Below, piece after piece: positions 1-58,683 of a DNA stretch of 58,683 nt. The stretch lies in the sequence record OR506460.1. One strand, given 5' to 3'. How positions within the stretch are numbered: the first letter of the stretch is position 1; every line of letters begins with the position of its first letter. Origin of the DNA: Enterococcus phage AS-M1_NWU. A model generated the notes under the pieces. That model was not told where the DNA came from. It worked only from the letters and a program-made list of their open reading frames with translations, and did no database searches. The position numbers and the translations under genes are program-made.

Positions 1-51
1 CCGGACAACTCGTCCAAGTACCTTTTTCGATTTAAAAGTGATTCTTCTCTG
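1..51. repeat. Left copy of perfect 51-bp direct repeat (identical to 58627..58677)
   Basis: ccggacaactcgtccaagtacctttttcgatttaaaagtgattcttctctg occurs exactly at both window termini; flanks diverge immediately after. Confidence 0.9.
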
Positions 52-99
52 GAACGCACGGAGAGACGCGCACAGGCGTTAGCAATAGGGGACATCATC

Positions 100-330
100 T
101 AACACCGCGATCGCCTCGCACAATCGCACACGCTTACAATTTGAGGCACATCTAACCCGCAACCCCGCCCACCAGAACACCCATACGCCGAAACACCACG
201 AAAAGCGGTTATATTTGTAAAAACGTCATACGGAACACCCGCACACCCGAACACCCTCACAAAACGTAAAAACGACGTTCCCGATCGGCGTGTACACCCT
301 AGACGCTATACACCCGCCCAACGGGTACGA
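100..330. repeat. Cluster of ~8 short CACCC/ACACCC iteron-like direct repeats in non-coding DNA
   Basis: repeated aacaccc / cacacccg / tacaccc motifs, strong C/A strand bias, no credible ORF. Confidence 0.5.
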
Positions 331-642
331 CCGACAAACTTAAAACCCCCTTTAAGTCGGAACAAATGTATCAACGAGAACCGCCCTCAATCGAACCACA
401 CGGGCATAACACGTCATAGGTAATACATCGGCCTTACCTAGCGGGTAAAACACGCTGAGAACGCAACACATGGCTTTAAGGTAATTTTCCATAGGGCGCG
501 GGGGGAATGTGGGAGAGTGAGGGCTTGGGGTGGTGGTGTTGGGTGGGTAGGCGCTGGCGCGACCGCATGGATAGAACGACGGACAAGAACGCGAAAAGCC
601 CCGCACGAATGCGAGGCCTTGGGGGTGGGCTTGGTGGGACGG

Positions 643-882
643 CTACCGGATTGTTAGGGCGACTCCTCCGGCGAACACCAAGATAGCGACGCAAACCATG
701 AAGACGATCATCATGATAGCGCCGATTGATTCGAGAACCAACGTTGTGCGGTGTAGACCGTCGAAACCGTTTTTCTGTATGGCGCGGAAAAAGAACGCGA
801 GAATGTAAATCGAAATTAGGCCAAAGAAACACACGGCGCCCACGTTGTACACTCCGGAGAGTAGCATCTTGAGAACACTCAT
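643..882 (-). CDS. small hydrophobic (membrane) protein, ~79 aa
   Basis: ORF-track frame trimmed to ATG at 882, which overlaps the TGA of the upstream gene (ATGA coupling). Two hydrophobic helices. Confidence 0.4.
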   Translation of the reverse strand: MSVLKMLLSGVYNVGAVCFFGLISIYILAFFFRAIQKNGFDGLHRTTLVLESIGAIMMIVFMVCVAILVFAGGVALTIR

Positions 883-1457
883 TTGCGACCGCCTCGGGCT
901 TTTCGTTCTGCGATTATGTCTTCCTGACAGTAGGCGCTGAGTTTTTCCCAATCGTCGGGGATCTCGACGTAATCGCCACTGTTTAGGCGGGAAACCATCA
1001 ACGACTCAGAAAAGTAAATCCGCTCATTGGTGCGCACGTTCACATACTCCGCAAACATTCCGCGAGGGTGTTCTGATCCACTTCGTTGTAACGTCGCCCC
1101 CGTGTGCGCGATGGGGTCTTTCCCATTTTTGACGTAGACTAGCGACGGGAATTTAAAGCGGTCTTCCTGAACTGGAGTTTGTTCGTCCTCCTCGAACTTC
1201 ACGCCACAGAACGGGCAATAATTCATAAACACCGGAAAATTAGACTTTCTTACTTTATCGTTGAGAGACCCATCTTTCCGGCGGTCTTGGTAGTACGTGA
1301 AGAACTCAAGGAAGTAAGCCGTTGTCATCGTTTTGTTTCTCATGACATACGTTTCATTTTTCCAACCCGTCGAGTGTATTCTCGCGCCTTCCGGTAGCTT
1401 GTCGGCCACCCGATCAGCCATCGATTTTTGTATACGGTCGAAACATTTACAACTCAT
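879..1457 (-). CDS. hypothetical protein with C-terminal CxxC zinc-ribbon-like motif
   Basis: 192-aa ORF, CPFCG motif, coupled to neighbours. Confidence 0.5.
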   Translation of the reverse strand: MSCKCFDRIQKSMADRVADKLPEGARIHSTGWKNETYVMRNKTMTTAYFLEFFTYYQDRRKDGSLNDKVRKSNFPVFMNYCPFCGVKFEEDEQTPVQEDRFKFPSLVYVKNGKDPIAHTGATLQRSGSEHPRGMFAEYVNVRTNERIYFSESLMVSRLNSGDYVEIPDDWEKLSAYCQEDIIAERKARGGRK

Positions 1458-1666
1458 AATAATTGACTCCTAACAGACGAATAGATGACGAAACACGCGC
1501 CCACCAGCACAAAGGTGATTCCGGCTAAACTTACAGCGCGTAATTTCTCAAGCGTTTTTCGGGTCGTCGCTTTGTTCGTCCCCACGATACACAGGACAGC
1601 CACGCCGAACCCTAATACCATTAACACGACACCGAGGAAGAACGGCCACACGTTCACTATTTCCAT
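1454..1666 (-). CDS. small membrane protein
   Basis: 70-aa ORF with two hydrophobic helices, ATGA overlap with neighbour. Confidence 0.4.
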   Translation of the reverse strand: MEIVNVWPFFLGVVLMVLGFGVAVLCIVGTNKATTRKTLEKLRAVSLAGITFVLVGACFVIYSSVRSQLL

Positions 1667-2007
1667 TTTCGGCCACCTCGAAGCGCGTCAACCCGTTTAT
1701 TCATCTCGTAGGTGAGAAACTCTTTAGCCTGTTTGATGAAACGACATTCCCGCTCTACTACCTCGATTGAGTCCTTACCGTTTGTGCGGTGAACGTTCAC
1801 CCGAACTAGCGAGGAGACGGAACCCGGATATAACAACACGCGGATCATATCGCCATCATGTGAGGCCTCAAACTCGGGTAACTCGGCTCTCAGTATTTGT
1901 GCTCGCTTGACCATCTTAAATTTATTCCGCAACTGGTCGGACAAGCCCCAAGGTAAAACTCTATTTGTCATTATGTCTTTCCCTCTCCTCTTGTAGTTCC
2001 ATCGCAC
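1657..2007 (-). CDS. hypothetical early protein
   Basis: 116-aa ORF in same-strand operon. Confidence 0.4.
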   Translation of the reverse strand: MRWNYKRRGKDIMTNRVLPWGLSDQLRNKFKMVKRAQILRAELPEFEASHDGDMIRVLLYPGSVSSLVRVNVHRTNGKDSIEVVERECRFIKQAKEFLTYEMNKRVDALRGGRKWK

Positions 2008-2224
2008 GGATCAGCGCGTCGATAGCCTCTTTGATGTCGGCCAAGGTGCTATTTTTGCCACGCTTCCCGGGAACTAAGATTTTCTTTAAAGCGTGCTGTA
2101 TCGCCGGGCAGGTCACTTGCCACATTTCGATAATGTCGTAAACATCGAAGACCTGACCGTGATATACTCGACGGTATTTATGGCCGGCATGTTTCGGGTC
2201 GTCATAACTCACTTTCTTAGCCAT
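1961..2224 (-). CDS. hypothetical early protein
   Basis: 87-aa ORF, basic N-terminus. Confidence 0.4.
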   Translation of the reverse strand: MAKKVSYDDPKHAGHKYRRVYHGQVFDVYDIIEMWQVTCPAIQHALKKILVPGKRGKNSTLADIKEAIDALIRAMELQEERERHNDK

Positions 2225-2227
2225 ATA

Positions 2228-2422
2228 TTATTTATCCCCTTTTAATTTGTTAGTTTTATTATGATCATTATCTTTGCGTTGGTGTGGTGGTTTTAATAAT
2301 TCGTTATTGTCGTCGGATAACCCCAATACATCATCAATAATGGCGTTACTACAACTTACGGTTGTATTCACCGTCTGACCGGCGCATAAAGGCGTTATTA
2401 GGTATAAACTATCAAACATCAC
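2228..2422 (-). CDS. hypothetical small protein
   Basis: 64-aa ORF immediately downstream of previous. Confidence 0.3.
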   Translation of the reverse strand: MMFDSLYLITPLCAGQTVNTTVSCSNAIIDDVLGLSDDNNELLKPPHQRKDNDHNKTNKLKGDK

Positions 2423-2697
2423 TCACCCCTTTTTAATTTAATTAAATCGTCTATCGTTAATTCTTCTCCGCGGTCGCAACGAATAGAAAATAAATCATCG
2501 CGGAATGGGTACGCTATTAATTCTTTTTGACAGTCGGAATAATTCAAATCTCAGGCAATGGGCGAAACTCAATGCGACGAGAACCACCATCAATCATGAA
2601 ATTCTCGATCACTGATGACAGTCTGGCTTTCTGGTTTACCGCGATAGTCTCATAGTCACCGTCCCAACCGTACACTCGTAAAACTTTCGTCGGCGCA

Positions 2698-3321
2698 CTA
2701 TGCGATAAAATGGCGATAGGCTAGTCGGTCGAGGTTATAGAACATTGACCCCACATATTGTAAGTCGTTATTAAACATCGTATTTATAGACGCGATAATC
2801 TCGATCGCCCCTTGATTATTTCTAGCGCATTTGAAATTTAGAACTTGGCCACGATATACGACACCGAACGACTTGCGGGCGATCAAGAGACTATCCATAA
2901 GCACTAAATCCAATGGGTCGGCTTTCTCCGCTTTACGCGTCATCTCCTTGATTCCTCGGCGTTGCTGTGCGCTTGGTTGCATTGATTTACGCAATGATAC
3001 GTGAAGCGGTTTATCTAGGGATACGGTTTTATTTGATAACTCGGTCAAGTAGTCAACAGAACCACACTCCCGGATCTTGTTCTCGACGATATTAAAACTT
3101 CCGGCTTCCACGGTTTCGGTTGCCACTTTCTCGCCGACAATAACGGTAATGATGGCTTTATAAGTTAGTTTTTCGCCGGCGGAATATTTAACTTTAATTG
3201 ATGCGGTCGCGTCTTTGTTTGTGTAAGTCACCGTTTCATAGTGTGTAGGATTAGCTTTGATAACGTTACAAATTTGACGCAATTCCGCACGTTCTGAAGC
3301 ACCGATAGTAATCTTTTTCAT
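2698..3321 (-). CDS. hypothetical early protein (first gene after early promoter cassette copy 1)
   Basis: 207-aa ORF; ATG preceded by conserved leader ...ttgaggattttaaaATG. Confidence 0.55.
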   Translation of the reverse strand: MKKITIGASERAELRQICNVIKANPTHYETVTYTNKDATASIKVKYSAGEKLTYKAIITVIVGEKVATETVEAGSFNIVENKIRECGSVDYLTELSNKTVSLDKPLHVSLRKSMQPSAQQRRGIKEMTRKAEKADPLDLVLMDSLLIARKSFGVVYRGQVLNFKCARNNQGAIEIIASINTMFNNDLQYVGSMFYNLDRLAYRHFIA

Positions 3322-3374
3322 TTTAAAATCCTCAATACTGGTTTAAGTTTCCGGTTCGTTCCGGCTATGTGAGT

Positions 3375-3403
3375 AATATAATATTACCGCTCTCAGGTGT
3401 CAA
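3375..3403 (-). promoter_or_regulatory. sigma70-like early promoter copy 1 (TTGACA-N17-TATATT on minus strand)
   Basis: revcomp reads ttgacacctgagagcggtaatattatatt; part of a ~110-bp cassette repeated 4x. Confidence 0.6.
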
Positions 3404-3430
3404 CAAGTTTTTATAATTATTTTAGGCAAT

Positions 3431-3464
3431 AAAAAAGGACGGCCACCCGAAAAGATGACCGCCC
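3431..3464 (-). terminator. putative intrinsic terminator (minus strand) upstream of promoter copy 1
   Basis: minus-strand RNA GGGCGG-loop-CCGUCC (G-U wobble) followed by UUUUUU. Confidence 0.3.
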
Positions 3465-3482
3465 CTAGTGTTGATGCTTCGA

Positions 3483-3704
3483 TTATCGTGTGAGCATCGT
3501 AACCACTGAATTTTTAACCATTTCCAATGAATCCCCGCCAAGGCTCACACCTTGCCCGCAGAAAGTCCACGGCTTGAGGTGGTGGGGCGTCTTGGCAATC
3601 GTCCCGATCCACACCCCACCCGCAACAACGTAATAAATATTTTCGCCTCGCTCTTGGTAAATCTCGATCGTCTTATCCATGGTTGGATTATTTACCGGCT
3701 TCAT
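3483..3704 (-). CDS. hypothetical small protein
   Basis: 73-aa ORF overlapping 3' end of upstream gene by 17 nt. Confidence 0.35.
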   Translation of the reverse strand: MKPVNNPTMDKTIEIYQERGENIYYVVAGGVWIGTIAKTPHHLKPWTFCGQGVSLGGDSLEMVKNSVVTMLTR

Positions 3705-4338
3705 TTTCTACCCCTTTAATTTTAACTAGCTCTTGTTTGTACTCGGAGCCGAGCACATAATTTTTATTTTCTTCCTTTGGATAAGGCAATACCGGATATC
3801 GAAGCAACTTTTTATATTTCTTCACGACCGAACGGCTCCCCGTAAAATAAACATATCGATGCTTAGACGTTCTAACTTGTCGATAAGTCTTACTTTCCTT
3901 CCCTTGATAATGCCGAGAGTGTTTACCTTGTTCCGTGTATTTATCGGTGCGCGCTTTCGTTGCCCCCGTGTAGATGAAATTGGACGCTTGATAAATATAC
4001 CCGTTGTGGTTCATACCGCGATCCGCATACGACACAATTACCAAGTTTTCACTTTTCAACTCAGCCATAGCGAACGCGATCAATCGGGACGGCGCGTTAC
4101 GGATCGGACGAGTAAAACAAAGACGGTTTAGCTCAAAAACTTTGCTTTTGTACTCCTCGCCCAATATTCCAACGCATAGCGGATTACTCGCCGGCTTGCC
4201 GATAGTTAGAACACCGACAAGCTCCTCGTCTTCGAAGAAACCGAAAGCGTAAGAGATGCTAGGGCGCCTTTCCGCATAATGGTAGTTTAAGATTATGTCT
4301 AAACAATCTTTAGGATCGATACGCCTCATAGAATACAT
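3688..4338 (-). CDS. putative Mom-like DNA-modification protein (GNAT-fold acyltransferase family); tentative
   Basis: 216 aa; motifs NYHYAERRP, ELNRLC, VSYAD, GYIYQASNF resemble my memory of phage Mu Mom family; needs HMM confirmation. Confidence 0.35.
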   Translation of the reverse strand: MYSMRRIDPKDCLDIILNYHYAERRPSISYAFGFFEDEELVGVLTIGKPASNPLCVGILGEEYKSKVFELNRLCFTRPIRNAPSRLIAFAMAELKSENLVIVSYADRGMNHNGYIYQASNFIYTGATKARTDKYTEQGKHSRHYQGKESKTYRQVRTSKHRYVYFTGSRSVVKKYKKLLRYPVLPYPKEENKNYVLGSEYKQELVKIKGVENEAGK

Positions 4339-4341
4339 ATT

Positions 4342-5082
4342 TTAACCCTCCCACGTCCAAGATTCTGAGGCGTCACGAACAATAATTTCGGCCGGACGGT
4401 TTGCGCGTATTGCAACGTCTTTACCATCAACGAAGTAGACCGCGAAAAAATACCCGAACACGTCGCCATCTTTTACGTGGATTTCTCGTCCGTCGTCTTC
4501 GCAGTAGAACACTGTAAGCCCGTCTACTGATGCTTCGTTGTTCACTTCGAAACCAAGGCTTGACAGGCCGTCTAACAGCGGGCGCATTGTGTCGAAACTT
4601 TCAGGAAGTGACGCCAAGATCAAGGCGTCTAAATCACTAACCGCGTTACGTTTAAGAGTCACACACCCGCCGATCGTGAAAGTTATGTCCCAATCTTCGG
4701 TTGCTTCGCCACGGCTAAAAAATATGGCTTTTAATTCTTCCCCGTCGTTTGTTTTTGTAAACGTTGTCGCTCCGTGAGATTTATCAAGGTCTAAAGAGAA
4801 CCCTAGCGCTTTCATTACGGCGATAGTTCGTGCGGATAAGTCCGCATCATTGGCCATATGACAGCTCGCACCATGATCGAACGCGCTCACCTCGACGCTC
4901 TCAAAAAGATATCTAACTAACGGAAGAAATTTATCTAGGTCAGCAATTAATGCTATCGCCCCCGATAATGTTTTAACATCGCCCACCTTGGCGCGAGGGC
5001 TAACTGTCAAAATATAATTACGAACACTTTCGGGCATATCAAAAGGGCTGTTATTGGTTACAACGTTAGAAATGAAAGTCAT
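4342..5082 (-). CDS. hypothetical early protein (after promoter cassette copy 2)
   Basis: 246-aa ORF, RBS ggagga 7 nt before ATG, conserved leader. Confidence 0.55.
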   Translation of the reverse strand: MTFISNVVTNNSPFDMPESVRNYILTVSPRAKVGDVKTLSGAIALIADLDKFLPLVRYLFESVEVSAFDHGASCHMANDADLSARTIAVMKALGFSLDLDKSHGATTFTKTNDGEELKAIFFSRGEATEDWDITFTIGGCVTLKRNAVSDLDALILASLPESFDTMRPLLDGLSSLGFEVNNEASVDGLTVFYCEDDGREIHVKDGDVFGYFFAVYFVDGKDVAIRANRPAEIIVRDASESWTWEG

Positions 5083-5136
5083 GATTTAAATCCTCCATAC
5101 TGGTTTAAGTTTCCGGCTCGTTCCGGGTATGTGGGT

Positions 5137-5165
5137 AATATAATACTACCGCGCTCAGGTGTCAA
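5137..5165 (-). promoter_or_regulatory. sigma70-like early promoter copy 2
   Basis: revcomp ttgacacctgagcgcggtagtattatatt. Confidence 0.6.
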
Positions 5166-5191
5166 CAAGTTTTTATAAATATTCTAGGCAA

Positions 5192-5230
5192 TAAAAAACC
5201 TCTTACCGTGGCACCGAATAAGAGGTTTTA
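5192..5230. terminator. bidirectional intrinsic terminator hairpin
   Basis: 9-bp perfect stem aacctctta / taagaggtt, 13-nt loop, A-run 5' and T-run 3'. Confidence 0.45.
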
Positions 5231-5426
5231 GTTACTAACTTGTTTTCGTGTTTTCAAATCAAGGCTATATTAACGGATATTTTTCAGCTTGTAAACAATA
5301 AATTTATCCGCTTAAAAGAAAAAAGCCCGCATATACGGGCTTAAAATATAAGGCTTAATGACCTAAAATTACGCAAACTTTACGAAGTGTGGCACAAGTA
5401 ACCCAAATCAACCAACGGAAGCGAAC

Positions 5427-5636
5427 TTATCCACCGTTGAGCTGAACAATAACACCGTTACGGGTACTGTCAAGAGTTGCAGCGCATAGACCAATAGAAC
5501 CGCGCCACGGTGAATATATCCCACAGGATACACACTTTAATCTAAACAAAACTAGCCCGTTACTACTGCGAGCCTCAGATCTAAACGGCTTACCGCATGA
5601 ACAATAATACCAGTTTTTCTTTTCCTTGATCACCAC
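5427..5636 (-). CDS. small Cys-rich (zinc-ribbon-like) protein
   Basis: 69 aa, CSCG...CVSCG motifs. Confidence 0.35.
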   Translation of the reverse strand: MVIKEKKNWYYCSCGKPFRSEARSSNGLVLFRLKCVSCGIYSPWRGSIGLCAATLDSTRNGVIVQLNGG

Positions 5637-6061
5637 ACAGCCCCCCTTACGTTCGTGAGTGTGTCCCTATAACTCCGATATAAATTTTTTGCTCCTCGTA
5701 TCCATTCGCCGGCGATCTCCCCCGAGAAAAGAACCGGCTCGTAAACCGGGTAAGTGACATTAGGGCTATCCGTTCTAACGTCGTCGATCCTAACGTATGC
5801 CCGCCGGTGTCCGTAAGAATATCGGACGGTTAGGACTCTAAGCAACTTGCTGTTAACATGGAACACGACGCCATAAGAGTAATTAAAGTCCGGTAACGAT
5901 AAATCGATGCTAGGCCTCCCGATAGCCACTACCGGGAGATTTAGAAACTCATTACAAGCCTCATAAAATTTGAAACAATTTACTGAGTTACCCATGATAT
6001 ACAACCCCGCGCAGTTCCAGACCTCGGAAATTATAGTAAATCTCAGACTCACCGGCTTCAT
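5630..6061 (-). CDS. hypothetical protein
   Basis: 143-aa ORF overlapping the 3' end of the 5988..6557 gene. Confidence 0.4.
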   Translation of the reverse strand: MKPVSLRFTIISEVWNCAGLYIMGNSVNCFKFYEACNEFLNLPVVAIGRPSIDLSLPDFNYSYGVVFHVNSKLLRVLTVRYSYGHRRAYVRIDDVRTDSPNVTYPVYEPVLFSGEIAGEWIRGAKNLYRSYRDTLTNVRGAVW

Positions 6062-6557
6062 TCGGCGCCCACATGCACACAGAAAAGTCGCCAGCGTCGA
6101 ACTCTCTTAGATGCGATATGTGACCGAAACGGCACCCGCCAGTGATTACCAGCTCGTCGATTGTTCCGAACTCCTCGCAACCCTCGACAACTTCTTCCAG
6201 TGCTTCGGCCAGTTCTTCGATGTAGGCTTCCACTTGTTCACGCCAAGACGCTCTTATTAATGCGTTAGCTTCCATCATCAAACAATTTAATGAACTTTCG
6301 CACCCGCTGAAATCTAAAGGAGATTCTAACTCAACAGAATCAAACTCGCTAGACTGGACGATCTCCCACGCTTCCCCGAAGTGGTCAACGCTGATACACT
6401 CCGGCGCATTCATTAGGTTATTTTCTTCGAAAAGGTCGCGTAATTGATTTTCGAAATCTCCGCGGGTATCTAATGAAGTTCCTTTAGGTAGACCCGTATT
6501 AACATCATCAATGATAGATTGGAAGATAGACGCTTTAGTGTATGCTAATTCAGCCAC
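5988..6557 (-). CDS. highly acidic hypothetical protein (candidate DNA-mimic/anti-restriction); GTG start
   Basis: Listed ORF start (TTG at 6572) lies inside the conserved leader RBS; GTG at 6557 is 8 nt after gagga. Very high D/E content. Confidence 0.45.
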   Translation of the reverse strand: MAELAYTKASIFQSIIDDVNTGLPKGTSLDTRGDFENQLRDLFEENNLMNAPECISVDHFGEAWEIVQSSEFDSVELESPLDFSGCESSLNCLMMEANALIRASWREQVEAYIEELAEALEEVVEGCEEFGTIDELVITGGCRFGHISHLREFDAGDFSVCMWAPNEAGESEIYYNFRGLELRGVVYHG

Positions 6558-6611
6558 GGTAATAATCCTCAATACTGGTTTAATTTTCCGGTTCGTTCCG
6601 GCTATGTGTGT

Positions 6612-6640
6612 AATATAATACTACCGCTCTCAGGTGTCAA
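6612..6640 (-). promoter_or_regulatory. sigma70-like early promoter copy 3
   Basis: revcomp ttgacacctgagagcggtagtattatatt. Confidence 0.6.
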
Positions 6641-6662
6641 CATGTTTTTATAATTATTTTCC

Positions 6663-7064
6663 TCAATCGGGGAAATAGGGGATTCTACATTCACATAAGG
6701 TCAGATTTTCTATGTGGGTAAAAATGACCTCTAAGTGTAACGTCTTCCAGCACTGGCCGGAATTCAGGAAATGCCGGCGGATAATGAGCCAGCCCCGATC
6801 ATCTTCGACTATTCCGGATATGCGAAGGCTTACAATAGTTTTGTTGTCTGAGTAAGCCGGTTTACTCTCCGGATCAGCTCGGAAGTAAAACGCATTAGCT
6901 AGATTTAAAATAGTCTGTATGTCGTGCGTAGATAGTTGTAACTCTTTTTCGTGCGGACTCAAGAACGAAGAAAGCCGGGATCTCGCCCGGCGTGAATTGG
7001 TATCTTTAGGAACTGATGAAAAGTATGTCACACCGTCCACCCCATTAACTGTATAATCGCTCAA
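6663..7064 (-). CDS. hypothetical protein
   Basis: 133-aa ORF. Confidence 0.45.
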   Translation of the reverse strand: MSDYTVNGVDGVTYFSSVPKDTNSRRARSRLSSFLSPHEKELQLSTHDIQTILNLANAFYFRADPESKPAYSDNKTIVSLRISGIVEDDRGWLIIRRHFLNSGQCWKTLHLEVIFTHIENLTLCECRIPYFPD

Positions 7065-7233
7065 AACTTTTCACCTCTCGATGTGTAACGGTTCGGTTAT
7101 AAGAGACGTTACGTGTTAACATAAAGCGCATATCCCACGCTGGACAGAATAGCGAACCGTCCCCATTGACAGTAACTTTTTCGTCGTCAGCGATTAAAAT
7201 CATACCGCTGTTTAGAGTAATTTTATTCTTCAT
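7045..7233 (-). CDS. hypothetical small protein
   Basis: Track ORF trimmed to ATG at 7233 (overlaps upstream stop by 11 nt). Confidence 0.3.
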   Translation of the reverse strand: MKNKITLNSGMILIADDEKVTVNGDGSLFCPAWDMRFMLTRNVSYNRTVTHREVKSFERLYS

Positions 7234-7465
7234 CGTTATCTCTCCCACGTATCGCAGATATAAACGCTTCCCCGCTCTCCTGATCAGGCCACGCAATCCC
7301 GCCAACCACGCCGAACGCTATCCCATAAAGACAGAAACGCGCGACGGTTAGATCACCATATACGGCCAAAGTTCCCACCGCCCCCGCGAACCCTACCGCA
7401 CAAAGAGACGCGACGACAAAACCGAACGCCCCGCGAGCCTCTAAATTATTTAATTTCTTAGCCAT
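7223..7465 (-). CDS. small membrane protein (2 TM)
   Basis: 80 aa, Gly/Ala-rich hydrophobic helices. Confidence 0.4.
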   Translation of the reverse strand: MAKKLNNLEARGAFGFVVASLCAVGFAGAVGTLAVYGDLTVARFCLYGIAFGVVGGIAWPDQESGEAFISAIRGRDNDEE

Positions 7466-7476
7466 AGATAAACTCC

Positions 7477-7803
7477 TTACGGGTGAATAATAATATTATC
7501 GTTGCGTGTTCGAACCGGCTCCGATAAATACATATTCGCCACCTTACCGCTTTTTATATCCTTTTTAATCTCGGATATCATCAAGCCCGACCGAATAATT
7601 ACAGAAGACGGGCTACTCACTCTTTCTTCTGATATCGCAACAGGGAAAGGGAAATCATTCAATAGGTTATCGATGAACTTTTCCAGATAATCCGCGTCGG
7701 CTTTATGGGAGAGGACGACATATTGCTCATAGTTCGCCTCAATCCCTGTGACAGTCAGACGATGCGCAGAACGGAAAAGATCGAAAGGAATTTGTTTGCT
7801 CAT
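7477..7803 (-). CDS. hypothetical early protein (first gene after promoter copy 4)
   Basis: ATG at 7803 preceded by RBS tgagg; promoter 7836..7864 upstream. Confidence 0.5.
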   Translation of the reverse strand: MSKQIPFDLFRSAHRLTVTGIEANYEQYVVLSHKADADYLEKFIDNLLNDFPFPVAISEERVSSPSSVIIRSGLMISEIKKDIKSGKVANMYLSEPVRTRNDNIIIHP

Positions 7804-7835
7804 TACTAAAACCTCAGTTTGTTTGTGTGCTGAGA

Positions 7836-7864
7836 ATATTAACAACACCTCGGGCCGGTGTCAA
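7836..7864 (-). promoter_or_regulatory. sigma70-like leftward early promoter copy 4
   Basis: revcomp ttgacaccggcccgaggtgttgttaatat. Confidence 0.55.
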
Positions 7865-7974
7865 CAAGTTTTTTTATCTATAAAAATTCTGACGGAACAA
7901 AGGAAACGCGCCCACCGGTGCGCCCGTACATACATATAAGACGGACAGTTTGTACTTATCTACAAAAATCTCAG

Positions 7975-8144
7975 GCTTACTTCAAAAACCTCGCGGGCCG
8001 ATGATTTTCTGTGACGATTTAAAAACTTTTCCGGCCGGCTTACTTCAAAAACCTCGCGGGCTGAAAAAATTCCCGTGAGGAATAAAAACTGGCCAATGGA
8101 TTTATCTACAAAAATTAGAACCTAACTTCAAAAACCTCGCCGGC
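7975..8144. repeat. three ~25-bp direct repeats (ggcttacttcaaaaacctcgcgggc) interleaved with ttatctacaaaaat repeats
   Basis: copies at 7975..7998, 8037..8061, 8121..8144; ttatcta[ct]aaaaat at 7883, 7955, 8102; between divergent promoters. Confidence 0.7.
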
Positions 8145-8204
8145 TGACGGAAATCCTCGGGTAACATCGATTAAAACTTTACGGTTAAAAATACATAAAA
8201 ACGT

Positions 8205-8233
8205 TTGACACCGCAAACAGGTTAGATTAGTAT
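8205..8233 (+). promoter_or_regulatory. rightward early promoter TTGACA-N17-TAGTAT
   Basis: ttgacaccgcaaacaggttagattagtat, 40 nt upstream of ORF 8275. Confidence 0.5.
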
Positions 8234-8274
8234 TCTCGGACATTAAAGATGATTAGCCACAACAAGGGGAAAAC

Positions 8275-8706
8275 ATGATCGAGTCAGAAGATATTATTTT
8301 CGTAAACGGCGACAAACCTAAAATCGATAACTCGCCCGCGCTAGAAAGTCGCAACACGGTTAGTGTAGAACTAGAACGAGAGTTAACCGCAGCGTCTTCG
8401 ATTCCAGACAAACTTACAGTAGTACCAACAAAAGGGAGACCCACCAGCATGGTAGGTATGATCGTATCGTTAGATGTCGGAGACGTGTTTACTAAATCCG
8501 AGTTTATTCTTGAAGTTTCAGACCTCGACGCCATGAGCGAGAGCGTAGACCTGACTGCACGAAAAGAAAAACTCAGACAAAGCGTAAAAGCGTCTATGAC
8601 CCACGCTAAAAAGAAAACTAATGGCGAATATACTTTAGAAACGCACCACTTTATTACGCCGTTGGGTCGCCTTTACATTCAAGTTTTAGTGACCCGTATT
8701 TCCTGA
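8275..8706 (+). CDS. hypothetical early protein
   Basis: 143-aa ORF, RBS aagggga before ATG. Confidence 0.5.
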   Translation: MIESEDIIFVNGDKPKIDNSPALESRNTVSVELERELTAASSIPDKLTVVPTKGRPTSMVGMIVSLDVGDVFTKSEFILEVSDLDAMSESVDLTARKEKLRQSVKASMTHAKKKTNGEYTLETHHFITPLGRLYIQVLVTRIS

Positions 8707-8787
8707 GCAATTTTTTGTAGGTTTCACGTTTTTTAAAAAGGCGTGACACCCTATGGCAAACAACCACCCTATCGGAGAGAAAAACCA

Positions 8788-9099
8788 ATGGAACGCAACG
8801 ACAATTTAGAGCACACCACCCCCGTAGACCCTGATAAACAAATCGTCAAGTTGTTAGAGGGGAACCCGGAGCTTTTAAAGCACTTTTATAAACTTTCCGC
8901 AATGGCGGATAAAGTGGGAGAGATGGAACGCTCTTTCGAAGAACGCGTTGACGCCGTATTTAAAGTAGGTATCCGCCTAGTCATGATCGCGAGCAACCGG
9001 AAAAACCTTATCGTAACCGATGACGATGTGGCAAAGGCGGAGAACTCAACACTGGAAGTTAGCGAAAATAACGGCAATGTTAAATATATGATCAAGTAG
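8788..9099 (+). CDS. hypothetical protein
   Basis: Start moved to ATG 8788 with RBS ggagaga. Confidence 0.45.
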   Translation: MERNDNLEHTTPVDPDKQIVKLLEGNPELLKHFYKLSAMADKVGEMERSFEERVDAVFKVGIRLVMIASNRKNLIVTDDDVAKAENSTLEVSENNGNVKYMIK

Positions 9100-9104
9100 G
9101 TAGT

Positions 9105-9425
9105 ATGAAAAATTCAAACGTAGCACTCGCCATTGATTCCGTTTTGGTAAAAAAGAAAATTGATATTATCCCGGTTTTTAAATCGTTAGAGGAAGTCTAT
9201 CAAATGCGGATACAAGCGTCGTGGTCAGGCATCACCGCGCACACGCCAGAACGACGCATCTATACCCACGGCCACCCGACTACAAAGATGGCAACAACAC
9301 CGGAACAACGTACAACGTATCGCCTACGGCTATTGAAATTCCTCAGATGGCTATACGCGAACAACTACACAACGGGGCCACTGTTAGAAATCAAATCGTG
9401 GCTAGAGGAGCAAGAGGAATGGTAA
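9105..9425 (+). CDS. hypothetical protein
   Basis: 106-aa ORF. Confidence 0.4.
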   Translation: MKNSNVALAIDSVLVKKKIDIIPVFKSLEEVYQMRIQASWSGITAHTPERRIYTHGHPTTKMATTPEQRTTYRLRLLKFLRWLYANNYTTGPLLEIKSWLEEQEEW

Positions 9426-9766
9426 AGGTCTTATACAACAGCGAACAAGCGCAAGTAAACCAGTTGCGAGACCAGATTAAATCGCACACTGAGGAGTTTG
9501 AAACCGCGATGGCCGAAGTCGACCAGATCATTAAAGAAAATATCGAGACATACCTAAACGATATATCCGGGTTAATGATGTCGATAGTTAGAGTCTATGA
9601 CAATGCTGAGATTGAGGACAAAGCGACAGCCTTAGATCTTGTTCACTCTAAAGCGGTAACTCGTTTAGCATCCATTGAAGATAAGAGCATTGAGCTACGC
9701 GCCCATATTGAACACTTAGTATCCACCATTAAAAACGGAGTGATTAAAAACAATGAAACCATTTGA
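9419..9766 (+). CDS. hypothetical coiled-coil protein
   Basis: Internal ATG 9419 with RBS gaggag; longer listed start overlaps previous gene out of frame. Confidence 0.4.
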   Translation: MVKVLYNSEQAQVNQLRDQIKSHTEEFETAMAEVDQIIKENIETYLNDISGLMMSIVRVYDNAEIEDKATALDLVHSKAVTRLASIEDKSIELRAHIEHLVSTIKNGVIKNNETI

Positions 9767-10841
9767 TAAATTTATTGCGTTTGCGATATCAGAACCGGCA
9801 GACCCCAATAATACGACCTCGTTTTCCGCATTAGCGAACGGGTCAGAAGACCAACTAAAACAACTAGGCCGAGAACTAGAAACAAGCCTAAGAAACCTAC
9901 CGATCGGAGACCCAAGCGCTATGCAGTGGACGCGCCACGGTTTTGCTAAACCCGACGAGAACGCCGAACCGATCACCGTTGTAGATGAAGTCCTAGGGGA
10001 CATGGAAGACACGCCATACGTTATGATAGACGAAGCGGGTAAATATCTCGTGTTCACTTTCGAAGAACGCGCTCGAATGCTAAGCCCGGCAACGATCAAG
10101 GACGAATTAGAGGTTAAAGTAAAAGATTGGATAGAACGAGTTGGTGACACCCCGACAAAACGTGAACGTAATGATATGCGCGATGAAATCATCAATGACT
10201 TGTTGCCAAAGGCCACAATAAAGCGCACTAAGACATACGCCATGATCATCAAGGGCGTTCTTGTTGTCTTCGCTGGCAGCAACAACATAGGTGAAAAAGT
10301 AGCATCGGCAGTAAGAAAGGTAGTAGGGTCTCTCCCGGTCGTCCCGTGGTTTGAGCATTCGTCCCTTATTACGGAGTTTTTAAAGAAAATCGCTACGGTA
10401 GACTTTGACCCGGAAGATGCAGTAGGCCAAGCGCTAGATAAATTTGAGATTGTCCGTAGTGCTAAAGTCTCCGCTGAAACAGGCGCGTACACTTTCAAAG
10501 ATGTTTTTGACATCACGAATGACGTTTCATTCAAAGAAGCGCTAGGACAAACTAACGGATACTCATACCCACTCGGGATCACCGAAGCGAATTTAGAATT
10601 ACGACATGACGCCACAGACAGCCCTATCGGTTTTGTTCTTACGGCCAAAGGCGTTTTAAAGAGCGTAAATTGGAATGACGAGCCGGAAAATATTTTCGAC
10701 GACTCCGTGTTTGACACGAACGAGGAACGGGAGCGTGCTCGATTTGTTTTCTCTACATGGGACGCTTACACCTTAGTTACGGCCGTACTAGGAGCGCTAC
10801 ACAACGCAAACGCAAACCGATTTGTAGAAGACGATATGTAA
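9753..10841 (+). CDS. rdgC: RdgC-like recombination-associated protein
   Basis: 362 aa; block ...DEIINDLLPKA...GSLPVVPW... matches E. coli RdgC region ...DEVLHSLLPRA...GSLPVVPL... Confidence 0.55.
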   Translation: MKPFDKFIAFAISEPADPNNTTSFSALANGSEDQLKQLGRELETSLRNLPIGDPSAMQWTRHGFAKPDENAEPITVVDEVLGDMEDTPYVMIDEAGKYLVFTFEERARMLSPATIKDELEVKVKDWIERVGDTPTKRERNDMRDEIINDLLPKATIKRTKTYAMIIKGVLVVFAGSNNIGEKVASAVRKVVGSLPVVPWFEHSSLITEFLKKIATVDFDPEDAVGQALDKFEIVRSAKVSAETGAYTFKDVFDITNDVSFKEALGQTNGYSYPLGITEANLELRHDATDSPIGFVLTAKGVLKSVNWNDEPENIFDDSVFDTNEERERARFVFSTWDAYTLVTAVLGALHNANANRFVEDDM

Positions 10842-10843
10842 TT

Positions 10844-11044
10844 ATGAATACAGAACGTAAAAAACTGGCGTCTAACCTGACAAGACTAAAAGTCGGAGAG
10901 TCTTTCTTCGTAGAATGTCTTCCGAAAGACCTAGCCCACGTTCGACGCCTAGCTTATAAGCTGAATATTAAGTTATCCATGGTTCGTGTCGATGTCGACC
11001 CGATCTACGGAACATTGGGGACGAGGATATCTCGCGTCAAGTAA
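10844..11044 (+). CDS. hypothetical small protein
   Basis: ATG 3 nt after previous stop. Confidence 0.35.
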   Translation: MNTERKKLASNLTRLKVGESFFVECLPKDLAHVRRLAYKLNIKLSMVRVDVDPIYGTLGTRISRVK

Positions 11045-11051
11045 AAACGCA

Positions 11052-11080
11052 TTGACACCTTGCGGGGGATTAGTTACGAT
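11052..11080 (+). promoter_or_regulatory. promoter TTGACA-N17-TACGAT overlapped by inverted repeat cggggga-N11-tcccccg (11063..11087)
   Basis: shares GTTGACACC extended -35 with other promoters; IR spans -10. Confidence 0.4.
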
Positions 11081-11110
11081 TCCCCCGTATTATAAACGTA
11101 AGAGGCTTAC

Positions 11111-11929
11111 ATGATTAAACTTATGCACTATGCGGATTACGACTACCGCGACCCAAGTAAACATGAACACCGAATTTTCCCGGTTCCGGCCGGAATTAGA
11201 GTCGGGGTGATCATTAAACGCGTTAAGTCCATTGCGAACCCAACTAAGATTGAGGTGTGGCAATACGACGAAAAAGGTAACGCGATTACGGATCTTACCG
11301 GCTTCGCACCGCACATCGAGGGCGTATGTTTAAAAGCGTACCAATGGCTTACAGAACATACATTATCTCTCTCCGGGATCTCGGATACTGAGTCCGATGC
11401 GTATGACTCCGGGATCGTAATCGATGGGTATTTCCAAGATATCCGACCCAACTACGGAACGGCCGACGAGACATTAGACCAGTTGGAAGAATGGTTATTA
11501 GATGAATTCGAGACGACGGACGAAACTAAAACCATATTTCAATATCTGGCCGTTACGACCTACGAGTCAGCGCTTCGAGGCAAAGACGGTAAAGACATTC
11601 ACCTACGCCGTTCTAATCTACGCCATGCGTTGTGCGCATCGAACAATGCTGACCATACCCGCGCTAATATCTCTGTCTCGGAGAATGTGCCACGTTTTAC
11701 CGTGTGGCCAATGTCTATGTCTCCTCGTTCTTGGGATATGAGCAAGCCCGGCCCGAACGCTTGGGACTCCATGGCGGGTGTCGCAGCACCAAGAGGACAA
11801 CAATTCGAAGACCAACTAAATACATGCTTTGAGCGCGGTTTTATCGGTGGGCTAGATATGCGAGCGTTCCACGGCTGGAATACCCGAGTTACCGCATATC
11901 AGTTCATCACTGAGGACGCAACGTTATGA
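11111..11929 (+). CDS. hypothetical protein
   Basis: 272-aa ORF, ATGA coupled to next. Confidence 0.5.
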   Translation: MIKLMHYADYDYRDPSKHEHRIFPVPAGIRVGVIIKRVKSIANPTKIEVWQYDEKGNAITDLTGFAPHIEGVCLKAYQWLTEHTLSLSGISDTESDAYDSGIVIDGYFQDIRPNYGTADETLDQLEEWLLDEFETTDETKTIFQYLAVTTYESALRGKDGKDIHLRRSNLRHALCASNNADHTRANISVSENVPRFTVWPMSMSPRSWDMSKPGPNAWDSMAGVAAPRGQQFEDQLNTCFERGFIGGLDMRAFHGWNTRVTAYQFITEDATL

Positions 11930-12693
11930 ATGATGGGGATTTAGACATTATGGCACTACCACCAATTAAAGACTTTGCCGGATATGACGGCCCACTAGAC
12001 CACCCGATCATCATGCCAGTACCGTCCCTCATGCGGGCGGAAGTCTATGTATCCCACGATTTAAAGGACATAGAAATTAATGGCGTTTTCCGAGACGGAA
12101 CCTATTCGGCGTCAAGATGGACTGGTTCATGCCCCGAATTGGAAGAACAATTTTTATTCCTAGCGGAGTTGTTGAAAGACGACTTCAAGGAAAAATGTAT
12201 CCTCCCATTTAGAGTGGGTCGAGACAAGTCCGAACTACGAGAAGTCGATAGATTTATCCCGGGGATCACCGGCAACATCGGTTTTGAAGTGTATTTACAT
12301 GACACCGGGGATTTCGGCACTAAGTATACTCAGAAATGCTTAGCCAACTGTAAGATGACGGGAGAGAAAGACGACGACGGTCTAGTATCCGCCTCGATCG
12401 TGAGCGCTTACGGGTTCGGGGAACTAACGCCTGTTTCTCGCGAGGTGACAGACGTTGTGAGAATTTACGAAAGACGTTACCAGATCAGCCACCGACTCAA
12501 CCTCATGGACGACGAGGGGTATTTGCTGTCATTAGCTCCCGGAGAACTGAAACGCGTTGACGCGGTACGAACCGCTGAGTTCTATTTCGAGCAAGGATAT
12601 CCCAACGTGATTATTCTCAATTCCGGTCGTCCGTACAACTCCGACGCTACCGGACAAATGTATTACTATTCACCGGAGACATACGACTTATGA
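11926..12693 (+). CDS. hypothetical protein
   Basis: 255-aa ORF. Confidence 0.5.
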   Translation: MNDGDLDIMALPPIKDFAGYDGPLDHPIIMPVPSLMRAEVYVSHDLKDIEINGVFRDGTYSASRWTGSCPELEEQFLFLAELLKDDFKEKCILPFRVGRDKSELREVDRFIPGITGNIGFEVYLHDTGDFGTKYTQKCLANCKMTGEKDDDGLVSASIVSAYGFGELTPVSREVTDVVRIYERRYQISHRLNLMDDEGYLLSLAPGELKRVDAVRTAEFYFEQGYPNVIILNSGRPYNSDATGQMYYYSPETYDL

Positions 12694-13136
12694 CCGAGCA
12701 CAAGAAATTAACCCGCGTGTACGGCGCTAACCTTTGTACTTTTTGCGGGAGAGCGTGGGAAGACGGAGAAGAAATCCCGGATTGCGTTGCGCCCCAAGAG
12801 GAGGCTCAAAAAACACGCAAGAAATTTTTTCGGGCATACTTCCCGGCGCCAACCCAATTTACCGCATGGTTGTTATATGGGAAAAACGGTAAAGCGATGG
12901 TCGCCTATGCGGATCATCGGGAGGTGGCTTTACGCATCGGGTATAATTGGACGAGAAACCGGAATGATATTGTAAAGGTAGAAGAATCGGCGGAGCTAAC
13001 CCGTTTTGCCGTTTGGCAGTCCGTACCCTATATTGAGATTAATCCGGTAATTATTAATAAACTAAACCAGTTAAGCAAAAAAAGGGATAACATAATAATA
13101 TCTCCCGCTAATTTTAAAAAGGCCATTTATGACTAA
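12690..13136 (+). CDS. hypothetical protein with CxxC motif
   Basis: 148 aa, CTFCG. Confidence 0.45.
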   Translation: MTEHKKLTRVYGANLCTFCGRAWEDGEEIPDCVAPQEEAQKTRKKFFRAYFPAPTQFTAWLLYGKNGKAMVAYADHREVALRIGYNWTRNRNDIVKVEESAELTRFAVWQSVPYIEINPVIINKLNQLSKKRDNIIISPANFKKAIYD

Positions 13137-13761
13137 GTTAGATGAAGTACGCAAATTATCATACTCGTTCAAACTGCCCGAAGATGTGCGAGAGGGAACC
13201 TATGTCGTTTTACGTTTCGAATCGGAGGTAGGAAAGTGGAATCAGAACGCAAATATTGTTAGCTATATGCTCGGTGTTATCAGCCACACTACAAAGACAC
13301 AATTCCAAGTTTCTTGTGAGGGTTTATCCTCCCCGATGCGTTTCGGGCGCGACGGAGGAATCCGAGCGGACAGCAAGGGTCAGGTAGGGGGAGCACTAAG
13401 AACGTCAGTATTCCTTGCCGGCAGTGTCGATACCGCAGAAGAATACATCAAGGGTCAAGTAGAACAACACAATGACCCCGATGTAGTAAGACGCGAGCCA
13501 ACGTTCCACCTAAAACATGCAGACGATTTGATGGGTATCATTGTCAAACTGGACAAGCTGATAAGCGATGCGACGACGCTATGGGGCGCAATACCTGAAA
13601 AATGGAAAGGCCGAGAGCAACGACGTAGCCGTAACGACCGAATTCCGCATGACATGTTAGTAGCGATCTTGTGTAACCCGGACGCATCGGACATATTAGC
13701 AGACCTATTTAAGTCCATAGCTAAAGCATTCGGAGTATCAACCAAAAAAGAGGAAGAATGA
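13129..13761 (+). CDS. hypothetical protein
   Basis: 210-aa ORF. Confidence 0.45.
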   Translation: MTKLDEVRKLSYSFKLPEDVREGTYVVLRFESEVGKWNQNANIVSYMLGVISHTTKTQFQVSCEGLSSPMRFGRDGGIRADSKGQVGGALRTSVFLAGSVDTAEEYIKGQVEQHNDPDVVRREPTFHLKHADDLMGIIVKLDKLISDATTLWGAIPEKWKGREQRRSRNDRIPHDMLVAILCNPDASDILADLFKSIAKAFGVSTKKEEE

Positions 13762-14498
13762 TGATCAACCCCTACGCGGTGGAATTACAGAAATTGAAAG
13801 ACGCCAAGAAACACATTCCAAAGCAGATAAAAGACCAATGGCGTACTCCGGACTGGCTTTTCTACGCGCTAAACTCTTTATACGGCCCGTTCTTGGTAGA
13901 TTTGTTTTCAGATGGACAGAATGCTAAGTGCTCCCGGTATTTCATGGCCGAGGATAATGCGCTACAACAGAACTGGAAAGAAGCACTAGAAGACGCAAAG
14001 TTTGAATACCTTATTGACGCCGACTGCGCGGGCTATGATGCTACTGACGATCTAAAGACGGCCAAGTGTTTTGCTAACCCGCCATACAGTCCGGCTAAGT
14101 ATATAGGCAAAGGGCGTAAGAATAGAATTCCGCTCTGTGGTATGCGAAACATCATGGCCAAGGCCTACGAGGAACACAAGGCCGGCTGTCCGTCATTCTG
14201 GTTGCTTAAATCTGCTACATCAGAAGATTGGTGGCCAAATGAGACCGCGAGCCAGATAATCCACATTAAGGGTCGAATCGCTTTCGAAAAGCCGGTGTGG
14301 TTTAGAGATGAGGTCGTAGATCGAGTGGAAAGTAGTGCTGCTTTCGGTGCGTCCGTTGCGATCTTTAACGGAATAAACGATATTCAAGAACCGGAAGCCT
14401 ACATCAGTCGAGATACCTTAAAATTAATAGGGGAGCCACTTGCTGAAATTAATGCGGAAAGACGCGCCGAGTGGATAGCTAGTTTCGACGATCTATAA
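13758..14498 (+). CDS. dam: phage-type DNA N6-adenine methyltransferase (Dam family)
   Basis: 246 aa with catalytic NPPY motif (CFANPPYSP) and N-terminal WRTPDWLF motif typical of phage Dam MTases. Confidence 0.65.
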   Translation: MMINPYAVELQKLKDAKKHIPKQIKDQWRTPDWLFYALNSLYGPFLVDLFSDGQNAKCSRYFMAEDNALQQNWKEALEDAKFEYLIDADCAGYDATDDLKTAKCFANPPYSPAKYIGKGRKNRIPLCGMRNIMAKAYEEHKAGCPSFWLLKSATSEDWWPNETASQIIHIKGRIAFEKPVWFRDEVVDRVESSAAFGASVAIFNGINDIQEPEAYISRDTLKLIGEPLAEINAERRAEWIASFDDL

Positions 14499-14540
14499 TT
14501 TATGGGGGCCTTGTGGCCTCCCTATTAAAAGGTAAACCCC

Positions 14541-14711
14541 GTGAAAATTCTAAAGTATACATTGCTTGTGTTGATTGTGATTTCTGCGGTTGTCGGCTCA
14601 TACATGGCGATACGATCAACCACATGCGCGGAATACGGCCAGAAGAACAAAGTTGCGACCGAATATTCGCTGTATGATGGTTGTGTGATAAAAAACTCCG
14701 GCCACCCGTAA
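14541..14711 (+). CDS. possible small membrane protein, GTG start (56 aa)
   Basis: Not in track (<60 aa); RBS aaagg 8 nt upstream; N-terminal TM LLVLIVISAVVG. Confidence 0.25.
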   Translation: MKILKYTLLVLIVISAVVGSYMAIRSTTCAEYGQKNKVATEYSLYDGCVIKNSGHP

Positions 14712-14739
14712 AAAAGTTCACCTCAAGCGAGAAAAATAG

Positions 14740-14768
14740 TTGACACCGCGATCCGGAGTCGATAGTAT
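14740..14768 (+). promoter_or_regulatory. promoter TTGACA-N17-TAGTAT
   Basis: ttgacaccgcgatccggagtcgatagtat; followed by RBS aaaggggg and ATG 14800. Confidence 0.5.
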
Positions 14769-14799
14769 ACCCCTACACCAAGAGAAAAGGGGGTACGAC

Positions 14800-15291
14800 A
14801 TGGATCATAAGTACAAGGTTTCGGACAGGAATACCGTCGCCCGAGTAGTGGGCCGTCATCGCCAATGGTGCGACGCATACGTTGAGGTAAAACGTATCGT
14901 TCGTGAAATGTCCGAAAAAGGGATAACCGATCTGGAAGTTGACGCGATGCCGATCCACGCGCACCTAAACCGGATCGCTGGTTTCAACTCATTTTTTGCC
15001 AACACTCAAAACGAATGGTGGCTAAGATTTAGACCATTTGAAGCCTACCCACAAGATAACGGGAAGACGCTAATTAAGTACCGCGACTCCCACCCGTGTA
15101 ACATCTGGCGAAAAGTAGAAAAAATGGAATTCGACCGAGAAGACTTAGAACGAAGAATAAGTCGCATCGAACAAATATTACAAGGACAGCCGGAAACAAT
15201 CGCATACGATAGAAAAGTATTTCGAATTCGTAGAACACAAGAATTATCTCAAACCGGCATGTCAAACCGAAAAGCGAGAAAAATCGCATAG
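14800..15291 (+). CDS. hypothetical protein
   Basis: Start set at ATG 14800 downstream of promoter. Confidence 0.45.
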   Translation: MDHKYKVSDRNTVARVVGRHRQWCDAYVEVKRIVREMSEKGITDLEVDAMPIHAHLNRIAGFNSFFANTQNEWWLRFRPFEAYPQDNGKTLIKYRDSHPCNIWRKVEKMEFDREDLERRISRIEQILQGQPETIAYDRKVFRIRRTQELSQTGMSNRKARKIA

Positions 15292-15325
15292 GAGGAAGCC
15301 GGTCGAGAATTCCCGGGAGAAGACC

Positions 15326-15577
15326 ATGTTTGATGACATACGGAGAATAAAGCGCAAATATGAAATGATGCCACCCGGAGATAACACACCTCTGTATGGC
15401 GATTTCATCGAGTTTAAGGACGAATTTAACGGAGCAACATATATTGGTGAGGTGTTAGATCACCATTTCAGTTCAACACCTCACGATCAAATTTGGAATG
15501 TCTTCGTAGACGGCGTGACCATATCTGCGAAACAATCTGAGATAACAAGAGTATACCGACGCAAACGGAGAAAATAG
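15326..15577 (+). CDS. hypothetical small protein
   Basis: 83-aa ORF. Confidence 0.4.
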   Translation: MFDDIRRIKRKYEMMPPGDNTPLYGDFIEFKDEFNGATYIGEVLDHHFSSTPHDQIWNVFVDGVTISAKQSEITRVYRRKRRK

Positions 15578-15578
15578 C

Positions 15579-16448
15579 ATGAAAGACCTAACAAAACCTT
15601 TAGTAGAAATCGATATCGACGTTAGAACTGATTACCTACCTCACGGTGTTTTATCCGTTGATATCAAAACCGAGGAAATATCTCACGAACTAAAATCGCT
15701 ACTAGCCGATACATTTGAAGCCATGGTAGTTCGTTTGATTTCTTCTGAGAGAAAATACCAACGAGGCAACTCTTACCAGAACGAAGAACTAGCGCAAAGC
15801 GGTGAACTCGCGTTCCGGATCGCCGACCGGCTTAAAAATTTCCAAGATATTGACGCCATGAATTTGATTATGTTTTCCATGTATCATCAGGCGTATTCGG
15901 GACAACAAATTCATCTAATGGATAGTTGTATTAAAGATTTCCATCGTGGGGTGGTTGACGCGTATAACTTTATTGATTCTACTTGCCCTCCCGGTTGTGC
16001 TGAGGAAGCATTCCGAACACTGCTTATGAGCGAGTTAGTCGATACTACCATGAAAGAACTCGGCAAAGGAGATAAAACCTCATACAAGATGTTAGGTGGC
16101 GATACGGCCAAGATATCCGTTAACCCCCCTGAGTCCCTAAAAGCATTTGCGGATCAACTGGGCGACGAGGAGCTTTACATCTATAACATTCTAGGCATGA
16201 ATTTTGTGATCCCATGGTGGGGAGATACCGTAGTAGCGAATAAGGAAAAACAACTACTCGTGTTCCCGGGTGTTCCATATGTTGATCGAGAGACAGATAG
16301 ATGGCGTTCTCCAGACTGTGAAGATTTCCAAAAAGACGGTCTCGTTATCGGTACAATAGATGTCTCGAAAGAAAGAGAATATCTCATTGATGGTTTTATC
16401 CTATCTCTGTCCGTATTCAACAGAAAACCGCTAGAGGGCGAAAAATGA
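15579..16448 (+). CDS. hypothetical protein
   Basis: 289-aa ORF. Confidence 0.5.
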   Translation: MKDLTKPLVEIDIDVRTDYLPHGVLSVDIKTEEISHELKSLLADTFEAMVVRLISSERKYQRGNSYQNEELAQSGELAFRIADRLKNFQDIDAMNLIMFSMYHQAYSGQQIHLMDSCIKDFHRGVVDAYNFIDSTCPPGCAEEAFRTLLMSELVDTTMKELGKGDKTSYKMLGGDTAKISVNPPESLKAFADQLGDEELYIYNILGMNFVIPWWGDTVVANKEKQLLVFPGVPYVDRETDRWRSPDCEDFQKDGLVIGTIDVSKEREYLIDGFILSLSVFNRKPLEGEK

Positions 16449-16909
16449 AATTAGTATACATAGCCGGCCCGTACCGCGCAGACACCATAGAGGGTGTTGC
16501 TGAAAATATCCGTAAGGCACAAGTAATCGGGCTATCTCTAGCCACCAACGGACATAAATTAGGGGTATTCCCCGTGATCCCTCACATGAATACGGCGCAC
16601 TTTGAGACCCACACTTTAACCGTATCACAAAAATTCAGCGCTTTTATTGAGCCGGTGCCAGATGAATACTGGCTACGAGGAACAATGGCATTGATGGAAA
16701 AATGCGATGCGGTTTTATTGACGCACCCACAAGCCGGCATAACAAGCAAGGGAACGCGGGCGGAGGTTATGCGCGCTATTGAGTTAGGTATTCCTGTTTA
16801 TGACCACATAAACGGCCTACTATCTGACCTTAGAGACGAATCAACGCCTCTACGAAGTATTAATGTTTTGAATGACAAGCGAGAATTTCTCGGGGCGGTT
16901 GATGAATGA
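16445..16909 (+). CDS. DUF4406/DUF1937-like protein (nucleoside 2-deoxyribosyltransferase-like Rossmann fold)
   Basis: 154 aa; N-terminal VYIAGPY motif and overall pattern typical of this family. Confidence 0.5.
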   Translation: MKLVYIAGPYRADTIEGVAENIRKAQVIGLSLATNGHKLGVFPVIPHMNTAHFETHTLTVSQKFSAFIEPVPDEYWLRGTMALMEKCDAVLLTHPQAGITSKGTRAEVMRAIELGIPVYDHINGLLSDLRDESTPLRSINVLNDKREFLGAVDE

Positions 16910-16975
16910 TGTAGCGTACTTAATAGTCGTTGCGATGTGTGCCTTAGTTATAACACTAGGTATACGGAAATAACT

Positions 16976-16998
16976 AAGGGGCGTAAGGCCCCTTTACT
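16976..16998. terminator. bidirectional terminator hairpin between convergent operons
   Basis: aaggggc-gtaag-gcccctt perfect stem, T-rich flanks on both strands. Confidence 0.5.
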
Positions 16999-17004
16999 TT
17001 ATTA

Positions 17005-17244
17005 TCAAAACCGGCAAGACCGCTCGCCGTCTTCACCACCCCAACCGCACAACCTTTGTCCTAGACAGTTATGAAATAGAACTTGGTCGGCCGTTTTAGT
17101 AGAAAAGATATCATCTTCACCAACGTAGATCGGTCTGGCGGTTTGGCAAAACGACGGGTTATTTACGGTCTTTACGCAACCAACCACTGCGAAGACGATC
17201 AGAACTACCGCCGTCCGGTAAGCTATTAATCCCCGAATCGACAT
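17005..17244 (-). CDS. o-spanin-like lipoprotein
   Basis: 79 aa; signal peptide + lipobox VVGC; overlaps i-spanin in alternate frame (Rz/Rz1-type overlapped architecture). Confidence 0.45.
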   Translation of the reverse strand: MSIRGLIAYRTAVVLIVFAVVGCVKTVNNPSFCQTARPIYVGEDDIFSTKTADQVLFHNCLGQRLCGWGGEDGERSCRF

Positions 17245-17416
17245 CTTGTTTTACCTCATTAACTCGTTCTTGTTCAATATGGTTATCGATAATATCTTCG
17301 ACAACTTTCTCGTTCTTTCCGTCCTGTTTTCCTTTACGCCACGTTAGGAATAGGAGGACAAAAAAGGCGACGACCCCTAGAGCCATCGCCTTGATTTTAG
17401 CCCAAAAGGACATCAC
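17159..17416 (-). CDS. i-spanin-like protein
   Basis: 85 aa; N-terminal TM then charged periplasmic domain; contains o-spanin start. Confidence 0.45.
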   Translation of the reverse strand: MMSFWAKIKAMALGVVAFFVLLFLTWRKGKQDGKNEKVVEDIIDNHIEQERVNEVKQDVDSGINSLPDGGSSDRLRSGWLRKDRK

Positions 17417-18192
17417 TGCCCCAATTTGAATTTACGGTAGCGGACATAGCCGAGGTAAATCCCGATCCCGACGGTGGCGACGCCGAGGAAGATTCTAGCG
17501 TAGTCGCCAGATGAAAGGTCTCCCGAGGCATTGTGTACCGCCTCTTTGACCGGTTGAACGACCTCAACCAACTGCGCGACACCTAGTGCTGCGGTGCCGG
17601 CTGCTACGGTTGCCGTAGAATTAACGACTTTCGGTTTCTTAGTTACGCCGGCCATGCGGAGGGCTTCTTCGATAGTCTCGTCAGAATACCAAGTGTTTAC
17701 CGTTTTTCCTTTGAGTGGCCCATTGAAGCCGTTTTCCGTACCGATAATGCCTGAAACCAACAAGAACAACTGGTCGTAGTCGTGCATATCGATAACTTCG
17801 TCGTCCGGGCCAACGCCTAGTAGGTCTGCTAAGTTTTTAGCGTAAACGTTGGTATTATTCCCTTTCTCCGACCCCGGCGCCCAACGCTCAACGATTTCAC
17901 GCGCGGAGTCGATGCGAGAGCCGTTCTTTGATTTGCGCTTATCGTAATACGTGATTAACGTTACTGCGATCGCGCGAATACCATAAACCGGATTTACGAA
18001 TTCACAAAAGCGAGGAGACGTTCTCTCCGCTTTCGGTACTAACCCCTGCCAAGGAGATCCCCACTCCAAGTTGCCCGGGTTATTTTGTCTAATACCTTTA
18101 GGCTTTAAATTCGCCATGGTGTTGCCCCTATTTTTTATCTGCGAGTTTTTGAACGCTAGTTTTAATGTCTCTAAGGTCTTCGCGAACTTCAC
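17413..18192 (-). CDS. putative endolysin / peptidoglycan hydrolase (unclassified), C-terminal hydrophobic helix
   Basis: 259 aa between holin-like and spanin genes; IRQNNPGNLEW motif; family not firmly recognised. Confidence 0.3.
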   Translation of the reverse strand: MKFAKTLETLKLAFKNSQIKNRGNTMANLKPKGIRQNNPGNLEWGSPWQGLVPKAERTSPRFCEFVNPVYGIRAIAVTLITYYDKRKSKNGSRIDSAREIVERWAPGSEKGNNTNVYAKNLADLLGVGPDDEVIDMHDYDQLFLLVSGIIGTENGFNGPLKGKTVNTWYSDETIEEALRMAGVTKKPKVVNSTATVAAGTAALGVAQLVEVVQPVKEAVHNASGDLSSGDYARIFLGVATVGIGIYLGYVRYRKFKLGQ

Positions 18193-18472
18193 CTCGAAAC
18201 TGATTTATTTGTTGTGCGGTATTATGTTTTATATCGGTGATTTCCCGCTCGGCTTGTGTTGTTCGTTGTTCTAGGACTCTAACATCGGCCGAGATCAACA
18301 AAACATCGTTTCTAACATTGCTAAACTGGTTATTAACCCACATTATACCGCTACACAACGCTACTATTAGCGAAAGGATTGTCGGGATATTGATCGCCAA
18401 GTCAATGCGAACGCCTCCCGTACCTCCATCTCTACCCGCCATATTGCCCCCGTTATCGGTTCTTATATCCAT
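18128..18472 (-). CDS. putative holin-like protein (single TM + coiled-coil/charged C-terminus)
   Basis: 114 aa (possibly starts at internal ATG 18442); overlaps endolysin start. Confidence 0.3.
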   Translation of the reverse strand: MDIRTDNGGNMAGRDGGTGGVRIDLAINIPTILSLIVALCSGIMWVNNQFSNVRNDVLLISADVRVLEQRTTQAEREITDIKHNTAQQINQFRGEVREDLRDIKTSVQKLADKK

Positions 18473-20438
18473 ATATCATCTTACACACGATCCTAACGCG
18501 ATGTCTCTGCGGTGGGTGTGGCATGTGATATAACGAAGAATCGACGCGCACAACATTTTGATACACGGACGTAGACTTTATGTCGGAAAGAACTGAGTCT
18601 TTATCCGGGTACTCAGCTACCATTGCCAGCGAAGATGAAACCTGAGCGGAATTAATTCGCGAATAAACCGTACTTTTATCAGGATATCTGGCCGAGAACG
18701 CAACGTTAGCCGAAGTTTGTGTCGTCAACGATAAGGAGTTTAGCGTATTTGCGGGCAAATAGTTAGCCTTACACGCGATATTTTGCGTTACTAATCCCGT
18801 GAAATCATACATTAAAAACGATTTCACCGGAGGGTAGTCAACCGAGTTAGCGATATTAAATGCTACTAAGTCCGTTTGGCCAACCGTCATCGGTAGTCGA
18901 ATATCAGGGTACGATGCCGTTACCGCGATATTTTTAGCTAAACTACCCGTTTCGACTCGACTCTGAGGTTCTTCCGTAGACGGGAACGAACTCGTCACCA
19001 TGGTGTGTTGGGCTAGGCCCGAAATAAAGTCGCCATTCTTCGCCATGTCTTCCGGGGTTGGCATAGGAGATTTTATCCCGGAAACAATAGATAGCGAGGC
19101 TATGTCTTCCGGTGATATCGGCATACCATCGTCACGTTTCATCGCCGTAGATGTAACGTATTGAGTAACATGGTTTCCTTTCTCCAGTTCTACCACGTTA
19201 TCAAGAGGTGGGTAAAACCGTTTAGGCGCAGTCATCAACGTCAGGATCGGTACGGAATACGTTTCTGTGTAACTGTCTTTGTGAGCCGGCCCGAAGTCCG
19301 ATTCTAGTAACATCGCCACCGTAGCAGACCCTACCGCATTTAAAACGAAGTACGACTCTAGCGGAGGTTGTGGGCTGTCTTGTATGGCCAAAATATTAAC
19401 TGACGGTGAAGATATATCTGACCAACTCCACGTTGCGTCGACCCCAATCGCTGATAATGACACAACGGAACTAACGTCCTCCGGGGAGATCGGTAGTTCA
19501 TCAATGACCGACTCCACTTGAGACAATAAAACTTGGCCGACATCAGTATCGGATTGCGGATATACATAATCCGATGACAGAATCGCTTGAGTGAAAACCT
19601 GAGACGATTTCTCCACTCCGACGGTCGGATCATCGTCCACCGGTATTGACGCTAGGCTGACAATCTGAGGGACATTTTCAACCCCCACTCGTGCCGGAGG
19701 TGTAGACGGGTACGACGACAATTGAACGACGCTACCGGAAGACGTGAAAGAGTTAGGGAGACCGAACAAATCCGTCGGAACCGATGCTAAATGTGTTACC
19801 GTTCCGACGTCCGCCGGTCTTGTCTCCCATTTCACAGGAGATGAGTAGGAAACCAACGATACAACGCTAGGAGAGTCAACCCCGGATCTCGGGATATATT
19901 CGATATCCAAAGACTGACAAACGAGCATAACCTCGGAACCCACCCCCGTGTTCGACCACACATCGGCCGGTCGGAGTTGCGGTAGCCCTTGGTTTACGAG
20001 GTGGACGTTTTGCCCGATAAACTTCATGGACGTAGTGTCGTATTCCGTACCAACGACTACTAGTTGCGTAAAAGACTTCACATCAAGTTTAGAGATCGGC
20101 AACGCTTCAACCCACGAATAGGTCGCGGTATTTATTACCTCACCAATGATATTGTTTGAAATCTCAAACTGGTACGACGTGTCGTAGACAACTTGGTTTA
20201 GCGCTTGTGGGACAGTAATTACCGTTCTTGCGGTAGAGTCGGTGCTATATACGATGTTAGAAGTAACAGACCTAACACGAATAGGTGAAATTTGGTAGAC
20301 CACGTTTCGATGTTGCGACCGAAAACGCAGTCTCGAGGATAACTGATATAGAACATTCCGGTGGGTAGACCTTGCCCTAAAGTCAGGCAAGATCTGATAA
20401 ACGACAGCCCGCGAAGTGTTCCTTGCGTTGACTGCCAT
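18453..20438 (-). CDS. tail fibre/spike protein with internal sequence repeats
   Basis: 661 aa; N-terminal R..RNV(V/L)YQ(I/L) repeats x3; C-terminal YPDK/YPDIR/YLPAN repeats; Ser/Thr-rich. Confidence 0.5.
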   Translation of the reverse strand: MAVNARNTSRAVVYQILPDFRARSTHRNVLYQLSSRLRFRSQHRNVVYQISPIRVRSVTSNIVYSTDSTARTVITVPQALNQVVYDTSYQFEISNNIIGEVINTATYSWVEALPISKLDVKSFTQLVVVGTEYDTTSMKFIGQNVHLVNQGLPQLRPADVWSNTGVGSEVMLVCQSLDIEYIPRSGVDSPSVVSLVSYSSPVKWETRPADVGTVTHLASVPTDLFGLPNSFTSSGSVVQLSSYPSTPPARVGVENVPQIVSLASIPVDDDPTVGVEKSSQVFTQAILSSDYVYPQSDTDVGQVLLSQVESVIDELPISPEDVSSVVSLSAIGVDATWSWSDISSPSVNILAIQDSPQPPLESYFVLNAVGSATVAMLLESDFGPAHKDSYTETYSVPILTLMTAPKRFYPPLDNVVELEKGNHVTQYVTSTAMKRDDGMPISPEDIASLSIVSGIKSPMPTPEDMAKNGDFISGLAQHTMVTSSFPSTEEPQSRVETGSLAKNIAVTASYPDIRLPMTVGQTDLVAFNIANSVDYPPVKSFLMYDFTGLVTQNIACKANYLPANTLNSLSLTTQTSANVAFSARYPDKSTVYSRINSAQVSSSLAMVAEYPDKDSVLSDIKSTSVYQNVVRVDSSLYHMPHPPQRHRVRIVCKMIYGYKNR

Positions 20439-20441
20439 GGA

Positions 20442-22064
20442 TTACTCCTCTTTCACCTTAAACCCGAATGGTTTTTCCGCAACTTCACTAGGTGATATCG
20501 GGGTAGGCATCTCTACCGTGTGGACAACCGTAGAGTAGTTAGCCCCAGTAGAAGACGATAAAGGTACTTCACCGACCTCTTTGCCGTCGAAAGTAGATAC
20601 GATAGTTCCGTCGGAGGATTCTGCTCTCGCCACTGTTTTTAGTTGGACTGCTAGAACCGTACCGGCGAAATCGGGCATAGAACTTCCGTCCGTTTTGTAC
20701 TCGTCGGAATCCCCGATAGTCCCTGATAGTTCGGACGAAGTTTCGGGAGTATTCACTTTCATCGGTCTTCCAACTACACTAGCGTTCGATGAGGCCCCAT
20801 CGGGTCTCGTAAACGAGGTTTTTATGTCTGTATTCGGGCTTTCGCCCCAAACTCTGGTAGTAGGGCCGAAAGCATAATTAGCATGGTCAGATTGAGGGTA
20901 TGTACCGAACACAATATCACTTATCATCATCGGGCCACATTCTTCTGTCATATTTGGATAGAACCAAGAGGTAGAATTCGACCCACCTGACCAGTGACTC
21001 ATCTGGAAATTAAACTGGAAAGCACCGAGATAATCTCGATCACGCCGGTCGGAGTCGGCTAAATCCCCGGTGTTAGGCACGGAGAAATCCGTATTAGTAA
21101 CCCCACCGTAGTTCTTAACCGTGACACCGTCAATAATCACCATACTCATAGGACGCGTTGTGCGGTTATCTCCGTTCTTCATGAGTTTTATTTCTATGTG
21201 GTAATCCCTGTCCACCTCAAACTTAAAAAAGTCACCATCAAGCCCGGGAGAAGTATAGTTAGGTACCGTTAATTTCGAGGCCGAAGCCCCCGGGTCAAGG
21301 TAAACCCAAGGTAGGCCGTCTTTAGGAGTATAACATTCGTTTGGTTGCTGGGTGCTACTACTAAGGTTCAACACTTGCGAGCTTCCGAAAATAACGTAGC
21401 TAGCCAAGAACCCGGGAACCATATATGTTATCCCGTAGTTAGTCCAAGCGCTCCCCGGCGGTTTTACCCGAACACTCGGATACCCGACAGAAAAATACCA
21501 CGCCAGTTGAGCGCCACTTCGGTGTGAGAACCTACGGGCAAAACGAACTACGAACGAAATACTCGCCGTGTCGTCTTCTCCTACCCCAGACAACGGATTA
21601 TTGTACCTCAAAGAAAAACTATTAACGGCCCCCCACCACTGTGTAGACCCTTGGAACGGTAAAGGTCGGCCAGCTAATTTCTTCCCGGGGAATCTAAAAC
21701 GTTTCCGACCAGGCCTTGTGGGGCAAGGAACAATCGAAAAACCCACCGGCGCAACTTGATTGGATAACGCCGTAGACGATAGCGGATACCCAAACGGGTG
21801 TGATGCACTCCATTGGAAATTATTAGGAGAGGAAGACCCATCAGAACGGAATGCGTAAAGCATCACCCCACAATTCCCTCCGTTAACAAGACCTCTACCG
21901 TTAACCGTCAGTAACGGGATCTTAGAAACGTCCAATTGGCCATTAGGCACATACATATCGTCCGGAATCCACGAATTGTCGTTGTAGCCCCCGTTCATTA
22001 TGGGGTAGGTAGCTACGTCAAGGTGCTGGAAAGATTCGGTGAATATTACTTTAGGTATTGCCAC
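20442..22064 (-). CDS. tail fibre / receptor-binding protein
   Basis: 540 aa, Gly/Ser/Asn-rich, between fibre genes. Confidence 0.45.
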   Translation of the reverse strand: MAIPKVIFTESFQHLDVATYPIMNGGYNDNSWIPDDMYVPNGQLDVSKIPLLTVNGRGLVNGGNCGVMLYAFRSDGSSSPNNFQWSASHPFGYPLSSTALSNQVAPVGFSIVPCPTRPGRKRFRFPGKKLAGRPLPFQGSTQWWGAVNSFSLRYNNPLSGVGEDDTASISFVVRFARRFSHRSGAQLAWYFSVGYPSVRVKPPGSAWTNYGITYMVPGFLASYVIFGSSQVLNLSSSTQQPNECYTPKDGLPWVYLDPGASASKLTVPNYTSPGLDGDFFKFEVDRDYHIEIKLMKNGDNRTTRPMSMVIIDGVTVKNYGGVTNTDFSVPNTGDLADSDRRDRDYLGAFQFNFQMSHWSGGSNSTSWFYPNMTEECGPMMISDIVFGTYPQSDHANYAFGPTTRVWGESPNTDIKTSFTRPDGASSNASVVGRPMKVNTPETSSELSGTIGDSDEYKTDGSSMPDFAGTVLAVQLKTVARAESSDGTIVSTFDGKEVGEVPLSSSTGANYSTVVHTVEMPTPISPSEVAEKPFGFKVKEE

Positions 22065-22073
22065 AATCTCCCC

Positions 22074-23090
22074 CTATCGAGTCACGATGCCGAACTGCAA
22101 TGCTTCGACAGCGCCTTTATTCCAGTCGGTATTACCCGGAGTTTGTTCGTGGGTAACTTGGTAATATTTATAGTCTTCGGTCAAAGGCACTTGGACTTCT
22201 TTCTCAGAACCCCCGTCCGTCTGGATCACCATACCGAGTTTACGGTCGTCTAAGTCCCCTTTACGGGCATACGCAATCACCGACACGCCGAAAACCTTAT
22301 TGTTAGTCGGGAGTATCGTATTAGAACGGAAAATGTCTTTAGCTCCAGACTTGTTAGACTGTAAATACGGTGCGTTAGGTCTTCCCGGCTCCAGTTGGGA
22401 GGCAACTTGGTAATGATTTTCGTTCGTACCATTAACGATCTCCCATTCGGTCGTAACATCAGAAGTAGGAGCGCGGGTAGCAACCTCAATCGGCCCTAGG
22501 CGGGAAGTGTTTACCGACCCCGAATCGTCCATAGCGTAAAAATCATCTAGGTACTGGATACCAGCATTGGGCGCTGTACCCACTTGCCCCCATACCAGAA
22601 CGAGTTTTTCAGGCCAAGAAGTAGTAAGGGTCGCCTCGATTTGCTTTTCGTTATTAACCCACACGGTTACTTTCTTAGCGGACTTATCAAGTTCTATCTC
22701 GAAAAAATACCACGCATTAAGGATCAGCGGGTTTACCCCTTTTTGGCCATCAATTTCTAGCTTACCGTCTTCGCTATTCCACTCCACGTCGACCAAGTTC
22801 TCAACCCGACATACTCGCATACGAGAACCATTGGCTTTCATCGCGAAACCGAAACACGCGTAGTTTCCGGCCGGAGTGAACCCCCATGATAGCGACGCAT
22901 TGGTTGAGGAGTTACGTTCTACGGTAAATTTGAGGCTCTTAGCGCCATCACGACGACCTAGGTCAATCTGGAACGTATCGTCAGTAGCATTTCGGATATC
23001 ATACCCGGCTGCTTTTAAGTACGGCTCGACTACGGAACCTTTCTTGCCGATATCTGCGTAGTGGTCGAAACCGTCTTGATGTTTTAACAT
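22074..23090 (-). CDS. tandem paralog 3 (338 aa) of a three-member divergent family; putative peripheral tail/receptor-binding protein
   Basis: shares W(Y/F)(Y/F)xE(V/I), DD(L/I/F)(Y/V/F)xxDxxxxxxR(L/V)GPI(E/T)(V/I)xTRxPTxDVxxxW and C-terminal FG(I/V)(V/T) motifs with 23103..24092 and 24097..25017. Confidence 0.5.
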   Translation of the reverse strand: MLKHQDGFDHYADIGKKGSVVEPYLKAAGYDIRNATDDTFQIDLGRRDGAKSLKFTVERNSSTNASLSWGFTPAGNYACFGFAMKANGSRMRVCRVENLVDVEWNSEDGKLEIDGQKGVNPLILNAWYFFEIELDKSAKKVTVWVNNEKQIEATLTTSWPEKLVLVWGQVGTAPNAGIQYLDDFYAMDDSGSVNTSRLGPIEVATRAPTSDVTTEWEIVNGTNENHYQVASQLEPGRPNAPYLQSNKSGAKDIFRSNTILPTNNKVFGVSVIAYARKGDLDDRKLGMVIQTDGGSEKEVQVPLTEDYKYYQVTHEQTPGNTDWNKGAVEALQFGIVTR

Positions 23091-23102
23091 GAGGTGCCCC
23101 TT

Positions 23103-24092
23103 TTATGGTCTAATAACTACACCGAACGGAGTTTCAGGGATATTATCGCGATCCCAATTAGCGCCGAGCGGAGAATTTTCGAATACAGCATAACTTATTT
23201 TGTCAGTCAAGGTAAGTTTTTCATCTACCTTTTCCGATTGTTTGTCTTTCTCGCCAACCACCAACCCGAGTTGTCTATTATCTACGTCAGATTTTCGGTT
23301 GATCGCAGTGACACTCACGGCCAAGATGTCGCCTTTAGCGTCGAGCGGGATTTCACTTTTGAAAGTATCCATGGCGCCGGAGACGTTAGACTGGATATAT
23401 TCGTCCTCTTTCGGAGGGCGATTACTGACAAGAGACCAATGGTTATCGCCTTTCGATGGCGACCATTCGCTCACCACGTCCACCGTCGGCATTCGGGTGA
23501 GTATTTCAATCGGGCCAACTCGGTCAACGTATTTGCCAGCTTGCGCATCGATAAAAACGATATCATCTAATTTTTTACCGCCCGAACCGCCCGGCCATTC
23601 GCATTTGTAGTCAGTCATGAAACGAACGCTATCCGGTAATTGCCCGGCTAAGTCCGCACCGTTGTTAATGAAAACTTGGAAAGTATTTGTTTCTTTGTTG
23701 ATGACGATCTCGAAATAATACCAGATACCTAGGAGCAAGATAGCTTGACCCGTAACACCGGCCAAGGAGACTTTACCATTGTCGCGGTTCCAAGCGAGCA
23801 CCCCAAAACCGGGAATACGGATAATATCGTCCCGCACTTTGTCCGCACAATACGCAAAACCGATAACCACGCGGTTAGTCTCTGAGTTAAAAAGTCGAGA
23901 CAGTGTTGCCGGGCTTGCTGCGTTTTCGTTTACATCACCTAGGTATAAGCATCGGGTTTCTGTATTACGCCCCTCCGCAATACGGATCGGTGGTACTGCG
24001 TTGTATCCCGAGTTGTTGAGTAAATTTACCATCTTATCCGACGGCATATCTTTTAGTTGGTCGAAACCGTCCATAAATTGCATCATAATCAA
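23103..24092 (-). CDS. tandem paralog 2 (329 aa)
   Basis: see paralog motifs; ~25-30% identity by eye. Confidence 0.5.
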   Translation of the reverse strand: MIMMQFMDGFDQLKDMPSDKMVNLLNNSGYNAVPPIRIAEGRNTETRCLYLGDVNENAASPATLSRLFNSETNRVVIGFAYCADKVRDDIIRIPGFGVLAWNRDNGKVSLAGVTGQAILLLGIWYYFEIVINKETNTFQVFINNGADLAGQLPDSVRFMTDYKCEWPGGSGGKKLDDIVFIDAQAGKYVDRVGPIEILTRMPTVDVVSEWSPSKGDNHWSLVSNRPPKEDEYIQSNVSGAMDTFKSEIPLDAKGDILAVSVTAINRKSDVDNRQLGLVVGEKDKQSEKVDEKLTLTDKISYAVFENSPLGANWDRDNIPETPFGVVIRP

Positions 24093-24096
24093 GCCC

Positions 24097-25017
24097 TTAC
24101 GCTTTTAGAGTTATTCCGAAAGTTGAGTCCGGTATTACGTGCTCCGGGAGCACTCCAAGTTCTGAGTAACGATATTCCCAATCACGAGGTAACGTAGCTT
24201 CGTTTTTAACTAGCTCGTTTGTGAACACATCTACGCTAACAGGATCTACGGTGGCTTTTCGGAGGAGTGTTATTACCGAAACACCTTTTACTTCTGTCTC
24301 CTCCGATAGCACGGTTTCCGAGGTGAAAGAATCCGTAGCACCATTCGTTCCCGTATAGATGAACCGGTCAACTAAGTTCGGTAGTGCGGGAGCTACGACC
24401 TCATGGTGAGATTCCCCACCGGAAACACCCCAATCTTTCGATACGTCTTTCGTCGGAACGCGAGTGGTGACGGTGATAGGCCCGACTCTCGTAGTGTCGG
24501 CATAATACAAGTCATCGAAGCGAATGTCCGCGAAATCCGACTCGTCGAAGTCCCGCAATGTTATTGTGAGCGTGTCTGCCGTCGCTACACCATCTGGTAT
24601 CGAGACCGTAATGTCTTTTTTACCGTTGATATAGACGTCGGCCGTCTTTGCGTCTTTGTTTACTTCCACTTCTAGATAGTACCAGTTGTTACGCAATGGG
24701 ATAACGTAACCTGACTCTCCCTCGGACTGTAATAACCCTGTGGTCTGGTCTACGCCAATTTTAAGCGTACTATCCCCGCCTGAGATGCCTACGAGATTTC
24801 CTCTCGTGGTCATATTGAACGCGAAACCTACGGTAAAATTGCCGGTATCCGATGGGAAATCTCGGGATATTCTACCTCGGCCGAGTAGGACGCTTGCGCC
24901 GTTCTTACGTCCTGCGCCGAAGCCGAAAGACCCCGAAACGGTATACCCGGCTCTACGCATGAAAGCCGGGGAATCCCCATCGAAGGCGAACTGTTCGAAC
25001 CCCTCGAAGAAAAACAT
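24097..25017 (-). CDS. tandem paralog 1 (306 aa)
   Basis: see paralog motifs. Confidence 0.5.
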   Translation of the reverse strand: MFFFEGFEQFAFDGDSPAFMRRAGYTVSGSFGFGAGRKNGASVLLGRGRISRDFPSDTGNFTVGFAFNMTTRGNLVGISGGDSTLKIGVDQTTGLLQSEGESGYVIPLRNNWYYLEVEVNKDAKTADVYINGKKDITVSIPDGVATADTLTITLRDFDESDFADIRFDDLYYADTTRVGPITVTTRVPTKDVSKDWGVSGGESHHEVVAPALPNLVDRFIYTGTNGATDSFTSETVLSEETEVKGVSVITLLRKATVDPVSVDVFTNELVKNEATLPRDWEYRYSELGVLPEHVIPDSTFGITLKA

Positions 25018-25760
25018 TAAGCCCCCTGAATCATTAATCTAATAATAAAGCCGAAGTTAACGGCCGAGTCGATTGTATCAACCGGAGCTAAGATTGTCAG
25101 CCTGTCACCTTTGAAAAATCTCACGGCAACGCTACCAGACGTCACGAAAGTGGCGTTATATTGCCCCCGATCGACAGTGAATGTGCCGACAGTTTGGTTA
25201 TTTCTCTGCACAGTGAACTTAGCTTTATCGAGAAAAGCACTACGGGCGTCGAATTGAGATTGTGCCATGTTAGCCGGTAGATACATATTGTCGATAATTG
25301 GCAAGTGTACGAGCACTTCCGATGGATACATCTTCTCCGAAATAGTCGCGGATACATCAAACGCCATAGGTACAACATCGGGAGATGGGTTAGGGTCGAT
25401 CGGGTCAACCCCGGTATTCTCGATGCGCCATGTCTCACCGTCCCACCAGATAAACTCATTGGTCGGGTCTAAGAATGCCCTCCACCCACGTTTAGGCTCG
25501 ATGAATTGCCACACGCCGTCGATCAATACGGCCAGTTTTCTTTCTTGGCCAACCCAAGGGCCGGTCGGGTTTTTATAGATAAAATAGGTGTCGCCGTTTT
25601 TAGCGTCAGCCGGTGGCGCACTAAACGTGATAGATTGTAGGCGTAGAAACGTAACAGTATCTAAGGTGGTTAGCGTCTCGTTCATTGGGCCACCCCAAAA
25701 ATCCTCGCCTCTCACCCAACCATAGGAAAGCCCCATGTTAGGGGCAATTTTCATTGGCAT
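25017..25760 (-). CDS. tail-associated protein (247 aa), coupled downstream of J-like gene
   Basis: ATG overlaps stop of Pro-rich frame (TAATG); W/G-rich N-terminus. Confidence 0.45.
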   Translation of the reverse strand: MPMKIAPNMGLSYGWVRGEDFWGGPMNETLTTLDTVTFLRLQSITFSAPPADAKNGDTYFIYKNPTGPWVGQERKLAVLIDGVWQFIEPKRGWRAFLDPTNEFIWWDGETWRIENTGVDPIDPNPSPDVVPMAFDVSATISEKMYPSEVLVHLPIIDNMYLPANMAQSQFDARSAFLDKAKFTVQRNNQTVGTFTVDRGQYNATFVTSGSVAVRFFKGDRLTILAPVDTIDSAVNFGFIIRLMIQGA

Positions 25761-26152
25761 TATTCAGTATCCTCTTTGACGTCTTGGTCTGGTAGTCGTT
25801 CCGCCCAATCATGATCCCACTTGTTTGACCAACCGGCAACAACCAACGGTGGCGGAGGCTCAACCGGATCAGGGTCAGGGTTGCCCGGATTAGGTTCTGG
25901 ATCAGGGTTGCCCGGGTCGGGGTCGGGGTTCGGTCTATCAGGCTGACCCGGATCTGGATTGCCGGGGTTCGTACCACCTCCAGTCTGATCCGCCTCCACC
26001 AGTTTCGCCACCGCCAGTTCCCGGGTCAGGTCTTCCCGGATTGGGGTCAACATCTCGCTTGGCCGGAATTGAGGGTACTTTACACTGAGTATTATATCCT
26101 TGCCAGCTACTAAGCTCGTTTTCATCGACAGCGGATACCGTGATCGAAACAT
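25760..26152 (-). CDS. Pro/Asp-rich ORF (PNPDPDPGNPDPEP...) overlapping C-terminus of J-like gene in +1 frame; possible frameshifted C-terminal extension of J
   Basis: 130-aa frame open across J stop, terminates TAATG-coupled to next gene. Confidence 0.3.
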   Translation of the reverse strand: MFRSRYPLSMKTSLVAGKDIILSVKYPQFRPSEMLTPIREDLTRELAVAKLVEADQTGGGTNPGNPDPGQPDRPNPDPDPGNPDPEPNPGNPDPDPVEPPPPLVVAGWSNKWDHDWAERLPDQDVKEDTE

Positions 26153-29100
26153 AGACGTATCCGGTGGATTCCGTCAATATCCCTACTCGTCTACCGAACG
26201 CGTGTAAGTCTTCGGCCTTGATCGTCATACCTGCATCGCGAGTATAATACGTCCCCATGGTGATAGTAACTGTGCGATTGCTGTATCTAGGAGTATATCG
26301 TTTCCCGACCCACACTCGATACATTACGTCGCTTGGCCGTTGTTGCCCTACGTCAAGATGGTCTAACACGGTTTCACCTTGTCGAACTCGGTTACGGTGC
26401 GCCCATGTCATCACTAAGTCTTTGCCTTGCGGGTCATAGTAGTCAAAGTTATCGGCCAGTGCGTCCCACCCTTTGAAAAAGTGCTCTCCGTTTCCGAGCA
26501 AGAACCCCGGCGGATATGGCCTATCAGCGCGTAATTTTACTTCCAGTTGTTTATTCACCACGTCTTTAGGCTGGATTTCTGCTGCGAGAGAATGCGGTCT
26601 TACTGCAACCACGCAAGTCTGGCCGTCGTGATATTTACGTTGCCCGGAAGCTATTTGTTTGTCGACAAACCACACAACTTGACCTTTCCCATGAAGTGCG
26701 GGGATTGTATCAACACAACCACGGCCAACCGTAATACGTTTACCATCGATGCCCCGGATCACCATCGCTTCGACTCCGACGAAAATCACGTCGCCCGGCA
26801 TCGCGTCCTCAGTAGGAACCCCGTCAGAATCCGACGTAGCGTCGAGGATTATCTCATTATCAAGATATGAGATTGCCTTAGATAGAATTCCCCACGGCGT
26901 CCACGGTTGCGCCCCTTGGTTCACGTACTCTGTATCGTTCTTCTCTTTCTCGAATAAATCGTACCCGTCGGTTACACGGTCTGACGGTCTAGCTACCGTA
27001 GCGAAGAATTGTGAGGCGGACGGTTCGAACCCATGGCGTAGCAACATTAAGTAAGGGAACTCAAACAGTTGGCTATCTACGATAGGAACTAATTTGCCTT
27101 GTTGCGAAACCGGTTGTCGCACATAGCTAACATTCACGCCATCAGGTAGGCCCCCGCCACCGGAAGATAGATCTTCGCTCTCCTGTGCTACGGATTGGTT
27201 GACAAAACTAACCATGGCTTTTGCGTCTACGGCCGTCTCTCCGTCTTTATCTTCCGGGTCGATTTTATCGGACACCTGAGCGACAGATTGGTTTAAGAAA
27301 CTAACATACGCCATTTGAGGCGGTTTCTTGAAAACGGTGATCGGAATTAAGTAGTTTTGCCACGATTCGAACCCGTCGCGCATCGATTCCAATCGCAAGT
27401 ATCCAGCAACCGGATCTATGGCTGACGCTTCCACGTTCAAATCTAGGCTCGCTTGGCCGTAAGTGTAGACAAACTGTGTGCCGGTAATCCCGTTTTCTCT
27501 GCGGATTACTTCACCCTTAGCGTTTAGGATACTAATTCGGTATGTCGTTCCCGGCTCCGGCCCGATACTATCTTGCTCATGATAAATCGGCTTGTCTTGT
27601 TGCATCGGTCTATCTCGGTGCGCCCACGTTATCGTCAAGGCGTCAGGAACTTCGGCCTCTCCGACGTCCGCTCGTAAAACATGGCCATTAAACCAAGGTT
27701 TCGGTTCCGTGCTTTCCACTGAGGTGAGTTCTACTTTACCCGGAGCGTATGGGCGGTAGAATCGGTAATTGAAAGTCAGTTCATCTTCGGACACGTTAGA
27801 CTCGTCGAGAACCCCACCCGATAGCGTCCATGGGAGTATCTTCACCGATAAGGTTTCTCCCGCTTGTCGGGTTGTCAGGTCAAGCCCGCCACCTTGAACC
27901 ATATCCCACACTACGGAGCCAGCGGGGTGTTGGTGAGGTACGGTGTCGTACACTCCTCGACGTATTTCGACCAACCCGTCTTCCTCGATAGACTGGATCA
28001 TGATTATTTCTTGGTTGACGTAAAAAACGTCCCCGACTTCAATCAAGTCTTCATCTACCGGATCTTTCATTCGGATATAGCGGTCTAAATATCCAAGGTC
28101 AACCGGTAATTCGAATAGCGCAGTGAAATCCCCCGCACCTGTTTTCTCATACTTTCCAGTGGTCGGGTTTTGGACGTGCATCTCGAACGCCATCGTTACC
28201 GGTGAACCTTTTTCCGCCTGTGCCCGTAAATACCCGAAAGACGGCTTGATGGCCTCAAACTCTCCTAGTGGGAATAGGGACGACAATTCTGCGTATGTCG
28301 CTTCATAAACTAAACGTCTGGCCGGAACCGGGTTTAGGTTCGGTTTAGGGAAAGACGGGTCTTGAACACCCGTAAACGTGTTCAGGTCGAACGAGAACGT
28401 GTCTTGTACGCAAGATAATCGTATCTGACCATCGGATTGTTTGCTCTCCTCTGTGTCCGCTACACGCACGATTACGCTCTCAAGTCCGCGCGTCTTCGGG
28501 TCGGAAATCTTCAAAACGTCTCCCGGTTGTACTCGCCATGCTCGACGGTCACAAACTAGGGTGAACCGGCGGACGTTAGTAGACGCAACACGTAAGTCTC
28601 TCTCTGCGAGGATTGTTGCCAGTTTTGCGGTTGGCACCCCCTCATACGTGAATGTGTCACTTTTGATGGCGCCGGAAGTCTGGATTAATGCTAGGTTCTG
28701 CGCTCGCACTTGGCTTTCTTTACCGACGATCGGGTTGAACCATTTAACGACACATTCATTCATCAGGCCATGGATTGCGCCGTTAGTCGCCTCCTCGATT
28801 TGTAGTAGACCGCTCTCAAAACCGTACACCGGCAAGTTATCCGCATCGTAGTCATTACGAAGTAACTTGAGTTTGAAAGTACCGGTAAACTTATCGACGT
28901 ATAACACGCCTGAAATGTGGTTAAGTATATTCTGGATAAAAGACTCTAGGGTGTCTTGGCGTCTCCACGCAATACAGATCCCGAACCCCTCCTCGAACAA
29001 CGTATCGGCCACCTTTCGGAACTCCGAGTCAAACAGTAGGTCACGAGAGATACCTCGGCCCCAATCTCGGTTTGTCATACACTCGTAAATAACGTGAGCC

Positions 29101-29585
29101 GGGTTCATCGCCTTGATGGGATACTCTTTCCCCTCGTCATCGTGGCCGGTAAGTTCTATGACCGCTTTTTCCGGATACCACACCCCACCGTCCCAACCTT
29201 TTAAGATGCGACGTATTTTAAATCGCCACGCTTTCGGGTATGGGTTCATGGCCGACACTAAACCATCGAAATAGCCGGTAGCTACTCCGCGAAACTCCGG
29301 TTGGCTCCCACCGCCCAACATGGATTTCAATTTGTCGCTAACAACCTGATCTTTGTCACCCATGTAGAGTTCGAAACCGCCCTCAATGCCTCCCTCCGCT
29401 TTCTTACCGCCGAAAAGATTTTCAGCCCGTATCCGAAAGAACGAGGACTCTTTAACGGAACCACGCCAAGCGGTTCTTCCGCCGACCTCGATTTCCATCA
29501 ATTCATCAATAGGGCCACGGCCGATCCCCATGTGTAGCCCCATATAGTAGGAGTAGCCGGCCGTCGCCTTTTTAAATTTACCCAC
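25938..29585 (-). CDS. host-specificity / central tail fibre protein (lambda gpJ-like)
   Basis: 1215 aa; N-terminus MGK...GPIDEL resembles lambda J N-terminus MGK...GPIEGP; position after minor tail genes. Confidence 0.65.
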   Translation of the reverse strand: MGKFKKATAGYSYYMGLHMGIGRGPIDELMEIEVGGRTAWRGSVKESSFFRIRAENLFGGKKAEGGIEGGFELYMGDKDQVVSDKLKSMLGGGSQPEFRGVATGYFDGLVSAMNPYPKAWRFKIRRILKGWDGGVWYPEKAVIELTGHDDEGKEYPIKAMNPAHVIYECMTNRDWGRGISRDLLFDSEFRKVADTLFEEGFGICIAWRRQDTLESFIQNILNHISGVLYVDKFTGTFKLKLLRNDYDADNLPVYGFESGLLQIEEATNGAIHGLMNECVVKWFNPIVGKESQVRAQNLALIQTSGAIKSDTFTYEGVPTAKLATILAERDLRVASTNVRRFTLVCDRRAWRVQPGDVLKISDPKTRGLESVIVRVADTEESKQSDGQIRLSCVQDTFSFDLNTFTGVQDPSFPKPNLNPVPARRLVYEATYAELSSLFPLGEFEAIKPSFGYLRAQAEKGSPVTMAFEMHVQNPTTGKYEKTGAGDFTALFELPVDLGYLDRYIRMKDPVDEDLIEVGDVFYVNQEIIMIQSIEEDGLVEIRRGVYDTVPHQHPAGSVVWDMVQGGGLDLTTRQAGETLSVKILPWTLSGGVLDESNVSEDELTFNYRFYRPYAPGKVELTSVESTEPKPWFNGHVLRADVGEAEVPDALTITWAHRDRPMQQDKPIYHEQDSIGPEPGTTYRISILNAKGEVIRRENGITGTQFVYTYGQASLDLNVEASAIDPVAGYLRLESMRDGFESWQNYLIPITVFKKPPQMAYVSFLNQSVAQVSDKIDPEDKDGETAVDAKAMVSFVNQSVAQESEDLSSGGGGLPDGVNVSYVRQPVSQQGKLVPIVDSQLFEFPYLMLLRHGFEPSASQFFATVARPSDRVTDGYDLFEKEKNDTEYVNQGAQPWTPWGILSKAISYLDNEIILDATSDSDGVPTEDAMPGDVIFVGVEAMVIRGIDGKRITVGRGCVDTIPALHGKGQVVWFVDKQIASGQRKYHDGQTCVVAVRPHSLAAEIQPKDVVNKQLEVKLRADRPYPPGFLLGNGEHFFKGWDALADNFDYYDPQGKDLVMTWAHRNRVRQGETVLDHLDVGQQRPSDVMYRVWVGKRYTPRYSNRTVTITMGTYYTRDAGMTIKAEDLHAFGRRVGILTESTGYVYVSITVSAVDENELSSWQGYNTQCKVPSIPAKRDVDPNPGRPDPGTGGGETGGGGSDWRWYEPRQSRSGSA

Positions 29586-29787
29586 GTTTTACCTCACTAT
29601 CAGCGAGTGCGATTTCTACCACACGTCGTATCATCGGGTTTGTGTTGTTAGCCAGTTGCGGGGTGATCAGCAACCCGTTCTGTAAAAAGTCTCTTTCGTC
29701 AACACCGATCCGCTCTAATACCCGGCCTACGCCGTTAGCACAATAACCGGCTTGACGAACATGTTTGATGTAAATTCTTTTTTCCAT
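29578..29787 (-). CDS. hypothetical small tail-assembly region protein
   Basis: 69 aa. Confidence 0.3.
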   Translation of the reverse strand: MEKRIYIKHVRQAGYCANGVGRVLERIGVDERDFLQNGLLITPQLANNTNPMIRRVVEIALADSEVKRG

Positions 29788-30023
29788 TATTTTTTAGCCT
29801 GACTTGCTTTGATTTTTGAAGTTCTCATATCGCCGTAACCTAGCACCTGCCAATCTCCTGTCCAGCACTCCCCGAAATATACGGTTTGCGGAGTGCCGTC
29901 TTCAATCTGAGGTATGTTAGAGTCATCAAACGTCGGCGGTTTTGCCGAAGCCGGTTTCGGTGTTAACGCAATTGAGATCAGCAAACTTGCGACCATGGCT
30001 GCTAAAGCCCATTCGATACCCAT
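29787..30023 (-). CDS. hypothetical small protein with N-terminal hydrophobic segment
   Basis: 78 aa. Confidence 0.3.
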   Translation of the reverse strand: MGIEWALAAMVASLLISIALTPKPASAKPPTFDDSNIPQIEDGTPQTVYFGECWTGDWQVLGYGDMRTSKIKASQAKK

Positions 30024-30035
30024 AATTTATACTCC

Positions 30036-30851
30036 TTAGTAAACCGGGTTTCCGTCAAACGGAGAACGCCCCGGCATTGATGGTATTCCGCCATAATTAG
30101 CGAGGTTATTAAACTTATCTCGGCAAGATGCCACGGTTCGAGGACAGCCGGGAAATACCTTTATGATCATTCCGCCGGTAATCCCGCCCACTGTCCCGAA
30201 AATTTCTATTGAGTCGTAGCTGTGTGCCTGAATTGCGCGTCTCTCCACCCCGCGGAGTTTATCTACCCATTCGATGTATCCGCCGGCGAAATAGGATTCC
30301 CCGTAAGGTGCTAAATCCTTAGACATGATATTGTTTGACCCAACACTTTGTATCGTAGCTTCTACCATAAACTCCGCCGGATTTACGCCACACGACGAAT
30401 TGTATAGCGCATGGGGGCATGACCGTGACCACGCTAAACGTAAACCGTTTTGCTCCATTGATGCGGAAAGCGTGTTACACGTTATCTTAGCTGCGGCAGC
30501 ATTAGCCGTATCTAGTTGTAGAACTTCTCCGACGTAACAGACGGCTGCTTCGGTATCGCCACGGTGGAACCTGCGGATCTTTAACGTCACCGCATTGATT
30601 GGCGGTGTGCCTCGGAACAAGTCGACAATAACAGCCGACTGAGGCATTAAGATGGTTAAGCTATCCGATTGGGCGTCGCTTGTTTGGCGTATCCCGTCAT
30701 CTTCCATGGGGGTGCCAAGCCAAGTTTGCCCTAACATCTGGATATCTTTTTTAGCGGAAGTGTATCGCCAGTAGTTGTCGTTCAGCCGAAACTCATATAA
30801 GTAAATCGGCTGACCGTCATCAGTGGATATTTCTAGTTGATTGTAAGCCAT
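30036..30851 (-). CDS. minor tail protein L-like (Cys cluster)
   Basis: 271 aa; C-terminal CxxxxxxxxC...C......C pattern as in Fe-S-binding gpL/DUF2163-type proteins; position between distal tail gene and J. Confidence 0.45.
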   Translation of the reverse strand: MAYNQLEISTDDGQPIYLYEFRLNDNYWRYTSAKKDIQMLGQTWLGTPMEDDGIRQTSDAQSDSLTILMPQSAVIVDLFRGTPPINAVTLKIRRFHRGDTEAAVCYVGEVLQLDTANAAAAKITCNTLSASMEQNGLRLAWSRSCPHALYNSSCGVNPAEFMVEATIQSVGSNNIMSKDLAPYGESYFAGGYIEWVDKLRGVERRAIQAHSYDSIEIFGTVGGITGGMIIKVFPGCPRTVASCRDKFNNLANYGGIPSMPGRSPFDGNPVY

Positions 30852-30872
30852 TATAACCCCTTTTTGTCGGGG

Positions 30873-32561
30873 CTAGACGGTTCGCTCCATCGGAATATTT
30901 ACGAATACGAGCGTAACTGTGCTTACTCCCCGACTATCAGTTAATCGTTGGAACTCAATAGAATCTATATCTAAGCGAGTTATCGGCATATAGCATACAC
31001 GACGAACGTCACTCATTGCAATGTTAGGTAGTGTCTCTGCTAAGAATAGCCACTCCTCCCCTCGCATAGTTCTACTTGAGATTATCGTATTGTAAAAAAC
31101 TCGGCCGTCAAACAACTCGATCATGATATGTTTTCGGGTGTTCTGGCTACTTTGGCCGTAAAGCGTATAGCCTGACGGGTGTACTCTAAGCGCCCCATCG
31201 TTGGTGTTGATATCTTGTATCAGTTCAAATTCATCTCGGTACGTCGGTAGATGAAAGGATTTCCACCGGCCATTCATTGTGTGGATCATCTCTACGAATT
31301 TACGCATATCCTCTCGGCCGTTAATATGGAACCCGAGTCGTTCCCATTGTTGCGCTTGACCTCCCGGATAGGCCATTGAAATACCGCCCACCTGACCATC
31401 GAAAAATACTGCATTCGACCCGTATGTAAATGCGATATCCCTAAAGTTAGGTTCCATAGTGAACACACGCAATCCGGTATTTTTGTAAACCGGAGCGTCC
31501 CACTTCTCAAATATTGTCGGGTCTTCGGTTACGCTGAATTGTAGTTGAGTCGTGCTAACTTGATCCGTGAGTTGCGACACTTCGGCCGTTAGTTCCACGC
31601 GAGATTGTCGCATAGGCGTTATTGTGCTACCGAGAATGAAATCTCTTTGTAAACCATACCGTAATACGATTTTATTGTCGGAGTATTCTTTGATGACATT
31701 CAACTCAAAAGCGAGCATGTCGTAAGGTTCTCTAATGATCACCGTATCATTAACGCGTAGCGGTATGTCTTTAAAGTCCCCCAACACTTCCACGGTAGCC
31801 ACGGTTAGTTTGTTGTCTACGACTTCTTCGTAAAACCATAAGGGGACTAAACCCTCGTTAGGGCCAACGGCCGTAAGGTATCCGTCAATTAGGTTTCTCG
31901 TTACTCCGAAACTAGCAAAACTCGCCGTCAAGTGTTGTCTCGGTTGCTCTCTTAGTCGTCTACGTTGTTCCGCGCCCGTTTCTGATTGAAGAACGTCAGT
32001 GAGCCACGATAGCCCCTCAACTACGCCATCTTTCCAGTTTGGTTTCGGTAGGAACACCGGCAATTGTAGTCGATTGTCTACCGAGAACGGAGGTCGTGGG
32101 GGCATATCTTCCATTTCGATAGGAACGATATTCCCTATATACTCATTCGCTCTAGATACTTCAAATACTTCTCCGGTACTATCATGTATCACGTAGATGA
32201 AATATGCTGGCTCATTAGTCGCGTTGGCCGTATACCAGATATCGAATTTAATTACCGCGTTGGCCGTTATCGAAAATTTTGCGGTAGTGGGCGTAGTCCA
32301 AGACCCACCGTTACTAACATTATCCGCGATGACGGTTCCCTCAAGACCAATACCGCCGAAGCCGTTAGCGATCATCGATATCGTATATTCCCCCGCCGGA
32401 AAACGAGTCCATTTAGACCCGTAATATTTTTGGCCAACGTCGGGCTTGTCATAGATTTCTTGGGCGAATATTTGATAAGCCCCCGAAAGGCGGGCGCTCT
32501 GCTCTGGCGCCAACCCCTCGGAACTTGTCTCTCTAAACGGCCGTAATCCTAATAGTGCCAT
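30873..32561 (-). CDS. minor/distal tail protein
   Basis: 562 aa immediately after tape measure. Confidence 0.45.
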   Translation of the reverse strand: MALLGLRPFRETSSEGLAPEQSARLSGAYQIFAQEIYDKPDVGQKYYGSKWTRFPAGEYTISMIANGFGGIGLEGTVIADNVSNGGSWTTPTTAKFSITANAVIKFDIWYTANATNEPAYFIYVIHDSTGEVFEVSRANEYIGNIVPIEMEDMPPRPPFSVDNRLQLPVFLPKPNWKDGVVEGLSWLTDVLQSETGAEQRRRLREQPRQHLTASFASFGVTRNLIDGYLTAVGPNEGLVPLWFYEEVVDNKLTVATVEVLGDFKDIPLRVNDTVIIREPYDMLAFELNVIKEYSDNKIVLRYGLQRDFILGSTITPMRQSRVELTAEVSQLTDQVSTTQLQFSVTEDPTIFEKWDAPVYKNTGLRVFTMEPNFRDIAFTYGSNAVFFDGQVGGISMAYPGGQAQQWERLGFHINGREDMRKFVEMIHTMNGRWKSFHLPTYRDEFELIQDINTNDGALRVHPSGYTLYGQSSQNTRKHIMIELFDGRVFYNTIISSRTMRGEEWLFLAETLPNIAMSDVRRVCYMPITRLDIDSIEFQRLTDSRGVSTVTLVFVNIPMERTV

Positions 32562-32566
32562 TTATG

Positions 32567-35500
32567 CTATGTCCTCTTAGAGCTTCCGCGATTTAATATG
32601 CTACGGATCGCGGGTGATTTTCTATTTAAGTTAACAATCATAACCTGCTCGCCCTCGGCCGTTGCCATGGCTTCCGGTATCTTGCTACGGTCATCAACTG
32701 CTACTAGTTTGATGTTTGTCGGGCCGGCTTGCCCTCCCGGTCTTGCTGCCTGTCCTCCATTTGCGATGTTTCTAGGGTCGTTCTTAGATAAAACTTCTTC
32801 CCCTCGCTCTAATATCGTCGGTATTTCGTTGGGTTTAATTCCGGGCATTCCGCCATTATGGAATCGTGGGATAGCGGTTACTGGTGTAGACGAGCCACCT
32901 CTCGACCGGTTGGCACTTCCTACCATTCCTCCGGAGTGCATAACGGCGGAACCACCCGCAACCCCACCCATCGATACGGCTGCTTTACCAACCCCACCCC
33001 CTACGCCGGCCAAAGCGTTAAGGATCATTTGTTGCATTATCGCCATGGCTATTTGTTTCAGGAAGTCCGCGAAGAACTGTGCGACGGCGATGCCTAAATT
33101 CGCAAACGCGTCTCCGATGCTCTCCGCGCCCGTTGCCACTTTTACGATACCGTCGTATGCCGAGTTGATCGCAGTATCGAACCCACCTAACACTCCGTCG
33201 ACGATTTGCGTATTTAGTTTAAACACTTCGTCTGACGTCGATTTCAACTCTGAGCGGATCTTGCCGATGCCGGTTGTAATTCTAACTAGCTCCTCCTCGC
33301 TAAATAGTGACGACGAAGCATTAAGTTGGTTTTCTAACGCACTGATAGCGTTATCGATACCGGCAGCCGAACCCTCTTTGACAGCTATTACCGCAGATAC
33401 TTGTTGTTCTGTATCTATAAGACCGGCTTTTCGTTTTGCGTTGATTTCGTCGATCTTGTTCTTGCGTATTTCCAGTAGCGAGTTTAGCTTCTCTTGAAGA
33501 CGTTTAACCTCCTCGACTTGCATCTTCTCGGAGAGATAGACATTTGTTTTCTCTCGTAGCTTCTCCAAGTTGTCGGCCAGTTGTTTGCCCTCTTGTCCGC
33601 CTATGGCTAGGGCCTCTTTTTTCAACGCATTAATCTTGACGTTTGACTTCTCAATTTCCGCATTAATTCGGTCATCGAGAGACGACTCCGGATCAGCCTT
33701 AGTTTGACGTCTGGTAACTTCTGCGTTCATTCTTTCAAGCGCTTGTGTGATAGCATCGATCTTGCGCTTACGCTTATCTAGGCCACCGCTAGAACTTTGT
33801 TGAGCATTGAATAGCATCGTCTCTGACCGTTTCGCGTGAGCTACTAGGTCGTCGATTTGCTTTTTCATCTCGTCGCCCTCTTTGCCACCGATGGCTTTCG
33901 CTTTTTCATACATCTTAGCGTATTCTTCATCGATGATTTGTAGGCGTCCTGCGAGGCTCTTACGTTGTGCTGCTTTTCTGGCTGCTAGGTCGGCTTTTTC
34001 CTCCGCGTTCTGGCGTTTCTCGATCTCCTTTTTCAACGCACGCATGTCGAGGTCTCTTTGACCTATTCCCGTTCCGGGGTCTTTCTGGAACTCGAATCCG
34101 CTTTGTTTCTTGGCTAACTGTTCTGCAGCCTTGCTCACCAGTTCCATTGAACCGATTACGGCTCCGGCGGTCTTTCCGGCATTGTCTGCCACCGTTTCCA
34201 TAGCTTTTTCGTGGACATAAGATACGTCGCCGGTCATCTTGTCCCAATTGTCTACGATATCTTTGCTGAGCTTATTCGAAGACTCGAATATCTCACGGTC
34301 AGCTTTCGTCAGGTCGTCAGTAATACCCATGACCCATGCGCTTAGTGAGTCCCCCACTACTGGTAACATTCCTAACAGGTCTGCCAACCACTTGCCAACT
34401 TGTTTGATGGAATCACCGAACAACGTAGTTATCGGCCTAACGAAAGACACTAATAAATCATATATCGCAGTACCCGGGACTTTCGCATAGTCGATTAGCA
34501 TCTTGCCTAGGTACTTAGCCCGCTCGATCGTCTCGTCGCAAAACTTCCGGAACGCTTCGTTATTTTCGTAGAGTATGGAAACCATATCCCACGCTAACAG
34601 GGCCACCCCGACAAACGGTATTGCTCTTAGTAGGAGTTTCAGCGCACCGGTGAGTAGTCCTGTGCTAGCAATTAGAGATCCGATACCTCCTACCAAGCGT
34701 TTTCCTAGAGGCAATACCGTTGAAATGACGCCCTTAACTTCCTTGAATACGGATATCAAATTCCGGCCGGTGGATACTAAGATCTTTATCGCCTTTATCG
34801 ATGCTAAGACCATTAGGGCGTCTATTAGTAGGTCTACATTATCCACGGCCCATATCACCCCGTCGGCAATCGCGGAGAACGCTGTTCCGAGTTTTTCGGC
34901 TGCTTCTTTACCTCGGTCTGATGTGATGAACTCCGTTAATTTCTCCAACATCGAGGTATACGCTTCGATAAACCCGGATTTTGATATCGCCAGTTTGAGG
35001 TTGAACATCGCATTTGATGCTCTGGCCTCGATCGCATCTACGCCTTTTTGCGCTTCGGCGAGTTGCGCTTCGATTGCTTTGCCTTGTTCGTTCGCGAAGT
35101 TAATCACGGATCTGGCGTCGACCTCGCCATTCTCCATCATCTTTGTAAATTCGGGTATGGTCTTACCTAAACTTTTCGCGAACATCGCTACGGCGCCGGG
35201 GAGACGTTCACCTAATTGTTGTCTCAACTCCTCCGCGTACACTTGTCCTTTCGAGAGCATCTGTTCGAGGGCCAAGAACACGCCATTCATATCATCGTCG
35301 GATAGGTGATATACGCGAGCCGTCTTCGCGATATTCTCAAAGATGAATTTAGCTTCTTTCTGCGATAGGCCTACTTCCTTAGCCGATACCGCAAACTTGG
35401 TATATGCCTTACTTAGTGTTTCAATTTTAATACCGAGCGCATCGGAGAGGCCTAACATATACTCCCATTCTTTCGCTCGTTCTTCCGGGCCAGACCCAAC

Positions 35501-36904
35501 CACAGTTCCGATTTTAACCATGGCTTGTTGTTGAACCTTAAAGGCCTCTACCGCACCTTTCGCCATGTCTACGGCGCCTTGAACCCCGATGTAGGCTGAC
35601 GCAAGGCTAAGAACGTCTCCACGCATTCTCTGCATGAATGACAACGTGGTACGTCCTTCGTCTCTGAAGAATGAAAAGGCTTTGCCGGAAGATCGGGCAC
35701 TACCGGACAACCGCTCTAACGATGCTCGGAGGTTATTAATACCGCCCACCGAGTTTTGTACTAATCCCCGGAGTCGTTGTTGTTCCGCTCCTAGGTTTCT
35801 AGTATCAATACCGGCTGACCGTAACGCGGATTGAGTCTGTCTAGCGGAAGCCGTTTCATTCCGTAACGCTTGGCTTGCTTCGCGTAGTCGAGCATTAGAC
35901 GCTTGAAGTTTTGCGCCCATCTCGGCATTCGCTGTGCCGGCTTGTCTTACCTGATTTGCTAAGTTCTTAGCGTCGGCCTGTGCTGATCGGTATTCCGCTC
36001 TCGCTTTTCTCACCGCTTCGGTTTGGCGTTGGAAAGTCTCGATCATGCGGGACATTCCTATCGCCGATTTCGCGGAGGCTTCTAGGGCCTTTAGGTCTGA
36101 ATTCATACCGCTAGCGTCTTTGCGCCAACGTTTTGATGCCGTAGCTAAATCGTTTATCTGTTTTTCTAGTGTACCTATCTTACGCCTAGCTGCTTCTGCC
36201 GGAGCCATCAAGTCGGCCATTTGTCCGGACATTGACGGTAAAGACGAGATCACTCGGCCAAGTGTTTGATAGCCTTTCGTGCTCGCTACCTGTTGGTTTG
36301 CTTGTAACTTCAAACTAGCTAGTAGTTGGGCGTGGGCTTTCTGTGCGCGAGTCGGCACGTCACCGATGATCTTCTCTTGGCGGGCTAGCGCTTGGTTTGT
36401 CCGGGTTACTTCATCACGTATTCTTTTCTGCGCGGTCGCAATATCATTCGACGAAATCCCGAAACGAGATAGTTCCTTGGCGGTCTTTTGTACGCTCTTG
36501 GTCGACCGGTCTTGTTGGTCGGTCAAACGCTTTACCGCTCGTTCTGCTTTGTCTAAGTCGGACTGCATTTTCTTAGTGACATTAGACGCACCGTTCATAG
36601 CGGAGGAAAGGTCACTATGTTTTTTCTTGGCTTCGGCCAATTGAGTGTTTACCTTATTAAGCGCCTCTTTCTGGCGGGTAAACATCTCTGTTAAAGAATT
36701 AAGCCGGAGCAATTGTTGTCCGGCATTCTCTAATTTCTTATATTGTTGTTCTAGTTCTCTGACCGAAGCGTCACCTCGTTTCGCTGCGTCCGCGTTACGG
36801 GTCTGCGCCGATGTTAAGTCATCTAACGTCTTTGATACTTGCTTTAGCGTTTTCTGACTATCATCTCTGGCTCTGATCCGTAGTTCTACGTCTCTATTTG
36901 CCAC
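32567..36904 (-). CDS. tail tape measure protein (GTG start)
   Basis: 1445 aa, long coiled-coil N-terminal half, Gly-rich hydrophobic segments, position after G/GT. Confidence 0.8.
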   Translation of the reverse strand: MANRDVELRIRARDDSQKTLKQVSKTLDDLTSAQTRNADAAKRGDASVRELEQQYKKLENAGQQLLRLNSLTEMFTRQKEALNKVNTQLAEAKKKHSDLSSAMNGASNVTKKMQSDLDKAERAVKRLTDQQDRSTKSVQKTAKELSRFGISSNDIATAQKRIRDEVTRTNQALARQEKIIGDVPTRAQKAHAQLLASLKLQANQQVASTKGYQTLGRVISSLPSMSGQMADLMAPAEAARRKIGTLEKQINDLATASKRWRKDASGMNSDLKALEASAKSAIGMSRMIETFQRQTEAVRKARAEYRSAQADAKNLANQVRQAGTANAEMGAKLQASNARLREASQALRNETASARQTQSALRSAGIDTRNLGAEQQRLRGLVQNSVGGINNLRASLERLSGSARSSGKAFSFFRDEGRTTLSFMQRMRGDVLSLASAYIGVQGAVDMAKGAVEAFKVQQQAMVKIGTVVGSGPEERAKEWEYMLGLSDALGIKIETLSKAYTKFAVSAKEVGLSQKEAKFIFENIAKTARVYHLSDDDMNGVFLALEQMLSKGQVYAEELRQQLGERLPGAVAMFAKSLGKTIPEFTKMMENGEVDARSVINFANEQGKAIEAQLAEAQKGVDAIEARASNAMFNLKLAISKSGFIEAYTSMLEKLTEFITSDRGKEAAEKLGTAFSAIADGVIWAVDNVDLLIDALMVLASIKAIKILVSTGRNLISVFKEVKGVISTVLPLGKRLVGGIGSLIASTGLLTGALKLLLRAIPFVGVALLAWDMVSILYENNEAFRKFCDETIERAKYLGKMLIDYAKVPGTAIYDLLVSFVRPITTLFGDSIKQVGKWLADLLGMLPVVGDSLSAWVMGITDDLTKADREIFESSNKLSKDIVDNWDKMTGDVSYVHEKAMETVADNAGKTAGAVIGSMELVSKAAEQLAKKQSGFEFQKDPGTGIGQRDLDMRALKKEIEKRQNAEEKADLAARKAAQRKSLAGRLQIIDEEYAKMYEKAKAIGGKEGDEMKKQIDDLVAHAKRSETMLFNAQQSSSGGLDKRKRKIDAITQALERMNAEVTRRQTKADPESSLDDRINAEIEKSNVKINALKKEALAIGGQEGKQLADNLEKLREKTNVYLSEKMQVEEVKRLQEKLNSLLEIRKNKIDEINAKRKAGLIDTEQQVSAVIAVKEGSAAGIDNAISALENQLNASSSLFSEEELVRITTGIGKIRSELKSTSDEVFKLNTQIVDGVLGGFDTAINSAYDGIVKVATGAESIGDAFANLGIAVAQFFADFLKQIAMAIMQQMILNALAGVGGGVGKAAVSMGGVAGGSAVMHSGGMVGSANRSRGGSSTPVTAIPRFHNGGMPGIKPNEIPTILERGEEVLSKNDPRNIANGGQAARPGGQAGPTNIKLVAVDDRSKIPEAMATAEGEQVMIVNLNRKSPAIRSILNRGSSKRT

Positions 36905-37167
36905 CTTGTAGCCCCTTTATCGTCTTGTTGAAAATCTTAGCGCCCTCTTTCCCCCATACGGCGGAGGCGATACATTGTTGCATTAATATTGCTTCCGTTG
37001 CTATTTGATTATTAACTCGCTTGATAACAATGTCTACTTCGGCCTGTACCATGCCGATCGGGTAGTGTCGTGCGAACGTATGACCGTGGGACAGGAGGAG
37101 GCTAACCCCCTCCCTGATTTTCTCCGCATAGGAGATGAAAAAGTTTAACCCTTTTTCTTGGCTTTCT
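36894..37167 (-). CDS. predicted -1 frameshift extension of tail assembly chaperone (GT-like product)
   Basis: -1 frame stays open ~83 codons from slippery G-AAA-AAG (37161..37167) to TAG at 36894..36896, overlapping the TMP start. Confidence 0.45.
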
Positions 37168-37657
37168 TGGCCGGAACTGTTTTCCCGTTCGCTTCTCCCA
37201 CTTTCTCCATTACGTTCGCCATGATCTTTTTTAGCGTAGCAATGTCCGAGAAAGTTAACTCAAATACGGCCATCATTAAATCGTATTGCGCCGTTATCGG
37301 TAGGAGGGAGGCTTTATCGGCCATGGTAGGTTCGTCCGCAGAAACCGCGATAATGCTACTAATTAGCCCCGGTGCGGAGGATATCAGGGTGAGCAAGTAG
37401 TTAGCGAATACTAAACTATCTAATTCTTTCCCGGCCCCAACTCCTTGTGAATATAAGTCGAATACGCCGTCTAAATCTTGGGCGTGTAACTGGATTAATC
37501 GAGAGATATCGTTTAGTGATAAGCCTCGAACTTCGATGGAAATAGAATCATTGATAGTTACGCTTTTTTTCGTTGGTTCGAATGCGGATAATGACATTGT
37601 GATTACCTCAATAGTTGTTGACCTGAGTAGTTTATCCGCTGACAGGAAATATTTCAA
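37145..37657 (-). CDS. tail assembly chaperone (lambda G-like)
   Basis: 170 aa, acidic, directly upstream of frameshift extension and TMP. Confidence 0.55.
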   Translation of the reverse strand: MKYFLSADKLLRSTTIEVITMSLSAFEPTKKSVTINDSISIEVRGLSLNDISRLIQLHAQDLDGVFDLYSQGVGAGKELDSLVFANYLLTLISSAPGLISSIIAVSADEPTMADKASLLPITAQYDLMMAVFELTFSDIATLKKIMANVMEKVGEANGKTVPAKKAKKKG

Positions 37658-37735
37658 ACGTTAAAACAAAAAAGACGCCCGGAGGCGCCTTATATTATCC
37701 TAATTACAAATACGCGTATCCGAGGGTACGTGGCG

Positions 37736-38923
37736 TTACTTTGGGTTAACGGTAACTTCCTCCGTCGCACTTCCTCCGTCGCTATCGGTTACTGTTATCG
37801 TAACTTTTGTCGCGGAACCGGACACGGGGCCTACCGTAAGATTCACAGTGGCCTCTCCCGTAACCCCGTCTGTCTCTACACCGTCAGGGTAACTATCGGC
37901 CCGTTCCACCTCGTCGGAGCTAAAGGCAAAGACCACTTTTGTTTTTCTCGGAGCGCCGTCTTTCGTAGCTTTTACCTTAGCTACTAAAGTATCACCCTCA
38001 GTACCGGAGGTCGGAGTAACGCTAAGAGTTAGACGGTATTCCGGCTCCGGATCAGGCTTTGGGGGCGTAGATGCTCTTGCCATCGCTGACTCGATGTAAA
38101 CCTGCTCCACTTTGCGGTTTTTGCGAAGAACGCTAAAGGTAAACCCAATTTGTTGCCAGTCGTCACCTTTAAGTGCATAGTCTCCGTCAGGTTGTAACAT
38201 GACTTTGGGCCAGTAGAAATCTTTCGCGCTACCTACCGGGTTAGCTGACAAGAATCGCAGTGAGCCGTAGATCATGCGGTTACGTGCAATGATGATTTCG
38301 CGAGCCTGCGCCTCGATATCATACTGGACTACTAACTGCTGACCGTTTTTAATTTCAGTAGCGGTAGGTTCGATATAGATACGTCCTAACTCTAGGTCGT
38401 AGTCGATCTGGCCGGCAAAATTTACTTTAGTTACACCGTCGATAGTTGACACATCGCCATCGCCTAGGTTGATGGTTGTATCACCGTCCGCCACGTAAAC
38501 TAACAGATTCTCGATGTTACGAACGCCCATCGGTAGGATATCCGTTGTGCCGAGTTGGTAGTGACGACCTAATGCCACGTTTTCGAATACTTCTTTGTTG
38601 CCTGTCACCTGAGTCTGAGTAACATGCGTTTTGTCCCCTAGGAAGAACAACGCTAGGTTGTCCGCGGAGATATGGTCGGTTGTGAATGAACCAGAACGGG
38701 AATGCTCTAGCATCACGGTTAGGTCTTTTTCACGCATACCATAATCAGACGAATAATGGTCTAACGTTTCTGTGTCAGAAGATAGTGATAACTCCGGGGT
38801 ATTACCGAAATACATTTCGCCATGCTCGGAGTTGTTACAACCGTCGACGAACTTGTCGAAGAATAGTCGACCACGCCCTACGACGTAATTCTGGTCGTTG
38901 CTGCTTGTACATGGTTGTGCCAT
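37736..38923 (-). CDS. major tail tube protein with C-terminal Ig-like domain (gpV-like)
   Basis: 395 aa; C-terminal ~90 aa Thr/Val-rich beta-sandwich-like (Big_2-like) segment. Confidence 0.55.
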   Translation of the reverse strand: MAQPCTSSNDQNYVVGRGRLFFDKFVDGCNNSEHGEMYFGNTPELSLSSDTETLDHYSSDYGMREKDLTVMLEHSRSGSFTTDHISADNLALFFLGDKTHVTQTQVTGNKEVFENVALGRHYQLGTTDILPMGVRNIENLLVYVADGDTTINLGDGDVSTIDGVTKVNFAGQIDYDLELGRIYIEPTATEIKNGQQLVVQYDIEAQAREIIIARNRMIYGSLRFLSANPVGSAKDFYWPKVMLQPDGDYALKGDDWQQIGFTFSVLRKNRKVEQVYIESAMARASTPPKPDPEPEYRLTLSVTPTSGTEGDTLVAKVKATKDGAPRKTKVVFAFSSDEVERADSYPDGVETDGVTGEATVNLTVGPVSGSATKVTITVTDSDGGSATEEVTVNPK

Positions 38924-38926
38924 GGT

Positions 38927-39439
38927 TTACCCTCTTGCTTGATTAGTGATGCCGATTACTATCGGGAGGTAGAAAAACGCCTTAGATGATACCTCAACTT
39001 CGCTTGGTCTGACAACCTCGTCACCTAAAGTTAATTCAAAAATCCGCCCACCTAGTCGATAATACTCCGGGTATAGCGGTTTACCGGTCTCCGGTCGTAC
39101 CGCATTAATCTTTTGTAGTGCGCATATTACGTCTTGTACTAGCTCGTATACCGGGTCGGTTTCTTGTTTAGGGTCTATCGGGTCGACCCACCCTTGTATT
39201 AATAGGTTCCAGCCGGTTTTGTTTATGATCTTGAAGTCATCAGCGTAATCAGCGTAATTAGCCCCTTTCGCTTCAAGTATACTCACCAAAGGTACGGGGT
39301 CGTTATCTCCGAAAACGGTTCTACCGCGATAGACACTTCCGGCCAAGCTGTACGGCCGTATGTTTTCGTTGCCGTCCGATGATACTGTTTCTAGTAGAGA
39401 CGTTAGTGCTTTTAGTATTTCTAATTTTTTACTTGCCAT
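38927..39439 (-). CDS. tail completion / head-tail connector protein
   Basis: 170 aa, between capsid and tail tube genes (lambda U/Z position). Confidence 0.4.
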   Translation of the reverse strand: MASKKLEILKALTSLLETVSSDGNENIRPYSLAGSVYRGRTVFGDNDPVPLVSILEAKGANYADYADDFKIINKTGWNLLIQGWVDPIDPKQETDPVYELVQDVICALQKINAVRPETGKPLYPEYYRLGGRIFELTLGDEVVRPSEVEVSSKAFFYLPIVIGITNQARG

Positions 39440-40046
39440 TGCTTAATCTCTCAAACTGCCGGAAGAACTCGCCTTCAACTAACTTCGCGATCTGAGGTGA
39501 CACTTTTCCGGCCGTAGTTTCCATAACCTGATTTACCGATGGGGCGTAAAGGAGCGCTACTCGTCCGGGAACAAGCCACGCTTTGTGGGCGCTCGCTTTG
39601 TTGTTAAGTTTCTCCCCGGGAGAGAGACGAACTGCTAGTCCGGTGTTGTAATTGTCTTCTGACATACTCGCACCTGCTTTCAGTTTAACAAGAAACGCTT
39701 TCTTAAGAAAGGTTGTTCTCCCCCGACGAACTTTAACTGTTACCCCGGACTTACCCATCGTTCCGGAGGTGGCAAAACGCGCTAGGCTGGTGGCCCTTTT
39801 CCTCGCGAGTATTGTCGCTTCTAGTTTATTGTCTGAGGCGTATCGAGCCACTTTCAGTCTGTCACCTTTTAGGTATCCCCTAGGGAAACTTATCTCGGCC
39901 AACATTCCGTCCCGCAACGCTTTCATACCAGACCGGCGGACTACCGTATTTATCGCTAAACGCATAGACCGCGCCGTCATCTTCGGCATACCGTCGAAAT
40001 ACAGTTTTAACGCATTAACGCCCACCGTCTCCACCGATATCGCCAT
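39429..40046 (-). CDS. head-tail connector protein
   Basis: 205 aa. Confidence 0.4.
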   Translation of the reverse strand: MAISVETVGVNALKLYFDGMPKMTARSMRLAINTVVRRSGMKALRDGMLAEISFPRGYLKGDRLKVARYASDNKLEATILARKRATSLARFATSGTMGKSGVTVKVRRGRTTFLKKAFLVKLKAGASMSEDNYNTGLAVRLSPGEKLNNKASAHKAWLVPGRVALLYAPSVNQVMETTAGKVSPQIAKLVEGEFFRQFERLSNGK

Positions 40047-40048
40047 GA

Positions 40049-40402
40049 TTATATCCTTTTAACTTGCCACTTTGATTCGACCGGGCCGTTGTACGGCTCT
40101 TGCGCTACCAACGACACTCGGATATCTTCGAATCCCGGGTCTGTCAATTGAATGATATTTCCGTATGCTAGTACGACACCTTTTTCTTTAAGTTCGTCTC
40201 TATCGAAAATCATTCGGTCTACTCCGTCTATAACTTCTGAGTACCCCGCTTCCATGAGATCGCCCATGATTGCTATCTTATTGTGATATCGGACATACAG
40301 GGCGACCGGCTCCTGATTTCCTCTTATCAAGATAGCAGATAGGCGAAAGGCGGAATGAACCGCCTTTCTCATTTTATATTTTTGTCTAGCCCAAGCGGTC
40401 AT
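40049..40402 (-). CDS. head completion protein
   Basis: 117 aa (FII-like position). Confidence 0.4.
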   Translation of the reverse strand: MTAWARQKYKMRKAVHSAFRLSAILIRGNQEPVALYVRYHNKIAIMGDLMEAGYSEVIDGVDRMIFDRDELKEKGVVLAYGNIIQLTDPGFEDIRVSLVAQEPYNGPVESKWQVKRI

Positions 40403-40749
40403 TATAGATCGTCGTCAGCGTCGGTCTTCGCTTTGGCTCCTTTCTTATTGCTCTTTGCCGTGTCTGCGGATTTAGCTTGTTCGGCTGCGAGTTCTGCACG
40501 GGCTTGTTCTAGTGCTTCTCGTTTGATGGCTTCCATATCAACCGTCTTTTCGACGAGGGCCTTTGCCACAGATTGATTAATCTTAATGTGGCCGATAGCG
40601 CTAGGGTTAGTTGCGTTAATCTGTTCTAACTCGGAGGTTGTTAGCTCAACTACATCGCCAATGGCCGGAACGAATTGCTGGCCGTTACGACGTAAGATGA
40701 TCGTTTGAAGCGCCACGCGTTGTACTACTGTTTCTTTGGTCTCTGACAT
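40402..40749 (-). CDS. head-associated protein (FI-like position)
   Basis: 115 aa, acidic C-terminus. Confidence 0.4.
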   Translation of the reverse strand: MSETKETVVQRVALQTIILRRNGQQFVPAIGDVVELTTSELEQINATNPSAIGHIKINQSVAKALVEKTVDMEAIKREALEQARAELAAEQAKSADTAKSNKKGAKAKTDADDDL

Positions 40750-40812
40750 GATATTTTCTCAACTTGAATTCAATTTCGGGCGGTCATCTGACCACCCGCA
40801 TATTAGTATTAC

Positions 40813-41880
40813 TTACTTGGTGGATACCATCAGTAAGAATGAAGTGTTAGGATCGCGTGGAACCATTAACGGAGCCGATTGCGTCATCACATAATCAACA
40901 CTTGGGTCTTCTTCTTCCCACATTTTAGGGAACATTTCTAATGAACGGAAGCCCGCTTTCTTGTCGTGGATAGCACCGAAGCAACGGTAGCCCTCGATAG
41001 CACGAGATACACCTACGATACCGCCTTGTGGTACTAGGTATTCTTCTTTGCCGTCTTGGTTAACGAATTTCTGCGTGTTGACGTAGATATCCATTGCACC
41101 CGCGCCATTTACACCCGCGATACGGCCCATGTATTCAATGCCCTCAAGGCCATCTGAGATACGCGTAATCAATGTTTCAGAACCTTTGAAACGAGTATCC
41201 ATCAAGCCGTGGTCGCCGAATAATTCGTCTTTGTTGATCTTGACGAATAAATCCCAAGCGTCTTGGCCGAAGATGTAGTCACGAACAACCGTACCACTAG
41301 CAGACTTGTCATTAACCAGTTGCTTGCCTAAGCGTAAGTCTTTAAAGGTCTGCTCCGATGTGATGCCGGGAGCCGTCCAGTCTGTTGTGATGGTCAGCGA
41401 TGGGTCGCGTCGGAAGTCTACACGGGTTTTCGGATAGTCCGGCCCTTCAACATCAACGTAGCCATAGATCACCGCTGACGCTGCCATAACCTCGAACGTA
41501 TTCTCGATCATTGACTTATGTTTGCGTAGCGTTTCTGCGACGGCCATCTTGAATTTTTGGTCTGGCGTCAAGGAGCCCGTTAGTAGGTTTTCGCCCGGGC
41601 GACGAGGAAACACCATCGATGGGTCGATAGCATGTTTAGGTTTCAGGTACGCCGGTTTAAACGCTACGGTGTGGAAACCTTTCTCTTTGATCACCACGCC
41701 TTGTACGTTAGGAGCGACGAACGGTGCTACGCGTTTATAGTTGTCGCTTACTTTATCGATCGCGATTTCGTCTGTATCAAAGTTGATCGTGTTCGGGAAG
41801 AACCCTAAGAAAAACGACGGTAGCGATTCGATTTTACGCAATACCGGTAAAAGTTGTACGGTTGAATACTGTCCAGCCAT
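40813..41880 (-). CDS. major capsid protein (lambda gpE-like)
   Basis: 355 aa; size, position after decoration protein, N-terminal pattern like gpE family. Confidence 0.7.
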   Translation of the reverse strand: MAGQYSTVQLLPVLRKIESLPSFFLGFFPNTINFDTDEIAIDKVSDNYKRVAPFVAPNVQGVVIKEKGFHTVAFKPAYLKPKHAIDPSMVFPRRPGENLLTGSLTPDQKFKMAVAETLRKHKSMIENTFEVMAASAVIYGYVDVEGPDYPKTRVDFRRDPSLTITTDWTAPGITSEQTFKDLRLGKQLVNDKSASGTVVRDYIFGQDAWDLFVKINKDELFGDHGLMDTRFKGSETLITRISDGLEGIEYMGRIAGVNGAGAMDIYVNTQKFVNQDGKEEYLVPQGGIVGVSRAIEGYRCFGAIHDKKAGFRSLEMFPKMWEEEDPSVDYVMTQSAPLMVPRDPNTSFLLMVSTK

Positions 41881-41892
41881 TGTCTGCCCCTA

Positions 41893-42309
41893 TTAATACA
41901 GTTTTTTGATAATGATTGTTGAGCGACCTAACTCGAAAAGCGATTTGGCTTTCACTAGGTCATCAATGGCTTTCGGCCATGTGATCGCATCGATATTAAA
42001 CGTTCCGCCGGTGTAGAACTGTACGGTCTGACCGCTTTTCGTTGCTTGTGCCGAGATCCCGACTGGTAATATCGCCGTTACAGTTCCCTCACCCTCGTCA
42101 CCGCCGGAACCAGTACCCGGATAAACCGTGTCGTCAAATGCTGCGATAGTGCCGTCTTCTTTACGATATACCACTTGGTACATATCGATATCGCTTGACG
42201 CCACTCCGTTGTCCGTGTGGATCGGAGACTCACCGGCGAAAATCTGAGTTGGTTCCCATGCGTTAAGGTCGCGTGAGCCTGCTAACATATCTACGTTTGT
42301 GTTTTTCAC
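41893..42309 (-). CDS. head decoration protein (gpD-like)
   Basis: 138 aa directly upstream of capsid gene. Confidence 0.5.
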   Translation of the reverse strand: MKNTNVDMLAGSRDLNAWEPTQIFAGESPIHTDNGVASSDIDMYQVVYRKEDGTIAAFDDTVYPGTGSGGDEGEGTVTAILPVGISAQATKSGQTVQFYTGGTFNIDAITWPKAIDDLVKAKSLFELGRSTIIIKKLY

Positions 42310-42322
42310 GATAAACCCCTAA

Positions 42323-43600
42323 TTAGTTACCGAAATAGCCAAGACCTGAAAGGTCGTCTAATAACGAGTTATTCTCGTCCGTTGCTAAGGGCTTATCCGT
42401 GTCCTGTGGCTCGGCTTTAATGCCCGGCTGTTCGCCTTCGTCCATTGCTTTCTTAAAAGCGTTCGGCTTTTCTTCTTGCTTTGGTTCTTCCGCTTTCTCG
42501 ACCGGAGAAGCGTTAAGCATTGCCTTAGCATCTTCTTCGCTCATTGAGGTGTTGAACGCGATGTGTTGTGCTAACGATTCGCGCCCTTTTGCTTCATCAC
42601 AACCAAGAATGCCCTTGATACGCGCTTGTTCTGCTTTCGCACCTTTAGCTTGTTCTTCGGACGCATTGATTGTCGGTTGCTCCGCGTTTGTGTTTTTTAC
42701 GGCCATATCAGTTTCGCTCTCTGTTCCGTTAATGAAGTTGTGTAATGCCATTTCTGGCGATTCAACGCGGTCAACTAGACCTAAGTCTTTAGCGTCATTC
42801 GCGTCGTACGTTTTAGCTTCGGTGTCGAATACTAACTTTTCCGACAAACCGCGATTTCTTGCTACGGTTGCTACAAAAGTTTTTCTACAAGCGTTGACGC
42901 CTGATTGTAGCTCTGCTCTTGCTTGTTCGCTCAGTTCCTCGAAAGGGTTGGTTTCTGCCTTTCTGTCGCCGGCGCGTATCACAGATACTTTAATTCCTAC
43001 GTCAGACAACATTTTAGACATATCAGCGTGAATAATCAACGCCCCAATTGAACCCGCGCCACCCGAGGGCGTGATACTTATCGCGTCACACGCACTTGCG
43101 ATCGCGTAAGCAGCAGAATAGCAACTTGAGTTGATGACGGCCAGTGTAGGTTTTTCACCGCGACGACTGAAAATCTCGTCCGATAGTTCCATACAACCGG
43201 CTGCCTCGCCTCCACCCGAATTAACGTCATAGACGATTCTCTCGACGTCCGGATCATTCAAGGCCATTGCGTGTGCTCTACGAATATAGCTATATCCTGT
43301 AACGAATCCCCAAGAACCGCCGAAGCGGTTAATTAGAGAGCCGTGTACCGGAATGAAAGCGGTTCCGTTAGAGAATCCGTATGGTTTGTTAGTTGGTGCG
43401 CTGTTAGACACCCCATACGTCATACACACGTTGTTTAGCATTGTTGACCAAGTTTCGTCAGTCATGTCGGCCTCTACGTTAGCGAGCAACTGTAAGTTAC
43501 TCCCCATAGAACCGACTGAACGTTCGTCCAGAAACGCCGGGCGTAGATTAATAGCTTGTACCGCTTGTACGGCAGCAGCTTGATAAGTGCCTTGCGTCAT
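42323..43600 (-). CDS. head maturation protease/scaffold (S49 peptidase, lambda gpC-like)
   Basis: 425 aa; ClpP/S49-like core followed by Ala/Glu/Lys-rich scaffold-like tail. Confidence 0.65.
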   Translation of the reverse strand: MTQGTYQAAAVQAVQAINLRPAFLDERSVGSMGSNLQLLANVEADMTDETWSTMLNNVCMTYGVSNSAPTNKPYGFSNGTAFIPVHGSLINRFGGSWGFVTGYSYIRRAHAMALNDPDVERIVYDVNSGGGEAAGCMELSDEIFSRRGEKPTLAVINSSCYSAAYAIASACDAISITPSGGAGSIGALIIHADMSKMLSDVGIKVSVIRAGDRKAETNPFEELSEQARAELQSGVNACRKTFVATVARNRGLSEKLVFDTEAKTYDANDAKDLGLVDRVESPEMALHNFINGTESETDMAVKNTNAEQPTINASEEQAKGAKAEQARIKGILGCDEAKGRESLAQHIAFNTSMSEEDAKAMLNASPVEKAEEPKQEEKPNAFKKAMDEGEQPGIKAEPQDTDKPLATDENNSLLDDLSGLGYFGN

Positions 43601-45291
43601 TCCGAATCCCCACTGTTAGTTTCTTCGTCATCTTCCGAGTTTGTTTTCTCGTTAGCGGATATATTACTCACATCTCCGGAGAAAACAAGCCCGTATTTAT
43701 CTTTTATTCGTTTTTCTCGTTCTAACTGCCTAAAAATCTCTCTCCAGTCTTCGCCGAGTCGAGCGATTTCTTTCTCACGAGTGCTCAGACCACTGTTAAT
43801 TCTCATGATAGCTGCTTCGGTCTCTTTCTTCTCGTCGATTTGACCGCGGGCTGCACCTATCCAGTCGCAACGAATTAAACAGTCTTTCACTAACGGTTCG
43901 TAAAACCAGTCGCTCGTTTTTCCTCGAGGTAGCGGGATCTCGTTTTTGTTTATCATCTCCTCTAACCACAACGCATAAATATTTGTAGCTAAAGCGTCAG
44001 CAATGATCTTTTTGCGAGACTGCATGAATTTCCATGTTTCCCCCATTGAGGCCCTTGCGGAAGAATAGTTAGTCTTCGTGTAGTCCCGGCTAAACTGTTC
44101 GTATGAAAGGTTTAACGATGCTGCGATGTGGCGTAGTAACGACTCCTCGAAGTCCGTGCCGACCCCGCCGGGAGTCCCCATCGGTTTTAAGTTCAACTTA
44201 GTGCCGGGCATTAAATGCGGGATCTTGGCGCCGTCGATTTCCATGTTTTTAGCAGTCGCGTAGTACGATGCTGCGTTCGTCATCATCTCATGGATAATCT
44301 CACCGAACGGACGTTGCCCTAAACCTAACTGAGCGTAAACGGCTTCCGGTGGTAGCTCAGACTCAATTGCGGCTGCATACGAGGCATTGATTACCGCGTT
44401 TTGTAGCGTTATCTCCTGAAAGTTCTTAGTCATTCTAATGGTCTTCAATGCTGCAACCATGTCTGAGATTCCGCGATTTTGGTGTGGGAGAATTTGCTCC
44501 ATGATGTGAATGACCTGTCGACGTCCCCACGGTTTGCGCGATGGAACATATCGCCATATTTGATTCTCACCGTTGATTAAACTCTCCCCCGGGAAACTGT
44601 TTTGAATGTAGTACCCGATTGGTCGACCGAACGCATCGACATGAACACCGCCTCGAATGTTTTTCGTGTTGGCCGAGTTATTCGGGTTGCTCAGCCTATG
44701 CGGGCTAATCATTTGAATGGCCGTATTGAATGGACGACCTGCGGTTCTTGACCATTCCGCCGTTGCTAATACTTCACCGGAAATCAGCGCTTGGGCCACC
44801 CCGAGTCGAATCAAGCCGGTAAATGAATTGCGTCGTGTGACATCAAACCAGTTTTCCGTTGAGTCTGCAGCCACGTTGAATTTAGACTCTACGACGTCTT
44901 GAAACTCCTCCTCCCATGCTTCGGCGTCTGCACCTTTTAGTCCTAGCGCAGACAAATTAGGCTTAGCGTTTAGCATGTATTGAGAGCCGACGATATTGTC
45001 TCGGTGTATCGATACCGCACCGGACGCAAAACCGTCATTCTGGATAACGTTTTGAACCCGGGCGTCGGCTAATTCTTTTTGTCCGCCGTCTAATTCCTGA
45101 TCCGGAGAGACTATTGCGGGCGTCCAGCGATACATTTCTCGCGAGTTTCGCTGAGCACCCTCATAACCTCCTTGTGCTTTAACCTCCGGGGGATTGTTCG
45201 CACTTCTCGCGACAAGTTCCTTGATTGATTTCATGCTCATTAGAATAGCGCCCCTAGTGGTGCGGAAATTGACCCGAATCCGACTCCGCAA
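43597..45291 (-). CDS. portal protein (lambda gpB family)
   Basis: 564 aa, position between gpW-like and protease. Confidence 0.75.
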   Translation of the reverse strand: MRSRIRVNFRTTRGAILMSMKSIKELVARSANNPPEVKAQGGYEGAQRNSREMYRWTPAIVSPDQELDGGQKELADARVQNVIQNDGFASGAVSIHRDNIVGSQYMLNAKPNLSALGLKGADAEAWEEEFQDVVESKFNVAADSTENWFDVTRRNSFTGLIRLGVAQALISGEVLATAEWSRTAGRPFNTAIQMISPHRLSNPNNSANTKNIRGGVHVDAFGRPIGYYIQNSFPGESLINGENQIWRYVPSRKPWGRRQVIHIMEQILPHQNRGISDMVAALKTIRMTKNFQEITLQNAVINASYAAAIESELPPEAVYAQLGLGQRPFGEIIHEMMTNAASYYATAKNMEIDGAKIPHLMPGTKLNLKPMGTPGGVGTDFEESLLRHIAASLNLSYEQFSRDYTKTNYSSARASMGETWKFMQSRKKIIADALATNIYALWLEEMINKNEIPLPRGKTSDWFYEPLVKDCLIRCDWIGAARGQIDEKKETEAAIMRINSGLSTREKEIARLGEDWREIFRQLEREKRIKDKYGLVFSGDVSNISANEKTNSEDDEETNSGDSE

Positions 45292-45515
45292 TTACAGATC
45301 GGGTCGTTCGGGGCTAGTTGGCAAATCTGACGTTGTAGCCCGGTAAGATACGCAAGTAGGCTCTGACGGTTAGCTGCGGTGTATTCAACACGCTCGCTAT
45401 TTTGGTCGACAAACACTCGGCCAGACACACCGATTTGTAAATCGTGATATGCTCGGCTCGCTTCAACGTATCGCTGTTTTAATTCTGCGAGAGTTTCATC
45501 GCATGGACGGCTCAT
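45240..45515 (-). CDS. head-tail joining protein gpW-like
   Basis: 91 aa; resembles lambda W (…YHDLQIG…RVEYTAANRQSL…YLTGLQ…). Confidence 0.5.
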   Translation of the reverse strand: MSRPCDETLAELKQRYVEASRAYHDLQIGVSGRVFVDQNSERVEYTAANRQSLLAYLTGLQRQICQLAPNDPICNCGVGFGSISAPLGALF

Positions 45516-45527
45516 TTTATTACCTCT

Positions 45528-47603
45528 CTATCCTAATAGTTCACCTAAACGGCTAAAGTCTAACATCGGTCGAGGTTGAAAGGCGAATGGTTTTTCTTCC
45601 TCGGGTTCCCTGACCATTGTATTATTGTCCCATTCCTCCGCCCATGTTGGGGGATTGTCCCAATTTATCGACTCTACTCGTAATAACTCCGGAGACGTAC
45701 AAAGGCCCAAGCAGTAGTAGCTTAAGTCCCATGCTTCGTTTCGGGCTTGCGCTAAATTCTCCCAACCTTTCGCGGTTCTCGTTTCGGCGCATAGCTCTGA
45801 GAAAAATTCGTCCGGTAATTCCCTTGTCATATTATAATAGCCCTTGTGAGGCTCAATACAATCTAGTCGACCGTTTAATGCGTCTTTCAACAAGTTCGAG
45901 TTTAAGAATAATACCGGGATTTCCCCTCTAGCTGCATTCTTATCGTTTTTCCGGTTAGAGTCCGGGTAGCTAATGCGGGTTCTCGGGTCTGTTACTCGTG
46001 TACCACCTTTTAATAAGATGAAGCGAGCATGTTTATTCTTTGTCTTCAAATATCGATAGAACGCGTATGCCATGCCGGTTACGCCCGATTTACCCCCTGA
46101 GTCACAACCGGTCATCTTAATTGACATCATTCTACCGCTACCGTCTGAAAGCGGATACTCTTTATCTATTACCTGTTTTTCGATAAGTCTCCAGTCTTCT
46201 TCGTACGTCGCCGGCTGTAAGATCATTGCGTCGCCGTCTTCGTCCTTACGCTCCGACTTATTGATGAAGAATCGGTCGATAACATGTGTGTCATACGGTG
46301 AACCCGGAGAAATACCGAACACCTGTACTACGAAGCTATTCAATTGAACGTCTATCGTTGCTACGAGGAAACGAACGTCGTTCGGAACCATGCCTAGCGG
46401 GTAATCTGATGACCGGCTTTTCAGTGCTTCCGGTGCGCGGACTGACTCTAACGACTTAGGCTGATACGGCTCGCCCATGTTGTTATTCCAGAATTTCTTC
46501 AAGGCTTCTTCTGAGTAAGTCCGTTGATATTCGTCAAGAGCATCGAGGTAGATGTTTACCAGTTTTTGCCATGTCGTAAAGGCGGCAGCCGTACCACGGA
46601 GCCAATAGGAAATGAAGTCGGTATGAGGGGCTTTACCCGTAAGTCTCCCGCTCTTATCAACTTTACAACCCTCCGGAACCCACACGCCGAATAAATTCAT
46701 TTCAAAGCGTTCGTCGGGGTGGATCAAACAACCACATTCCGGGCATACCATTTGTACGGTTTCTGCTTTCTCTCGGTTTGATAGCTGTTTTCCGTTATCC
46801 CACGTTAAATGCTCGAATTTCCCCTCGAAATATTCGTCACAGTGAGGACACGGCCATTGCCAACGTCGTCTATCGCCACGGTTGTAAAGCGCAATAATAC
46901 CGGTACACGGCGGAGCCTCATGCGGTGACTTAGCTATCCAGTGCGGGTCAAGAATCTCTCTCGACGGGGACGATTCGGCCATAGTCATAGCAAATGAACC
47001 AAAGGTCGTTGTACGCTGTGTTGCCAAGTCAAAAGGATTACCATCACCGCCGATATCGTCGTCCATACGGTCAAAGTCGGTCATCAAAATTCTTGGAACC
47101 GGTCGTCCGGCCAATTCGGTTACGGTCGGGTATGTAATAGTTAACATCATACCGGTAATGTATTGTTTATCGAATTTGTTATCGGTATCTCGACCTTTCA
47201 GTAATTGCTCACCGATTAACGGGCTGTGTCGGTGAAGACGATCAATACGTCGCATAGAAAAGTCTCGGGCGGCTGCCATTGTCGGACAGAATACCATTGT
47301 ATCCATCGGTGAGACTTTGATTGAGTATGACACGCCATTAATGATAATCGCGTCGGTTTTACCTGACTGTGCTGGGCCTACAAACGCCATCTTGCTGTGA
47401 TTGCGAGAAGTTAATACGTCCATTGGTTCGACCATATACGGCGTTGTTGTATTCAACCACGGGCCTACATACGACCCGGGAGAATTCACATATCGATATT
47501 GTGATGCTGCATTAGAAACGGTCAACCTTTCCGGAGGTCGTAAGTTATCTGACATCTTGACCGCGATCTCAAAGAGATTTTTGTATTTAGCCATTCTTGC
47601 CAC
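45528..47603 (-). CDS. terminase large subunit (lambda gpA family)
   Basis: 691 aa; Walker A GPAQSGKTD, GpA-like length and architecture. Confidence 0.85.
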   Translation of the reverse strand: MARMAKYKNLFEIAVKMSDNLRPPERLTVSNAASQYRYVNSPGSYVGPWLNTTTPYMVEPMDVLTSRNHSKMAFVGPAQSGKTDAIIINGVSYSIKVSPMDTMVFCPTMAAARDFSMRRIDRLHRHSPLIGEQLLKGRDTDNKFDKQYITGMMLTITYPTVTELAGRPVPRILMTDFDRMDDDIGGDGNPFDLATQRTTTFGSFAMTMAESSPSREILDPHWIAKSPHEAPPCTGIIALYNRGDRRRWQWPCPHCDEYFEGKFEHLTWDNGKQLSNREKAETVQMVCPECGCLIHPDERFEMNLFGVWVPEGCKVDKSGRLTGKAPHTDFISYWLRGTAAAFTTWQKLVNIYLDALDEYQRTYSEEALKKFWNNNMGEPYQPKSLESVRAPEALKSRSSDYPLGMVPNDVRFLVATIDVQLNSFVVQVFGISPGSPYDTHVIDRFFINKSERKDEDGDAMILQPATYEEDWRLIEKQVIDKEYPLSDGSGRMMSIKMTGCDSGGKSGVTGMAYAFYRYLKTKNKHARFILLKGGTRVTDPRTRISYPDSNRKNDKNAARGEIPVLFLNSNLLKDALNGRLDCIEPHKGYYNMTRELPDEFFSELCAETRTAKGWENLAQARNEAWDLSYYCLGLCTSPELLRVESINWDNPPTWAEEWDNNTMVREPEEEKPFAFQPRPMLDFSRLGELLG

Positions 47604-48171
47604 CTACGGTACTCTCTTTGACTTCCGTCTTAGCCCGGTCTCCGAATGCGTCAACGAGTGTTTGCGCCATCTCATTTAGCGCGCCGTCTATCATTTCCGT
47701 GATGCGGGTTCTTTGATGGTCGGTGAGAGTAGTTTCACGTTCCAGTGAGTCTGTTACTAAGAGTAATGACATGCGTAAGTGTTTAAAAGACTCCGACATT
47801 AGCGCTTCTACTTGGTCGGTAGGCCATAGCTCACCCTCTCTCAACTCGTAGTCCTGCTTAGCTTTCATTCCGTTCCAGAACTCTTTAGAGAGCATTTTAG
47901 GAAGCTCGTTGGGGTGCATTCGCTTAATGTAGGTTTCGACATCATACAGGGGCTTTACTAGGTATGGCGCCACTTCATTTAATTTGTAAATCGGATACCC
48001 GCCTCGTTCCCCGCAAGGAGGAACTTCTCGGATCTTGGGCGTAACGTCTCTACGCTCCATGTTAAATATCTTTGCGATCTGAGTGATGTTAACCCCGTCG
48101 AAGATCATCGACTCGGATTCACGGTCTAGCTGATTGCTACGACGTCTTGTTGTTACCGGTGCCTTTGCCAT
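47587..48171 (-). CDS. putative terminase small subunit / DNA-binding protein
   Basis: 194 aa immediately upstream of TerL with overlap; HTH-like N-terminus. Confidence 0.4.
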   Translation of the reverse strand: MAKAPVTTRRRSNQLDRESESMIFDGVNITQIAKIFNMERRDVTPKIREVPPCGERGGYPIYKLNEVAPYLVKPLYDVETYIKRMHPNELPKMLSKEFWNGMKAKQDYELREGELWPTDQVEALMSESFKHLRMSLLLVTDSLERETTLTDHQRTRITEMIDGALNEMAQTLVDAFGDRAKTEVKESTVGGKNG

Positions 48172-48173
48172 AA

Positions 48174-49697
48174 CTAAACTTCCTTTTTCATCGCTTTTCT
48201 GAGATCACGTAAGGTCTTCAAGGCCCAATCTTGGTTTTCTTCCTTACGTCTCAGATTGTTATAAACGTGGCGGTCGGCTAGTTGGACTGTTCGGCCATCT
48301 TCATTTGTTCCGACCGCAACTAAGTGGTGTACTGTTACTCGGTGCTTTTGACCTTGCCTATCGAGCCGTCCGATAAATTGGTCATAGTTCTCGAACGAGT
48401 ACGGAATGTCATAGAAAAGAATTGTATGTCCGCCCCGCTGTAAATTCAAGCCGTGCCCCGCACTTTGAGGGTGTGCCATGTAAACTTTTATTCGCCCCGC
48501 GTTCCATTGTTTTATGTTATTTCCGTCTTTATCCATCTCGACGATATCCGGGAATCGGGCTAATATTCTTTCTCGTGATGACCGAAAGTGATACCCAAGG
48601 AAAACATTCTTTCCGGCTTCCTTTGCTTCTTCCAGAAACACTTCGAGCGCGTCTAGTTTCTCCTCGTGGATATCATAGATGTCGGTCTTTCGTATCGGCT
48701 CCTCGTTCTCATCTATCCCGTCATAGTACGTGTTGTAAATAACGCCGGAGCACATTTGTAGCAGTTTCAATGCGAGTATCGCTGCCGATTGCGCTTCCAC
48801 TATGACGTTTTCCGCTTCGGGTATCATCATGACTAAATTCTTTTGGAAGTCGAAATACTCCTTGGTGATCTTCTTATTGAGTTTTACCGGGATCACCTTT
48901 GGCTCATACGGTACTCGATCGAGATAGTCTTCTGCTCGCATAACTACGCATATATCTTTTATCTTTTCTAAGATACGCATCTCCGTATCTTCTCTCGGCT
49001 TGATGCTGTGGTTATACGGGTTGTACTCGAAGTATTTATCCCTAAACTTATTGAAGCTACGGCCGAACCGTTTACCGTAATCAAGTAAATATATTTGAGA
49101 AAAGAACGAAGTAAATCCCTCGCCATTTGGGGTGGCCGTCAACTCGATTAGTCGTTTTATTCTCGGTCTGACTTTAGTTAAGTCCTTAAACCGCTTAGAT
49201 TTGTGAGACTTAAAGGAACTCGACTCGTCTATGACCACCATATCGAACGGCCACTTGCCTTTGTAATAGTTTACTAGCCAGCTTACATTCTCTCGGTTTA
49301 TGGATACGATAGGACTATTGCTATTTAGTACCGCTAATCTTTCCTTGGGTGTTCCGACTGCCGGCGTAACTTTATACCCACATAGATGACCCCACTCCAT
49401 GAATTCGTCCGGCCATGTTACTTTAGCCACCCTACGAGGGCCTATAATGAGAACTCTATCTACTTCGAAGTTATCTAGTAAGTCGGCGATCAGCGTTCCT
49501 GTTATTACGGTTTTGCCTATACCCATTTCGAGGAATAATCCGCAGAATGGAATGTCATGCGCTAGTTGTCGGGCTTCAACTTGATACTCGTGTAAGTCTT
49601 CCCGTTGTCTTTCAACAAGTTTTCTACCTTTCCTGATTTCTTCAAGTAGGTTAACTTTAGTCTTCCCAACCGTACGTTTCGAGGATTTCTTTCGCAT
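48174..49697 (-). CDS. SNF2-family DEAD/DEAH helicase
   Basis: 507 aa; motif I GIGKT, motif II VVIDESS (DExx), helicase C motifs. Confidence 0.7.
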   Translation of the reverse strand: MRKKSSKRTVGKTKVNLLEEIRKGRKLVERQREDLHEYQVEARQLAHDIPFCGLFLEMGIGKTVITGTLIADLLDNFEVDRVLIIGPRRVAKVTWPDEFMEWGHLCGYKVTPAVGTPKERLAVLNSNSPIVSINRENVSWLVNYYKGKWPFDMVVIDESSSFKSHKSKRFKDLTKVRPRIKRLIELTATPNGEGFTSFFSQIYLLDYGKRFGRSFNKFRDKYFEYNPYNHSIKPREDTEMRILEKIKDICVVMRAEDYLDRVPYEPKVIPVKLNKKITKEYFDFQKNLVMMIPEAENVIVEAQSAAILALKLLQMCSGVIYNTYYDGIDENEEPIRKTDIYDIHEEKLDALEVFLEEAKEAGKNVFLGYHFRSSRERILARFPDIVEMDKDGNNIKQWNAGRIKVYMAHPQSAGHGLNLQRGGHTILFYDIPYSFENYDQFIGRLDRQGQKHRVTVHHLVAVGTNEDGRTVQLADRHVYNNLRRKEENQDWALKTLRDLRKAMKKEV

Positions 49698-49944
49698 CGT
49701 TTAAATTATCCACCCAATATACTAAAGCCCCGTAGCGCTTCATCTCGGCCATGCGTAATTCTTGTTGCTTCGACGGCTTCTCTCCGGGGCGTTTGATTTC
49801 GATAAAAACTACAAAACTGTTTTTAATGAATATCCGGTCTGGTACGCCTCGTTTACCGGGGCTAGTAAATTTAGAAACCCACCAGCCACGGGCCAAAGCG
49901 TATTTTCGGATATCCGATTCGACTTTGCTCTCTCTAACAGTCAT
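49657..49944 (-). CDS. VRR-NUC domain nuclease
   Basis: 95 aa; PDRIF…EIKRPGEKP pattern (PD-(D/E)XK, VRR-NUC). Confidence 0.6.
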   Translation of the reverse strand: MTVRESKVESDIRKYALARGWWVSKFTSPGKRGVPDRIFIKNSFVVFIEIKRPGEKPSKQQELRMAEMKRYGALVYWVDNLNDAKEILETYGWED

Positions 49945-51977
49945 TAATCTTTACGGTAAAAATACCCCTCCCACCCTGCTGCTCCTAATGGTAGTCCCGG
50001 CGCCCACGGTATCGGTGCTGCCATACAATCAATGAGGTCGTCTAACCCTAACAGGTCATCTTCGTCGACTTCCGTTATGATTTCATCGTGAACGTGGAAT
50101 ACAATATCGAACCCCATTTTTTCCGCATTAAACATGCCGTTTACTAGGACATCTCTTGCTATGGCTTGAACGATATTCTCAATCAATTTCCCGCCGTGCG
50201 TGGTTTGAACACCCCACCCGCCTTGATCTTTTTTACCCTCGTACATTATTTCTTGACGAGTGTACGTCTCACCTCTGCGGTTCTTGTAGGTGTTTGTTAC
50301 TAAGCGTGGACGGTAGTAATAAAGTTTTCTCCCCGATGGCAACTTTATCCATAAGAACGGTTTTTTAAACCCGAATACTAACGATCTCCATCTGGTTGTC
50401 TTGTGCGTCTTAATGGTGGTTTTTACGCAATCTTCAAGTTTATACCAACCGTCAACAATCTCAGGGCACAACTCTCGGAATGCGTCTACCGAAGCGTGAG
50501 CCTCCTCCTGTGTTAGCATGACTCCCATATTTTCACCGTAACCCCAAAGTCCGGTTTTCTTACCGTCAATAAGTTCGCCACCGCCTAGTCGATATCCGCA
50601 ACCTAGTGTGGCCGGTTTTGCCTTTCCTCGGAATGGGAGGGTGTCTTCGTAAGGAATTTTTAGCCATGCTGATGCGAATGCGCGATATAGGTCTTTTTTA
50701 GCCCGCAAGGTATCTAGGAACCACTTACAGCCGGTAAGCCAACCTATTACTACCGATTCAATTGATGACAAGTCCGCTACAACGAAGCGACGACCTACCG
50801 TTGGGATTAGTGCTGATCGTAGTAGCCCCGGCAACATATCCATGGGTTCGCCAGCAAAAACATTCAACGCCCACATGTCTTGGTCGAGAACTAGCTTCTT
50901 CGCGATTTCCGTAGCTTCAACGTCTTCAAGTATCTTCGGTGTTCTTACGAAGTTGTGAGTTTGTAAGCCACGCCCGGCGAATCGTCCGGTTCGAGAACCC
51001 CCGTAGCATTGAATTGTACCGCGTACCCTACCATCGTCATTTTCGATATCTAACATTTTGTTGTATTTCTTTAGCGACGTTTTGTTAGATTTACGACGAA
51101 GTTTAAGTACGCGACATGCTTTTTCCGTGATCCCATTGTCCGGATACTCGTTTATGACTTTTTTCACTGTGTCAGCTAATAGGTCATTGAACGGGTATCC
51201 CTCTTGTTGTAGCCACGCTAGAAGTTGTTTCTGAGACCCGGGATTGGCTAACCCTGTAAGTTCTCGCATTTCATCGATAATCTGTGGCTTGCGTGTCTCG
51301 GCCATTTTTATTGCTGCTTCGATGAAGTCGTTATCGATATTTATTCCGCGGTCATTAATTTTCTGGTCTAACGCGTAAACTTCCCACTCAAATTCGATCA
51401 TGTCATACTTGATGTTACTCAGACGGCGATCGATATTTTCTTCGGCTATCACGTCTTGTCGGCAATAGGCTCCGAATGCTTCCCATTCTTCCGGGTGTGA
51501 TTCCGCATCGTGTCTTGTACTTTTGTCGAGTTTAGTTGGCTTTCTTGGTTTACAAAATTTCTGAATTAGGCGTTTACCTGCTGCGTCTTTTGCTTTATCC
51601 CCTTTAAAACCTAGAGCCTTACCAACCATGTCTAACCCGCCGGTAAAACCTCGGTGGTACGCAGCCACCATCGTACAACGCCAGACGTCATACGGTGTGT
51701 CGATACCTAGGACGTGTTTAGTGATCAACCGCTCAAACTGCGCGTTGAATGCCCGTTTTATGATGTTATCGTCGCGCAAATATCCCTTTAACTCGTCTAA
51801 ATCTTCTTCGGGCATTGTGTTGTCCCAAAAACCGATTTCGTCCGAGTCAGTAAACTTCCACGCTACCATTAGAATTTCAGTAGACGGGTGCTGTGCGTAC
51901 TTGTGACCGCCTACTTTCTTTATGTCTAGTTCGCTATATGTTTCATAGTCAAAAATTAACGTTCTTTTCGATTCCAC
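49944..51977 (-). CDS. DNA polymerase, family A (phage PolI-like, no obvious 5'-3' exo)
   Basis: 677 aa; motif B RGKAKPATLGCGYRLG, motif C VHDEII; N-terminal 3'-5' exo-like region. Confidence 0.8.
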   Translation of the reverse strand: MESKRTLIFDYETYSELDIKKVGGHKYAQHPSTEILMVAWKFTDSDEIGFWDNTMPEEDLDELKGYLRDDNIIKRAFNAQFERLITKHVLGIDTPYDVWRCTMVAAYHRGFTGGLDMVGKALGFKGDKAKDAAGKRLIQKFCKPRKPTKLDKSTRHDAESHPEEWEAFGAYCRQDVIAEENIDRRLSNIKYDMIEFEWEVYALDQKINDRGINIDNDFIEAAIKMAETRKPQIIDEMRELTGLANPGSQKQLLAWLQQEGYPFNDLLADTVKKVINEYPDNGITEKACRVLKLRRKSNKTSLKKYNKMLDIENDDGRVRGTIQCYGGSRTGRFAGRGLQTHNFVRTPKILEDVEATEIAKKLVLDQDMWALNVFAGEPMDMLPGLLRSALIPTVGRRFVVADLSSIESVVIGWLTGCKWFLDTLRAKKDLYRAFASAWLKIPYEDTLPFRGKAKPATLGCGYRLGGGELIDGKKTGLWGYGENMGVMLTQEEAHASVDAFRELCPEIVDGWYKLEDCVKTTIKTHKTTRWRSLVFGFKKPFLWIKLPSGRKLYYYRPRLVTNTYKNRRGETYTRQEIMYEGKKDQGGWGVQTTHGGKLIENIVQAIARDVLVNGMFNAEKMGFDIVFHVHDEIITEVDEDDLLGLDDLIDCMAAPIPWAPGLPLGAAGWEGYFYRKD

Positions 51978-52041
51978 GGTCTGCTATCTCCTCAATACAA
52001 AAAAGGCCCCTATTACGGAGCCTTGAACGGGGCGAACCCCT

Positions 52042-52644
52042 TTAGATGTCGTCTTCGTCTTCACCCCATTCGTCTTCGTCGTCCCACGCTTCGGAATCAT
52101 CGATTCTTTCAGCACCGAACGGCTCGCCGTCTTTGATGAATTTGATTGAACGGAGGTTAGCGTTAACTCGTTTTCCGTATTTGTTATCTTGAACCCAAAG
52201 ACCAATCAAGGCACTAACATAGCAACCGCCGTATAGGATTTCTTCAATATCGTCTACGTCGATTTCTTCTTTGTCAGCATCTCGACAAACCGGACGTTTC
52301 TTTTCTCGGGCGGAGATAACAAACATATTTTCACATTCGGGCTTATCCGAAAATTCTTCGTCGCCATCTTTGATGAAATACTTCGATGATGGGACTTTCA
52401 CTTTCGCGTTTTTCGCTGTTTTCGCTGCTAAATCTTTTAAGACTTCGGCTGTTTCAGAATGAATGTCCTTGTCTAATAAGAATGTAGCACCGAACTTTTT
52501 ACTGCCGTCATCACCCTCTTGTGGTGTTGCTAAGTGAGGGTATGACAAGCGAACGTTATCAATTCGGACGTGTCCGTCTTCATAGATTACCGCTACTGTT
52601 TTACCTTCATGTTTAATACGTTTTACTGGTTTAAGTTTTGCCAT
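52042..52644 (-). CDS. DUF2815-like ssDNA-binding protein
   Basis: 200 aa; acidic C-terminal tail DDEDEWGEDEDDI; between DUF2800 and PolA as in known phage replication modules. Confidence 0.5.
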   Translation of the reverse strand: MAKLKPVKRIKHEGKTVAVIYEDGHVRIDNVRLSYPHLATPQEGDDGSKKFGATFLLDKDIHSETAEVLKDLAAKTAKNAKVKVPSSKYFIKDGDEEFSDKPECENMFVISAREKKRPVCRDADKEEIDVDDIEEILYGGCYVSALIGLWVQDNKYGKRVNANLRSIKFIKDGEPFGAERIDDSEAWDDEDEWGEDEDDI

Positions 52645-52675
52645 TTTCCGGTTTACCTATTTATCGATTTTCGGT

Positions 52676-54040
52676 TTAATCGTCCCAAACTTCTTGATAC
52701 TTCTCGTTTAGGTCTTTTCGTGGGTCGTCCTCTGTAACTAACGTCGGTTCGCCCGGTTTTGTAAAAGTCAGGTCAGACAAGATGCTTTTAACAACCTCTT
52801 TATCATAACCTAGCTTTTTCAATAGTGTTTCGGCCTGTTTCGGGGATATCATCTTTGTGGGGTTTATTTGACTTTCGTCTAGCCCTACAAATTCTAGTTC
52901 TTCCGTGGCCGTGGACTCCTCTACAAACTGCCGAGTCCCTCTTTTCGCTACCATCTTCAAGCCTTTTATCGGCTTACCCTCCATGATCCGTTTTGATGCT
53001 GCTTTCTCAACATCTTTGAACCACTTCTCTATCGGCTTGCGATGTGGGTATATTAACGAAATTTCCTCCCATGTCAATAGGGAAGTCTCTTTTAATTGTA
53101 AATTTAGTTCTTCTCTGAGGAGATCTTTTATACTTGCCATGTCGTCCGCCGAGTATCCGAATGGGTTGGGGCTATATCTACCGTTCTTGATATCTAGTAT
53201 TCTTGCGAAGTTAGCCGGGCATTTATAGGATATCTTACACCACTCGCAAGCCTTTTCACTTGGGTAACGTAGTGCGTTCATGCTCCACGCTTCTTTTGTG
53301 GCTTTCTTCACTCGCTCCCCGAAAGCGATGATCTCAGCACGGGTCATCTTAAACCGGCCAAAATTATATTTTCTCGGTTGGCAGATACGGATCTCTATAT
53401 CTTCGAAGTGATACTTTTCGTCGAACTCTCTAAAGAACCCGTATGCGTACAATTTCAATTGAGTATTATCGTCAGTAGAAACGTGAATGAATTGTCCGTA
53501 CTTCAAATCGGTTATGACTAATTTACCGGGTTGACATACCGCGTGGTCACAAGTCCCGCCTTGTCGGATAAACTTAATTGGGCTTTCATCTTCCCCGTTT
53601 AATTCGTCTGCGTCCGGGTTGGCGATCGGCATTAAGTCCGTGAACCATACTTTTGTTTCTACAAACTGGTCGCCTTTGGTCTCTCCACACATATTAATGT
53701 ATTCTTGAAGATACTCGAACATTTCGTTGTCGACCGGGATCTCGAATCGATTTCCGTTCTCCTCATGGATCTGAATTGTATTTAATAAGTGGTCGGGCCT
53801 GTTACCTGTTCTCAACCACTCCTCCGCAATAGCGTGGGCAACTGTACCCTCGGCTGCCTCGAACCCGGCTGAGTCTTCCTCCAAGATGCTAGGTATTAGC
53901 GATCCGGGACAATTCATCCAAGTTGCGGAGTATGACGGTGCGAATATTGAATGCCCGTCGTTTTCGCACGCCAACATCAGCCTATGTAAAAATGATTTAT
54001 CCATACTACCTCTAATACAAAAAAGGGACTGCCTTAGCAA
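52676..54040 (-). CDS. DUF2800-like PD-(D/E)XK (Cas4/RecB-like) nuclease
   Basis: 454 aa; C-terminal Cys triad CEWC...C; conserved synteny with DUF2815/PolA. Confidence 0.5.
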   Translation of the reverse strand: MLRQSLFCIRGSMDKSFLHRLMLACENDGHSIFAPSYSATWMNCPGSLIPSILEEDSAGFEAAEGTVAHAIAEEWLRTGNRPDHLLNTIQIHEENGNRFEIPVDNEMFEYLQEYINMCGETKGDQFVETKVWFTDLMPIANPDADELNGEDESPIKFIRQGGTCDHAVCQPGKLVITDLKYGQFIHVSTDDNTQLKLYAYGFFREFDEKYHFEDIEIRICQPRKYNFGRFKMTRAEIIAFGERVKKATKEAWSMNALRYPSEKACEWCKISYKCPANFARILDIKNGRYSPNPFGYSADDMASIKDLLREELNLQLKETSLLTWEEISLIYPHRKPIEKWFKDVEKAASKRIMEGKPIKGLKMVAKRGTRQFVEESTATEELEFVGLDESQINPTKMISPKQAETLLKKLGYDKEVVKSILSDLTFTKPGEPTLVTEDDPRKDLNEKYQEVWDD

Positions 54041-54064
54041 TCCCTCTCATTCTGTTAGTTTATA

Positions 54065-54547
54065 TTACAGATCATCGTCATCGTCTGAGGCATCATCTGA
54101 TTCGCCGTTAAGCGATGCTTCACACGCTTGGAAAACAGCTTCATATTTATCTTCTGGGATCTGGCCCATCTTCTCAACACCGCCGACTTCATTGATAATG
54201 CGAACCGCTTCATCTTTGTCAATATCAGCTCGAACTTTGCGAAGCGCTTCGGTAATGTCTGATTTAGTGTATTTAGGTTTATCCGCCGGCTTGTCAGCTT
54301 GTTTTTCAGATTTTTTAGAATTAGATTTTTTATCCGCTTTCTTTTCTTCTGTCTTAGTCTCAGACTTGCTTTCTTCTTTAGTTTCAGATTTGCTTTCAGC
54401 TTTATCTTCGGCCTTAGTTTCAGTTTTACCTGATGCTACGCCGTTTGCTACTAACGCTTCGATGTTTCCGTTTAACTTCTCGATATTCTCGTTTAAAGTT
54501 GCGAAGCTAGCTAATAACATTTCTAAAACGCCGTTTTGTTGTGACAT
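54065..54547 (-). CDS. acidic K/E/T-repeat protein with DDDDDL C-terminus
   Basis: 160 aa; low complexity KTETKAEDKAESKSETKEESKSETKTEEK; first gene of the leftward replication operon. Confidence 0.45.
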   Translation of the reverse strand: MSQQNGVLEMLLASFATLNENIEKLNGNIEALVANGVASGKTETKAEDKAESKSETKEESKSETKTEEKKADKKSNSKKSEKQADKPADKPKYTKSDITEALRKVRADIDKDEAVRIINEVGGVEKMGQIPEDKYEAVFQACEASLNGESDDASDDDDDL

Positions 54548-54597
54548 AATTCAAATTCCTTAATTAGTTGACTGGATTGTCTCGTTTCGACACGGCC

Positions 54598-54626
54598 TAT
54601 AATACTCGTTATGAAATCCCTGTCAA
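54598..54626 (-). promoter_or_regulatory. promoter for leftward replication/late operon
   Basis: minus-strand TTGACA gggatttcataacgag TATTAT; RBS aagga before ATG 54547. Confidence 0.45.
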
Positions 54627-54820
54627 CACCTTTTTGACGAAATTTTTATATCGGGTATCCACCTCAATGTTAGGCCACCCGAAAAGTTTCATTGCCGGTA
54701 AGATGTTTATCGCCTTTTAGGTGATACTTTTATCCTCTCAACTGATATCGCTCTCAGGTGGCCGTAGATTTAAGTCCGTTCACGTATTGACTTTCTGTTT
54801 TAAGTGGAATATCCCGCGCG

Positions 54821-54850
54821 TTGACTTATCTATAATTCTTGCGGTATTAT
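54821..54850 (+). promoter_or_regulatory. candidate promoter for primase operon (TTGACT-N18-TATTAT)
   Basis: by-eye match; second TTGACT at 54787. Confidence 0.3.
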
Positions 54851-54899
54851 CTGCGTCTACCCTCGGGTTAGATTTATCACAACTAAGGAGCAAGTATTT

Positions 54900-55184
54900 A
54901 TGAAAGAGAGTAATTTCCCATCGTGGGCGAAGAACAATAAAACGGGTCGACTTAAATTCATGATCCGGCATTTAGCCAGTTTCGCTTCGGAGGAGGGCCA
55001 CCTAGTTTTCCTGTGCCGAGACGCTAAACTGTCGGTTCGTGGTGTCTCACAAGCCATCGATCGAGGAGAATTCACCTTTCAAATGGCGGATAAACTCGTT
55101 AAGGCTGCAAGCGTTGCTGGAAACCCGGACGTCACAGTTATGAACTTATTAAAACCTATGGAATCATTTAAAGAGGACAAATAA
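54900..55184 (+). CDS. hypothetical small protein upstream of primase
   Basis: 94 aa, ATGA-coupled to primase. Confidence 0.45.
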   Translation: MKESNFPSWAKNNKTGRLKFMIRHLASFASEEGHLVFLCRDAKLSVRGVSQAIDRGEFTFQMADKLVKAASVAGNPDVTVMNLLKPMESFKEDK

Positions 55185-57859
55185 TGTCTAACGTTTTCAA
55201 ATCTCGTGGCCCTGAACTTTTCGACAATGGATACGAAGTCGTACCTATTACTCGTATCGACGCAACTGACAGCAAAGGGAAATTATTGTCTGGCGCGGGT
55301 AAAGCCCCGGCGTTAAAAGGGTGGCAGAAAATAGAGATCACTTCTGACATCGTTAATGAATGGGCGACGGGTAGTCGCTCTCGCTGTGGTGTGGGTATTC
55401 GTACCCACCGTAACCCTGCTGTCGATATCGACTGTTTAGACGCCGAAGCGTCCGAACACATGACGGCTTTCGTTGAGTCGGAAGTGGGCTTTGCTCCTAT
55501 CCGTGTTGGGCGTGAACCTAAAGCGCTACTTCTCTATTATACAGAACGTCCTTTCACAAAAGTAAAATCAACCATCTTCGTTGATGAAAACGGGAATGAA
55601 AACGCTGTCGAGATATTAGGAAGCGGGCAACAATTCGTTGCTTACGGTATCCACCCGGGAACTAAGAAACCGTATAAATGGGTTACTAAAGGCGAGTCGC
55701 CTGCGGAAAACCAAGCGGATTTTGACCTAGAAGAAATAACACTAGAAGACGCGAGAAAAATTATTGCGGAATTCGACCGGTATGCGAAAGAGCGCGGTTG
55801 GAAACCTTTAAAAAGTAAAAGCGGTACGGTCATCAAGCCATCTATGGGTTACTACTTAGATGCTCCGGAAGAACTATCAGACTGGTCGGACGAGCCAGAC
55901 TTTGACGATGATGAAGACGATTGGGTCACTACTGATGATATCACCGATAAATGGGACGGGACTTACGAAGAACTTTACGAGATCTTCGAAAACGATATCG
56001 AGCCATCTTACGATTATCATACTTGGATTCCTGTTCTGGCTGCACTTAAAGACGCCGAACGTGAGCCGGACGAGTTTAAAGAGATCGCGAGAATGTGGTC
56101 TGCTCGGGCCGAGGGGTCTTTCGATAATGATGCCTTTGAAGATAAATGGGAAAACGGTAATTTCAATCGTGTTGGTAAATACGCTAAGACATTACGAGGA
56201 GTAATTGCCGAAGCGGAAAAGATCCAAGGCGTTCGCGAAATTGAAGACGTAGTTATACCTTTATTCGAAAAAGCTACGGACTTGGCCGAGTGGACTTTAG
56301 CTGCCGACCGCCTACGTGAAACGTGGGCTTTCGGTTTAGAAAGAGAGACGGCCATAAACATTGCTTGCGAAAAGTATAAGAAAGTCACTAACGGGTTAAA
56401 ACTTACGGACGTTCAAAAGAAACGATATCTTAGTATCGATTACTCTCTTTTTGATGCGCCGGAGTGGTTAGCACCTTGGGTTTATTGTACTACGGATAAC
56501 GAGTTTATTAACTTAGACAATAGAACCAGAATGAACCCTAAATCTTTCGCGAATGCCTATAACCGAGAAACTGTGAAGAAATTCGGGGTAGCTGCGGACG
56601 TTTTCGCCACGGTTGAACGGCCGGTTCCGGTTATCCACGATACGATGTATTACCCGTTGATGCACGGTGAGATGCCTAAGAACAAATGGAAGCGAGTTCC
56701 GGGTATTAATGACAAGCGTGTTTTCGAATACAACGGTTTGACGTTCTTAAATACCTTTGACCATCGTTCCATGCCTGAGACAGCTACTAAAATTTCGACC
56801 GCCGGATACAAGGCGATCGGGGAGGTAAAACGATACTTCGAAATACAGTATCCAGACCCGGACGAACGAAGACATGCGATGGACTGGATCGCGTGGGTTA
56901 TCAATAACCCTGTTAGAAAGATTAACTATATGCTTCTCGTTCTTGGTGGTCAGGGTTCCGGTAAAACCATCGTTAAGAAATTTATGGAACACATGCTCGG
57001 TTCTGATAACGTTTCTACGATTTCGAATAAGGTTATCCATGGTAATTTTACCGGGTGGCAGTCTGGCCACATGCTAAAAGTTATTGAGGAAATATCGGTG
57101 AGTGGTCATCGCTACGACGTTATGAACTCATTGAAAGAGCCGATATCGAATGAAACGTTACAGATCGAAGCGAAGTACCGTGACCCGCGCCAGTGTGTGA
57201 ATACTTCGTCGTATATGGCATTTACCAATGATGTTGGTGCTTTGCCTCTTACATCAAGTGACCGTCGCTTCTTGTTAGTTCGTAGTGCGTTCCAGCATAA
57301 GCGTGAAGTCACGGAATACCTACGGAAAGACCCTAATTACTTTAAACGGTTTGAGAAAGCCTTTACTAAACACGCACCGGAGATCCGCAAATGGTTTAGC
57401 GAGTGGGAGTATTCCGAGGGCTTCAAACACGATGGTAACGCTCCTGAAACGGTGAGTATGGGAAGCATGTCTTTAGCGTCAGAAGACGATTTCACCTCCG
57501 TAGTAATGGGGGCCGTAGATGATTGTGAGAAAGAGTTAGAATTTACATCGGGGATCACAGACGAAGTAATTTTCATTCCATCGGCAGTAGATTTAGTCCG
57601 AGATAGGTCTAAGGTTCCTAACGGGAAAATAATATATCGCATACTCGCTGAATATGGTTTCTTCCGGCCTGTGGATTCTCGTACACAAATAAGATTTAAT
57701 GACGTAAGAGGACAAGTTGTTGTCGCGAATAGACATAAATGGCTCTATCCTGATGGGAGTGTCAACGTAGATAAGATTAAAGAGCATTTAGAGGAGAACG
57801 AACGCCGGGTAGAAGAACAAGAAAGCAAGAGAGAGTTAGAGGAAACTGACGTTTTCTAA
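55184..57859 (+). CDS. primase-polymerase (prim-pol N-terminal domain) fused to D5/P4-type helicase
   Basis: 891 aa; N-terminal bifunctional prim-pol-like region; Walker A LVLGGQGSGKT and Walker B-like region. Confidence 0.7.
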   Translation: MSNVFKSRGPELFDNGYEVVPITRIDATDSKGKLLSGAGKAPALKGWQKIEITSDIVNEWATGSRSRCGVGIRTHRNPAVDIDCLDAEASEHMTAFVESEVGFAPIRVGREPKALLLYYTERPFTKVKSTIFVDENGNENAVEILGSGQQFVAYGIHPGTKKPYKWVTKGESPAENQADFDLEEITLEDARKIIAEFDRYAKERGWKPLKSKSGTVIKPSMGYYLDAPEELSDWSDEPDFDDDEDDWVTTDDITDKWDGTYEELYEIFENDIEPSYDYHTWIPVLAALKDAEREPDEFKEIARMWSARAEGSFDNDAFEDKWENGNFNRVGKYAKTLRGVIAEAEKIQGVREIEDVVIPLFEKATDLAEWTLAADRLRETWAFGLERETAINIACEKYKKVTNGLKLTDVQKKRYLSIDYSLFDAPEWLAPWVYCTTDNEFINLDNRTRMNPKSFANAYNRETVKKFGVAADVFATVERPVPVIHDTMYYPLMHGEMPKNKWKRVPGINDKRVFEYNGLTFLNTFDHRSMPETATKISTAGYKAIGEVKRYFEIQYPDPDERRHAMDWIAWVINNPVRKINYMLLVLGGQGSGKTIVKKFMEHMLGSDNVSTISNKVIHGNFTGWQSGHMLKVIEEISVSGHRYDVMNSLKEPISNETLQIEAKYRDPRQCVNTSSYMAFTNDVGALPLTSSDRRFLLVRSAFQHKREVTEYLRKDPNYFKRFEKAFTKHAPEIRKWFSEWEYSEGFKHDGNAPETVSMGSMSLASEDDFTSVVMGAVDDCEKELEFTSGITDEVIFIPSAVDLVRDRSKVPNGKIIYRILAEYGFFRPVDSRTQIRFNDVRGQVVVANRHKWLYPDGSVNVDKIKEHLEENERRVEEQESKRELEETDVF

Positions 57860-57883
57860 AATATCGCGATTTTCGGTTTAAAG

Positions 57884-57910
57884 AGGTCACATTACGTGGC
57901 CTTTTTTTAT
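57884..57910 (+). terminator. intrinsic terminator after primase gene
   Basis: GGUCAC-auuac-GUGGCC (one G-U) followed by UUUUUUUAUU. Confidence 0.5.
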
Positions 57911-57959
57911 TGCCCGAAAAACGACGCTCCCGATCGGGAATGCACGTTTGGTCAAAAAA

Positions 57960-58110
57960 TGAGCGTACAAAATTTATACAGAAAAACGTTCAATATTTAA
58001 CCGATTTTCGGGTGTTCGGATTTTTTGAGTGAATTTCCAAATTTTCATTTTTCCATTTTTTGGTCGAAAAATGCCGAAAATGCTGTACAAATTTTATACA
58101 GGGTTTTTTG
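57960..58110. repeat. repeated imperfect palindromes tgtacaaa(a)tttatacag (x2) plus related half-sites
   Basis: 57965..57983 and 58087..58104; third partial at ~58190. Confidence 0.5.
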
Positions 58111-58626
58111 ACACAAAGTGTGTCGGACATGTGTTCCGACGTGTGCGTGCCAGTTAACGTGTTGATTTCCTTAGAAACGCATTTTTTATACTGTACAAAA
58201 ATCACCCAACACACATGATCGAATTACCTTTATATAGCTTATATATATATTTTTCTATTTTTCCTTTCCTATCTATTTTTTCTTTCTTCTGGAATTTCTA
58301 TTTTATTACCTATTACTGTGTTTGCTGTGTCAGAAAGAAAGTAATATAGTAAAAACAATAGCTTACCTTGGAACACTTATTGGAACATCAACTGGCACAG
58401 CAATTTCCTGTGACACACCGCCAACCATGGTAATACCTAAAACCGCGTATAACTGTTTGATATCGATAGGGAATCTCCTAAAATGCCGGGCATTAGGGTA
58501 AACCCTCGCTCCTATTCCACTAGCTACGCTAGACCGGAAGTAAGTTAATTAAATCAATGGTTTACGACGAGGGGCTATGGCAGATCCCGGACAAATTTCA
58601 GGAAGACGGCTCTGCGCCCCGCCCAA

Positions 58627-58677
58627 CCGGACAACTCGTCCAAGTACCTTTTTCGATTTAAAAGTGATTCTTCTCTG
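58627..58677. repeat. Right copy of 51-bp direct repeat
   Basis: identical to 1..51. Confidence 0.9.
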
Positions 58678-58683
58678 TAGCGC

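Follow-up and report, generated by a model that had tools for sequence, protein, structure and literature searches.

Organization of the predicted leftward early region

The window (the whole stretch of DNA that was analysed, 58.7 kb) is the genome of a Lavrentievavirus (Casjensviridae), a siphovirus of ~59 kb referred to here as a Proteus phage. Its minus strand carries three copies (c1, c2 and c3) of an intergenic cassette of ~114 nt, 82-92% identical to one another and packed, together with a further promoter, P4, into 4.6 kb. As direct repeats of 114 nt they lie at 3323-3436, 5085-5198 and 6560-6673, with 88-92% identity to the reference copy. The parts follow one another in a fixed order, from an intrinsic terminator (c1 and c2 only) through an A/T-rich UP-like tract, a promoter and a leader of ~45 nt to a Shine-Dalgarno (SD) sequence.

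3322..3436, minus strand: cassette c1, abutting ATG 3321; UP-like A/T tract 3404-3436, -35 TTGACA 3403-3398, -10 TATATT 3380-3375; leader with predicted start at ~3368, hairpin CCGGAACGAACCGG at 3364-3351 and SD GAGGA at 3333-3329
5083..5198, minus strand: cassette c2, abutting ATG 5082; -35 5165-5160, -10 5142-5137; leader with predicted start at ~5130, hairpin 5126-5113, SD 5095-5091
6558..6662, minus strand: cassette c3, abutting GTG 6557; -35 6640-6635, -10 6617-6612; leader with predicted start at ~6605, hairpin 6601-6588, SD 6570-6566
3429..3466, minus strand: intrinsic terminator at the end of unit 2 that also makes up the 5' end of c1; stem 3466-3435, then a U-run
5193..5229, minus strand: intrinsic terminator upstream of c2, followed by a U-run
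7836..7881, minus strand: P4, leftward promoter of the divergent control region; TTGACA 7864-7859, TAATAT 7841-7836
7477-7803, 7223-7465, 7045-7233 and 6663-7064, minus strand: P4-driven ORFs

A sequence-only reading of this DNA had proposed repeated cassettes of terminator, sigma-70 promoter, leader and ribosome-binding site ahead of the first gene of successive leftward operons, and both the repeats and their anatomy are borne out. Downstream, the likeness of the repeats ends precisely at ATG 3321, ATG 5082 and GTG 6557, start codons that each have GAGGA 7-8 nt ahead of them; upstream, it is limited by the terminator in c1 and c2 and by the stop codon of the preceding ORF in c3, which begins directly after that codon (6663-6665). 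Promoter core and leader each have three exact matches in the window, against 0.00 expected from shuffles. By consensus scan, TTGACA-N17-TATATT at 3403, 5165 and 6640 (minus strand) matches 11 of 12 consensus positions. The promoter had been called a perfect consensus with its N17 spacing given from GTTGACACC, but the -10 TATATT matches at 5/6 positions and the spacing is actually counted from TTGACA. Upstream of TTGACA, TTATTGCCTAAAATAATTATAAAAACTTG is found in c1 and c2, and AAAATAATTATAAAAAC in c3. The ~45-nt length given for the 5' untranslated regions holds, while the leaders are near-identical rather than identical.

Two copies have an upstream terminator, as claimed: that of c1 is a 14-bp stem at 3435-3466 (-21.3 kcal/mol, z -4.64) and that of c2 folds at -15.6 kcal/mol (z -3.5). 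No terminator stem-loop was found ahead of c3, and none separates it from the P4 unit, so that the independent termination attributed to these units stands before c1 and c2 and fails before c3. The terminator upstream of c2 also seems to close a small transcription unit that is conserved. P4, previously counted as a fourth copy at 7831-7881, is better described as another promoter of the same class: at 71% identity, it has AAAAACTTGTTGACACC in common with c1-c3 and neither their spacer nor their leader, lacks a terminator stem-loop and shows only a weak spacer hairpin (z -1.05). The element TTGACACC also occurs in three rightward promoters, at 8205, 11052 and 14740. Promoter strength, transcription starts, terminator efficiency and early timing of the cassettes are predictions from sequence, according to which host RNA polymerase would fire each cassette promoter immediately after infection and the terminators would keep units 3, 2 and 1 transcriptionally separate.

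Gene content of the cassette-led units

Each cassette leads a unit of 3-4 ORFs, rather than one of the four single products of unknown function first described.

2698..3321, minus strand: first gene of unit 1, 207 aa, homologue of Kokobel1 gp54
3483..5082, minus strand: unit 2 cargo block, entirely between c2 and c1; start-to-start spacing 1762 nt
4342-5082, minus strand: acidic 246-aa protein, unit 2
3688-4338, minus strand: Mom-like DNA-modification protein, unit 2 (Pfam PF25680, E 7e-36)
3483-3704, minus strand: 73-aa protein, unit 2
5427..6557, minus strand: unit 3 cargo; the unit ends at the terminator 5342-5323
5988-6557, minus strand: acidic 189-aa protein with few relatives, unit 3 (pI 4.09)
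5630-5995, minus strand: 121-aa ORF, unit 3
5427-5636, minus strand: 69-aa ORF, unit 3

Most of the cargo genes belong to narrow families without known function, with 5 and 6 homologue clusters turning up among 5.8 billion proteins. The 207-aa gene has a 20-nt deletion that cuts it short when it is set against the 267-aa PM87 gp03. The Mom-like product is the one that is recognizable, no other Pfam match having been found in the cargo; its Mom match (2.9e-69) is accompanied by a weak secondary match to phrog_3339 ('homing endonuclease', E 3e-9). Its gene was not found in sister genera, and the nearest proteins beyond the genus are those of Listeria and Bacillus phages (52-54%). The suggestion of anti-defence genes holds to the extent that one cargo gene at least, the Mom-like one, has an anti-restriction character. 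For the 189-aa protein, a check for an Ocr-like DNA mimic had been proposed; structure prediction gave a confident model (pLDDT 84) with no significant fold match in the PDB (best E 0.26, TM below 0.2 against solved structures), which does not bear out an Ocr/ArdA-type mimic. This protein has no Pfam match and no PDB sequence match, and its model has one relative, nameless, in BFVD.

Conservation and concerted evolution of the cassettes

All three copies are present, at the same places, in 27/27 related genomes found, which come from different laboratories and countries. An assembly or sequencing artefact duplicating one promoter region, the outcome that would have undone the earlier description, is rejected on this ground: repeats generally confuse assemblers, and Logan contigs do break at cassettes, but the copies also show several differences from one another, and no two are fused to the same gene, which leaves the artefact a negligible probability.

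Cassettes occupy orthologous positions in three genera, and in Kokobel1 they precede homologues of the 189-, 246- and 207-aa genes. Sequence comparison shows the region that they punctuate to be the variable, orphan-rich part of these genomes. Unit 2 reads 246-Mom-73 in Lavrentievavirus, 246-gp56-gp55 in Kokobel1, 246-304 in contig L089 and 248-73'-309-118 in contig L090, and is missing from contig L074; Saba has at its position an unrelated 242-aa protein followed by a 73-aa-family gene, and lacks both P3 and the 189-aa gene. Several differences in unit 2 content, Mom versus gp56-like genes, have end-points that are not cassettes, and other mechanisms are therefore at work too.

Within a genome, the copies resemble each other more than they resemble their orthologues. 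Over -33..+18, identity is 98.9% between the Kokobel1 cassettes k1 and k2 and 92.0% between c1 and c2 of the window, against 75-78% between cross-genus orthologues, and the 17-nt spacer matches at 15-16/17 positions within a genome versus 9-10/17 between genera. The distal leader matches at 23-25/29 positions within a genome and at 9-14/29 otherwise, a pattern that gene conversion explains. Flanking orthologous genes are at 61-73.5% nucleotide identity, with 37% at third codon positions of the 246-aa gene, and across nine Lavrentievavirus genomes, 5/32 variable cassette sites are polymorphisms common to paralogous copies. The closer likeness of copies within a genome amounts to concerted evolution, and the comparison shows recombination or gene conversion to homogenize the copies.

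An autonomous small mobile element that carries a promoter by chance, whether of the MITE type or a repeat that a homing endonuclease or transposase has spread, would also yield multiple near-identical intergenic copies, and the phrog_3339 match of the Mom-like protein could be read in its favour. That match lies under the much stronger Mom match, no transposase or endonuclease domain was found nearby, and neither terminal inverted repeats nor target-site duplications surround the copies. Their orthologous positions in the three genera, and the absence of further copies from the rest of the genome and from IMG/VR and JGI contigs of other lineages, likewise speak against such an element, which is highly improbable.

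Probable gain and loss of gene blocks at cassettes

The Kokobel1-like contig L074 (58,246 bp) follows Kokobel1 collinearly as far as k2 and takes up again at k1, carrying a single chimeric cassette where Kokobel1 has a cassette, three genes and another cassette (2.3 kb). The two aligned stretches overlap by exactly one cassette (L074 11382-11507), which combines the upstream flank of k2 with the core, leader and downstream gene of k1, the crossover mapping to the T-run/UP tract of ~30 nt. L090, too, has a gene block between two cassettes at the position of L074's single cassette (3-4 genes in Kokobel1 and L090), and no 246-aa homologue was found on any record from the L074 sample. The block indel compares one Logan assembly with one isolate, and an assembly skip across repeats retains some probability as its source. 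It is seen in the sister lineage and not in the 27 Lavrentievavirus genomes, all of which share gene content here and show no cassette-mediated rearrangement. Two further Logan contigs, L087 (1766 bp) and L089 (1949 bp, with 25-nt identical ends), span exactly one repeat period and are explained equally well as excision circles or as assembly breaks at repeats. The comparison indicates that cassettes act as homologous crossover points, the operon between two copies being deleted or inserted as a block.

Conservation of the leader and its 5' hairpin

The first ~25 transcribed nucleotides, comprising the start and the hairpin, are identical at 22-25/25 positions, including across genera (88%). 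The leader hairpin counts only 4 bp (stems of 4-5 G:C pairs overall) and begins about 4-7 nt from the predicted 5' end of each cassette transcript. P3 leaders have a hairpin of different sequence at the same place (GGGG/CCCC in Kokobel1, GGGGA/TTCCC in L074 and GGGC/GCCC in L075/L076), and the leader as a whole folds no better than shuffles (z -0.5 to -1.6). Conservation across genera suggests a separate function for this segment, with separate purifying selection acting on it. The proposal that the leader is a shared control element accordingly fits the first ~25 nt (22/25 across genera) and not the distal leader (9-14/29).

Co-regulation without recombination would have selection preserving, in all early transcripts, a single operator or translational-control sequence as the target of a phage or host regulator. 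The 88-100% conservation of the first 25 transcribed nucleotides, even between genera, the recurrence of CCGGAA at a distance of 10 bp within CCGGAACGAACCGGAA, which could place both on one DNA face, and the retention of the hairpin at the same place with other sequences in P3 leaders are all compatible with it. Yet co-regulation predicts orthologues as alike as paralogues, whereas the spacer, the UP tract and the window's distal leader follow genome rather than position. Moreover, k1 and k2 of Kokobel1 differ in their distal leaders (14/29) despite identical promoters, the chimeric single cassette of L074 needs recombination, the motif occurs nowhere else in the genome, and a scan of early proteins gave neither an HTH nor any other known DNA-binding domain. 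As a full account, co-regulation is rather unlikely; it may hold additionally for the +1..+25 segment, where it does not replace the recombination explanation.

As to what that segment does, the likeliest role, which we assign tentatively and at somewhat less than even confidence, is that of a 5'-terminal stem-loop that would stabilize the mRNA or aid its use. Hairpins of the ompA type in 5' untranslated regions, the subject of work by Emory, Bouvet and Belasco in 1992, are reportedly 5'-terminal stem-loops that stabilize E. coli mRNAs. Cassette transcripts resemble these in having a hairpin near the predicted 5' end whose position is kept while its sequence varies by promoter type, and differ in that the stem has only 4-5 G:C pairs and the start site is a prediction. 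A small hairpin in the promoter-proximal leader of early operons with terminators after it also recalls a lambda-type nut site, but no boxA is present, the loop differs from a GNRA-like pentaloop, and no N-like or Q-like protein was recognized among the early proteins scanned. Each unit having its own promoter, antitermination is unnecessary, and the nut-site reading is rejected.

Comparison with known systems

The lytic coliphages T7 (A1/A2/A3) and T5 have strong, near-consensus sigma-70 early promoters with A/T-rich upstream tracts, which drive immediate-early genes including anti-restriction genes, and the clustering of near-consensus host-type promoters ahead of predicted immediate-early genes is common to both and to the present phage. 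To our knowledge, those promoters do not form long, near-identical repeats with a leader included, nor are they known as recombination end-points; the cassettes, in contrast, are each fused to a different operon, with c1 and c2 behind terminators.

The closest parallel is offered by promoter-early stem-loops (PeSLs), described in the T4-like myoviruses RB49/phi1 (Arbiol et al. 2010, PMC2839356) as well as T4/PST and KVP40/nt-1 (Comeau et al. 2014, PMC4122927), whose promoter and terminator activity and mini-circles have been experimentally shown (PMC2839356, PMC4122927) and whose RB49-type promoter is TTGACA-N17-TATAAT (PMC2839356). Common to the two systems are an AT-rich tract, an N17-spaced sigma-70 promoter close to consensus, a terminator stem-loop (here in c1 and c2), a Shine-Dalgarno sequence and a start codon; the clustering of several copies in a variable region rich in genes of unknown function; and block indels between close relatives that recombination between copies explains. 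The PST type matches c1 and c2 in having its stem-loop immediately ahead of the promoter. Conversely, the present cassettes are much longer and more uniform (114 nt, 82-92%), carry a leader of ~45 nt that is conserved and has a small hairpin of its own, number three full copies against 29 PeSL-like promoters in RB49 (pattern scan), and include one, c3, without a terminator; their activity is predicted, that of PeSLs experimental. The host genomes differ as well, a ~59-kb Casjensviridae siphovirus standing against T4-like myoviruses (Straboviridae). The restriction of PeSLs to T4-like phages reflects the taxonomic scope of published work and is nothing that the mechanism requires.

Whether this likeness reflects common descent with the Krischvirus PeSLs of RB49/phi1, exchanged between T4-like myoviruses and enterobacterial Casjensviridae, can be weighed from several comparisons. 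In a blastn search of c1 against 50,697 phage records, the matches listed outside Casjensviridae are T4-like coliphages of the Krischvirus type, at 87-89% over 45 nt (E 2e-6 to 2e-5) and at up to 72-74% over ~90 nt. The RB49 PeSL at 58685 has in common with the cassette CTTTTTTATTGCCTAAAAT, GTTGTTGACACC, an ACAC.CAT start region and, within the leader, CGAAACGAA/CTTAAAC. With the core removed, the upstream flanks of RB49 still come nearer to those of the window than the flanks of 33 core-sharing promoters from unrelated phages do (p 1.8e-6 by Mann-Whitney; top scores 45 and 35 versus a control maximum of 18), and the scores of six RB49 leaders lie above 24, the highest that shuffled and unrelated controls reach. 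Nevertheless, profile HMMs made from only the leaders or only the upstream regions of RB49 miss the window cassettes (E above 1), long upstream identity is confined to two RB49 copies, the downstream comparison overall is not significant (p 0.058), and no Krischvirus homologue was found for any cargo protein searched. The extended core TTGACACC...TATAATACACACAT with an A/C-rich leader is, moreover, widespread in contigs of unrelated phages (55 IMG/VR DNA stretches on many different contigs), which makes convergence on a strong-promoter design plausible. Common descent is unlikely on balance. The broader proposition, that PeSL-type cassettes form a shared 'plug' across unrelated enterobacterial phage families, with the Lavrentievavirus/Kokobelvirus cassette and the Krischvirus PeSL as one exchangeable lineage, is more doubtful still; if true, a cassette-flanked block excised as a circle could enter another family's cassette by homologous recombination at co-infection.

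Recombining cassettes, by contrast with these alternatives, constitute the reading that we consider probable as a whole: c1-c3 are copies of a composite intergenic regulatory cassette preceding successive leftward, predicted early operons, and would behave functionally like PeSLs in the siphovirus family Casjensviridae. What is chiefly new in it is that the cassettes evolve in concert and would also serve as recombination end-points for the gain and loss of gene blocks, behaviour described so far only for the PeSL cassettes of T4-like phages.

Genome setting and cassette architecture

The 58.7-kb window is essentially a complete genome; it belongs to a Proteus phage in the genus Lavrentievavirus (Casjensviridae; PM87, pPM_01 and E21 group), and 27 phage records match positions 2600-8300 over the full length at 94-96% identity. 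Records for genomes of 94-96% identity name Salmonella, Escherichia, Pseudomonas and (unverified) Staphylococcus as hosts; these labels are probably wrong in some cases, or reflect enrichment-culture contamination. A tRNA and tmRNA scan found none.

The cassettes lie on the leftward side of a control region with divergent promoters, a leftward one at 7864 and a rightward one at 8205, and iteron-like repeats between them. These three direct repeats of ~51 nt (7951-8147; TTATCTACAAAAAT ... CTTACTTCAAAAACCTCGCGGGC) may be regulator or origin binding sites, and in Providencia phage Kokobel1 and the Kokobel1-like Logan contig L074 the corresponding regions likewise contain internal repeats. On the rightward side, the early operon has a gene for an RdgC-family recombination-associated exonuclease (9753-10841, plus strand; PF04381, E 1e-22), an enzyme that could favour exchange between short repeats, the cassettes among them.

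A repeat search returned three direct 114-nt copies with 88-92% identity to the reference copy, and a looser family of four 51-nt copies that adds 7831-7881 at 71%. Both the promoter core and a 37-nt leader have exactly three matches in the window, where shuffled sequence gives an expectation of 0.00. Aligned on the minus strand, the cassettes comprise an A/T-rich tract, TTGACA-N17-TATATT (11/12), a leader of ~45 nt, GAGGA and a start codon, at which similarity ends; c3 starts straight after the stop codon of ORF 6663-7064.

Cassettes and their terminators
3323-3436, minus: cassette c1, before ATG 3321
3435-3466, minus: intrinsic terminator at the c1 5' end, -21.3 kcal/mol, z -4.6
5085-5198, minus: cassette c2, before ATG 5082
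5193-5229, minus: intrinsic terminator at the c2 5' end, -15.6 kcal/mol, z -3.5
6560-6673, minus: cassette c3, before GTG 6557

The three-copy alignment and the terminators before c1 and c2 bear out the terminator-promoter-leader anatomy described in the sequence-only reading, but its count of four copies holds for three cassettes only. The supposed fourth copy, promoter P4, has only AAAAACTTGTTGACACC in common with them; TTGACACC also occurs in three rightward promoters (8205, 11052 and 14740), and P4 is therefore an ordinary promoter of the same class, not a cassette copy. Two of these plus-strand promoters carry G/C stem-loops of their own: ACCCCT...AGGGGGT within the leader at 14740, and CGGGGGA...TCCCCCG across the -10 box at 11052, a placement resembling the stem-loop positions described for the promoter-early stem-loops (PeSLs) of the T4-like phage RB49.

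The repeats are not an assembly artefact, as every related record found has three copies in the same places, each bearing point differences of its own. That the cassettes are a MITE or a homing element was rejected, there being no terminal repeats and the positions being orthologous. A blastn search with c1 found the cassette in Kokobel1 (Kokobelvirus) at 77% and in part in Proteus phage Saba (Cenphatecvirus), which has its own looser promoter set (TTGACT-acc...). In Kokobel1, promoters of the same build precede the homologues of the 108-, 189-, 246- and 207-aa genes, so the cassette positions are ancestral.

Predicted transcription units and their products

Predicted leftward units
P4 unit, minus: ORFs of 108, 80, 62 and 133 aa; no terminator after
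c3 unit, minus: ORFs of 189, 121 and 69 aa; ends at terminator 5342-5323
c2 unit, minus: ORFs of 246, 216 and 73 aa; ends at terminator 3435-3466
c1 unit, minus: 207-aa ORF and the genes after it

Among the products of these four units, the only one with a recognised function is the 216-aa Mom-family DNA-modification protein (3688-4338, minus strand; PF25680, E 7e-36; phrog_1384, E 3e-69). Its closest relatives outside the genus lie in Listeria and Bacillus phages (52-54% amino-acid identity), which points to horizontal acquisition. The gene is absent from Kokobel1, L074 and Saba, where unrelated genes take its place.

The 189- and 246-aa products are acidic (pI 4.09 and 4.47), and their homologues, which form 5 and 6 clusters, respectively, among 5.8 billion proteins, all fall within this phage lineage. 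An Ocr-like DNA mimic had been named as a possibility to check for the 189-aa protein (5988-6557, minus strand). Its confident alpha+beta model (pLDDT 84, pTM 0.79) matched no PDB fold (best E 0.26, TM below 0.2) and had a single viral structural relative, the unnamed A0A0A0RMX8 (TM 0.79), and sequence searches of the PDB found no match for the 189-, 246- or 207-aa protein; an Ocr/ArdA-like fold is thus unsupported, and the protein may belong to a novel fold family restricted to a few phages. The 246-aa model (pLDDT 54) was too poor for a fold search.

Two first genes differ from those of close relatives. The 189-aa gene starts with GTG (6555-6557, minus strand) in the window and with ATG in 8/8 other Lavrentievavirus genomes compared, and the 207-aa gene behind c1 (2698-3321, minus strand) lacks 20 nt that are present in PM87 gp03 (GATATCCGTAACGGTAATGT), the resulting frameshift cutting the product from 267 aa to 207 aa; the Kokobel1 homologue has 295 aa.

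Between unit 3 (the operon behind c3) and c2, two small conserved transcription units occupy 5195-5480.

Predicted small units
First, minus: promoter TTGACA(5473)-N16-TATTGT to terminator 5342-5323
Second, minus: promoter TTTACA(5295)-N17-TAATAT, conserved motif GATTTGAAAACA, to the c2 terminator

The core of the first, TTCGCTTCCGTTGGTTGATT, does not vary among the window, PM87, Kokobel1, L074, L075 and L076, and the terminator stem of this unit shows covariation. As small-RNA candidates, the two units would give products of about 110 and 65 nt; Rfam has no match for either.

Gene content between the cassettes

Composition of unit 2, the operon behind c2
Lavrentievavirus: 246-Mom-73
Kokobel1: 246-284-118
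L089 (Logan contig): 246-304
L090 (contig): 248-73'-309-118
Saba: unrelated 242-aa protein, then 64-aa protein
L074: absent

The replacement genes of Kokobel1, Saba, L089 and L090 gave no match in Pfam and PHROG scans. Saba is also without c3 and the 189-aa gene, and there the genes homologous to the 133- and 121-aa ones directly adjoin. The Mom versus gp56 difference lies inside unit 2, so not every difference is bounded by cassettes.

A block indel running from one cassette to another is found in L074, a 58,246-bp contig reached through homologues of the 189-aa protein. By blastn, its positions 8001-11507 are collinear with Kokobel1 locus positions 2629-6122 and its positions 11382-11865 align with Kokobel1 8311-8794, the overlap of the two alignments being exactly one cassette. 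In a five-way alignment, what lies upstream in this one cassette is the flank of k2 (the Kokobel1 cassette at the c2 position), namely the small-RNA terminator; from AAAAAACTGT on, its core, leader and downstream gene are those of the L090 cassette of k1 type (that of the c1 position); the crossover is therefore placed within the ~30-nt T-run/UP tract. The 2.3-kb block comprising k2 and the genes for the 246-aa family, gp56 and gp55 is present in Kokobel1 and L090 and absent from L074, and Lavrentievavirus has its equivalent with Mom in place of gp56. Since no 246-aa homologue is on record from the L074 sample, and since the contig runs unbroken through the cassette, unlike Logan contigs of repeat-bearing relatives, the block is, judged from the assembled contig, probably genuinely absent.

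Two unit-2 contigs, L087 (1766 bp, 9 samples) and L089 (1949 bp, with 25 identical nt at either end), span exactly one cassette-to-cassette period. Their reading as mini-circles was set aside, as excised circles and repeat-caused assembly breaks would give the same pattern.

Concerted evolution of the cassette copies

On comparison of the window with Kokobel1, cassette copies track the genome rather than the position. The two genomes have diverged strongly: flanking orthologous genes share 61-73.5% nucleotide identity, and third codon positions of the 246-aa gene only 37%. Over -33..+18, identity is 98.9% for k1/k2 and 92.0% for c1/c2, against 75-78% for k1/c1 and k2/c2. The same holds for the 17-nt spacer, in which strong constraint is not expected (15-16/17 matches within a genome versus 9-10/17 between genera), and for the UP tract (31-33/33 for c1/c2 and k1/k2 versus 22-24/33 between genera). 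In addition, 5/32 variable cassette sites show the same two alleles in two to three paralogous copies among nine Lavrentievavirus genomes. The within-genome likeness and the shared alleles together are a signature of gene conversion or recombination between copies. The uniformity of the cassettes, previously read as identical regulation, is largely the product of recombination and not of selection for co-regulation alone.

The leader and its 5' hairpin

The suggestion that the conserved leader is a control element fits part of it. The first 25 transcribed nt, ACACACATA-CCGG-RACGAR-CCGG-A, match at 22-25/25 in every comparison, above the surrounding genes, but the distal 29 nt keep their likeness in the window's genus alone (23-25/29), with 14/29 for k1 versus k2 and 9-14/29 between genera. 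In every copy a small hairpin folds, set 4 nt in from the predicted 5' terminus, and leaders of P3, the promoter before the 189-aa gene, have hairpins of other sequence in the same place (GGGG/CCCC in Kokobel1, GGGGA/TTCCC in L074, GGGC/GCCC in L075 and L076); folding of the whole leader was no better than that of shuffles. We tentatively consider that this 5'-terminal stem-loop may act on the stability or use of the cassette transcripts, a reading held with somewhat less than even confidence. Alternatively, the segment could be a DNA operator, CCGGAA being repeated 10 bp apart. No regulator was recognised among the early proteins scanned. A lambda-type nut/boxB reading was rejected, since boxA is missing and each unit is served by a promoter of its own.

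Rfam gave no match at the gathering threshold on the whole window or at E up to 1 on 3200-8300, apart from a chance Trp_leader (E 0.4) on a terminator. Scans of IMG/VR and JGI metagenomes with the leader motif returned, beyond the isolates E21 and Kokobel1, just GC-rich chance matches.

Comparison with promoter-early stem-loops

Altogether, as far as genome comparison tells, the cassettes double as end-points of modular gene gain and loss. If confirmed, this would extend the PeSL mechanism, in which regulatory repeats both express accessory genes and supply the homology for swapping ready-to-express blocks, from T4-like myoviruses to a siphovirus family, and would offer lytic phages a general route for the turnover of anti-defence and host-takeover genes. 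On the practical side, the three predicted strong, insulated promoter-leader cassettes could serve expression in Proteus and Providencia; the predicted natural deletion points (1762 bp for c2 with c1, 1475 bp for c3 with c2 and 3237 bp for c3 with c1) could guide the trimming of therapeutic Proteus phages, and payloads could be inserted behind what is predicted to be a native early promoter. The cassettes also offer a case of a conserved 5' leader hairpin open to testing.

In the literature searched, we found no report of PeSLs outside T4-like phages, and nothing on promoters or repeats of Lavrentievavirus genomes. Among the c1 blastn matches listed, those outside Casjensviridae are T4-like phages of Krischvirus type. 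Common to RB49 PeSL 58685 and the window cassette are CTTTTTTATTGCCTAAAAT, GTTGTTGACACC, CGAAACGAA/CTTAAAC and, at the start region, ACAC.CAT. Once the core is taken out, the upstream flanks of RB49 outscore 33 unrelated same-core promoters against the window flanks (p 1.8e-6), and RB49 leaders score only marginally higher than those of unrelated promoters (p 0.058); nhmmer searches of the window with leader-only and upstream-only RB49 PeSL models gave no cassette match. Matches to the extended core (TTGACACC-N15-TATAATACACACAT) joined to an A/C-rich leader turned up in 55 stretches of IMG/VR DNA on many different contigs; this core is generic and was rejected as diagnostic of the cassette. 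Homology with Krischvirus PeSLs is possible; that both converged on a strong-promoter design is no less probable.

PeSLs of T4-like phages combine an AT-rich tract, a sigma-70-like early promoter, a terminator stem-loop, a Shine-Dalgarno sequence and an ATG, cluster in hyperplastic regions beside ORFans, and recombine with one another to give indels and mini-circles (PMC2839356, PMC4122927). The window cassettes have all sequence-level features in common with them, except that c3 is without the stem-loop; at this level of likeness they are PeSL-like elements in a siphovirus family.

Follow-up and report, generated by a model that had tools for sequence, protein, structure and literature searches.

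Tandem paralogues of predicted lectin fold in the tail-tip module of a Chi-like phage: three conserved copies and a hypervariable fourth

Introduction

Flagellum-dependent infection has its model in the Chi-like phages, some of which are candidates for therapy against Salmonella, Proteus, Providencia and Serratia. To our knowledge, the solved structures of Chi and YSD1 end at the tail-tip core, and the long fibre and the genes which follow the hub are uncharacterised. The part of a later paper that gives an account of the Chi tip core names BH1P, BH2P, DTP and the C-terminus of TMP, and does not mention there the three proteins with which we are mainly concerned.

The tail-tip core of the phage analysed here is homologous to the baseplate of JBD30 (gp49 DTP, gp50, gp53 hub and gp54 tripod; PDB 8RK3), and the core genes of DMS3 lie in the same order. 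In JBD30 the RBP tripod on the hub consists of the DUF2793 protein, gp54; gp47 and gp48, paralogue-like proteins of ~300 amino acids, make heterodimer fibres which embrace the host filament, a type IV pilus (PMC11445458). The N-terminus of DUF2793 proteins has been proposed as their anchor to the particle (bioRxiv 10.1101/150227). A structural analogue is BppU (gp23, PDB 8ZDO) of mycobacteriophage Douge, the CBM of which binds host glycans experimentally (PMC13033339). BppU has no detectable sequence relationship to the proteins described below; it has an N-terminal ring domain followed by a CBM, whereas theirs is a predicted ConA-like domain followed by a galactose-binding-domain (GBD)-like CBM, and a single gene gives rise to a dodecamer, whereas here there are four diverged paralogues in fixed order. 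We analyse five "hypothetical" genes and assign to them a predicted fold and an evolutionary logic: three encode ultra-conserved subunits, one a cryptic paralogue at a recombination hot spot, and one a variable protein.

Gene organization

The window, a stretch of 58,683 bp from Enterococcus phage AS-M1_NWU (OR506460.1), is ~97% identical to PM87 and groups with the Proteus phages of the Casjensviridae (Chi-like). The genes of interest are:

25760..29585, minus strand: J-like baseplate hub / central fibre gene; Pfam Phage-tail_3; phrog_6284
25017..25760, minus strand: DUF2793 "tail fibre" gene, 247 aa; immediately upstream of pA
24097..25017, minus strand: pA, paralogue 1, 306 aa; predicted ConA-like N-domain and CBM-like C-domain; PHROG 2448
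23103..24092, minus strand: pB, paralogue 2, 329 aa from TTG 24092; PHROG 2448
22074..23090, minus strand: pC, paralogue 3, 338 aa; PHROG 2448
20442..22064, minus strand: p4, cryptic fourth paralogue, 540 aa
18453..20438, minus strand: p5, last gene of the module, 661 aa; phrog_7226 (unknown function)

An earlier note on this DNA had described three same-strand ORFs of 306, 329 and 338 amino acids, the coordinates of which were confirmed exactly. The array is packed as a tight operon: pA and pB are separated by 4 nt, pB and pC by 12 nt, and the stop codon of the DUF2793 gene overlaps the start of pA. A scan for promoters and terminators inside the array gave nothing exceeding the shuffled expectation. 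The trio had been placed between the J-like gene and two large fibre genes. Two larger genes do lie on one side, but the direct neighbour on the other is the DUF2793 gene (25017-25760), which comes right after the J-like gene. Of the two supposed fibre genes, the first (540 aa, 20442-22064) is a further member of the paralogous set, the fourth, and has diverged strongly.

Homology of the array genes

BLASTP aligned pA, pB and pC over essentially their full lengths, with 27% identity between pA and pB (E 7e-29), 26% between pA and pC (2e-31) and 31% between pB and pC (9e-48); they are, as had been proposed, true diverged paralogues. Their three-way alignment has 54 invariant columns, which include every motif of the skeleton recognised earlier: F.GF, W(Y/F)(Y/F).E, DD..Y, R.GPI..TR.PT.DV...W and the C-terminal FG. 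Each of these proteins matches PHROG 2448, pA over residues 1-305 of 306 (E 4e-92) and pB (2.4e-111) and pC (7.2e-120) end to end, so that their homology is implicit in that clustering; the entry itself makes no statement on function, structure or paralogy. Since no DNA-level repeat was found between the genes, the trio is not an assembly duplication, in agreement with the earlier view. Neither Pfam nor NCBIfam has a model for the family, and the NCBIfam search gave no match. The family numbers 6,079 cluster representatives, and its near-invariant residues are G7, F8, G45, G81, E131, D182, D183, P208 and G334. Within the conserved trio pA is the most diverged.

PHROG 2448 leaves out p4, which gave no direct match to it and matches phrog_10924 and phrog_27578 at residues 394-481 only. 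Its membership was resolved solely by a broad family profile of 134 sequences; tests by single sequence or narrow profiles gave E 0.56 (BLASTP) and 0.26 to 0.0072 (hhalign). Against the broad family the p4 family scored an hhalign probability of 97.8% (E 9.3e-13), with p4 residues 188-539 lying on family columns 37-335. The broad HMM, searched against a small local database, also matched p4 residues 380-542 (5e-10), the positional equivalents YSD1_34 (2.6e-11) and AchV4 gp27 (4e-33) and, as full-length p4-type matches, Erwinia phage genes 34 and 35 (2.5e-14 and 4.8e-19). By these profile comparisons all four array genes are homologous. The layout of p4 comprises a ~185-aa N-terminal extension, a diverged ConA-like domain with insertions, the family linker and the C-domain; a PDB sequence search with its profile gave no match. 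The 661-aa p5, considered as a fifth paralogue, was rejected on finding no family HMM or hhalign signal.

Predicted structure

An AlphaFold model with a pLDDT of 95 has a ConA-like jelly roll and then a CBM-like, galactose-binding-type sandwich. In pC the N-domain occupies ~residues 1-190 (22521-23090) and the C-domain residues 195-338 (22077-22508), with the linker at R197-W216. As modelled, each array protein consists of a ConA-like jelly roll and a galactose-binding-domain-like sandwich, joined by a strongly conserved extended linker. The curved two-sheet jelly roll superposes on known members of the ConA-like lectin/glucanase fold and the C-domain beta-sandwich on CBM6/32/35-type modules; more widely, the latter resembles the galactose-binding-domain-like CBMs (CBM6/32/35/36/22, discoidin, IFT25). 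Given this two-domain model, the lectin-like (jelly-roll) alternative offered in the earlier note holds; of the two folds suggested for checking, the concanavalin-like one was seen and the TNF-like one was not.

The relationship to the ConA-like superfamily (sialidase CBMs, BoNT/NTNHA HCN, PL7/PL14/PL20 lyases, GH16, legume lectins) is thus one of predicted fold. At the sequence level the trio falls outside Pfam Laminin_G_3 (PF13385): pA residues 73-170 scored 19.5 bits (E 1.2e-3) against a gathering cut-off of 27.6, and pB and pC had no match. Across the family, weak Laminin_G_3 matches occur in 8 of 79 members (best E 1.1e-5) and a Sialidase-like_CBM match in one of the 79. No catalytic or sugar-site motifs were recognised, and the fusion of the ConA-like domain to a specific conserved linker and C-domain is absent from the ConA-like families named above. 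A PDB sequence search with the trio profile returned only a marginal NTNHA match, and sequence searches found no family homologue with a solved structure, PDB virion structures included. The pB-type relatives carry a propeller-like loop insertion of ~270 aa, and relatives with extended termini also occur; a scaffold exposed at the surface would be expected to tolerate both. Relatives of ~625 aa with two HMM stretches, taken at first for tandem (Rosetta-stone) fusions, are actually pB-type proteins with this insertion.

ConA-like and CBM-like sandwiches serve as carbohydrate-binding modules and lectins, but also purely as protein scaffolds or as enzymes. One reading, which we consider fairly unlikely, is that the trio mainly serves to bind, directly and reversibly, a conserved glycan of the host surface (e.g. 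LPS core or enterobacterial common antigen) or the flagellar filament, and not to act as a structural adaptor. Carbohydrate-binding modules and lectins predominate in both folds, the Douge BppU-CBM, which is the nearest structural analogue from a phage, binds host glycans (PMC13033339), and one GenBank record names a homologue "carbohydrate-binding protein"; the Laminin_G_3 and Sialidase-like_CBM matches point the same way, and the propeller-type insertion of pB-type relatives suggests exposed binding surfaces. Against it, pC remains 49-82% identical with a dN/dS of ~0.01 among phages whose hosts are Salmonella, Proteus, Providencia, Serratia, Erwinia, Xanthomonas and Achromobacter, which speaks against contact with surfaces as variable as O-antigen or flagellin. 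Adhesion of this kind overlaps the explanation that we favour (see below), but ranks ligand binding first.

That the ConA-like domain is instead a virion-borne polysaccharide lyase or glycoside hydrolase (PL7/PL14/PL20, GH16 or GH131-like) degrading capsule, EPS or LPS, with the C-domain as its CBM, is distinctly unlikely. Non-catalytic structures (sialidase CBMs, BoNT HCN, ERGIC-53, legume lectins) rank equally with the enzymes among the structural matches, no known catalytic motif was recognised, and enzymes would not usually be found as four paralogues in fixed order, extremely conserved among hosts whose polysaccharides differ. The conserved acidic residues of the trio could, we presume, equally be the structural Ca2+ site typical of the ConA-like fold.

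The tail-tip core and association with the virion

The hub matches PDB 8vjh_A, a 1296-aa "Minor tail protein" which we take to be Chi BH2P, with an E value of 0; its N-terminal 750 aa match PDB 8rk3_o, presumably the JBD30 hub (2.5e-120). The DUF2793 gene is recognised by the Pfam model of that name (2.4e-23) and by phrog_7049, "tail fiber protein". The hub core is found in 787 phage records, the trio family in only 169; the short-hub phages DMS3 and Klebsiella N133 have no family member. The trio family therefore co-occurs with the long-hub subset of the phages which share this core, and relative to JBD30 and DMS3, neither of which has a member, the four-gene array is an add-on. Proteins of the JBD30 gp47/gp48 type (AchV4 gp16 and gp17) were considered as relatives and rejected; the family HMM did not match them, and they are absent from the window.

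Two trio-family members, AchV4_0025 (E 5e-96) and AchV4_0026 (2e-56), only ~30% identical, were detected by LC-MS/MS in AchV4 virions, with sequence coverage of 75% and 35.5% and 14-22 peptides (PMC7996906). The p4-type AchV4 gp27 is not among the virion proteins reported (PMC7996906). The peripheral tail or baseplate role suggested in the earlier note is plausible on this evidence; the "host-range cassette" attached to it is dealt with in the next section. Searches of the PDB by sequence recover the Chi hub (8vjh) and no homologue of the trio or the DUF2793 protein, although Chi orthologues would be ~59% identical. Absence from the deposited Chi tail-tip entries would suit fibre chaperones or scaffolds needed for fibre building and missing from mature virions, and tail-fibre chaperone genes commonly adjoin fibre genes. 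We regard such a role as very unlikely: the AchV4 homologues were found in purified virions (PMC7996906), and known fibre chaperones do not resemble these proteins, which have 300-340 aa, two lectin-type domains and insertions in exposed loops.

Conservation of pA, pB and pC

In a phylogenetic tree each copy clusters by gene position, with a position-1 clade for pA and a position-2 clade for pB across Chi-like genera, and the duplications thus predate the genera of the Casjensviridae. Three copies per complete genome were found in the records sampled from 169 and 164 matching ones, in phages of Salmonella, Proteus, Providencia, Serratia, Erwinia and Xanthomonas; the expected copy-number variation at this locus was not seen. 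Variation was seen only in the p4-type gene, in an Erwinia phage (3+2), and in the distant AchV4 (2+1).

Relative to pPM_01 and PM87 the trio shows 97% nucleotide identity, a dS of about 0.12, and the lowest dN/dS of the tail tip (0.011-0.025; pA 0.023-0.025, pB 0.019-0.022, pC about 0.01), against 0.034-0.039 for the hub, 0.03-0.05 for the DUF2793 gene and 0.09-0.16 for p4 and p5. Copies 1-3 are under very strong purifying selection. pC is 82, 59 and 49% identical to its counterparts in Saba, YSD1 and the Erwinia phage, the corresponding values for the hub being 64, 43 and 37%; no other gene of the tail-tip module is so conserved. The order of conservation across genera is pC > pB > hub, DUF2793 and pA > DTP >> p5 > p4.

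These values bear on the first interpretation of the locus, a triplicated, diversifying receptor-binding cassette in which copies and copy number vary among related phages. The lectin-like folds and the low identity among the paralogues are in its favour. A host-range cassette shows raised divergence or recombinational exchange among close relatives, and the trio shows neither; positional orthology, fixed copy number, the lowest dN/dS of the module, conservation of pC beyond the hub, and 97% nucleotide identity within the genus against 62-76% for the adjacent p4 make this reading highly improbable for pA, pB and pC.

Variation of p4 and p5

The host-range-cassette signature belongs to p4. Within one genus p4 shows 62-76% nucleotide identity against 97% for its flanks; relative to pPM_01 the values are 70.6% with a dS of 2.46, and 97% with a dS of ~0.12 for the flanks. 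The drop begins exactly at the pC/p4 junction, and in Saba amino acid identity is only 30%. This gene is hypervariable and exchanged by recombination. Its neighbour p5 (phrog_7226, 1.9e-260) is likewise variable, with 40, 27 and 27% identity to Saba, YSD1 and Erw08 and a dN/dS of 0.13-0.16. Host-range engineering could be directed at p4 and p5, and localisation and ligand studies at pA, pB and pC.

A model for the array

The array is an ancient, fixed tandem set of four paralogous proteins. On balance, it probably combines accessory subunits of lectin fold, which stay constant and belong to the distal tail or fibre, with an exchangeable receptor-binding subunit. It would be an accessory module of the Chi-like tail tip or fibre, added downstream of a JBD30-type core of distal tail protein, upper baseplate protein, J-like hub and DUF2793 protein. 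pA, pB and pC would be constant subunits that cannot replace one another, each having fixed partners and a fixed place of its own, and would build or decorate a flexible distal appendage not resolved in the Chi tail-tip reconstruction; p4, with p5, would be the exchangeable, host-specific distal subunit docking onto them. By analogy with the ConA-like CBM of Douge BppU, and from their modelled fold, the trio proteins may bind glycans, supplying generic, host-independent contacts.

A more specific proposal, which we put forward as a speculation and think unlikely, is that pA, pB and pC form one hetero-oligomeric, pseudo-symmetric device in which each is present once for every hub subunit or fibre and which either breaks the three-fold symmetry of the hub for a single long Chi-type fibre or clamps the rotating flagellar filament, p4 being the swappable specificity subunit. 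Such a clamp would parallel the JBD30 gp47/gp48 heterodimers on the type IV pilus, and the trio family would then be the missing hardware of flagellotropic adsorption.

Gene calls

The hub gene is split in the window into ORFs of 1215 aa (25938-29585) and 130 aa (25760-26152), due to a 4-nt indel relative to PM87 at 25985-25988; the two jointly cover phrog_6284. Lastly, pB probably starts at ATG 24086, giving a protein of 327 aa which matches the PM87 annotation.

Organization of the tail-tip region

The tail-tip region of this phage encodes four homologous two-domain proteins of lectin fold, three of them fixed, non-redundant and extremely constrained copies and one exchangeable, whose homologues are virion proteins. 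The phage is a Proteus siphophage (Casjensviridae, genus Lavrentievavirus), ~97% identical to PM87 and ASh-2020a; Casjensviridae phages such as this are the Chi-like phages. In the order of transcription the region specifies the tape measure protein, a 562-aa distal tail protein (DTP), a 271-aa protein, two small ORFs, a J-like baseplate hub or central fibre protein, a DUF2793 "tail fibre" protein, the three paralogues pA, pB and pC (the trio), a 540-aa protein (p4) and a 661-aa protein (p5), followed by the lysis genes. These genes overlap or are separated by gaps of 3–12 nt, and promoter-like or terminator-like matches inside the array did not exceed the frequency in shuffled sequence. The three same-strand ORFs of the earlier note lie just where it put them, on the minus strand:

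24097–25017, minus strand: pA, 306 aa
23103–24092, minus strand: pB, 329 aa
22074–23090, minus strand: pC, 338 aa

For pB the ATG at 24086, which is preceded by AAGGG and is the start used in the PM87 annotation, is the likelier start. In some records the trio is spuriously annotated as "short transient receptor potential channel 6" or "histone-lysine N-methyltransferase".

Over its N-terminal 750 residues the hub is homologous to the PDB entries 8vjh_A (1296-aa "Minor tail protein"; E 0) and 8rk3_o (735-aa "Tip attachment protein J domain-containing protein"; E 2.5e-120), which from protein length and the papers' descriptions are taken to be Chi BH2P and the JBD30 hub, respectively. In DMS3, a relative of JBD30, the genes come in the same order as far as the DUF2793 gene. 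Unlike the single 1273-aa ORF of PM87, the hub gene here consists of two overlapping ORFs (25760–26152 and 25938–29585) which jointly cover phrog_6284. An indel at 25985–25988 (+4 nt relative to PM87, +1 nt relative to pPM_01) falls in a tract coding for Gly/Pro/Asp/Asn repeats; the split may stem from a sequencing error, from true loss of the ~75-aa C-terminal module, or from a slippage-prone tract. Records 93–98% identical to positions 20000–26000 are labelled as Salmonella (SD-11_S17 and others), Staphylococcus (SVV09-A), E. coli (E21) and Pseudomonas phages, and since they so closely match a Proteus phage these host labels look doubtful.

Homology and fold of the trio

Pairwise BLASTP of pA, pB and pC gave 26–31% identity over nearly the full length (E 7e-29, 2e-31 and 9e-48), which bears out the proposal that they are diverged paralogues, and the 54 invariant columns of their alignment include every motif of the skeleton listed in the earlier note. 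Each of them matches PHROG 2448, a group of unknown function, over its whole length, and their homology is already implicit in that group. Because no nucleotide-level repeat links the three genes an assembly duplication is ruled out, as had been supposed.

The AlphaFold2 model of pC, built from 48 input sequences, is very confident (pLDDT 95.2, pTM 0.92). The lectin-like jelly roll, put forward earlier as an alternative, is the predicted fold of both domains, the N-terminal one being ConA-like and the C-terminal one galactose-binding-domain-like (CBM-type); a TNF-like fold, also named as a possible outcome, did not appear. At the sequence level Pfam Laminin_G_3 was matched within the trio by pA only, below threshold, and weakly by 8 of 79 diverse relatives; neither Pfam nor NCBIfam holds a model for the family. 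An exhaustive profile search collected 6,079 cluster representatives with E ≤ 1e-3, of which 1,338 have E ≤ 1e-10. No solved structure contains a homologue: nothing in the PDB matches the trio, though the Chi hub is present and the Chi orthologues would be ~59% identical. The summary of the Chi tip core in a later paper (PMC12724387) lists BH1P, BH2P, DTP and the TMP C-terminus, and trio-type proteins are unmentioned in it.

Achromobacter phage AchV4 has two family members, gp25 and gp26 (family HMM, E 5e-96 and 2e-56), and both were detected by LC-MS/MS in purified virions, with 22 and 14 peptides (PMC7996906); in AchV4 at least, the family is thus virion-associated.

Six pB-type relatives of ~625 aa (P0129, P0130, P0131, P0135, P0138 and P0143) carry a ~270-aa insertion of beta-propeller-like W-x-(A/V)-V-G...DG..W repeats in an early loop of the ConA-like domain, after residue 60–90. 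C-terminal extensions of ~135 aa occur in P0173 and P0174, and an N-terminal one of 146 aa in P0190. Such additions suggest a solvent-exposed scaffold.

Conservation of the trio

By tblastn the family was found in 169 phage records; the hub core occurs in 787, many of them from Pseudomonas, Vibrio, Xanthomonas, Klebsiella and Rhodobacter. Each complete Chi-like genome among the matches listed has three places for the trio, including Chi, YSD1 (genes 31–33), Enc34, Redjac, JS26, Saba and an Erwinia phage, so that the copy-number variation suggested as a check was not seen there. In a tree built from every member in six genomes four clades form by gene position, each mixing genera; the duplications thus predate the genera, and all copies were kept.

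Amino acid identity (%) to Saba / YSD1 / Erwinia phage
pC: 82 / 59 / 49
pB: 77 / 46 / 39
pA: 64 / 33 / 33
hub: 64 / 43 / 37
DUF2793: 66 / 50 / 37
DTP: 60 / 37 / 30

The earlier note had suggested that the trio would suit a host-range cassette, and the comparative data contradict this. Among close relatives dN/dS is 0.011–0.025 for the trio, against 0.034–0.039 for the hub, 0.03–0.05 for DUF2793 and 0.09–0.16 for p4 and p5, a pattern which is the opposite of that of a diversifying cassette.

The fourth paralogue

In first comparisons p4 (20442–22064) bore a faint resemblance to the trio at its C-terminus. A broad family profile (131 diverse representatives plus the trio) matches p4 residues 380–542 (E 5e-10), YSD1_34 (E 2.6e-11), AchV4 gp27 (E 4e-33) and, over their full length, the two p4-type genes in the Erwinia phage. 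When the p4 family and the broad family are aligned profile to profile (probability 97.8%, E 9.3e-13), p4 188–539 pairs with family columns 37–335, FFKFEVDRDYHIEI being the counterpart of WYY.E. and ISDIV that of DD.Y. By this alignment p4 is a nearly full-length paralogue, with insertions and a ~185-aa N-terminal extension. The extension, for which no homologue or fold assignment was detectable, carries in the p4 family an invariant basic motif, C-P-T-R-P-G-R-K-R...P-G (p4 residues 114–127).

The variable member of the array is p4. With its Saba orthologue it shares only 30% identity, and its homologues are few (13, versus 152 above threshold for pC). Within the genus, the 97% identity to pPM_01 drops to 62–76% exactly at the pC/p4 boundary and climbs back gradually within p5 (91–93% at 19400–20300). 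This break, together with a dS of 2.46 in p4 against ~0.12 in the flanks, indicates replacement of the p4 allele by recombination. The p4-type gene is also the only place of copy-number change: most genomes are 3+1, whereas the Erwinia phage is 3+2 and AchV4 2+1.

Gene p5 (18453–20438), the final one ahead of the lysis cassette, has at its N-terminus some four R.(N)VVYQ(I/L)S repeats in tandem, matches phrog_7226 (unknown function) and varies between genera; its product is a candidate component of the distal fibre or RBP.

Possible roles

The trio might be pure lectin adhesins, enzymes or chaperones. We favour pA–pC as constant subunits of a flexible distal tail or fibre assembly not resolved by cryo-EM, their constraint being due to multiple protein partners and perhaps also to host-independent glycan binding. 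An analogue for the latter would be the ConA-like CBM of Douge BppU, shown to bind glycan (PMC13033339). The host-specific distal element would then be p4 plus p5. Tail decorations of lectin fold are already known in kind, as are paralogous fibre genes; in the literature we found no account of this fold, of a triplication both ancient and fixed, or of the cryptic fourth paralogue and its being a recombination hot spot.

Distribution in other phages

The array goes with long hubs (888–1296 aa); no family member occurs in DMS3 (hub 735 aa) or in Klebsiella phage N133 (Casjensviridae; hub 755 aa, DUF2793 present). In JBD30 the homologous core bears a tripod of DUF2793 RBP trimers, and gp47/gp48 heterodimers form fibres embracing the pilus (PMC11445458). 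These gp47/gp48-type proteins are unrelated to the lectin-fold family. AchV4 possesses, besides its family array, two genes directly after the tape-measure gene (650–2572), at the gp47/gp48 position, which this phage and the Chi-like phages lack; the lectin-fold array is thus a module separable from the pilus-type fibre genes.

Outside the Casjensviridae single family members occur in the tail-tip clusters of Pam4 and "Tetraselmis virus S20", others in phiCbK-like and Brevundimonas phages, and in Ralstonia jumbo phages the family member is the C-terminal module of ~760-aa proteins. Two neighbouring ~750-aa proteins of the Ralstonia jumbo phage RsoM2USA (6261–8501 and 8726–10924; E 1e-27 and 3e-24) both end in the late-ConA strands and C-domain of the family, a second, independent instance of adjoining paralogues with this module.

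Follow-up and report, generated by a model that had tools for sequence, protein, structure and literature searches.

A single extra base very probably strands the normal C-terminus of the J-like protein at the tail tip of Enterococcus phage AS-M1_NWU in the +1 frame

Why should a Pro/Asp-rich reading frame stay open for 130 codons across the 3′ end of a phage tail gene and close exactly on the start codon of the gene that follows? The question is raised by a minus-strand locus of Enterococcus phage AS-M1_NWU (record OR506460.1), of which a stretch of 58,683 nucleotides, here called the window, was analysed. The J-like ORF (25938..29585, minus strand) opens with GTG, encodes 1215 aa ending ...GGGETGGGGSDWRWYEPRQSRSGSA and stops at a TGA (25940-25938). 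The +1-frame ORF (25760..26152, minus strand) comprises 130 Pro/Asp-rich codons ending ...QTGGGTNPGNPDPGQPDRPNPDPDPGNPDPEPNPGNPDPDPVEPPPPLVVAGWSNKWDHDWAERLPDQDVKEDTE, and its TAA (25762-25760) shares one base with the ATG (25760-25758) of a 247-aa gene. A first-pass annotation had described the J stop at 25938, the open +1 frame with its P-rich product and the TAATG on the next start, and all of these were borne out when read on the minus strand. It had offered as explanations a programmed frameshift, a homopolymer indel that hides the true J C-terminus in the P-rich frame, and a genuine overprinted gene. We are highly confident that the last 73 codons of the +1 ORF are the ordinary C-terminal tail of J, a protein probably of the baseplate hub 2/central-fibre type, cut off by one extra T at position 25982. 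Only these 73 of the 130 codons are meaningful. The frame break is a lesion or a sequencing or assembly error, and the +1 ORF is neither a separate gene nor a product of recoding.

The elements of the locus, in the direction of reading, are the following.

29585 to 25983, minus strand: body of the J-like protein (Phage-tail_3, PHROG 6284), frame 0, from the GTG start to GAC (Asp1201)
26152 to 25983, minus strand: first 57 codons of the 130-codon +1 ORF (MFRSRYPLSMK...VEADQ), which are J read out of frame
26019 to 25991, minus strand: imperfect 15-nt tandem repeat detected by TRF (1.9 units, GGCGGTGGCGAAACT-like, with GGGET/GGGGT units), just upstream of the break
25982, minus strand: the extra base, T on the coding strand and A on the plus strand, within GAC-T-GGA, causing a +1 shift
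25981 to 25938, minus strand: out-of-frame end of the truncated J, WRWYEPRQSRSGSA and then the stop, the first base of its Trp codon lying at 25982
25981 to 25763, minus strand: what we take to be the authentic J C-terminus of 73 residues, marked by a PHROG 6284 match and third-position variation
25762 to 25758, minus strand: TAATG stop/start overlap of the repaired J with the DUF2793 gene, seen in the sequence
25760 to 25017, minus strand: 247-aa DUF2793 'tail fiber protein' gene (PF10983, 2.4e-23; PHROG 7049, 7e-124)

Read in the +1 frame, bases 25938..25981 give GGGTNPGNPDPGQP. The 73-residue C-terminus as a whole comprises the end of a Gly-rich segment, a Pro/Asp/Asn-rich linker of ~45 aa and a conserved terminal peptide, LVVAGWSNKWDHDWAERLPDQDVKEDTE, and its sequence in the P-rich frame includes ...VEPPPPLVVAGWSNK / WDHDWAER. 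The P-rich stretch has a local GC content of 63-65%, compared with ~50% nearby, and holds degenerate short repeats (a 27-nt-spaced GGATCAGGGTTGCCCGG family, and (GGGTCG)x2.7 at 25914-25929). The ATG of the DUF2793 gene is preceded, at a distance of 9 nt, by a Shine-Dalgarno-like GAGGA. The 1215-aa product is exactly WOL30608.1, which in the protein collection is found on AS-M1_NWU alone.

The DNA of AS-M1_NWU shares 95-98.5% identity with 27 GenBank records of Lavrentievavirus (Casjensviridae), mostly phages of Proteus mirabilis. The relatives carry J as a single tail-protein CDS of 3780-3825 nt, which encodes ~1273 aa from the common start and ends at the start of the fibre gene. The records with such a continuous CDS are PM87, ASh-2020a, Jing313, DanisaurMW, Inception, NotEvenPhaged, DoubleBarrel, P2-71, Isf-Pm1, PLY284, RP6, pPM_01, Escherichia E21, P-07, Salmonella SD-11/13/14 and Pseudomonas E21. 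In an anchored comparison J was uninterrupted in 22 of 23 GenBank relatives, the exception being the noisy, UNVERIFIED record pPM01-Egypt, and three Logan read-assemblies likewise hold J genes of 1273 or 1274 aa. The tail protein of Lavrentievavirus (PM87 YP_009997993.1, ASh-2020a YP_010187246.1), at 98% nucleotide identity, agrees with that of AS-M1_NWU in its start, its gene order and its TAATG overlap with the DUF2793 gene. Once one base is removed it agrees also in length (1273/1274 aa), with a C-terminal 130 aa that is identical in some members. As deposited, however, the AS-M1_NWU ORF is split into a 1215-aa piece and a stranded tail of 73 codons, and it bears a GGGGSD unit that differs from those of the other members in having synonymous codons of its own. 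Whereas the PHROG 6284/Chi gp30 family is one of single ORFs, the AS-M1_NWU J is broken by the +1 shift at 25982.

The same TAATG overlap is annotated in PM87, ASh-2020a, E21, RP6, pPM_01 and Chi. The earlier suggestion that ribosomes do finish in the P-rich frame is right for the family, in which a continuous J ends at the TAATG. Given that the spacing between the J stop and the fibre-gene start ranges from -17 to +46 nt among relatives, the tight coupling is a habit of the lineage rather than a constant of the family.

The difference between AS-M1_NWU and these relatives comes down to one nucleotide. T25982 is the sole gap in the 4,569 nt of J and the fibre gene when these are compared with RP6, pPM_01 and a Logan contig (L030). 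An anchored segment around it measures 257 nt in AS-M1_NWU and 254 nt in pPM01-Egypt; in 22 relatives its length is either 253 or 256 nt. Deletion of the T gives an ORF of 1274 aa with no internal stop, and the last 130 aa of the repaired J are identical, at 130 of 130 positions, to those encoded by a Proteus mirabilis-labelled contig (P0008) and by phage P2-71 (P0011). This identity means that the stranded frame has not decayed, and hence that the lesion is either missing from the real DNA or very recent.

The inserted base lies just 3′ of the 15-nt Gly-codon repeat, at which the relatives fall into two in-frame allele classes that differ by 3 nt. One is of the GGGET/GGGGT type (...GGC GGT GGC GRA ACW GGC GGT GGT ACG...) and the other of the GGGGSD type (...GGC GGA GGT GGG TCA GAC GGA GGT GGA ACA...). 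AS-M1_NWU reads GGT GGA GGC GGA TCA GAC T GGA GGT GGT ACG, that is, a GGGGSD-type allele plus one T, and its own synonymous pattern of Gly codons around T25982 marks it as a distinct allele and not a copy of a known one. Exact-pattern scans for both versions of the site, one bearing the extra base and one lacking it, returned none in IMG/VR, GTDB genomes or JGI metagenomes, which provide no independent copy of the AS-M1_NWU allele. The 1215-aa truncated product is likewise absent from the Logan assemblies, and a literature search found no paper on AS-M1_NWU. The first-pass annotation had pointed to a slippage-prone ccgggt repeat and to a homopolymer indel. Degenerate short repeats are indeed present, but the T sits outside the ccgggt repeat and outside any homopolymer. 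What stands of that proposal is the indel and the assignment of the true C-terminus to the P-rich frame, on which the continuity of J in the relatives, the switch of the conserved frame and the PHROG 6284 match all agree.

The switch of frame is seen in the codon positions at which the relatives vary. In an alignment of 25 sequences, 34 of the 48 variable sites upstream of the T (26460..25983) fall at the third position of the J frame, which is the second position of the +1 ORF. Downstream of it (25981..25763) third positions of the +1 frame account for 26 of 32. Even within the final 14 codons of the truncated ORF (25941..25981), all seven variable sites occupy the third position of a +1-frame codon and the first of a J-frame codon. 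T25982 is therefore the exact point at which third-position variation leaves the J frame for the +1 frame. An alignment of homologues had been proposed as a way of telling which frame is conserved, and its answer is the J frame until T25982 and the P-rich frame after it. Since the first 57 codons of the +1 ORF vary at their second position, the +1 frame is not under selection there, and these codons gave no match in Pfam or PHROG. Against the 'tail protein' profile PHROG 6284 (1280 positions), the 1215-aa ORF spans positions 2-1206 and the 73-aa P-rich piece positions 1203-1277 (E=4e-20); read against this profile, the two are abutting parts of one family protein.

A search with the J-like ORF, which matches Pfam PF13550, retrieved 640 relatives, and structures matched the repaired J as well (PDB 8vjh_A over residues 3-1266, E=0; 8rk3_o at 3e-120). 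To judge from these sequences, the J of the family is a continuous ORF of ~1273 aa, made up of a globular body that closes with ...NWQGY..PS(I/Y/F)P, then a Gly-rich segment, a linker rich in Pro, Asp, Asn and Glu, and a conserved Trp-rich peptide, with a stop that overlaps or abuts the DUF2793 start. We counted the terminal motif in 74 retrieved homologues of at least 1200 aa, which are 32-99% identical. The motif W[GS]xx[WYF][DN]HxW occurs in the last 60 residues of 70 of them (1236-1326 aa long), where it follows first a Gly-rich and then a Pro/Asp/Glu/Asn/Thr-rich linker. The four exceptions are AS-M1_NWU itself, one JGI protein whose Arg-rich tail is evidently frameshifted, and two sequences in which the motif is a distant variant. 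In AS-M1_NWU the peptide, as GWSxxWDHxWAxxLP, is present together with its Gly-rich and Pro/Asp-rich linker in the +1 frame. The repaired C-terminal 256 aa used alone as a query gave zero matches, probably because low-complexity words flood the candidates. Weak PDB matches that might have made the linker a relative of filamentous-phage g3p are compositional (GGGS/E-type linkers) and do not reflect homology, and this candidate was rejected.

The arrangement is kept well beyond the genus. The J of Providencia phage Kokobel1 ends ...PPIEVAGWSIKWDHDWASRLPEQDLKEGE and that of phage Chi, gp30, ends ...NVPGWSLSWDHGWAMTLPDFRYVPPADEEPE, in each case within one ORF that adjoins a DUF2793 gene. The gene order of a BR0599-like gene, two small ORFs, J and DUF2793, which AS-M1_NWU has as well, is retained down to 32% J identity. 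Chi is a flagellotropic phage. Its gp30 (with YSD1_29; PDB 8VJH chain A, 'minor tail protein', 1296 aa) is homologous to the repaired J over residues 3-1266. Like J it has a Gly-rich segment and a Pro/Asp/Glu-rich linker that lead to a VPGWSLSWDHGWAMTLP peptide, and its stop codon and the start of gp31, the DUF2793 gene, overlap, as in the J and DUF2793 pair described here. It differs in being only ~43% identical, in its longer linker and in belonging to another genus. The lambda gpJ-type tip proteins (Phage-tail_3; PDB 8rk3, 'Tip attachment protein J domain-containing protein') are homologous over the N-terminal ~750 residues and share the position in the tail cluster, after a BR0599/gpL-like gene and two small ORFs. 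In contrast, only the Casjensviridae-like subfamily has the C-terminal half with its Pro-rich linker and GWSxxWDHxW peptide, and there are J homologues of ~737 aa that have none of the three. The tip proteins of Chi have been described as the baseplate hub proteins BH1P and BH2P (PMC11945409, PMC12724387), and YSD1_29, the homologue in YSD1, has been reported as tail-fibre-forming (PMC12264135). On our own reading, gp30 probably corresponds to BH2P.

These comparisons suggest what the C-terminus may do. The J-like protein would form a trimeric cone at the tail tip, and its C-terminus would carry a flexible Gly/Pro-rich tether of ~70-110 residues tipped by the conserved Trp-rich peptide. The linker and terminal peptide may dock the next component of the tail tip, the DUF2793 fibre protein, or may fold back onto the J trimer. 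That the DUF2793 gene is always next and the peptide is conserved, with the linker free in length and sequence, suggests a tethered docking element.

As to whether the extra base lies in the record or in the phage, we put an assembly or consensus error and a very recent lesion in this isolate at roughly even chances. An error is favoured by the occurrence of the break in one record only, by the perfect preservation of the downstream frame and by the family-wide conservation of the peptide that the break removes. That the break is unique to AS-M1_NWU and that a one-base repair yields a protein identical to those of relatives is the pattern of an artefact. A real lesion is favoured by an assembly that is otherwise clean (two indels in 43.9 kb against ASh-2020a) and by the position of T25982, which, not being in a homopolymer, does not carry the typical signature of a platform indel. 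For an error it might also be said that the micro-sequence joins the two allele classes column by column, as a mixed-read consensus could, with TCAGAC taken from GGGGSD and ACT from GGGET. Such a chimera fits, but the fit draws on about four informative synonymous sites and is not demonstrable, and we did not adopt it as the origin of the T.

If the extra base is real, as the otherwise clean assembly allows, ribosomes on J might slip +1 before the TGA at 25940-25938 and so produce a full-length J with linker and peptide, and the candidate point for this is a tRNA-Pro on CCC_C at 25967-25964 with the rare codon CGG in the A site. The CCC_CGG follows the break at a distance of 15 nt on its 3′ side and is itself preceded, 8 nt upstream, by a Shine-Dalgarno-like GGAGGT. 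CGG and AGG, both present in the out-of-frame tail of the truncated J, are the rarest Arg codons among the ORFs of the phage, and a slip at this point would alter just six residues of a flexible linker. In having two ORFs in a +1 relation, and a CCC_C with a rare Arg codon before the 0-frame stop, the locus resembles known programmed +1 sites (prfB CUU_UGA_C; CCC_N slippage of tRNA-Pro). The likeness does not extend further. The two-frame arrangement is not conserved, the 22 continuous GenBank relatives and three Logan assemblies leaving only the noisy pPM01-Egypt as another split record, and the CCCC run is inherited from the relatives' in-frame AAC CCC GGC (Asn-Pro-Gly), with nine other in-frame CCC_C in the long ORFs of this phage. 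A Shine-Dalgarno motif stimulates +1 shifting in prfB at a spacing of 3 nt, not the 8 nt from the CCC found here. Shuffled sequences fold as well as the local RNA does (z=+0.71), which leaves no stimulatory structure. At GAC-U-GGA, where the homology itself switches frame, there is no slippery codon and no tRNA re-pairing is possible. Hence, although low-level spontaneous slippage is possible, nothing suggests programming, and we regard the programmed +1 (or -2) frameshift of the first-pass annotation, or any +1 shifting of functional consequence, as most improbable.

Equally improbable, in our judgement, is that the Gly-codon repeat is a mutational hot spot, with a loss of the C-terminal peptide in part of the population that would resemble phase variation and alter fibre attachment or host range. 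Different 1-nt insertions, separated by 8 nt, bring the J of AS-M1_NWU and that of pPM01-Egypt to the same premature stop, and the inserted base is the sole difference between pPM01-Egypt and its twin in an 8.5-kb tail block. The GC-rich surroundings, the imperfect repeats and the two in-frame length alleles would also suit such a site. However, the homopolymers and simple repeats that drive phase variation are absent from both insertion points, and IMG/VR, GTDB genomes, JGI metagenomes and Logan assemblies contained no frameshifted copy. The pPM01-Egypt record is moreover error-laden, with 109 gap positions in 46.7 kb against its near-twin Pseudomonas phage E21, and in a sequence so full of indels a chance insertion near this site is not very unlikely. 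There is a similarly slim chance that the extra base is real and that 25975..26020 is a recurrent frameshift site which switches the docking peptide off, with leaky slippage at CCC_CGG partly restoring it. If so, mixed virions and altered fibre attachment or host range would be expected, which would accord with the oddly scattered host labels among these phages.

It is scarcely credible that the 130-codon ORF, or a part of it from a shorter internal start, yields a separate small protein, rich in Pro, with its termination coupled to DUF2793 initiation. In favour of such a gene are the 130 open codons with their TAATG on the next start and the 77-aa CDS annotated in the P-rich frame by the depositors of pPM01-Egypt. 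Against it, the first 57 codons vary at the second position, the third position of J, and the 73-aa part aligns with the C-terminus of the J-family profile and corresponds to the in-frame end of J in relatives. There is also no Shine-Dalgarno motif before the ATG at 26152, and the exact 130-aa protein is absent from a collection of 15 billion proteins.

With the extra T very probably the sole cause of the split, WOL30608.1 (1215 aa) should be a tail protein of ~1274 aa or be flagged as disrupted, and the 130-codon ORF should not be annotated as a gene. A one-base lesion in a low-complexity linker can mimic a long alternative frame with neat stop-start coupling. The biology beneath it is real but already in the databases, namely a deeply conserved Trp-rich C-terminal peptide carried on a Gly/Pro-rich linker by the tail-tip protein of Chi-like siphophages, and this peptide may merit a structural look.

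The J-like tail-tip protein gene (J) ends in a Trp-rich peptide, which in the window is read in the +1 frame and which is also found in homologues:

25763-25846, minus strand, C-terminal peptide (V/P/F/Y)GW(S/G)xxWDHxWAxxLP

Homologues with identities between 99% and about 36% keep this peptide, which in them is preceded by a Gly/Pro-rich linker that varies freely and the DUF2793 tail fibre gene always lies next downstream. No described function was found for the peptide. At the protein level the linker (window 25860-26050, minus strand) gave weak matches, with E about 2e-3, to filamentous-phage g3p (1g3p and 2g3p); homology to the GGGSE-type linkers of g3p was rejected, the likeness being compositional.

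J is split in the same way in a second record, pPM01-Egypt (PV786929.1, L002, deposited as UNVERIFIED Proteus phage pPM01), by a 1-nt insertion at L002 position 3988; this site is 8 nt away from the extra base of the window, the single T that separates J from its C-terminal tail. The depositors annotated J of pPM01-Egypt as two CDSs, of 1207 and 77 aa. Compared with Pseudomonas phage E21 (PV596763.1), the insertion at 3988 is the sole difference in 8.5 kb, and across the whole genome the same pair shows 109 gap positions, which are clustered in messy stretches. Tail genes are disrupted in three further members of the family:

MN840486.1 (P16-2532), J broken into pieces of 745, 169 and 149 aa
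OR699185.1 (SD-12_S18), DUF2793 gene broken into pieces of 116 and 77 aa, with about 71 nt absent
P0074 (JGI protein, a homologue of J), C-terminus out of frame and Arg-rich

Comparison with the Lavrentievavirus relative ASh-2020a also revealed indels. At window position 4451 a run of A6 corresponds to A7 in ASh-2020a, 24 nt upstream of the stop of the gp18 homologue; in the window the run falls in the following ORF:

4342..5082, minus strand, gp18 homologue, 246 aa in the window versus 218 aa in ASh-2020a

This difference in homopolymer length alters the C-terminus of the gp18 homologue in one of the two records. At 2717, within the homologue of gp21 (ASh-2020a 11493-12293), the window has a 20-nt deletion that changes the frame close to the 3' end of the gene. 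Cross-hits in the same comparison marked a repeat of ∼100-114 nt in the early-gene region:

3323-3436, copy 1
5085-5198, copy 2
6564-6660, copy 3

The three copies share the core CTGGTTTAA(T/G)TT.TCCGG(T/C)TCGTTC, and their ASh-2020a counterparts are positioned at, or adjoining, intergenic gaps of the annotation. Each may be one copy of a repeated promoter, terminator or regulatory element.

Although deposited as Enterococcus phage AS-M1_NWU, the window is 95-98.5% identical to Lavrentievavirus phages of Proteus mirabilis. Other records in this cluster of near-identical phages name Staphylococcus, Pseudomonas, Salmonella or Escherichia as the host. The occurrence of one such cluster under these different host labels suggests that hosts have been wrongly labelled, or that a single phage lineage has been carried over between isolations.

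Follow-up and report, generated by a model that had tools for sequence, protein, structure and literature searches.

The gene-free gap between the primase stop codon (position 57859) and the leftmost leftward gene (643-882, minus strand) of phage AS-M1_NWU appears to be the cos region of a Chi-like siphophage, with two converging terminators as its borders; we assign this reading a probability of roughly 80%. Positions refer to the window, i.e., the whole stretch of 58,683 nucleotides that was analysed, and signed offsets are counted from the nick. Judged by its sequence, AS-M1_NWU is a Chi-like Proteus phage (family Casjensviridae, genus Lavrentievavirus); Lavrentievavirus genomes are 92-99% identical to the whole window. 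A preliminary description of this DNA noted about 1.4 kb without credible genes across the junction of the window ends, which is borne out with a corrected length of 1,409 bp, given that 58627-58683 duplicates 1-57. All the features listed there are present, each a genome-wide outlier; the 21-bp direct repeat, three IHF-consensus sites, the 57-bp terminal redundancy and the cos sequence itself had been missed. Among the roles proposed there, that of a packaging site is supported, that of a switch region is rejected, and a replication origin is neither supported nor excluded.

The gap is 89-99% conserved over its whole length in 27 records, and the segment 57860-58360 is conserved to the same degree as coding DNA. 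A conserved core around the nick, from about -110 to +115, is shared by Lavrentievavirus, Kokobelvirus, Chivirus and metagenomic lineages. Synteny is kept as well, with the primase on one side, the end of the early operon on the other, and the terminase genes distant.

The cohesive ends

58609-58620, no strand assigned: cosN, the 12-nt cohesive-end sequence, here GCTCTGCGCCCC, placed by experimental ends in relatives, record ends and an adapter

Chi and Chi-like phages carry a 12-nt 5' overhang, GGTGCGCAGAGC (Hendrix et al. 2015, PMC4342425; Leavitt et al. 2017, PMC5374247; Cobbley et al. 2022, PMC9022528), and the canonical cosN form, GCTCTGCGCACC, is the reverse complement of 5'-GGTGCGCAGAGC. 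The sequence at 58609-58620 matches this reverse complement in 11 of 12 positions; an alternative alignment, against E21, RP6, P2-71, Jing313 and Kokobel1, gives 9 contiguous matches followed by a 3-nt gap. Published mapping of the ends is available for Chi (primer extension), Utah (run-off sequencing), SeF2 (PhageTerm) and Jing313, a member of the same genus (PhageTerm; "the same ends in all six"). The Jing313 record begins with GGTGCGCAGAGC and ends with ...GGGCGGGGGTGCGCAGAGC; joined, its ends are identical base for base to E21, RP6 and P2-71 across the site, and it is 95% identical to AS-M1_NWU across the left arm. In relatives, more than 20 records have the last base of the 12-mer as their starting point and several have its first base, so that the packaging site suspected in the preliminary description is bracketed by record ends. 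Some of the relatives' records carry an annotated "cos end 5' overhang" feature, and the metagenomic contig L034 ends with the 12-mer followed by an Illumina adapter. A 14-mer scan of IMG/VR returned mostly chance matches, with only a handful of Chi-like ones once filtered. These comparisons support the placement of the ends of AS-M1_NWU, too, at 58609-58620, i.e., the sequence record would have been opened 6 bp to the right of the cos site.

AS-M1_NWU, ASh-2020a, SD-12 and pPM_01 are missing 3 nt (CAC/ACC) inside the canonical joint, and alignment lengths suggest that PM87, SD-11 and SD-14 may be without the same 3 nt. In a scan of IMG/VR for the 3-nt-short joint, 0 contigs were found. Because of this gap inside the joint, the exact overhang of AS-M1_NWU is uncertain (GCTCTGCGCCCC, or a loss in assembly): it may be either GGTGCGCAGAGC or GGGGCGCAGAGC, depending on whether the indel is real.

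The flanks of the nick and a packaging model

58571-58580 (-38 to -29), no strand assigned: conserved box GGGGCTATGG, from cross-lineage comparison
58552-58564 (-57), plus strand: IHF-consensus site 1, AATCAATGGTTTA
58521-58533, no strand assigned: 13-bp perfect palindrome CTAGCTACGCTAG (N4-CTACG-N4'), from arm covariation
58450-58462 (-159), minus strand: IHF-consensus site 2, TATCAAACAGTTA
58155-58167 (-454), minus strand: IHF-consensus site 3, AATCAACACGTTA; Kokobel1 has one at -441
16-47, no strand assigned: right-flank boxes AAGTACCTTTTT (16-27) and GTGATTCTTC (38-47), from cross-lineage conservation
108-115, no strand assigned: conserved CGATCGCC block, with CGATCG in this phage, E21, Kokobel1 and Chi

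On the primase side, the sequence looks like a lambda cosB. The GGGGCTAT core of the box at 58571-58580 is present in every sampled lineage except for the JX094499 copy of Chi (GGGGATAT), and the trailing GG is variable (Kokobel1 GGGGCTATAC, L020 GGGGCTATGA); Chivirus-type genomes have a second GGGGCTA after IHF site 2. Three of the six IHF-consensus matches in the genome are located in the left arm. Site 1 is matched at -57 to -60 in this phage, E21, Kokobel1, Chi, L017, L020 and L034, in an orientation that varies among lineages, and site 2 at -155 to -159 in this phage, E21, Kokobel1, Chi, L016, L017 and L019. Both are thus position-conserved in most of the eight sampled lineages, site 1 being degenerate in L016 and L019 and site 2 in L020 and L034. 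In 8 further sequences, the only matches within 1.5 kb are those at -57 to -60 and/or -155 to -159, plus the one at -441/-454 in Kokobel1 and E21. The TTGAT motifs, considered as -35 boxes, were rejected as such since they are the cores of the IHF-consensus sites. Binding of IHF and TerS at these consensus-level sites is putative.

The arms of the 13-bp palindrome co-vary: across 8 sequences, 95% of the cells are paired, both sides change in 4 of the 5 pairs, and 0 of 500 shuffles reach the score. This palindrome, which is lineage-specific, is a candidate site for a dimeric protein, putatively the terminase small subunit, and the co-varying arms could equally form a hairpin. On the other side of the nick, the boxes at 16-47 are, by analogy, cosQ-like candidates; in the lineages with right-flank sequence, AAGTACCTTTT (GAGTACCTTTT in Kokobel1) lies 34-38 nt from the first base of the 12-mer.

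The packaging genes of this phage lie far from the nick:
45528-47603: TerL, with matches to GpA_ATPase (8e-67) and GpA_nuclease (5e-55)
47587-48171: TerS, a DUF1441 protein

The portal protein belongs to the lambda family (Phage_portal_2, 6e-84). The preliminary description took the gpA-type terminase to predict a cos site but was puzzled by the lack of non-coding space beside the TerS gene; this is explained by a published trait of Chi, the displacement of its terminase genes by more than 10 kb from cos.

Lambda cos is organised as cosQ-cosN-cosB, with an IHF site between the gpNu1-binding R sites, where IHF bends the DNA between the terminase-binding sites. As in lambda, the overhang is 5' and 12 nt long, the large terminase is of the gpA type and the portal is of the lambda family; IHF-consensus sites and a candidate small-subunit site are confined to one side of the nick, and short conserved boxes lie on the other. 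The putative IHF sites are flanked by a co-varying palindrome and a conserved box. However, the two regions are not similar in sequence, the terminase genes are not located beside cos, TerS belongs to DUF1441 rather than being Nu1, and two to three putative IHF sites are spread over about 450 bp, compared to about 120 bp for lambda cosB. Chi-like cos regions have the same overhang sequence, save the 3-nt difference that leaves this phage with GCTCTGCGCCCC, the same flanking boxes, and the same general plan: cos, a non-coding arm, then the primase, with the early genes extending to the other end and the terminase genes at a distance of more than 10 kb.

After injection, the overhangs would anneal and the DNA would circularise and form concatemers. 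The terminase (TerS and TerL) would then assemble on the primase side of the nick, at the GGGGCTATGG box, the putative IHF sites about 100 bp apart and the 13-bp palindrome, and TerL would nick the two strands 12 nt apart. By analogy with lambda, packaging would proceed toward decreasing window coordinates, primase side first, and would end at the next cos, where the right-flank boxes might act like cosQ. The end with the sigma-70-driven early genes (1 to about 8,000) would accordingly be the last in and the first out; in a Tn-seq study of Casjensviridae, injection was inferred to begin with the early-gene end.

The distal left arm, the right-flank arrays and a possible origin

57917-57937, plus strand: 21-bp repeat copy A, AAAAACGACGCTCCCGATCGG, containing the palindrome CCCGATCGGG
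57965-57981 (-644), no strand assigned: palindrome P1, GTACAAAATTTATACAG, operator-like
58085-58101, no strand assigned: palindrome P2, GTACAAATTTTATACAG; Kokobel1 counterpart CTGTACGTTTTTTGTAC
58191-58199, plus strand: palindrome half-site CTGTACAAA
58225-58320, no strand assigned: AT-rich tract, polypyrimidine on the plus strand, genome AT maximum
58368-58387, plus strand: direct repeat TTGGAACA-N4-TTGGAACA
175-315, plus strand: ACACCC array at 177, 235, 243, 251, 294 and 310, of which 235/243/251 are three tandem octamers
268-288, plus strand: 21-bp repeat copy B
470-560, plus strand: G-rich tract, C-rich and G-poor in the leftward transcript

The distal palindromes, AT tract, 21-bp repeats and ACACCC array are conserved and look functional; origin, operator or Rho-site roles are possible for the palindromes, the tract and the arrays. 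The two or three palindromes of about 18 bp reported earlier resolve into two exact copies of GTACAAAWTTTATACAG (57965-57981 and 58085-58101, compared to 0.41 expected in the whole window) and one half-site; Kokobel1 has CTGTACAAAAAT at the P1 position. P2, considered as a LexA box (CTGT-N11-ACAG), was rejected for its wrong spacing. The short direct repeats are found in tandem (CGAAAAATGC/CGAAAATGC) at 58064-58082, 5' of P2. Within the pyrimidine-rich tract placed at 58200-58340 in the preliminary description, positions 58229-58308 are the most AT-rich 80-nt window of the genome (66/80) and 58238-58317 the most C-over-G skewed one; the AT maximum lies at -372 to -409 in all 6 lineages compared, and the tract is the least variable part of the gap (pi = 0.0075). 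Kokobel1 keeps the repeat at 58368-58387 in part (TTGGAACA..TTTGACAC). The 21-bp direct repeat AAAAACGACGYTCCCGATCGG occurs twice (57917-57937 and 268-288), with 0.01 copies expected in the window; the copies were rejected as minus-strand terminators, since they fold no better than shuffles.

In the right flank, the CACCC cluster first seen at 100-330 proved to be the ACACCC array; with an inverted copy at 58010-58017, the gap contains 7 copies compared to 0.6 expected (about 12-fold enrichment), and RMACACCC occurs at 175, 233, 241 and 249. C-rich arrays are present at +68 to +168 in 6 of 6 lineages, and L016 has similar TAACACCCGCCC motifs. The G-run tract of opposite skew, previously assigned to 480-640, corresponds to 470-560: positions 472-551, with 41 G and 6 C, are the most G-skewed 80-nt window of the genome, and 5 of 6 lineages have a G-rich maximum between +370 and +597. 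The sequence CCACCAGA (169-176) was rejected as a RecBCD Chi site because it agrees with that site at 7 of 8 positions and relatives do not share it.

A replication origin in addition to cos is the most viable of the alternatives, albeit clearly less probable than its absence: the adjacent Prim-Pol/SF3-helicase would bind short repeats and melt the AT tract, the candidate repeats being the ACACCC octamers (tandem at 233-256, inverted at 58010-58017) and/or P1/P2. Initiator genes lie beside iteron origins in the rep-ori of SaPIs and in P4, whose alpha protein acts with octamer iterons in ori/crr. Like these, the present locus combines octamer repeats (GAACACCC) and an AT-rich tract with an adjoining gene for a primase-SF3-type helicase fusion, which contains Prim-Pol, PriCT_2 and DUF5906 (P-loop) domains and matches PDB chains 6k9c/6k9e, deposited as "Primase", in its helicase part. 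The ACACCC enrichment, the position of the AT maximum, kept in six lineages, IHF site 3 adjoining the tract and the coding-like conservation of 57860-58360 all favour an origin. The locus differs from P4 and the SaPIs, however, in its Prim-Pol primase domain and in that cos separates the repeats from the AT tract, by about 480 bp; moreover, a repeat period of 8 bp is atypical for iterons, and the left arm itself offers only 2-3 palindromes, 108-120 bp apart, and no iteron array. DnaA boxes are not enriched (43 vs 44.7 expected), with one in the gap, and a literature search on Chi-like phages found no experimental origin. The GC-skew inflection anticipated for this region is not there: cumulative GC/AT skew turns at 54.9 kb (54,864) and at about 8-10 kb, with gene orientation, and because skew follows gene orientation, it is uninformative as an origin locator.

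Transcription into the gap

57880-57910, plus strand: intrinsic terminator of the primase unit, with an 11-bp stem, AUUAC loop and U7
588-620, minus strand: intrinsic terminator of the leftward early unit, with an 11-bp stem, UUCG loop and U-rich tail (-16.4 kcal/mol)

The first terminator directly follows the primase stop and is predicted to fold at -15.4 kcal/mol (z = -5.95), which 0 of 200 shuffles equal; Kokobel1, Chi and L016 have a terminator in the position of the second. Because both intrinsic terminators face the gap, a divergent switch region for the rightward and leftward units, as had been proposed, is rejected: both units are transcribed into the gap, and outward promoters for them were not found. 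Consensus scans for promoter-like sites in the gap gave 1 vs 2.8 expected and 0 vs 0.7 expected. Near-consensus promoters are found instead at 3375-7864 and 8205, with a divergent promoter zone near 7830-8250, and early sigma-70 promoters are directed toward cos. In the cos reading, convergent transcripts would be kept off cos by both terminators, with the C-rich transcript tracts as possible further contributors.

It is conceivable, although rather improbable, that the strand-opposed C-rich tracts are Rho-utilisation sites backing up both terminators, in which case plus-strand RNA of about 70-330 and minus-strand RNA of 470-560 would be engaged and converging transcripts stopped before cos. 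Over its 80 nt, the transcript of 472-551 has 41 C and 6 G, a bias stronger than anywhere else in the genome, and 120-199 ranks third on the other strand; each tract is downstream of its incoming transcription unit, and the bias rather than the sequence is kept across lineages. However, the ACACCC array consists of specific repeated words, some common to several lineages, which argues for recognition of a specific sequence and not of composition alone; in addition, the C-rich stretch of Chi precedes its terminator instead of following it, and no plus-strand promoter evidently feeds the right-arm tract.

It seems unlikely that P1, P2 and the half-site are operators for a dimeric HTH regulator of left-arm transcription. 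P1 and P2 are indeed dyads of 15-19 bp with an A/T centre that are found only here, and the 200-600 interval of Chi, upstream of gp1, contains repeated GGTTACAAG/CTTTGTAACC dyads, a plan shared by L016. The part of Chi that corresponds to the left arm also encodes gp1, an HTH protein of the XRE type whose gene has a promoter of its own, and contains many GTTACAA half-sites. Upstream of the primase, AS-M1_NWU encodes a 94-aa protein, with a PHROG match of unknown function, where ASh-2020a and Chi annotate a "transcriptional regulator". In contrast to Chi, however, the Lavrentievavirus left arm is without a gp1 HTH gene: the 74-aa ORF in its place is not HTH-like, is frameshifted in SD-12 and, considered as a gp1 relative, was rejected as unrelated. 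The dyads also differ (TGTACAAA-type, with ACACCC octamers, in Lavrentievavirus; GTTACAA dyads with four GATATACGCGGCGTGCGT repeats in Chi), promoter-like sites are at or below chance, and, since both flanking units are directed into the gap, P1/P2 have no gene downstream that they could regulate.

A lambda-sized cos (about 200 bp) leaves about 900 bp of conserved distal sequence unaccounted for, which is a point against a model with cos alone. The Chi-like cos might be a nucleoprotein assembly of 0.5-1 kb, or it might be interleaved with a replication origin; we give these two readings a low probability. In the former case, the DNA would wrap the small-terminase ring with bends about 100 bp apart, at IHF sites (-57/-159), the TTGGAACA repeats (about -240), the AT tract (about -340) and the IHF site at -454; in the latter, the ACACCC octamers would be initiator sites of the adjacent Prim-Pol/SF3-helicase, and packaging and initiation would be under one shared control region.

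Coding content and the terminal redundancy

Pfam and PHROG scans of the ORFs 57990-58214, 58215-58349, 352-606 and 476-832 gave no matches, and translation of these four internal ORFs in seven relatives showed each to be interrupted, by a frameshift or a stop, in one or more relatives of 95-99% identity. Coding potential in the gap is therefore rejected, and the earlier suspicion that three of these ORFs (352-606, 476-832 and 57990-58214) are composition artefacts is supported. The flanking gene at 643-882 has only a sub-threshold Pfam match, and annotations across cos include as many as a dozen spurious ORFs (in SD-12). No Rfam family was found at gathering score in the whole window, or at E <= 1 in the contiguous ASh-2020a junction, and no tRNAs were found in the window.

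58627-58683, plus strand: redundant copy of 1-57, an assembly overlap rather than a biological terminal repeat

The two copies are 96% identical (2 mismatches), the last bases of 58627-58683 are those of the ASh-2020a haplotype, and the records of PM87 and the SD phages begin at the same point; nevertheless, a mis-joined or otherwise artefactual junction, or a T7-like direct terminal repeat of 57 bp, is highly improbable given the single copy and collinear sequence in 7 relatives sequenced through the site, the 12-nt cohesive ends mapped in the genus 6 bp to the left of position 1, and the conservation of the entire gap; the T7-like repeat is rejected on the first two counts.

Implications

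Because the DNA ends are already mapped in near-identical relatives, the gap is real and functional but largely ordinary, and the biological value of this assignment is modest, the cos of Chi-like phages being known. Its immediate use is in annotation: genomes of the genus are deposited with arbitrary starts, whereas cosN at 58609-58620 gives the correct orientation and ends and is the reason why assemblies "circularise" with a short overlap. A literature search did not find the combination of an IHF pair and a co-varying palindrome described beside a Chi-type cosN; this position-conserved IHF-consensus pair and palindrome may serve as a model for the recognition, by a gpA-type terminase, of a cos that is separated from the terminase genes by more than 10 kb. 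Should the distal arrays turn out to be an origin, the region would provide a compact handle for engineering Chi-like therapeutic phages.

The cohesive-end site

The non-coding DNA between the primase gene and the last leftward early gene is a Chi-type cohesive-end (cos) region. Of the roles suggested in the preliminary description, the packaging site proves to be the right one: the sequence across the site reads GGAAGACG|GCTCTGCGCCCC|GCCCAACC, with a Chi-type 12-mer at 58609-58620, and the mapped ends of related phages and the ends of database records coincide there. Phage Chi possesses 12-nt 5' single-stranded ends, 5'-GGTGCGCAGAGC, as determined by primer extension; the ends of Utah, obtained by run-off sequencing, are identical, and PhageTerm assigns Chi-type ends to SeF2 and to Jing313, a Proteus phage of the same genus whose authors report the same for all six of their genomes. 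The Jing313 record starts with GGTGCGCAGAGCCGTCTTCC and ends with ...CCGGTTGGGCGGGGGTGCGCAGAGC, and its joined ends, reverse-complemented, are identical to E21, RP6 and P2-71 at every base across the site. In a survey of record ends with a 176-nt probe spanning cos, more than 20 records, including Chi, Utah, YSD1, Siskin, Season12 and Smarc6, start at the last base of the 12-mer, several with annotated “cos overhang” features, and its first base is the start or end of the Saba, SVV09-A, Jing313 and DanisaurMW records. In the metagenomic contig L034 (IMGVR_UViG_2974711357_000001, 12433-12469), the Illumina adapter AGATCGGAAGAGC adjoins the terminal 12-mer, and this junction marks a physical DNA end; the untrimmed adapter persists in the public contig.

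The large terminase subunit, TerL, is of the gpA type and the portal of the lambda type. The expectation of a cos site drawn earlier from this terminase is borne out, but the site is not beside the TerS gene, where no non-coding space exists; it lies more than 10 kb away. This puzzle is resolved because the same displacement of the terminase genes from cos, by more than 10 kb, is reported for Chi.

45528-47603: TerL
47587-48171: TerS

The joint itself varies by 3 nt at 58617/58618, inside the canonical 12-mer. The window, ASh-2020a, SD-12 and pPM_01 lack the 3 nt (CAC/ACC), as probably do PM87, SD-11 and SD-14, judged by alignment length, and E21, RP6, P2-71, P-07, Q29, Jing313 and Kokobel1 have them. 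The shortfall may be a real allele (overhang GGGGCGCAGAGC) or a recurrent assembly loss; in the aligned relatives it is independent of the flanking substitution patterns, because pPM_01 and Jing313 differ at the indel despite the same flanking haplotype. The deposited DanisaurMW record reads GTGGCGCAGAGC, as against the GGTGCGCAGAGC stated in its own paper.

Extent, relatives and coding potential

BLAST matches both halves of the gap to 27-30 phage records at 89-99% identity, nearly all Proteus phages of the genus Lavrentievavirus, Casjensviridae (PM87, pPM_01, ASh-2020a, E21, RP6, P2-71 and the vB_PmiS series), with Providencia phage Kokobel1 and a Klebsiella Chivirus among the lower-scoring matches. 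Several records carry other host names and are 92-99% identical to Lavrentievavirus across the region (PV593182, Staphylococcus phage SVV09-A; PV596763, Pseudomonas phage E21; OR699184-87, Salmonella phages SD-11 to SD-14), and Staphylococcus phage SA1 (GU169904, 147 kb) contains a 64-bp Chi-type cos-flank match of 81.5% identity at 17341-17404; wrong host labels or contamination are likely in these records.

Positions 58627-58683 repeat 1-57 with two mismatches, and relatives sequenced through the junction possess a single copy, so that the window represents a 58,626-bp unit whose circular assembly was opened here, and the DNA is continuous across the junction. The 3' copy ends in CTGTAGCGC, the ASh-2020a haplotype, and the 5' copy reads CTGGAACGC, the SD-12 haplotype; the difference points to a mixed population or to poor sequence quality at the ends of the contig. 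The arbitrary start point is common to the window and the PM87, SD-11, SD-13 and SD-14 records.

The previously noted gap of about 1.4 kb without credible genes spans 1,409 bp from the primase stop (57859) to the last leftward gene (643-882, minus strand). Pfam and PHROG gave no matches for its internal ORFs, and each of these carries a frameshift or a stop in one or more relatives of 95-99% identity; as suspected, they are composition artefacts. tRNA and Rfam searches found nothing. The flanking gene is intact, with conservative changes; its conserved, mostly hydrophobic 79-aa product has no significant family match (Claudin_3 is sub-threshold, E = 0.009). Ten CDSs labelled “hypothetical protein”, each 30-60 codons long, in OR699185 (SD-12_S18, 1580-2824 of the examined stretch), placed over the terminator, cos and repeat arrays, are over-annotated non-coding DNA.

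Transcription around the gap

A strong hairpin with a U7 run behind it closes the primase unit (57880-57910; -15.4 kcal/mol, z = -5.95), and a UUCG-loop hairpin with a U-rich tail closes the leftward unit (620-595; -16.4 kcal/mol). Four near-consensus minus-strand sigma-70 promoters (3403, 5165, 6640 and 7864) lie within a repeated 114-nt unit, each copy of which contains a minus-strand TTGACA-17-TATATT, often directly past a terminator; early transcription of the leftward operon, directed at cos, probably starts from them.

3323-3436, 5085-5198, 6560-6673, 7831-7881: 114-nt intergenic unit, three to four copies
8205-8233: rightward promoter, TTGACA-17-TAGTAT

Beside the rightward promoter, within the true divergent control region, a 51-nt repeat (...CTTACTTCAAAAACCTCGCGGGC...) occurs three times at 7951-8147. 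The gap is instead a zone of convergence, where inward units end in terminators and promoter-like sites are at or below chance, which disposes of its proposed role as a switch region.

Architecture of the two arms

All the gap elements listed in the preliminary description are present, and each is unusual; the IHF-consensus sites, the terminal redundancy, the cos sequence and a 21-bp direct repeat had been missed. Perfect matches to the palindrome GTACAAAWTTTATACAG lie at 57965-57981 (P1) and 58085-58101 (P2), against 0.41 matches expected in the whole window. The AT maximum of the genome (80-nt windows) is at 58229-58308 and its G-skew maximum at 472-551 (41 G, 6 C); 120-199 ranks third for C skew, and ACACCC is found in 7 copies (0.6 expected).

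57917-57937 and 268-288: 21-bp direct repeat
58064-58082: tandem CGAAAAATGC/CGAAAATGC
58191-58199: palindrome half-site
16-27: conserved box AAGTACCTTTTT, cosQ-like candidate
38-47: conserved box GTGATTCTTC, cosQ-like candidate
108-115: conserved box CGATCGCC
175-315: ACACCC array, with three tandem octamers at 233-256
340-357: small conserved hairpin

Conservation extends to P1 and P2, to the 21-bp and TTGGAACA repeats, to the ACACCC array and to the AT/polypyrimidine and G tracts. Within-genus diversity of 57860-58360 is 0.8-3.4%, compared with 1.4% in the primase 3' half, and is highest in the spacer at 58361-58540 (8.6%).

The left (primase-side) arm was compared between the window and eight sequences: E21, of the same genus, Kokobel1, Chi and five metagenomic Chi-like contigs (L016, L017, L019, L020, L034). 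The conserved box GGGGCTATGG (58571-58580) adjoins the nick; GGGGCTAT is kept in every lineage sampled, bar one Chi record (GGGGATAT), and the final GG of the box is variable in Kokobel1 and L020. The IHF consensus WATCAANNNNTTR has six matches in the whole window, half of them on the primase side, where they are centred on no other places than -57, -159 and -454 (counted from the 12-mer's first base). Matches recur at -57 to -60 in E21, Kokobel1, Chi, L017, L020 and L034, at -155 to -159 in E21, Kokobel1, Chi, L016, L017 and L019, and at -454/-441 in E21 and Kokobel1; within 1.5 kb around cos, the eight sequences have no IHF-consensus matches outside these positions. Because position is constant between lineages and orientation is not, the pattern argues for selection on the predicted IHF sites rather than mere inheritance.

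The two proximal sites flank a perfect 13-bp palindrome, N4-CTACG-N4' (58521-58533), whose arms differ between lineages (CTAG, CTCC, TTAA, TGCC, TCCC, TTAC) and retain complementarity (95% of cells paired; both sides change in 4 of 5 pairs; 0 of 500 shuffles match the score). The covariation fits a site for a dimeric DNA-binding protein co-evolving with it, most obviously, as a candidate, the small subunit of terminase; alternatively, the arms may form a hairpin. The resulting order (nick, box, IHF-consensus site, dyad, IHF-consensus site) resembles in outline the layout of lambda cosB, the terminase-binding side of cos, with no sequence similarity.

In the right arm, the boxes are followed by the ACACCC array, the second 21-bp repeat, the hairpin and the G-rich tract. 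The AT maximum (-372 to -409) and the C-rich array (+68 to +168) keep their positions across lineages, as does the G-rich tract (+370 to +597) in five of six, although sequences and GC content have diverged. In Chi, four GATATACGCGGCGTGCGT copies about 60 bp apart take the place of the ACACCC array (right end, L013 2640-2850), and many GGTTACAAG/CTTTGTAACC dyads lie upstream of the gp1 HTH gene (left end, L006 200-600); these are lineage-specific replacements at conserved positions.

Possible additional roles

Three further roles are compatible with cos. The adjacent primase could plausibly serve a replication origin in the gap, given the Prim-Pol, PriCT_2 and DUF5906 domains of that protein and the match of its helicase part to PDB 6k9c/6k9e; however, neither DnaA boxes nor GC skew support an origin here, and cos separates the repeats from the AT tract. 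Chi offers a hint that P1 and P2 may be operators, since an XRE-type HTH gene and GTTACAA dyads occupy the corresponding interval there, but the window has neither such a gene nor a promoter. Rho-utilisation sites would fit the C-rich transcripts of the two tracts of opposed skew, but the repeated words point to specific recognition. An extended IHF-phased packaging complex of unusual size, or a control region shared by cos and an origin, appears unlikely.

Packaging and significance

The analysis shows what the cohesive-end sequence is and where it lies, which type of terminase is encoded, that the terminators converge, and how the region is conserved. A scheme for the Chi-type cos region can further be proposed in which the left arm would be the assembly site of terminase and IHF, nicks would be made 12 nt apart in the two strands, and packaging would proceed toward decreasing coordinates, so that the early-gene end would enter last and exit first. 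This polarity is consistent with the early sigma-70 promoters on the right-arm side and with a Tn-seq study of another Casjensviridae phage, whose authors concluded that injection starts with the early-gene end.

In its core the finding is not new, because Chi-type ends have been published for Lavrentievavirus itself. The cosB-like sub-architecture, of which no description was found in the literature searched, is a modest new description inside a known Chi-type cos region.
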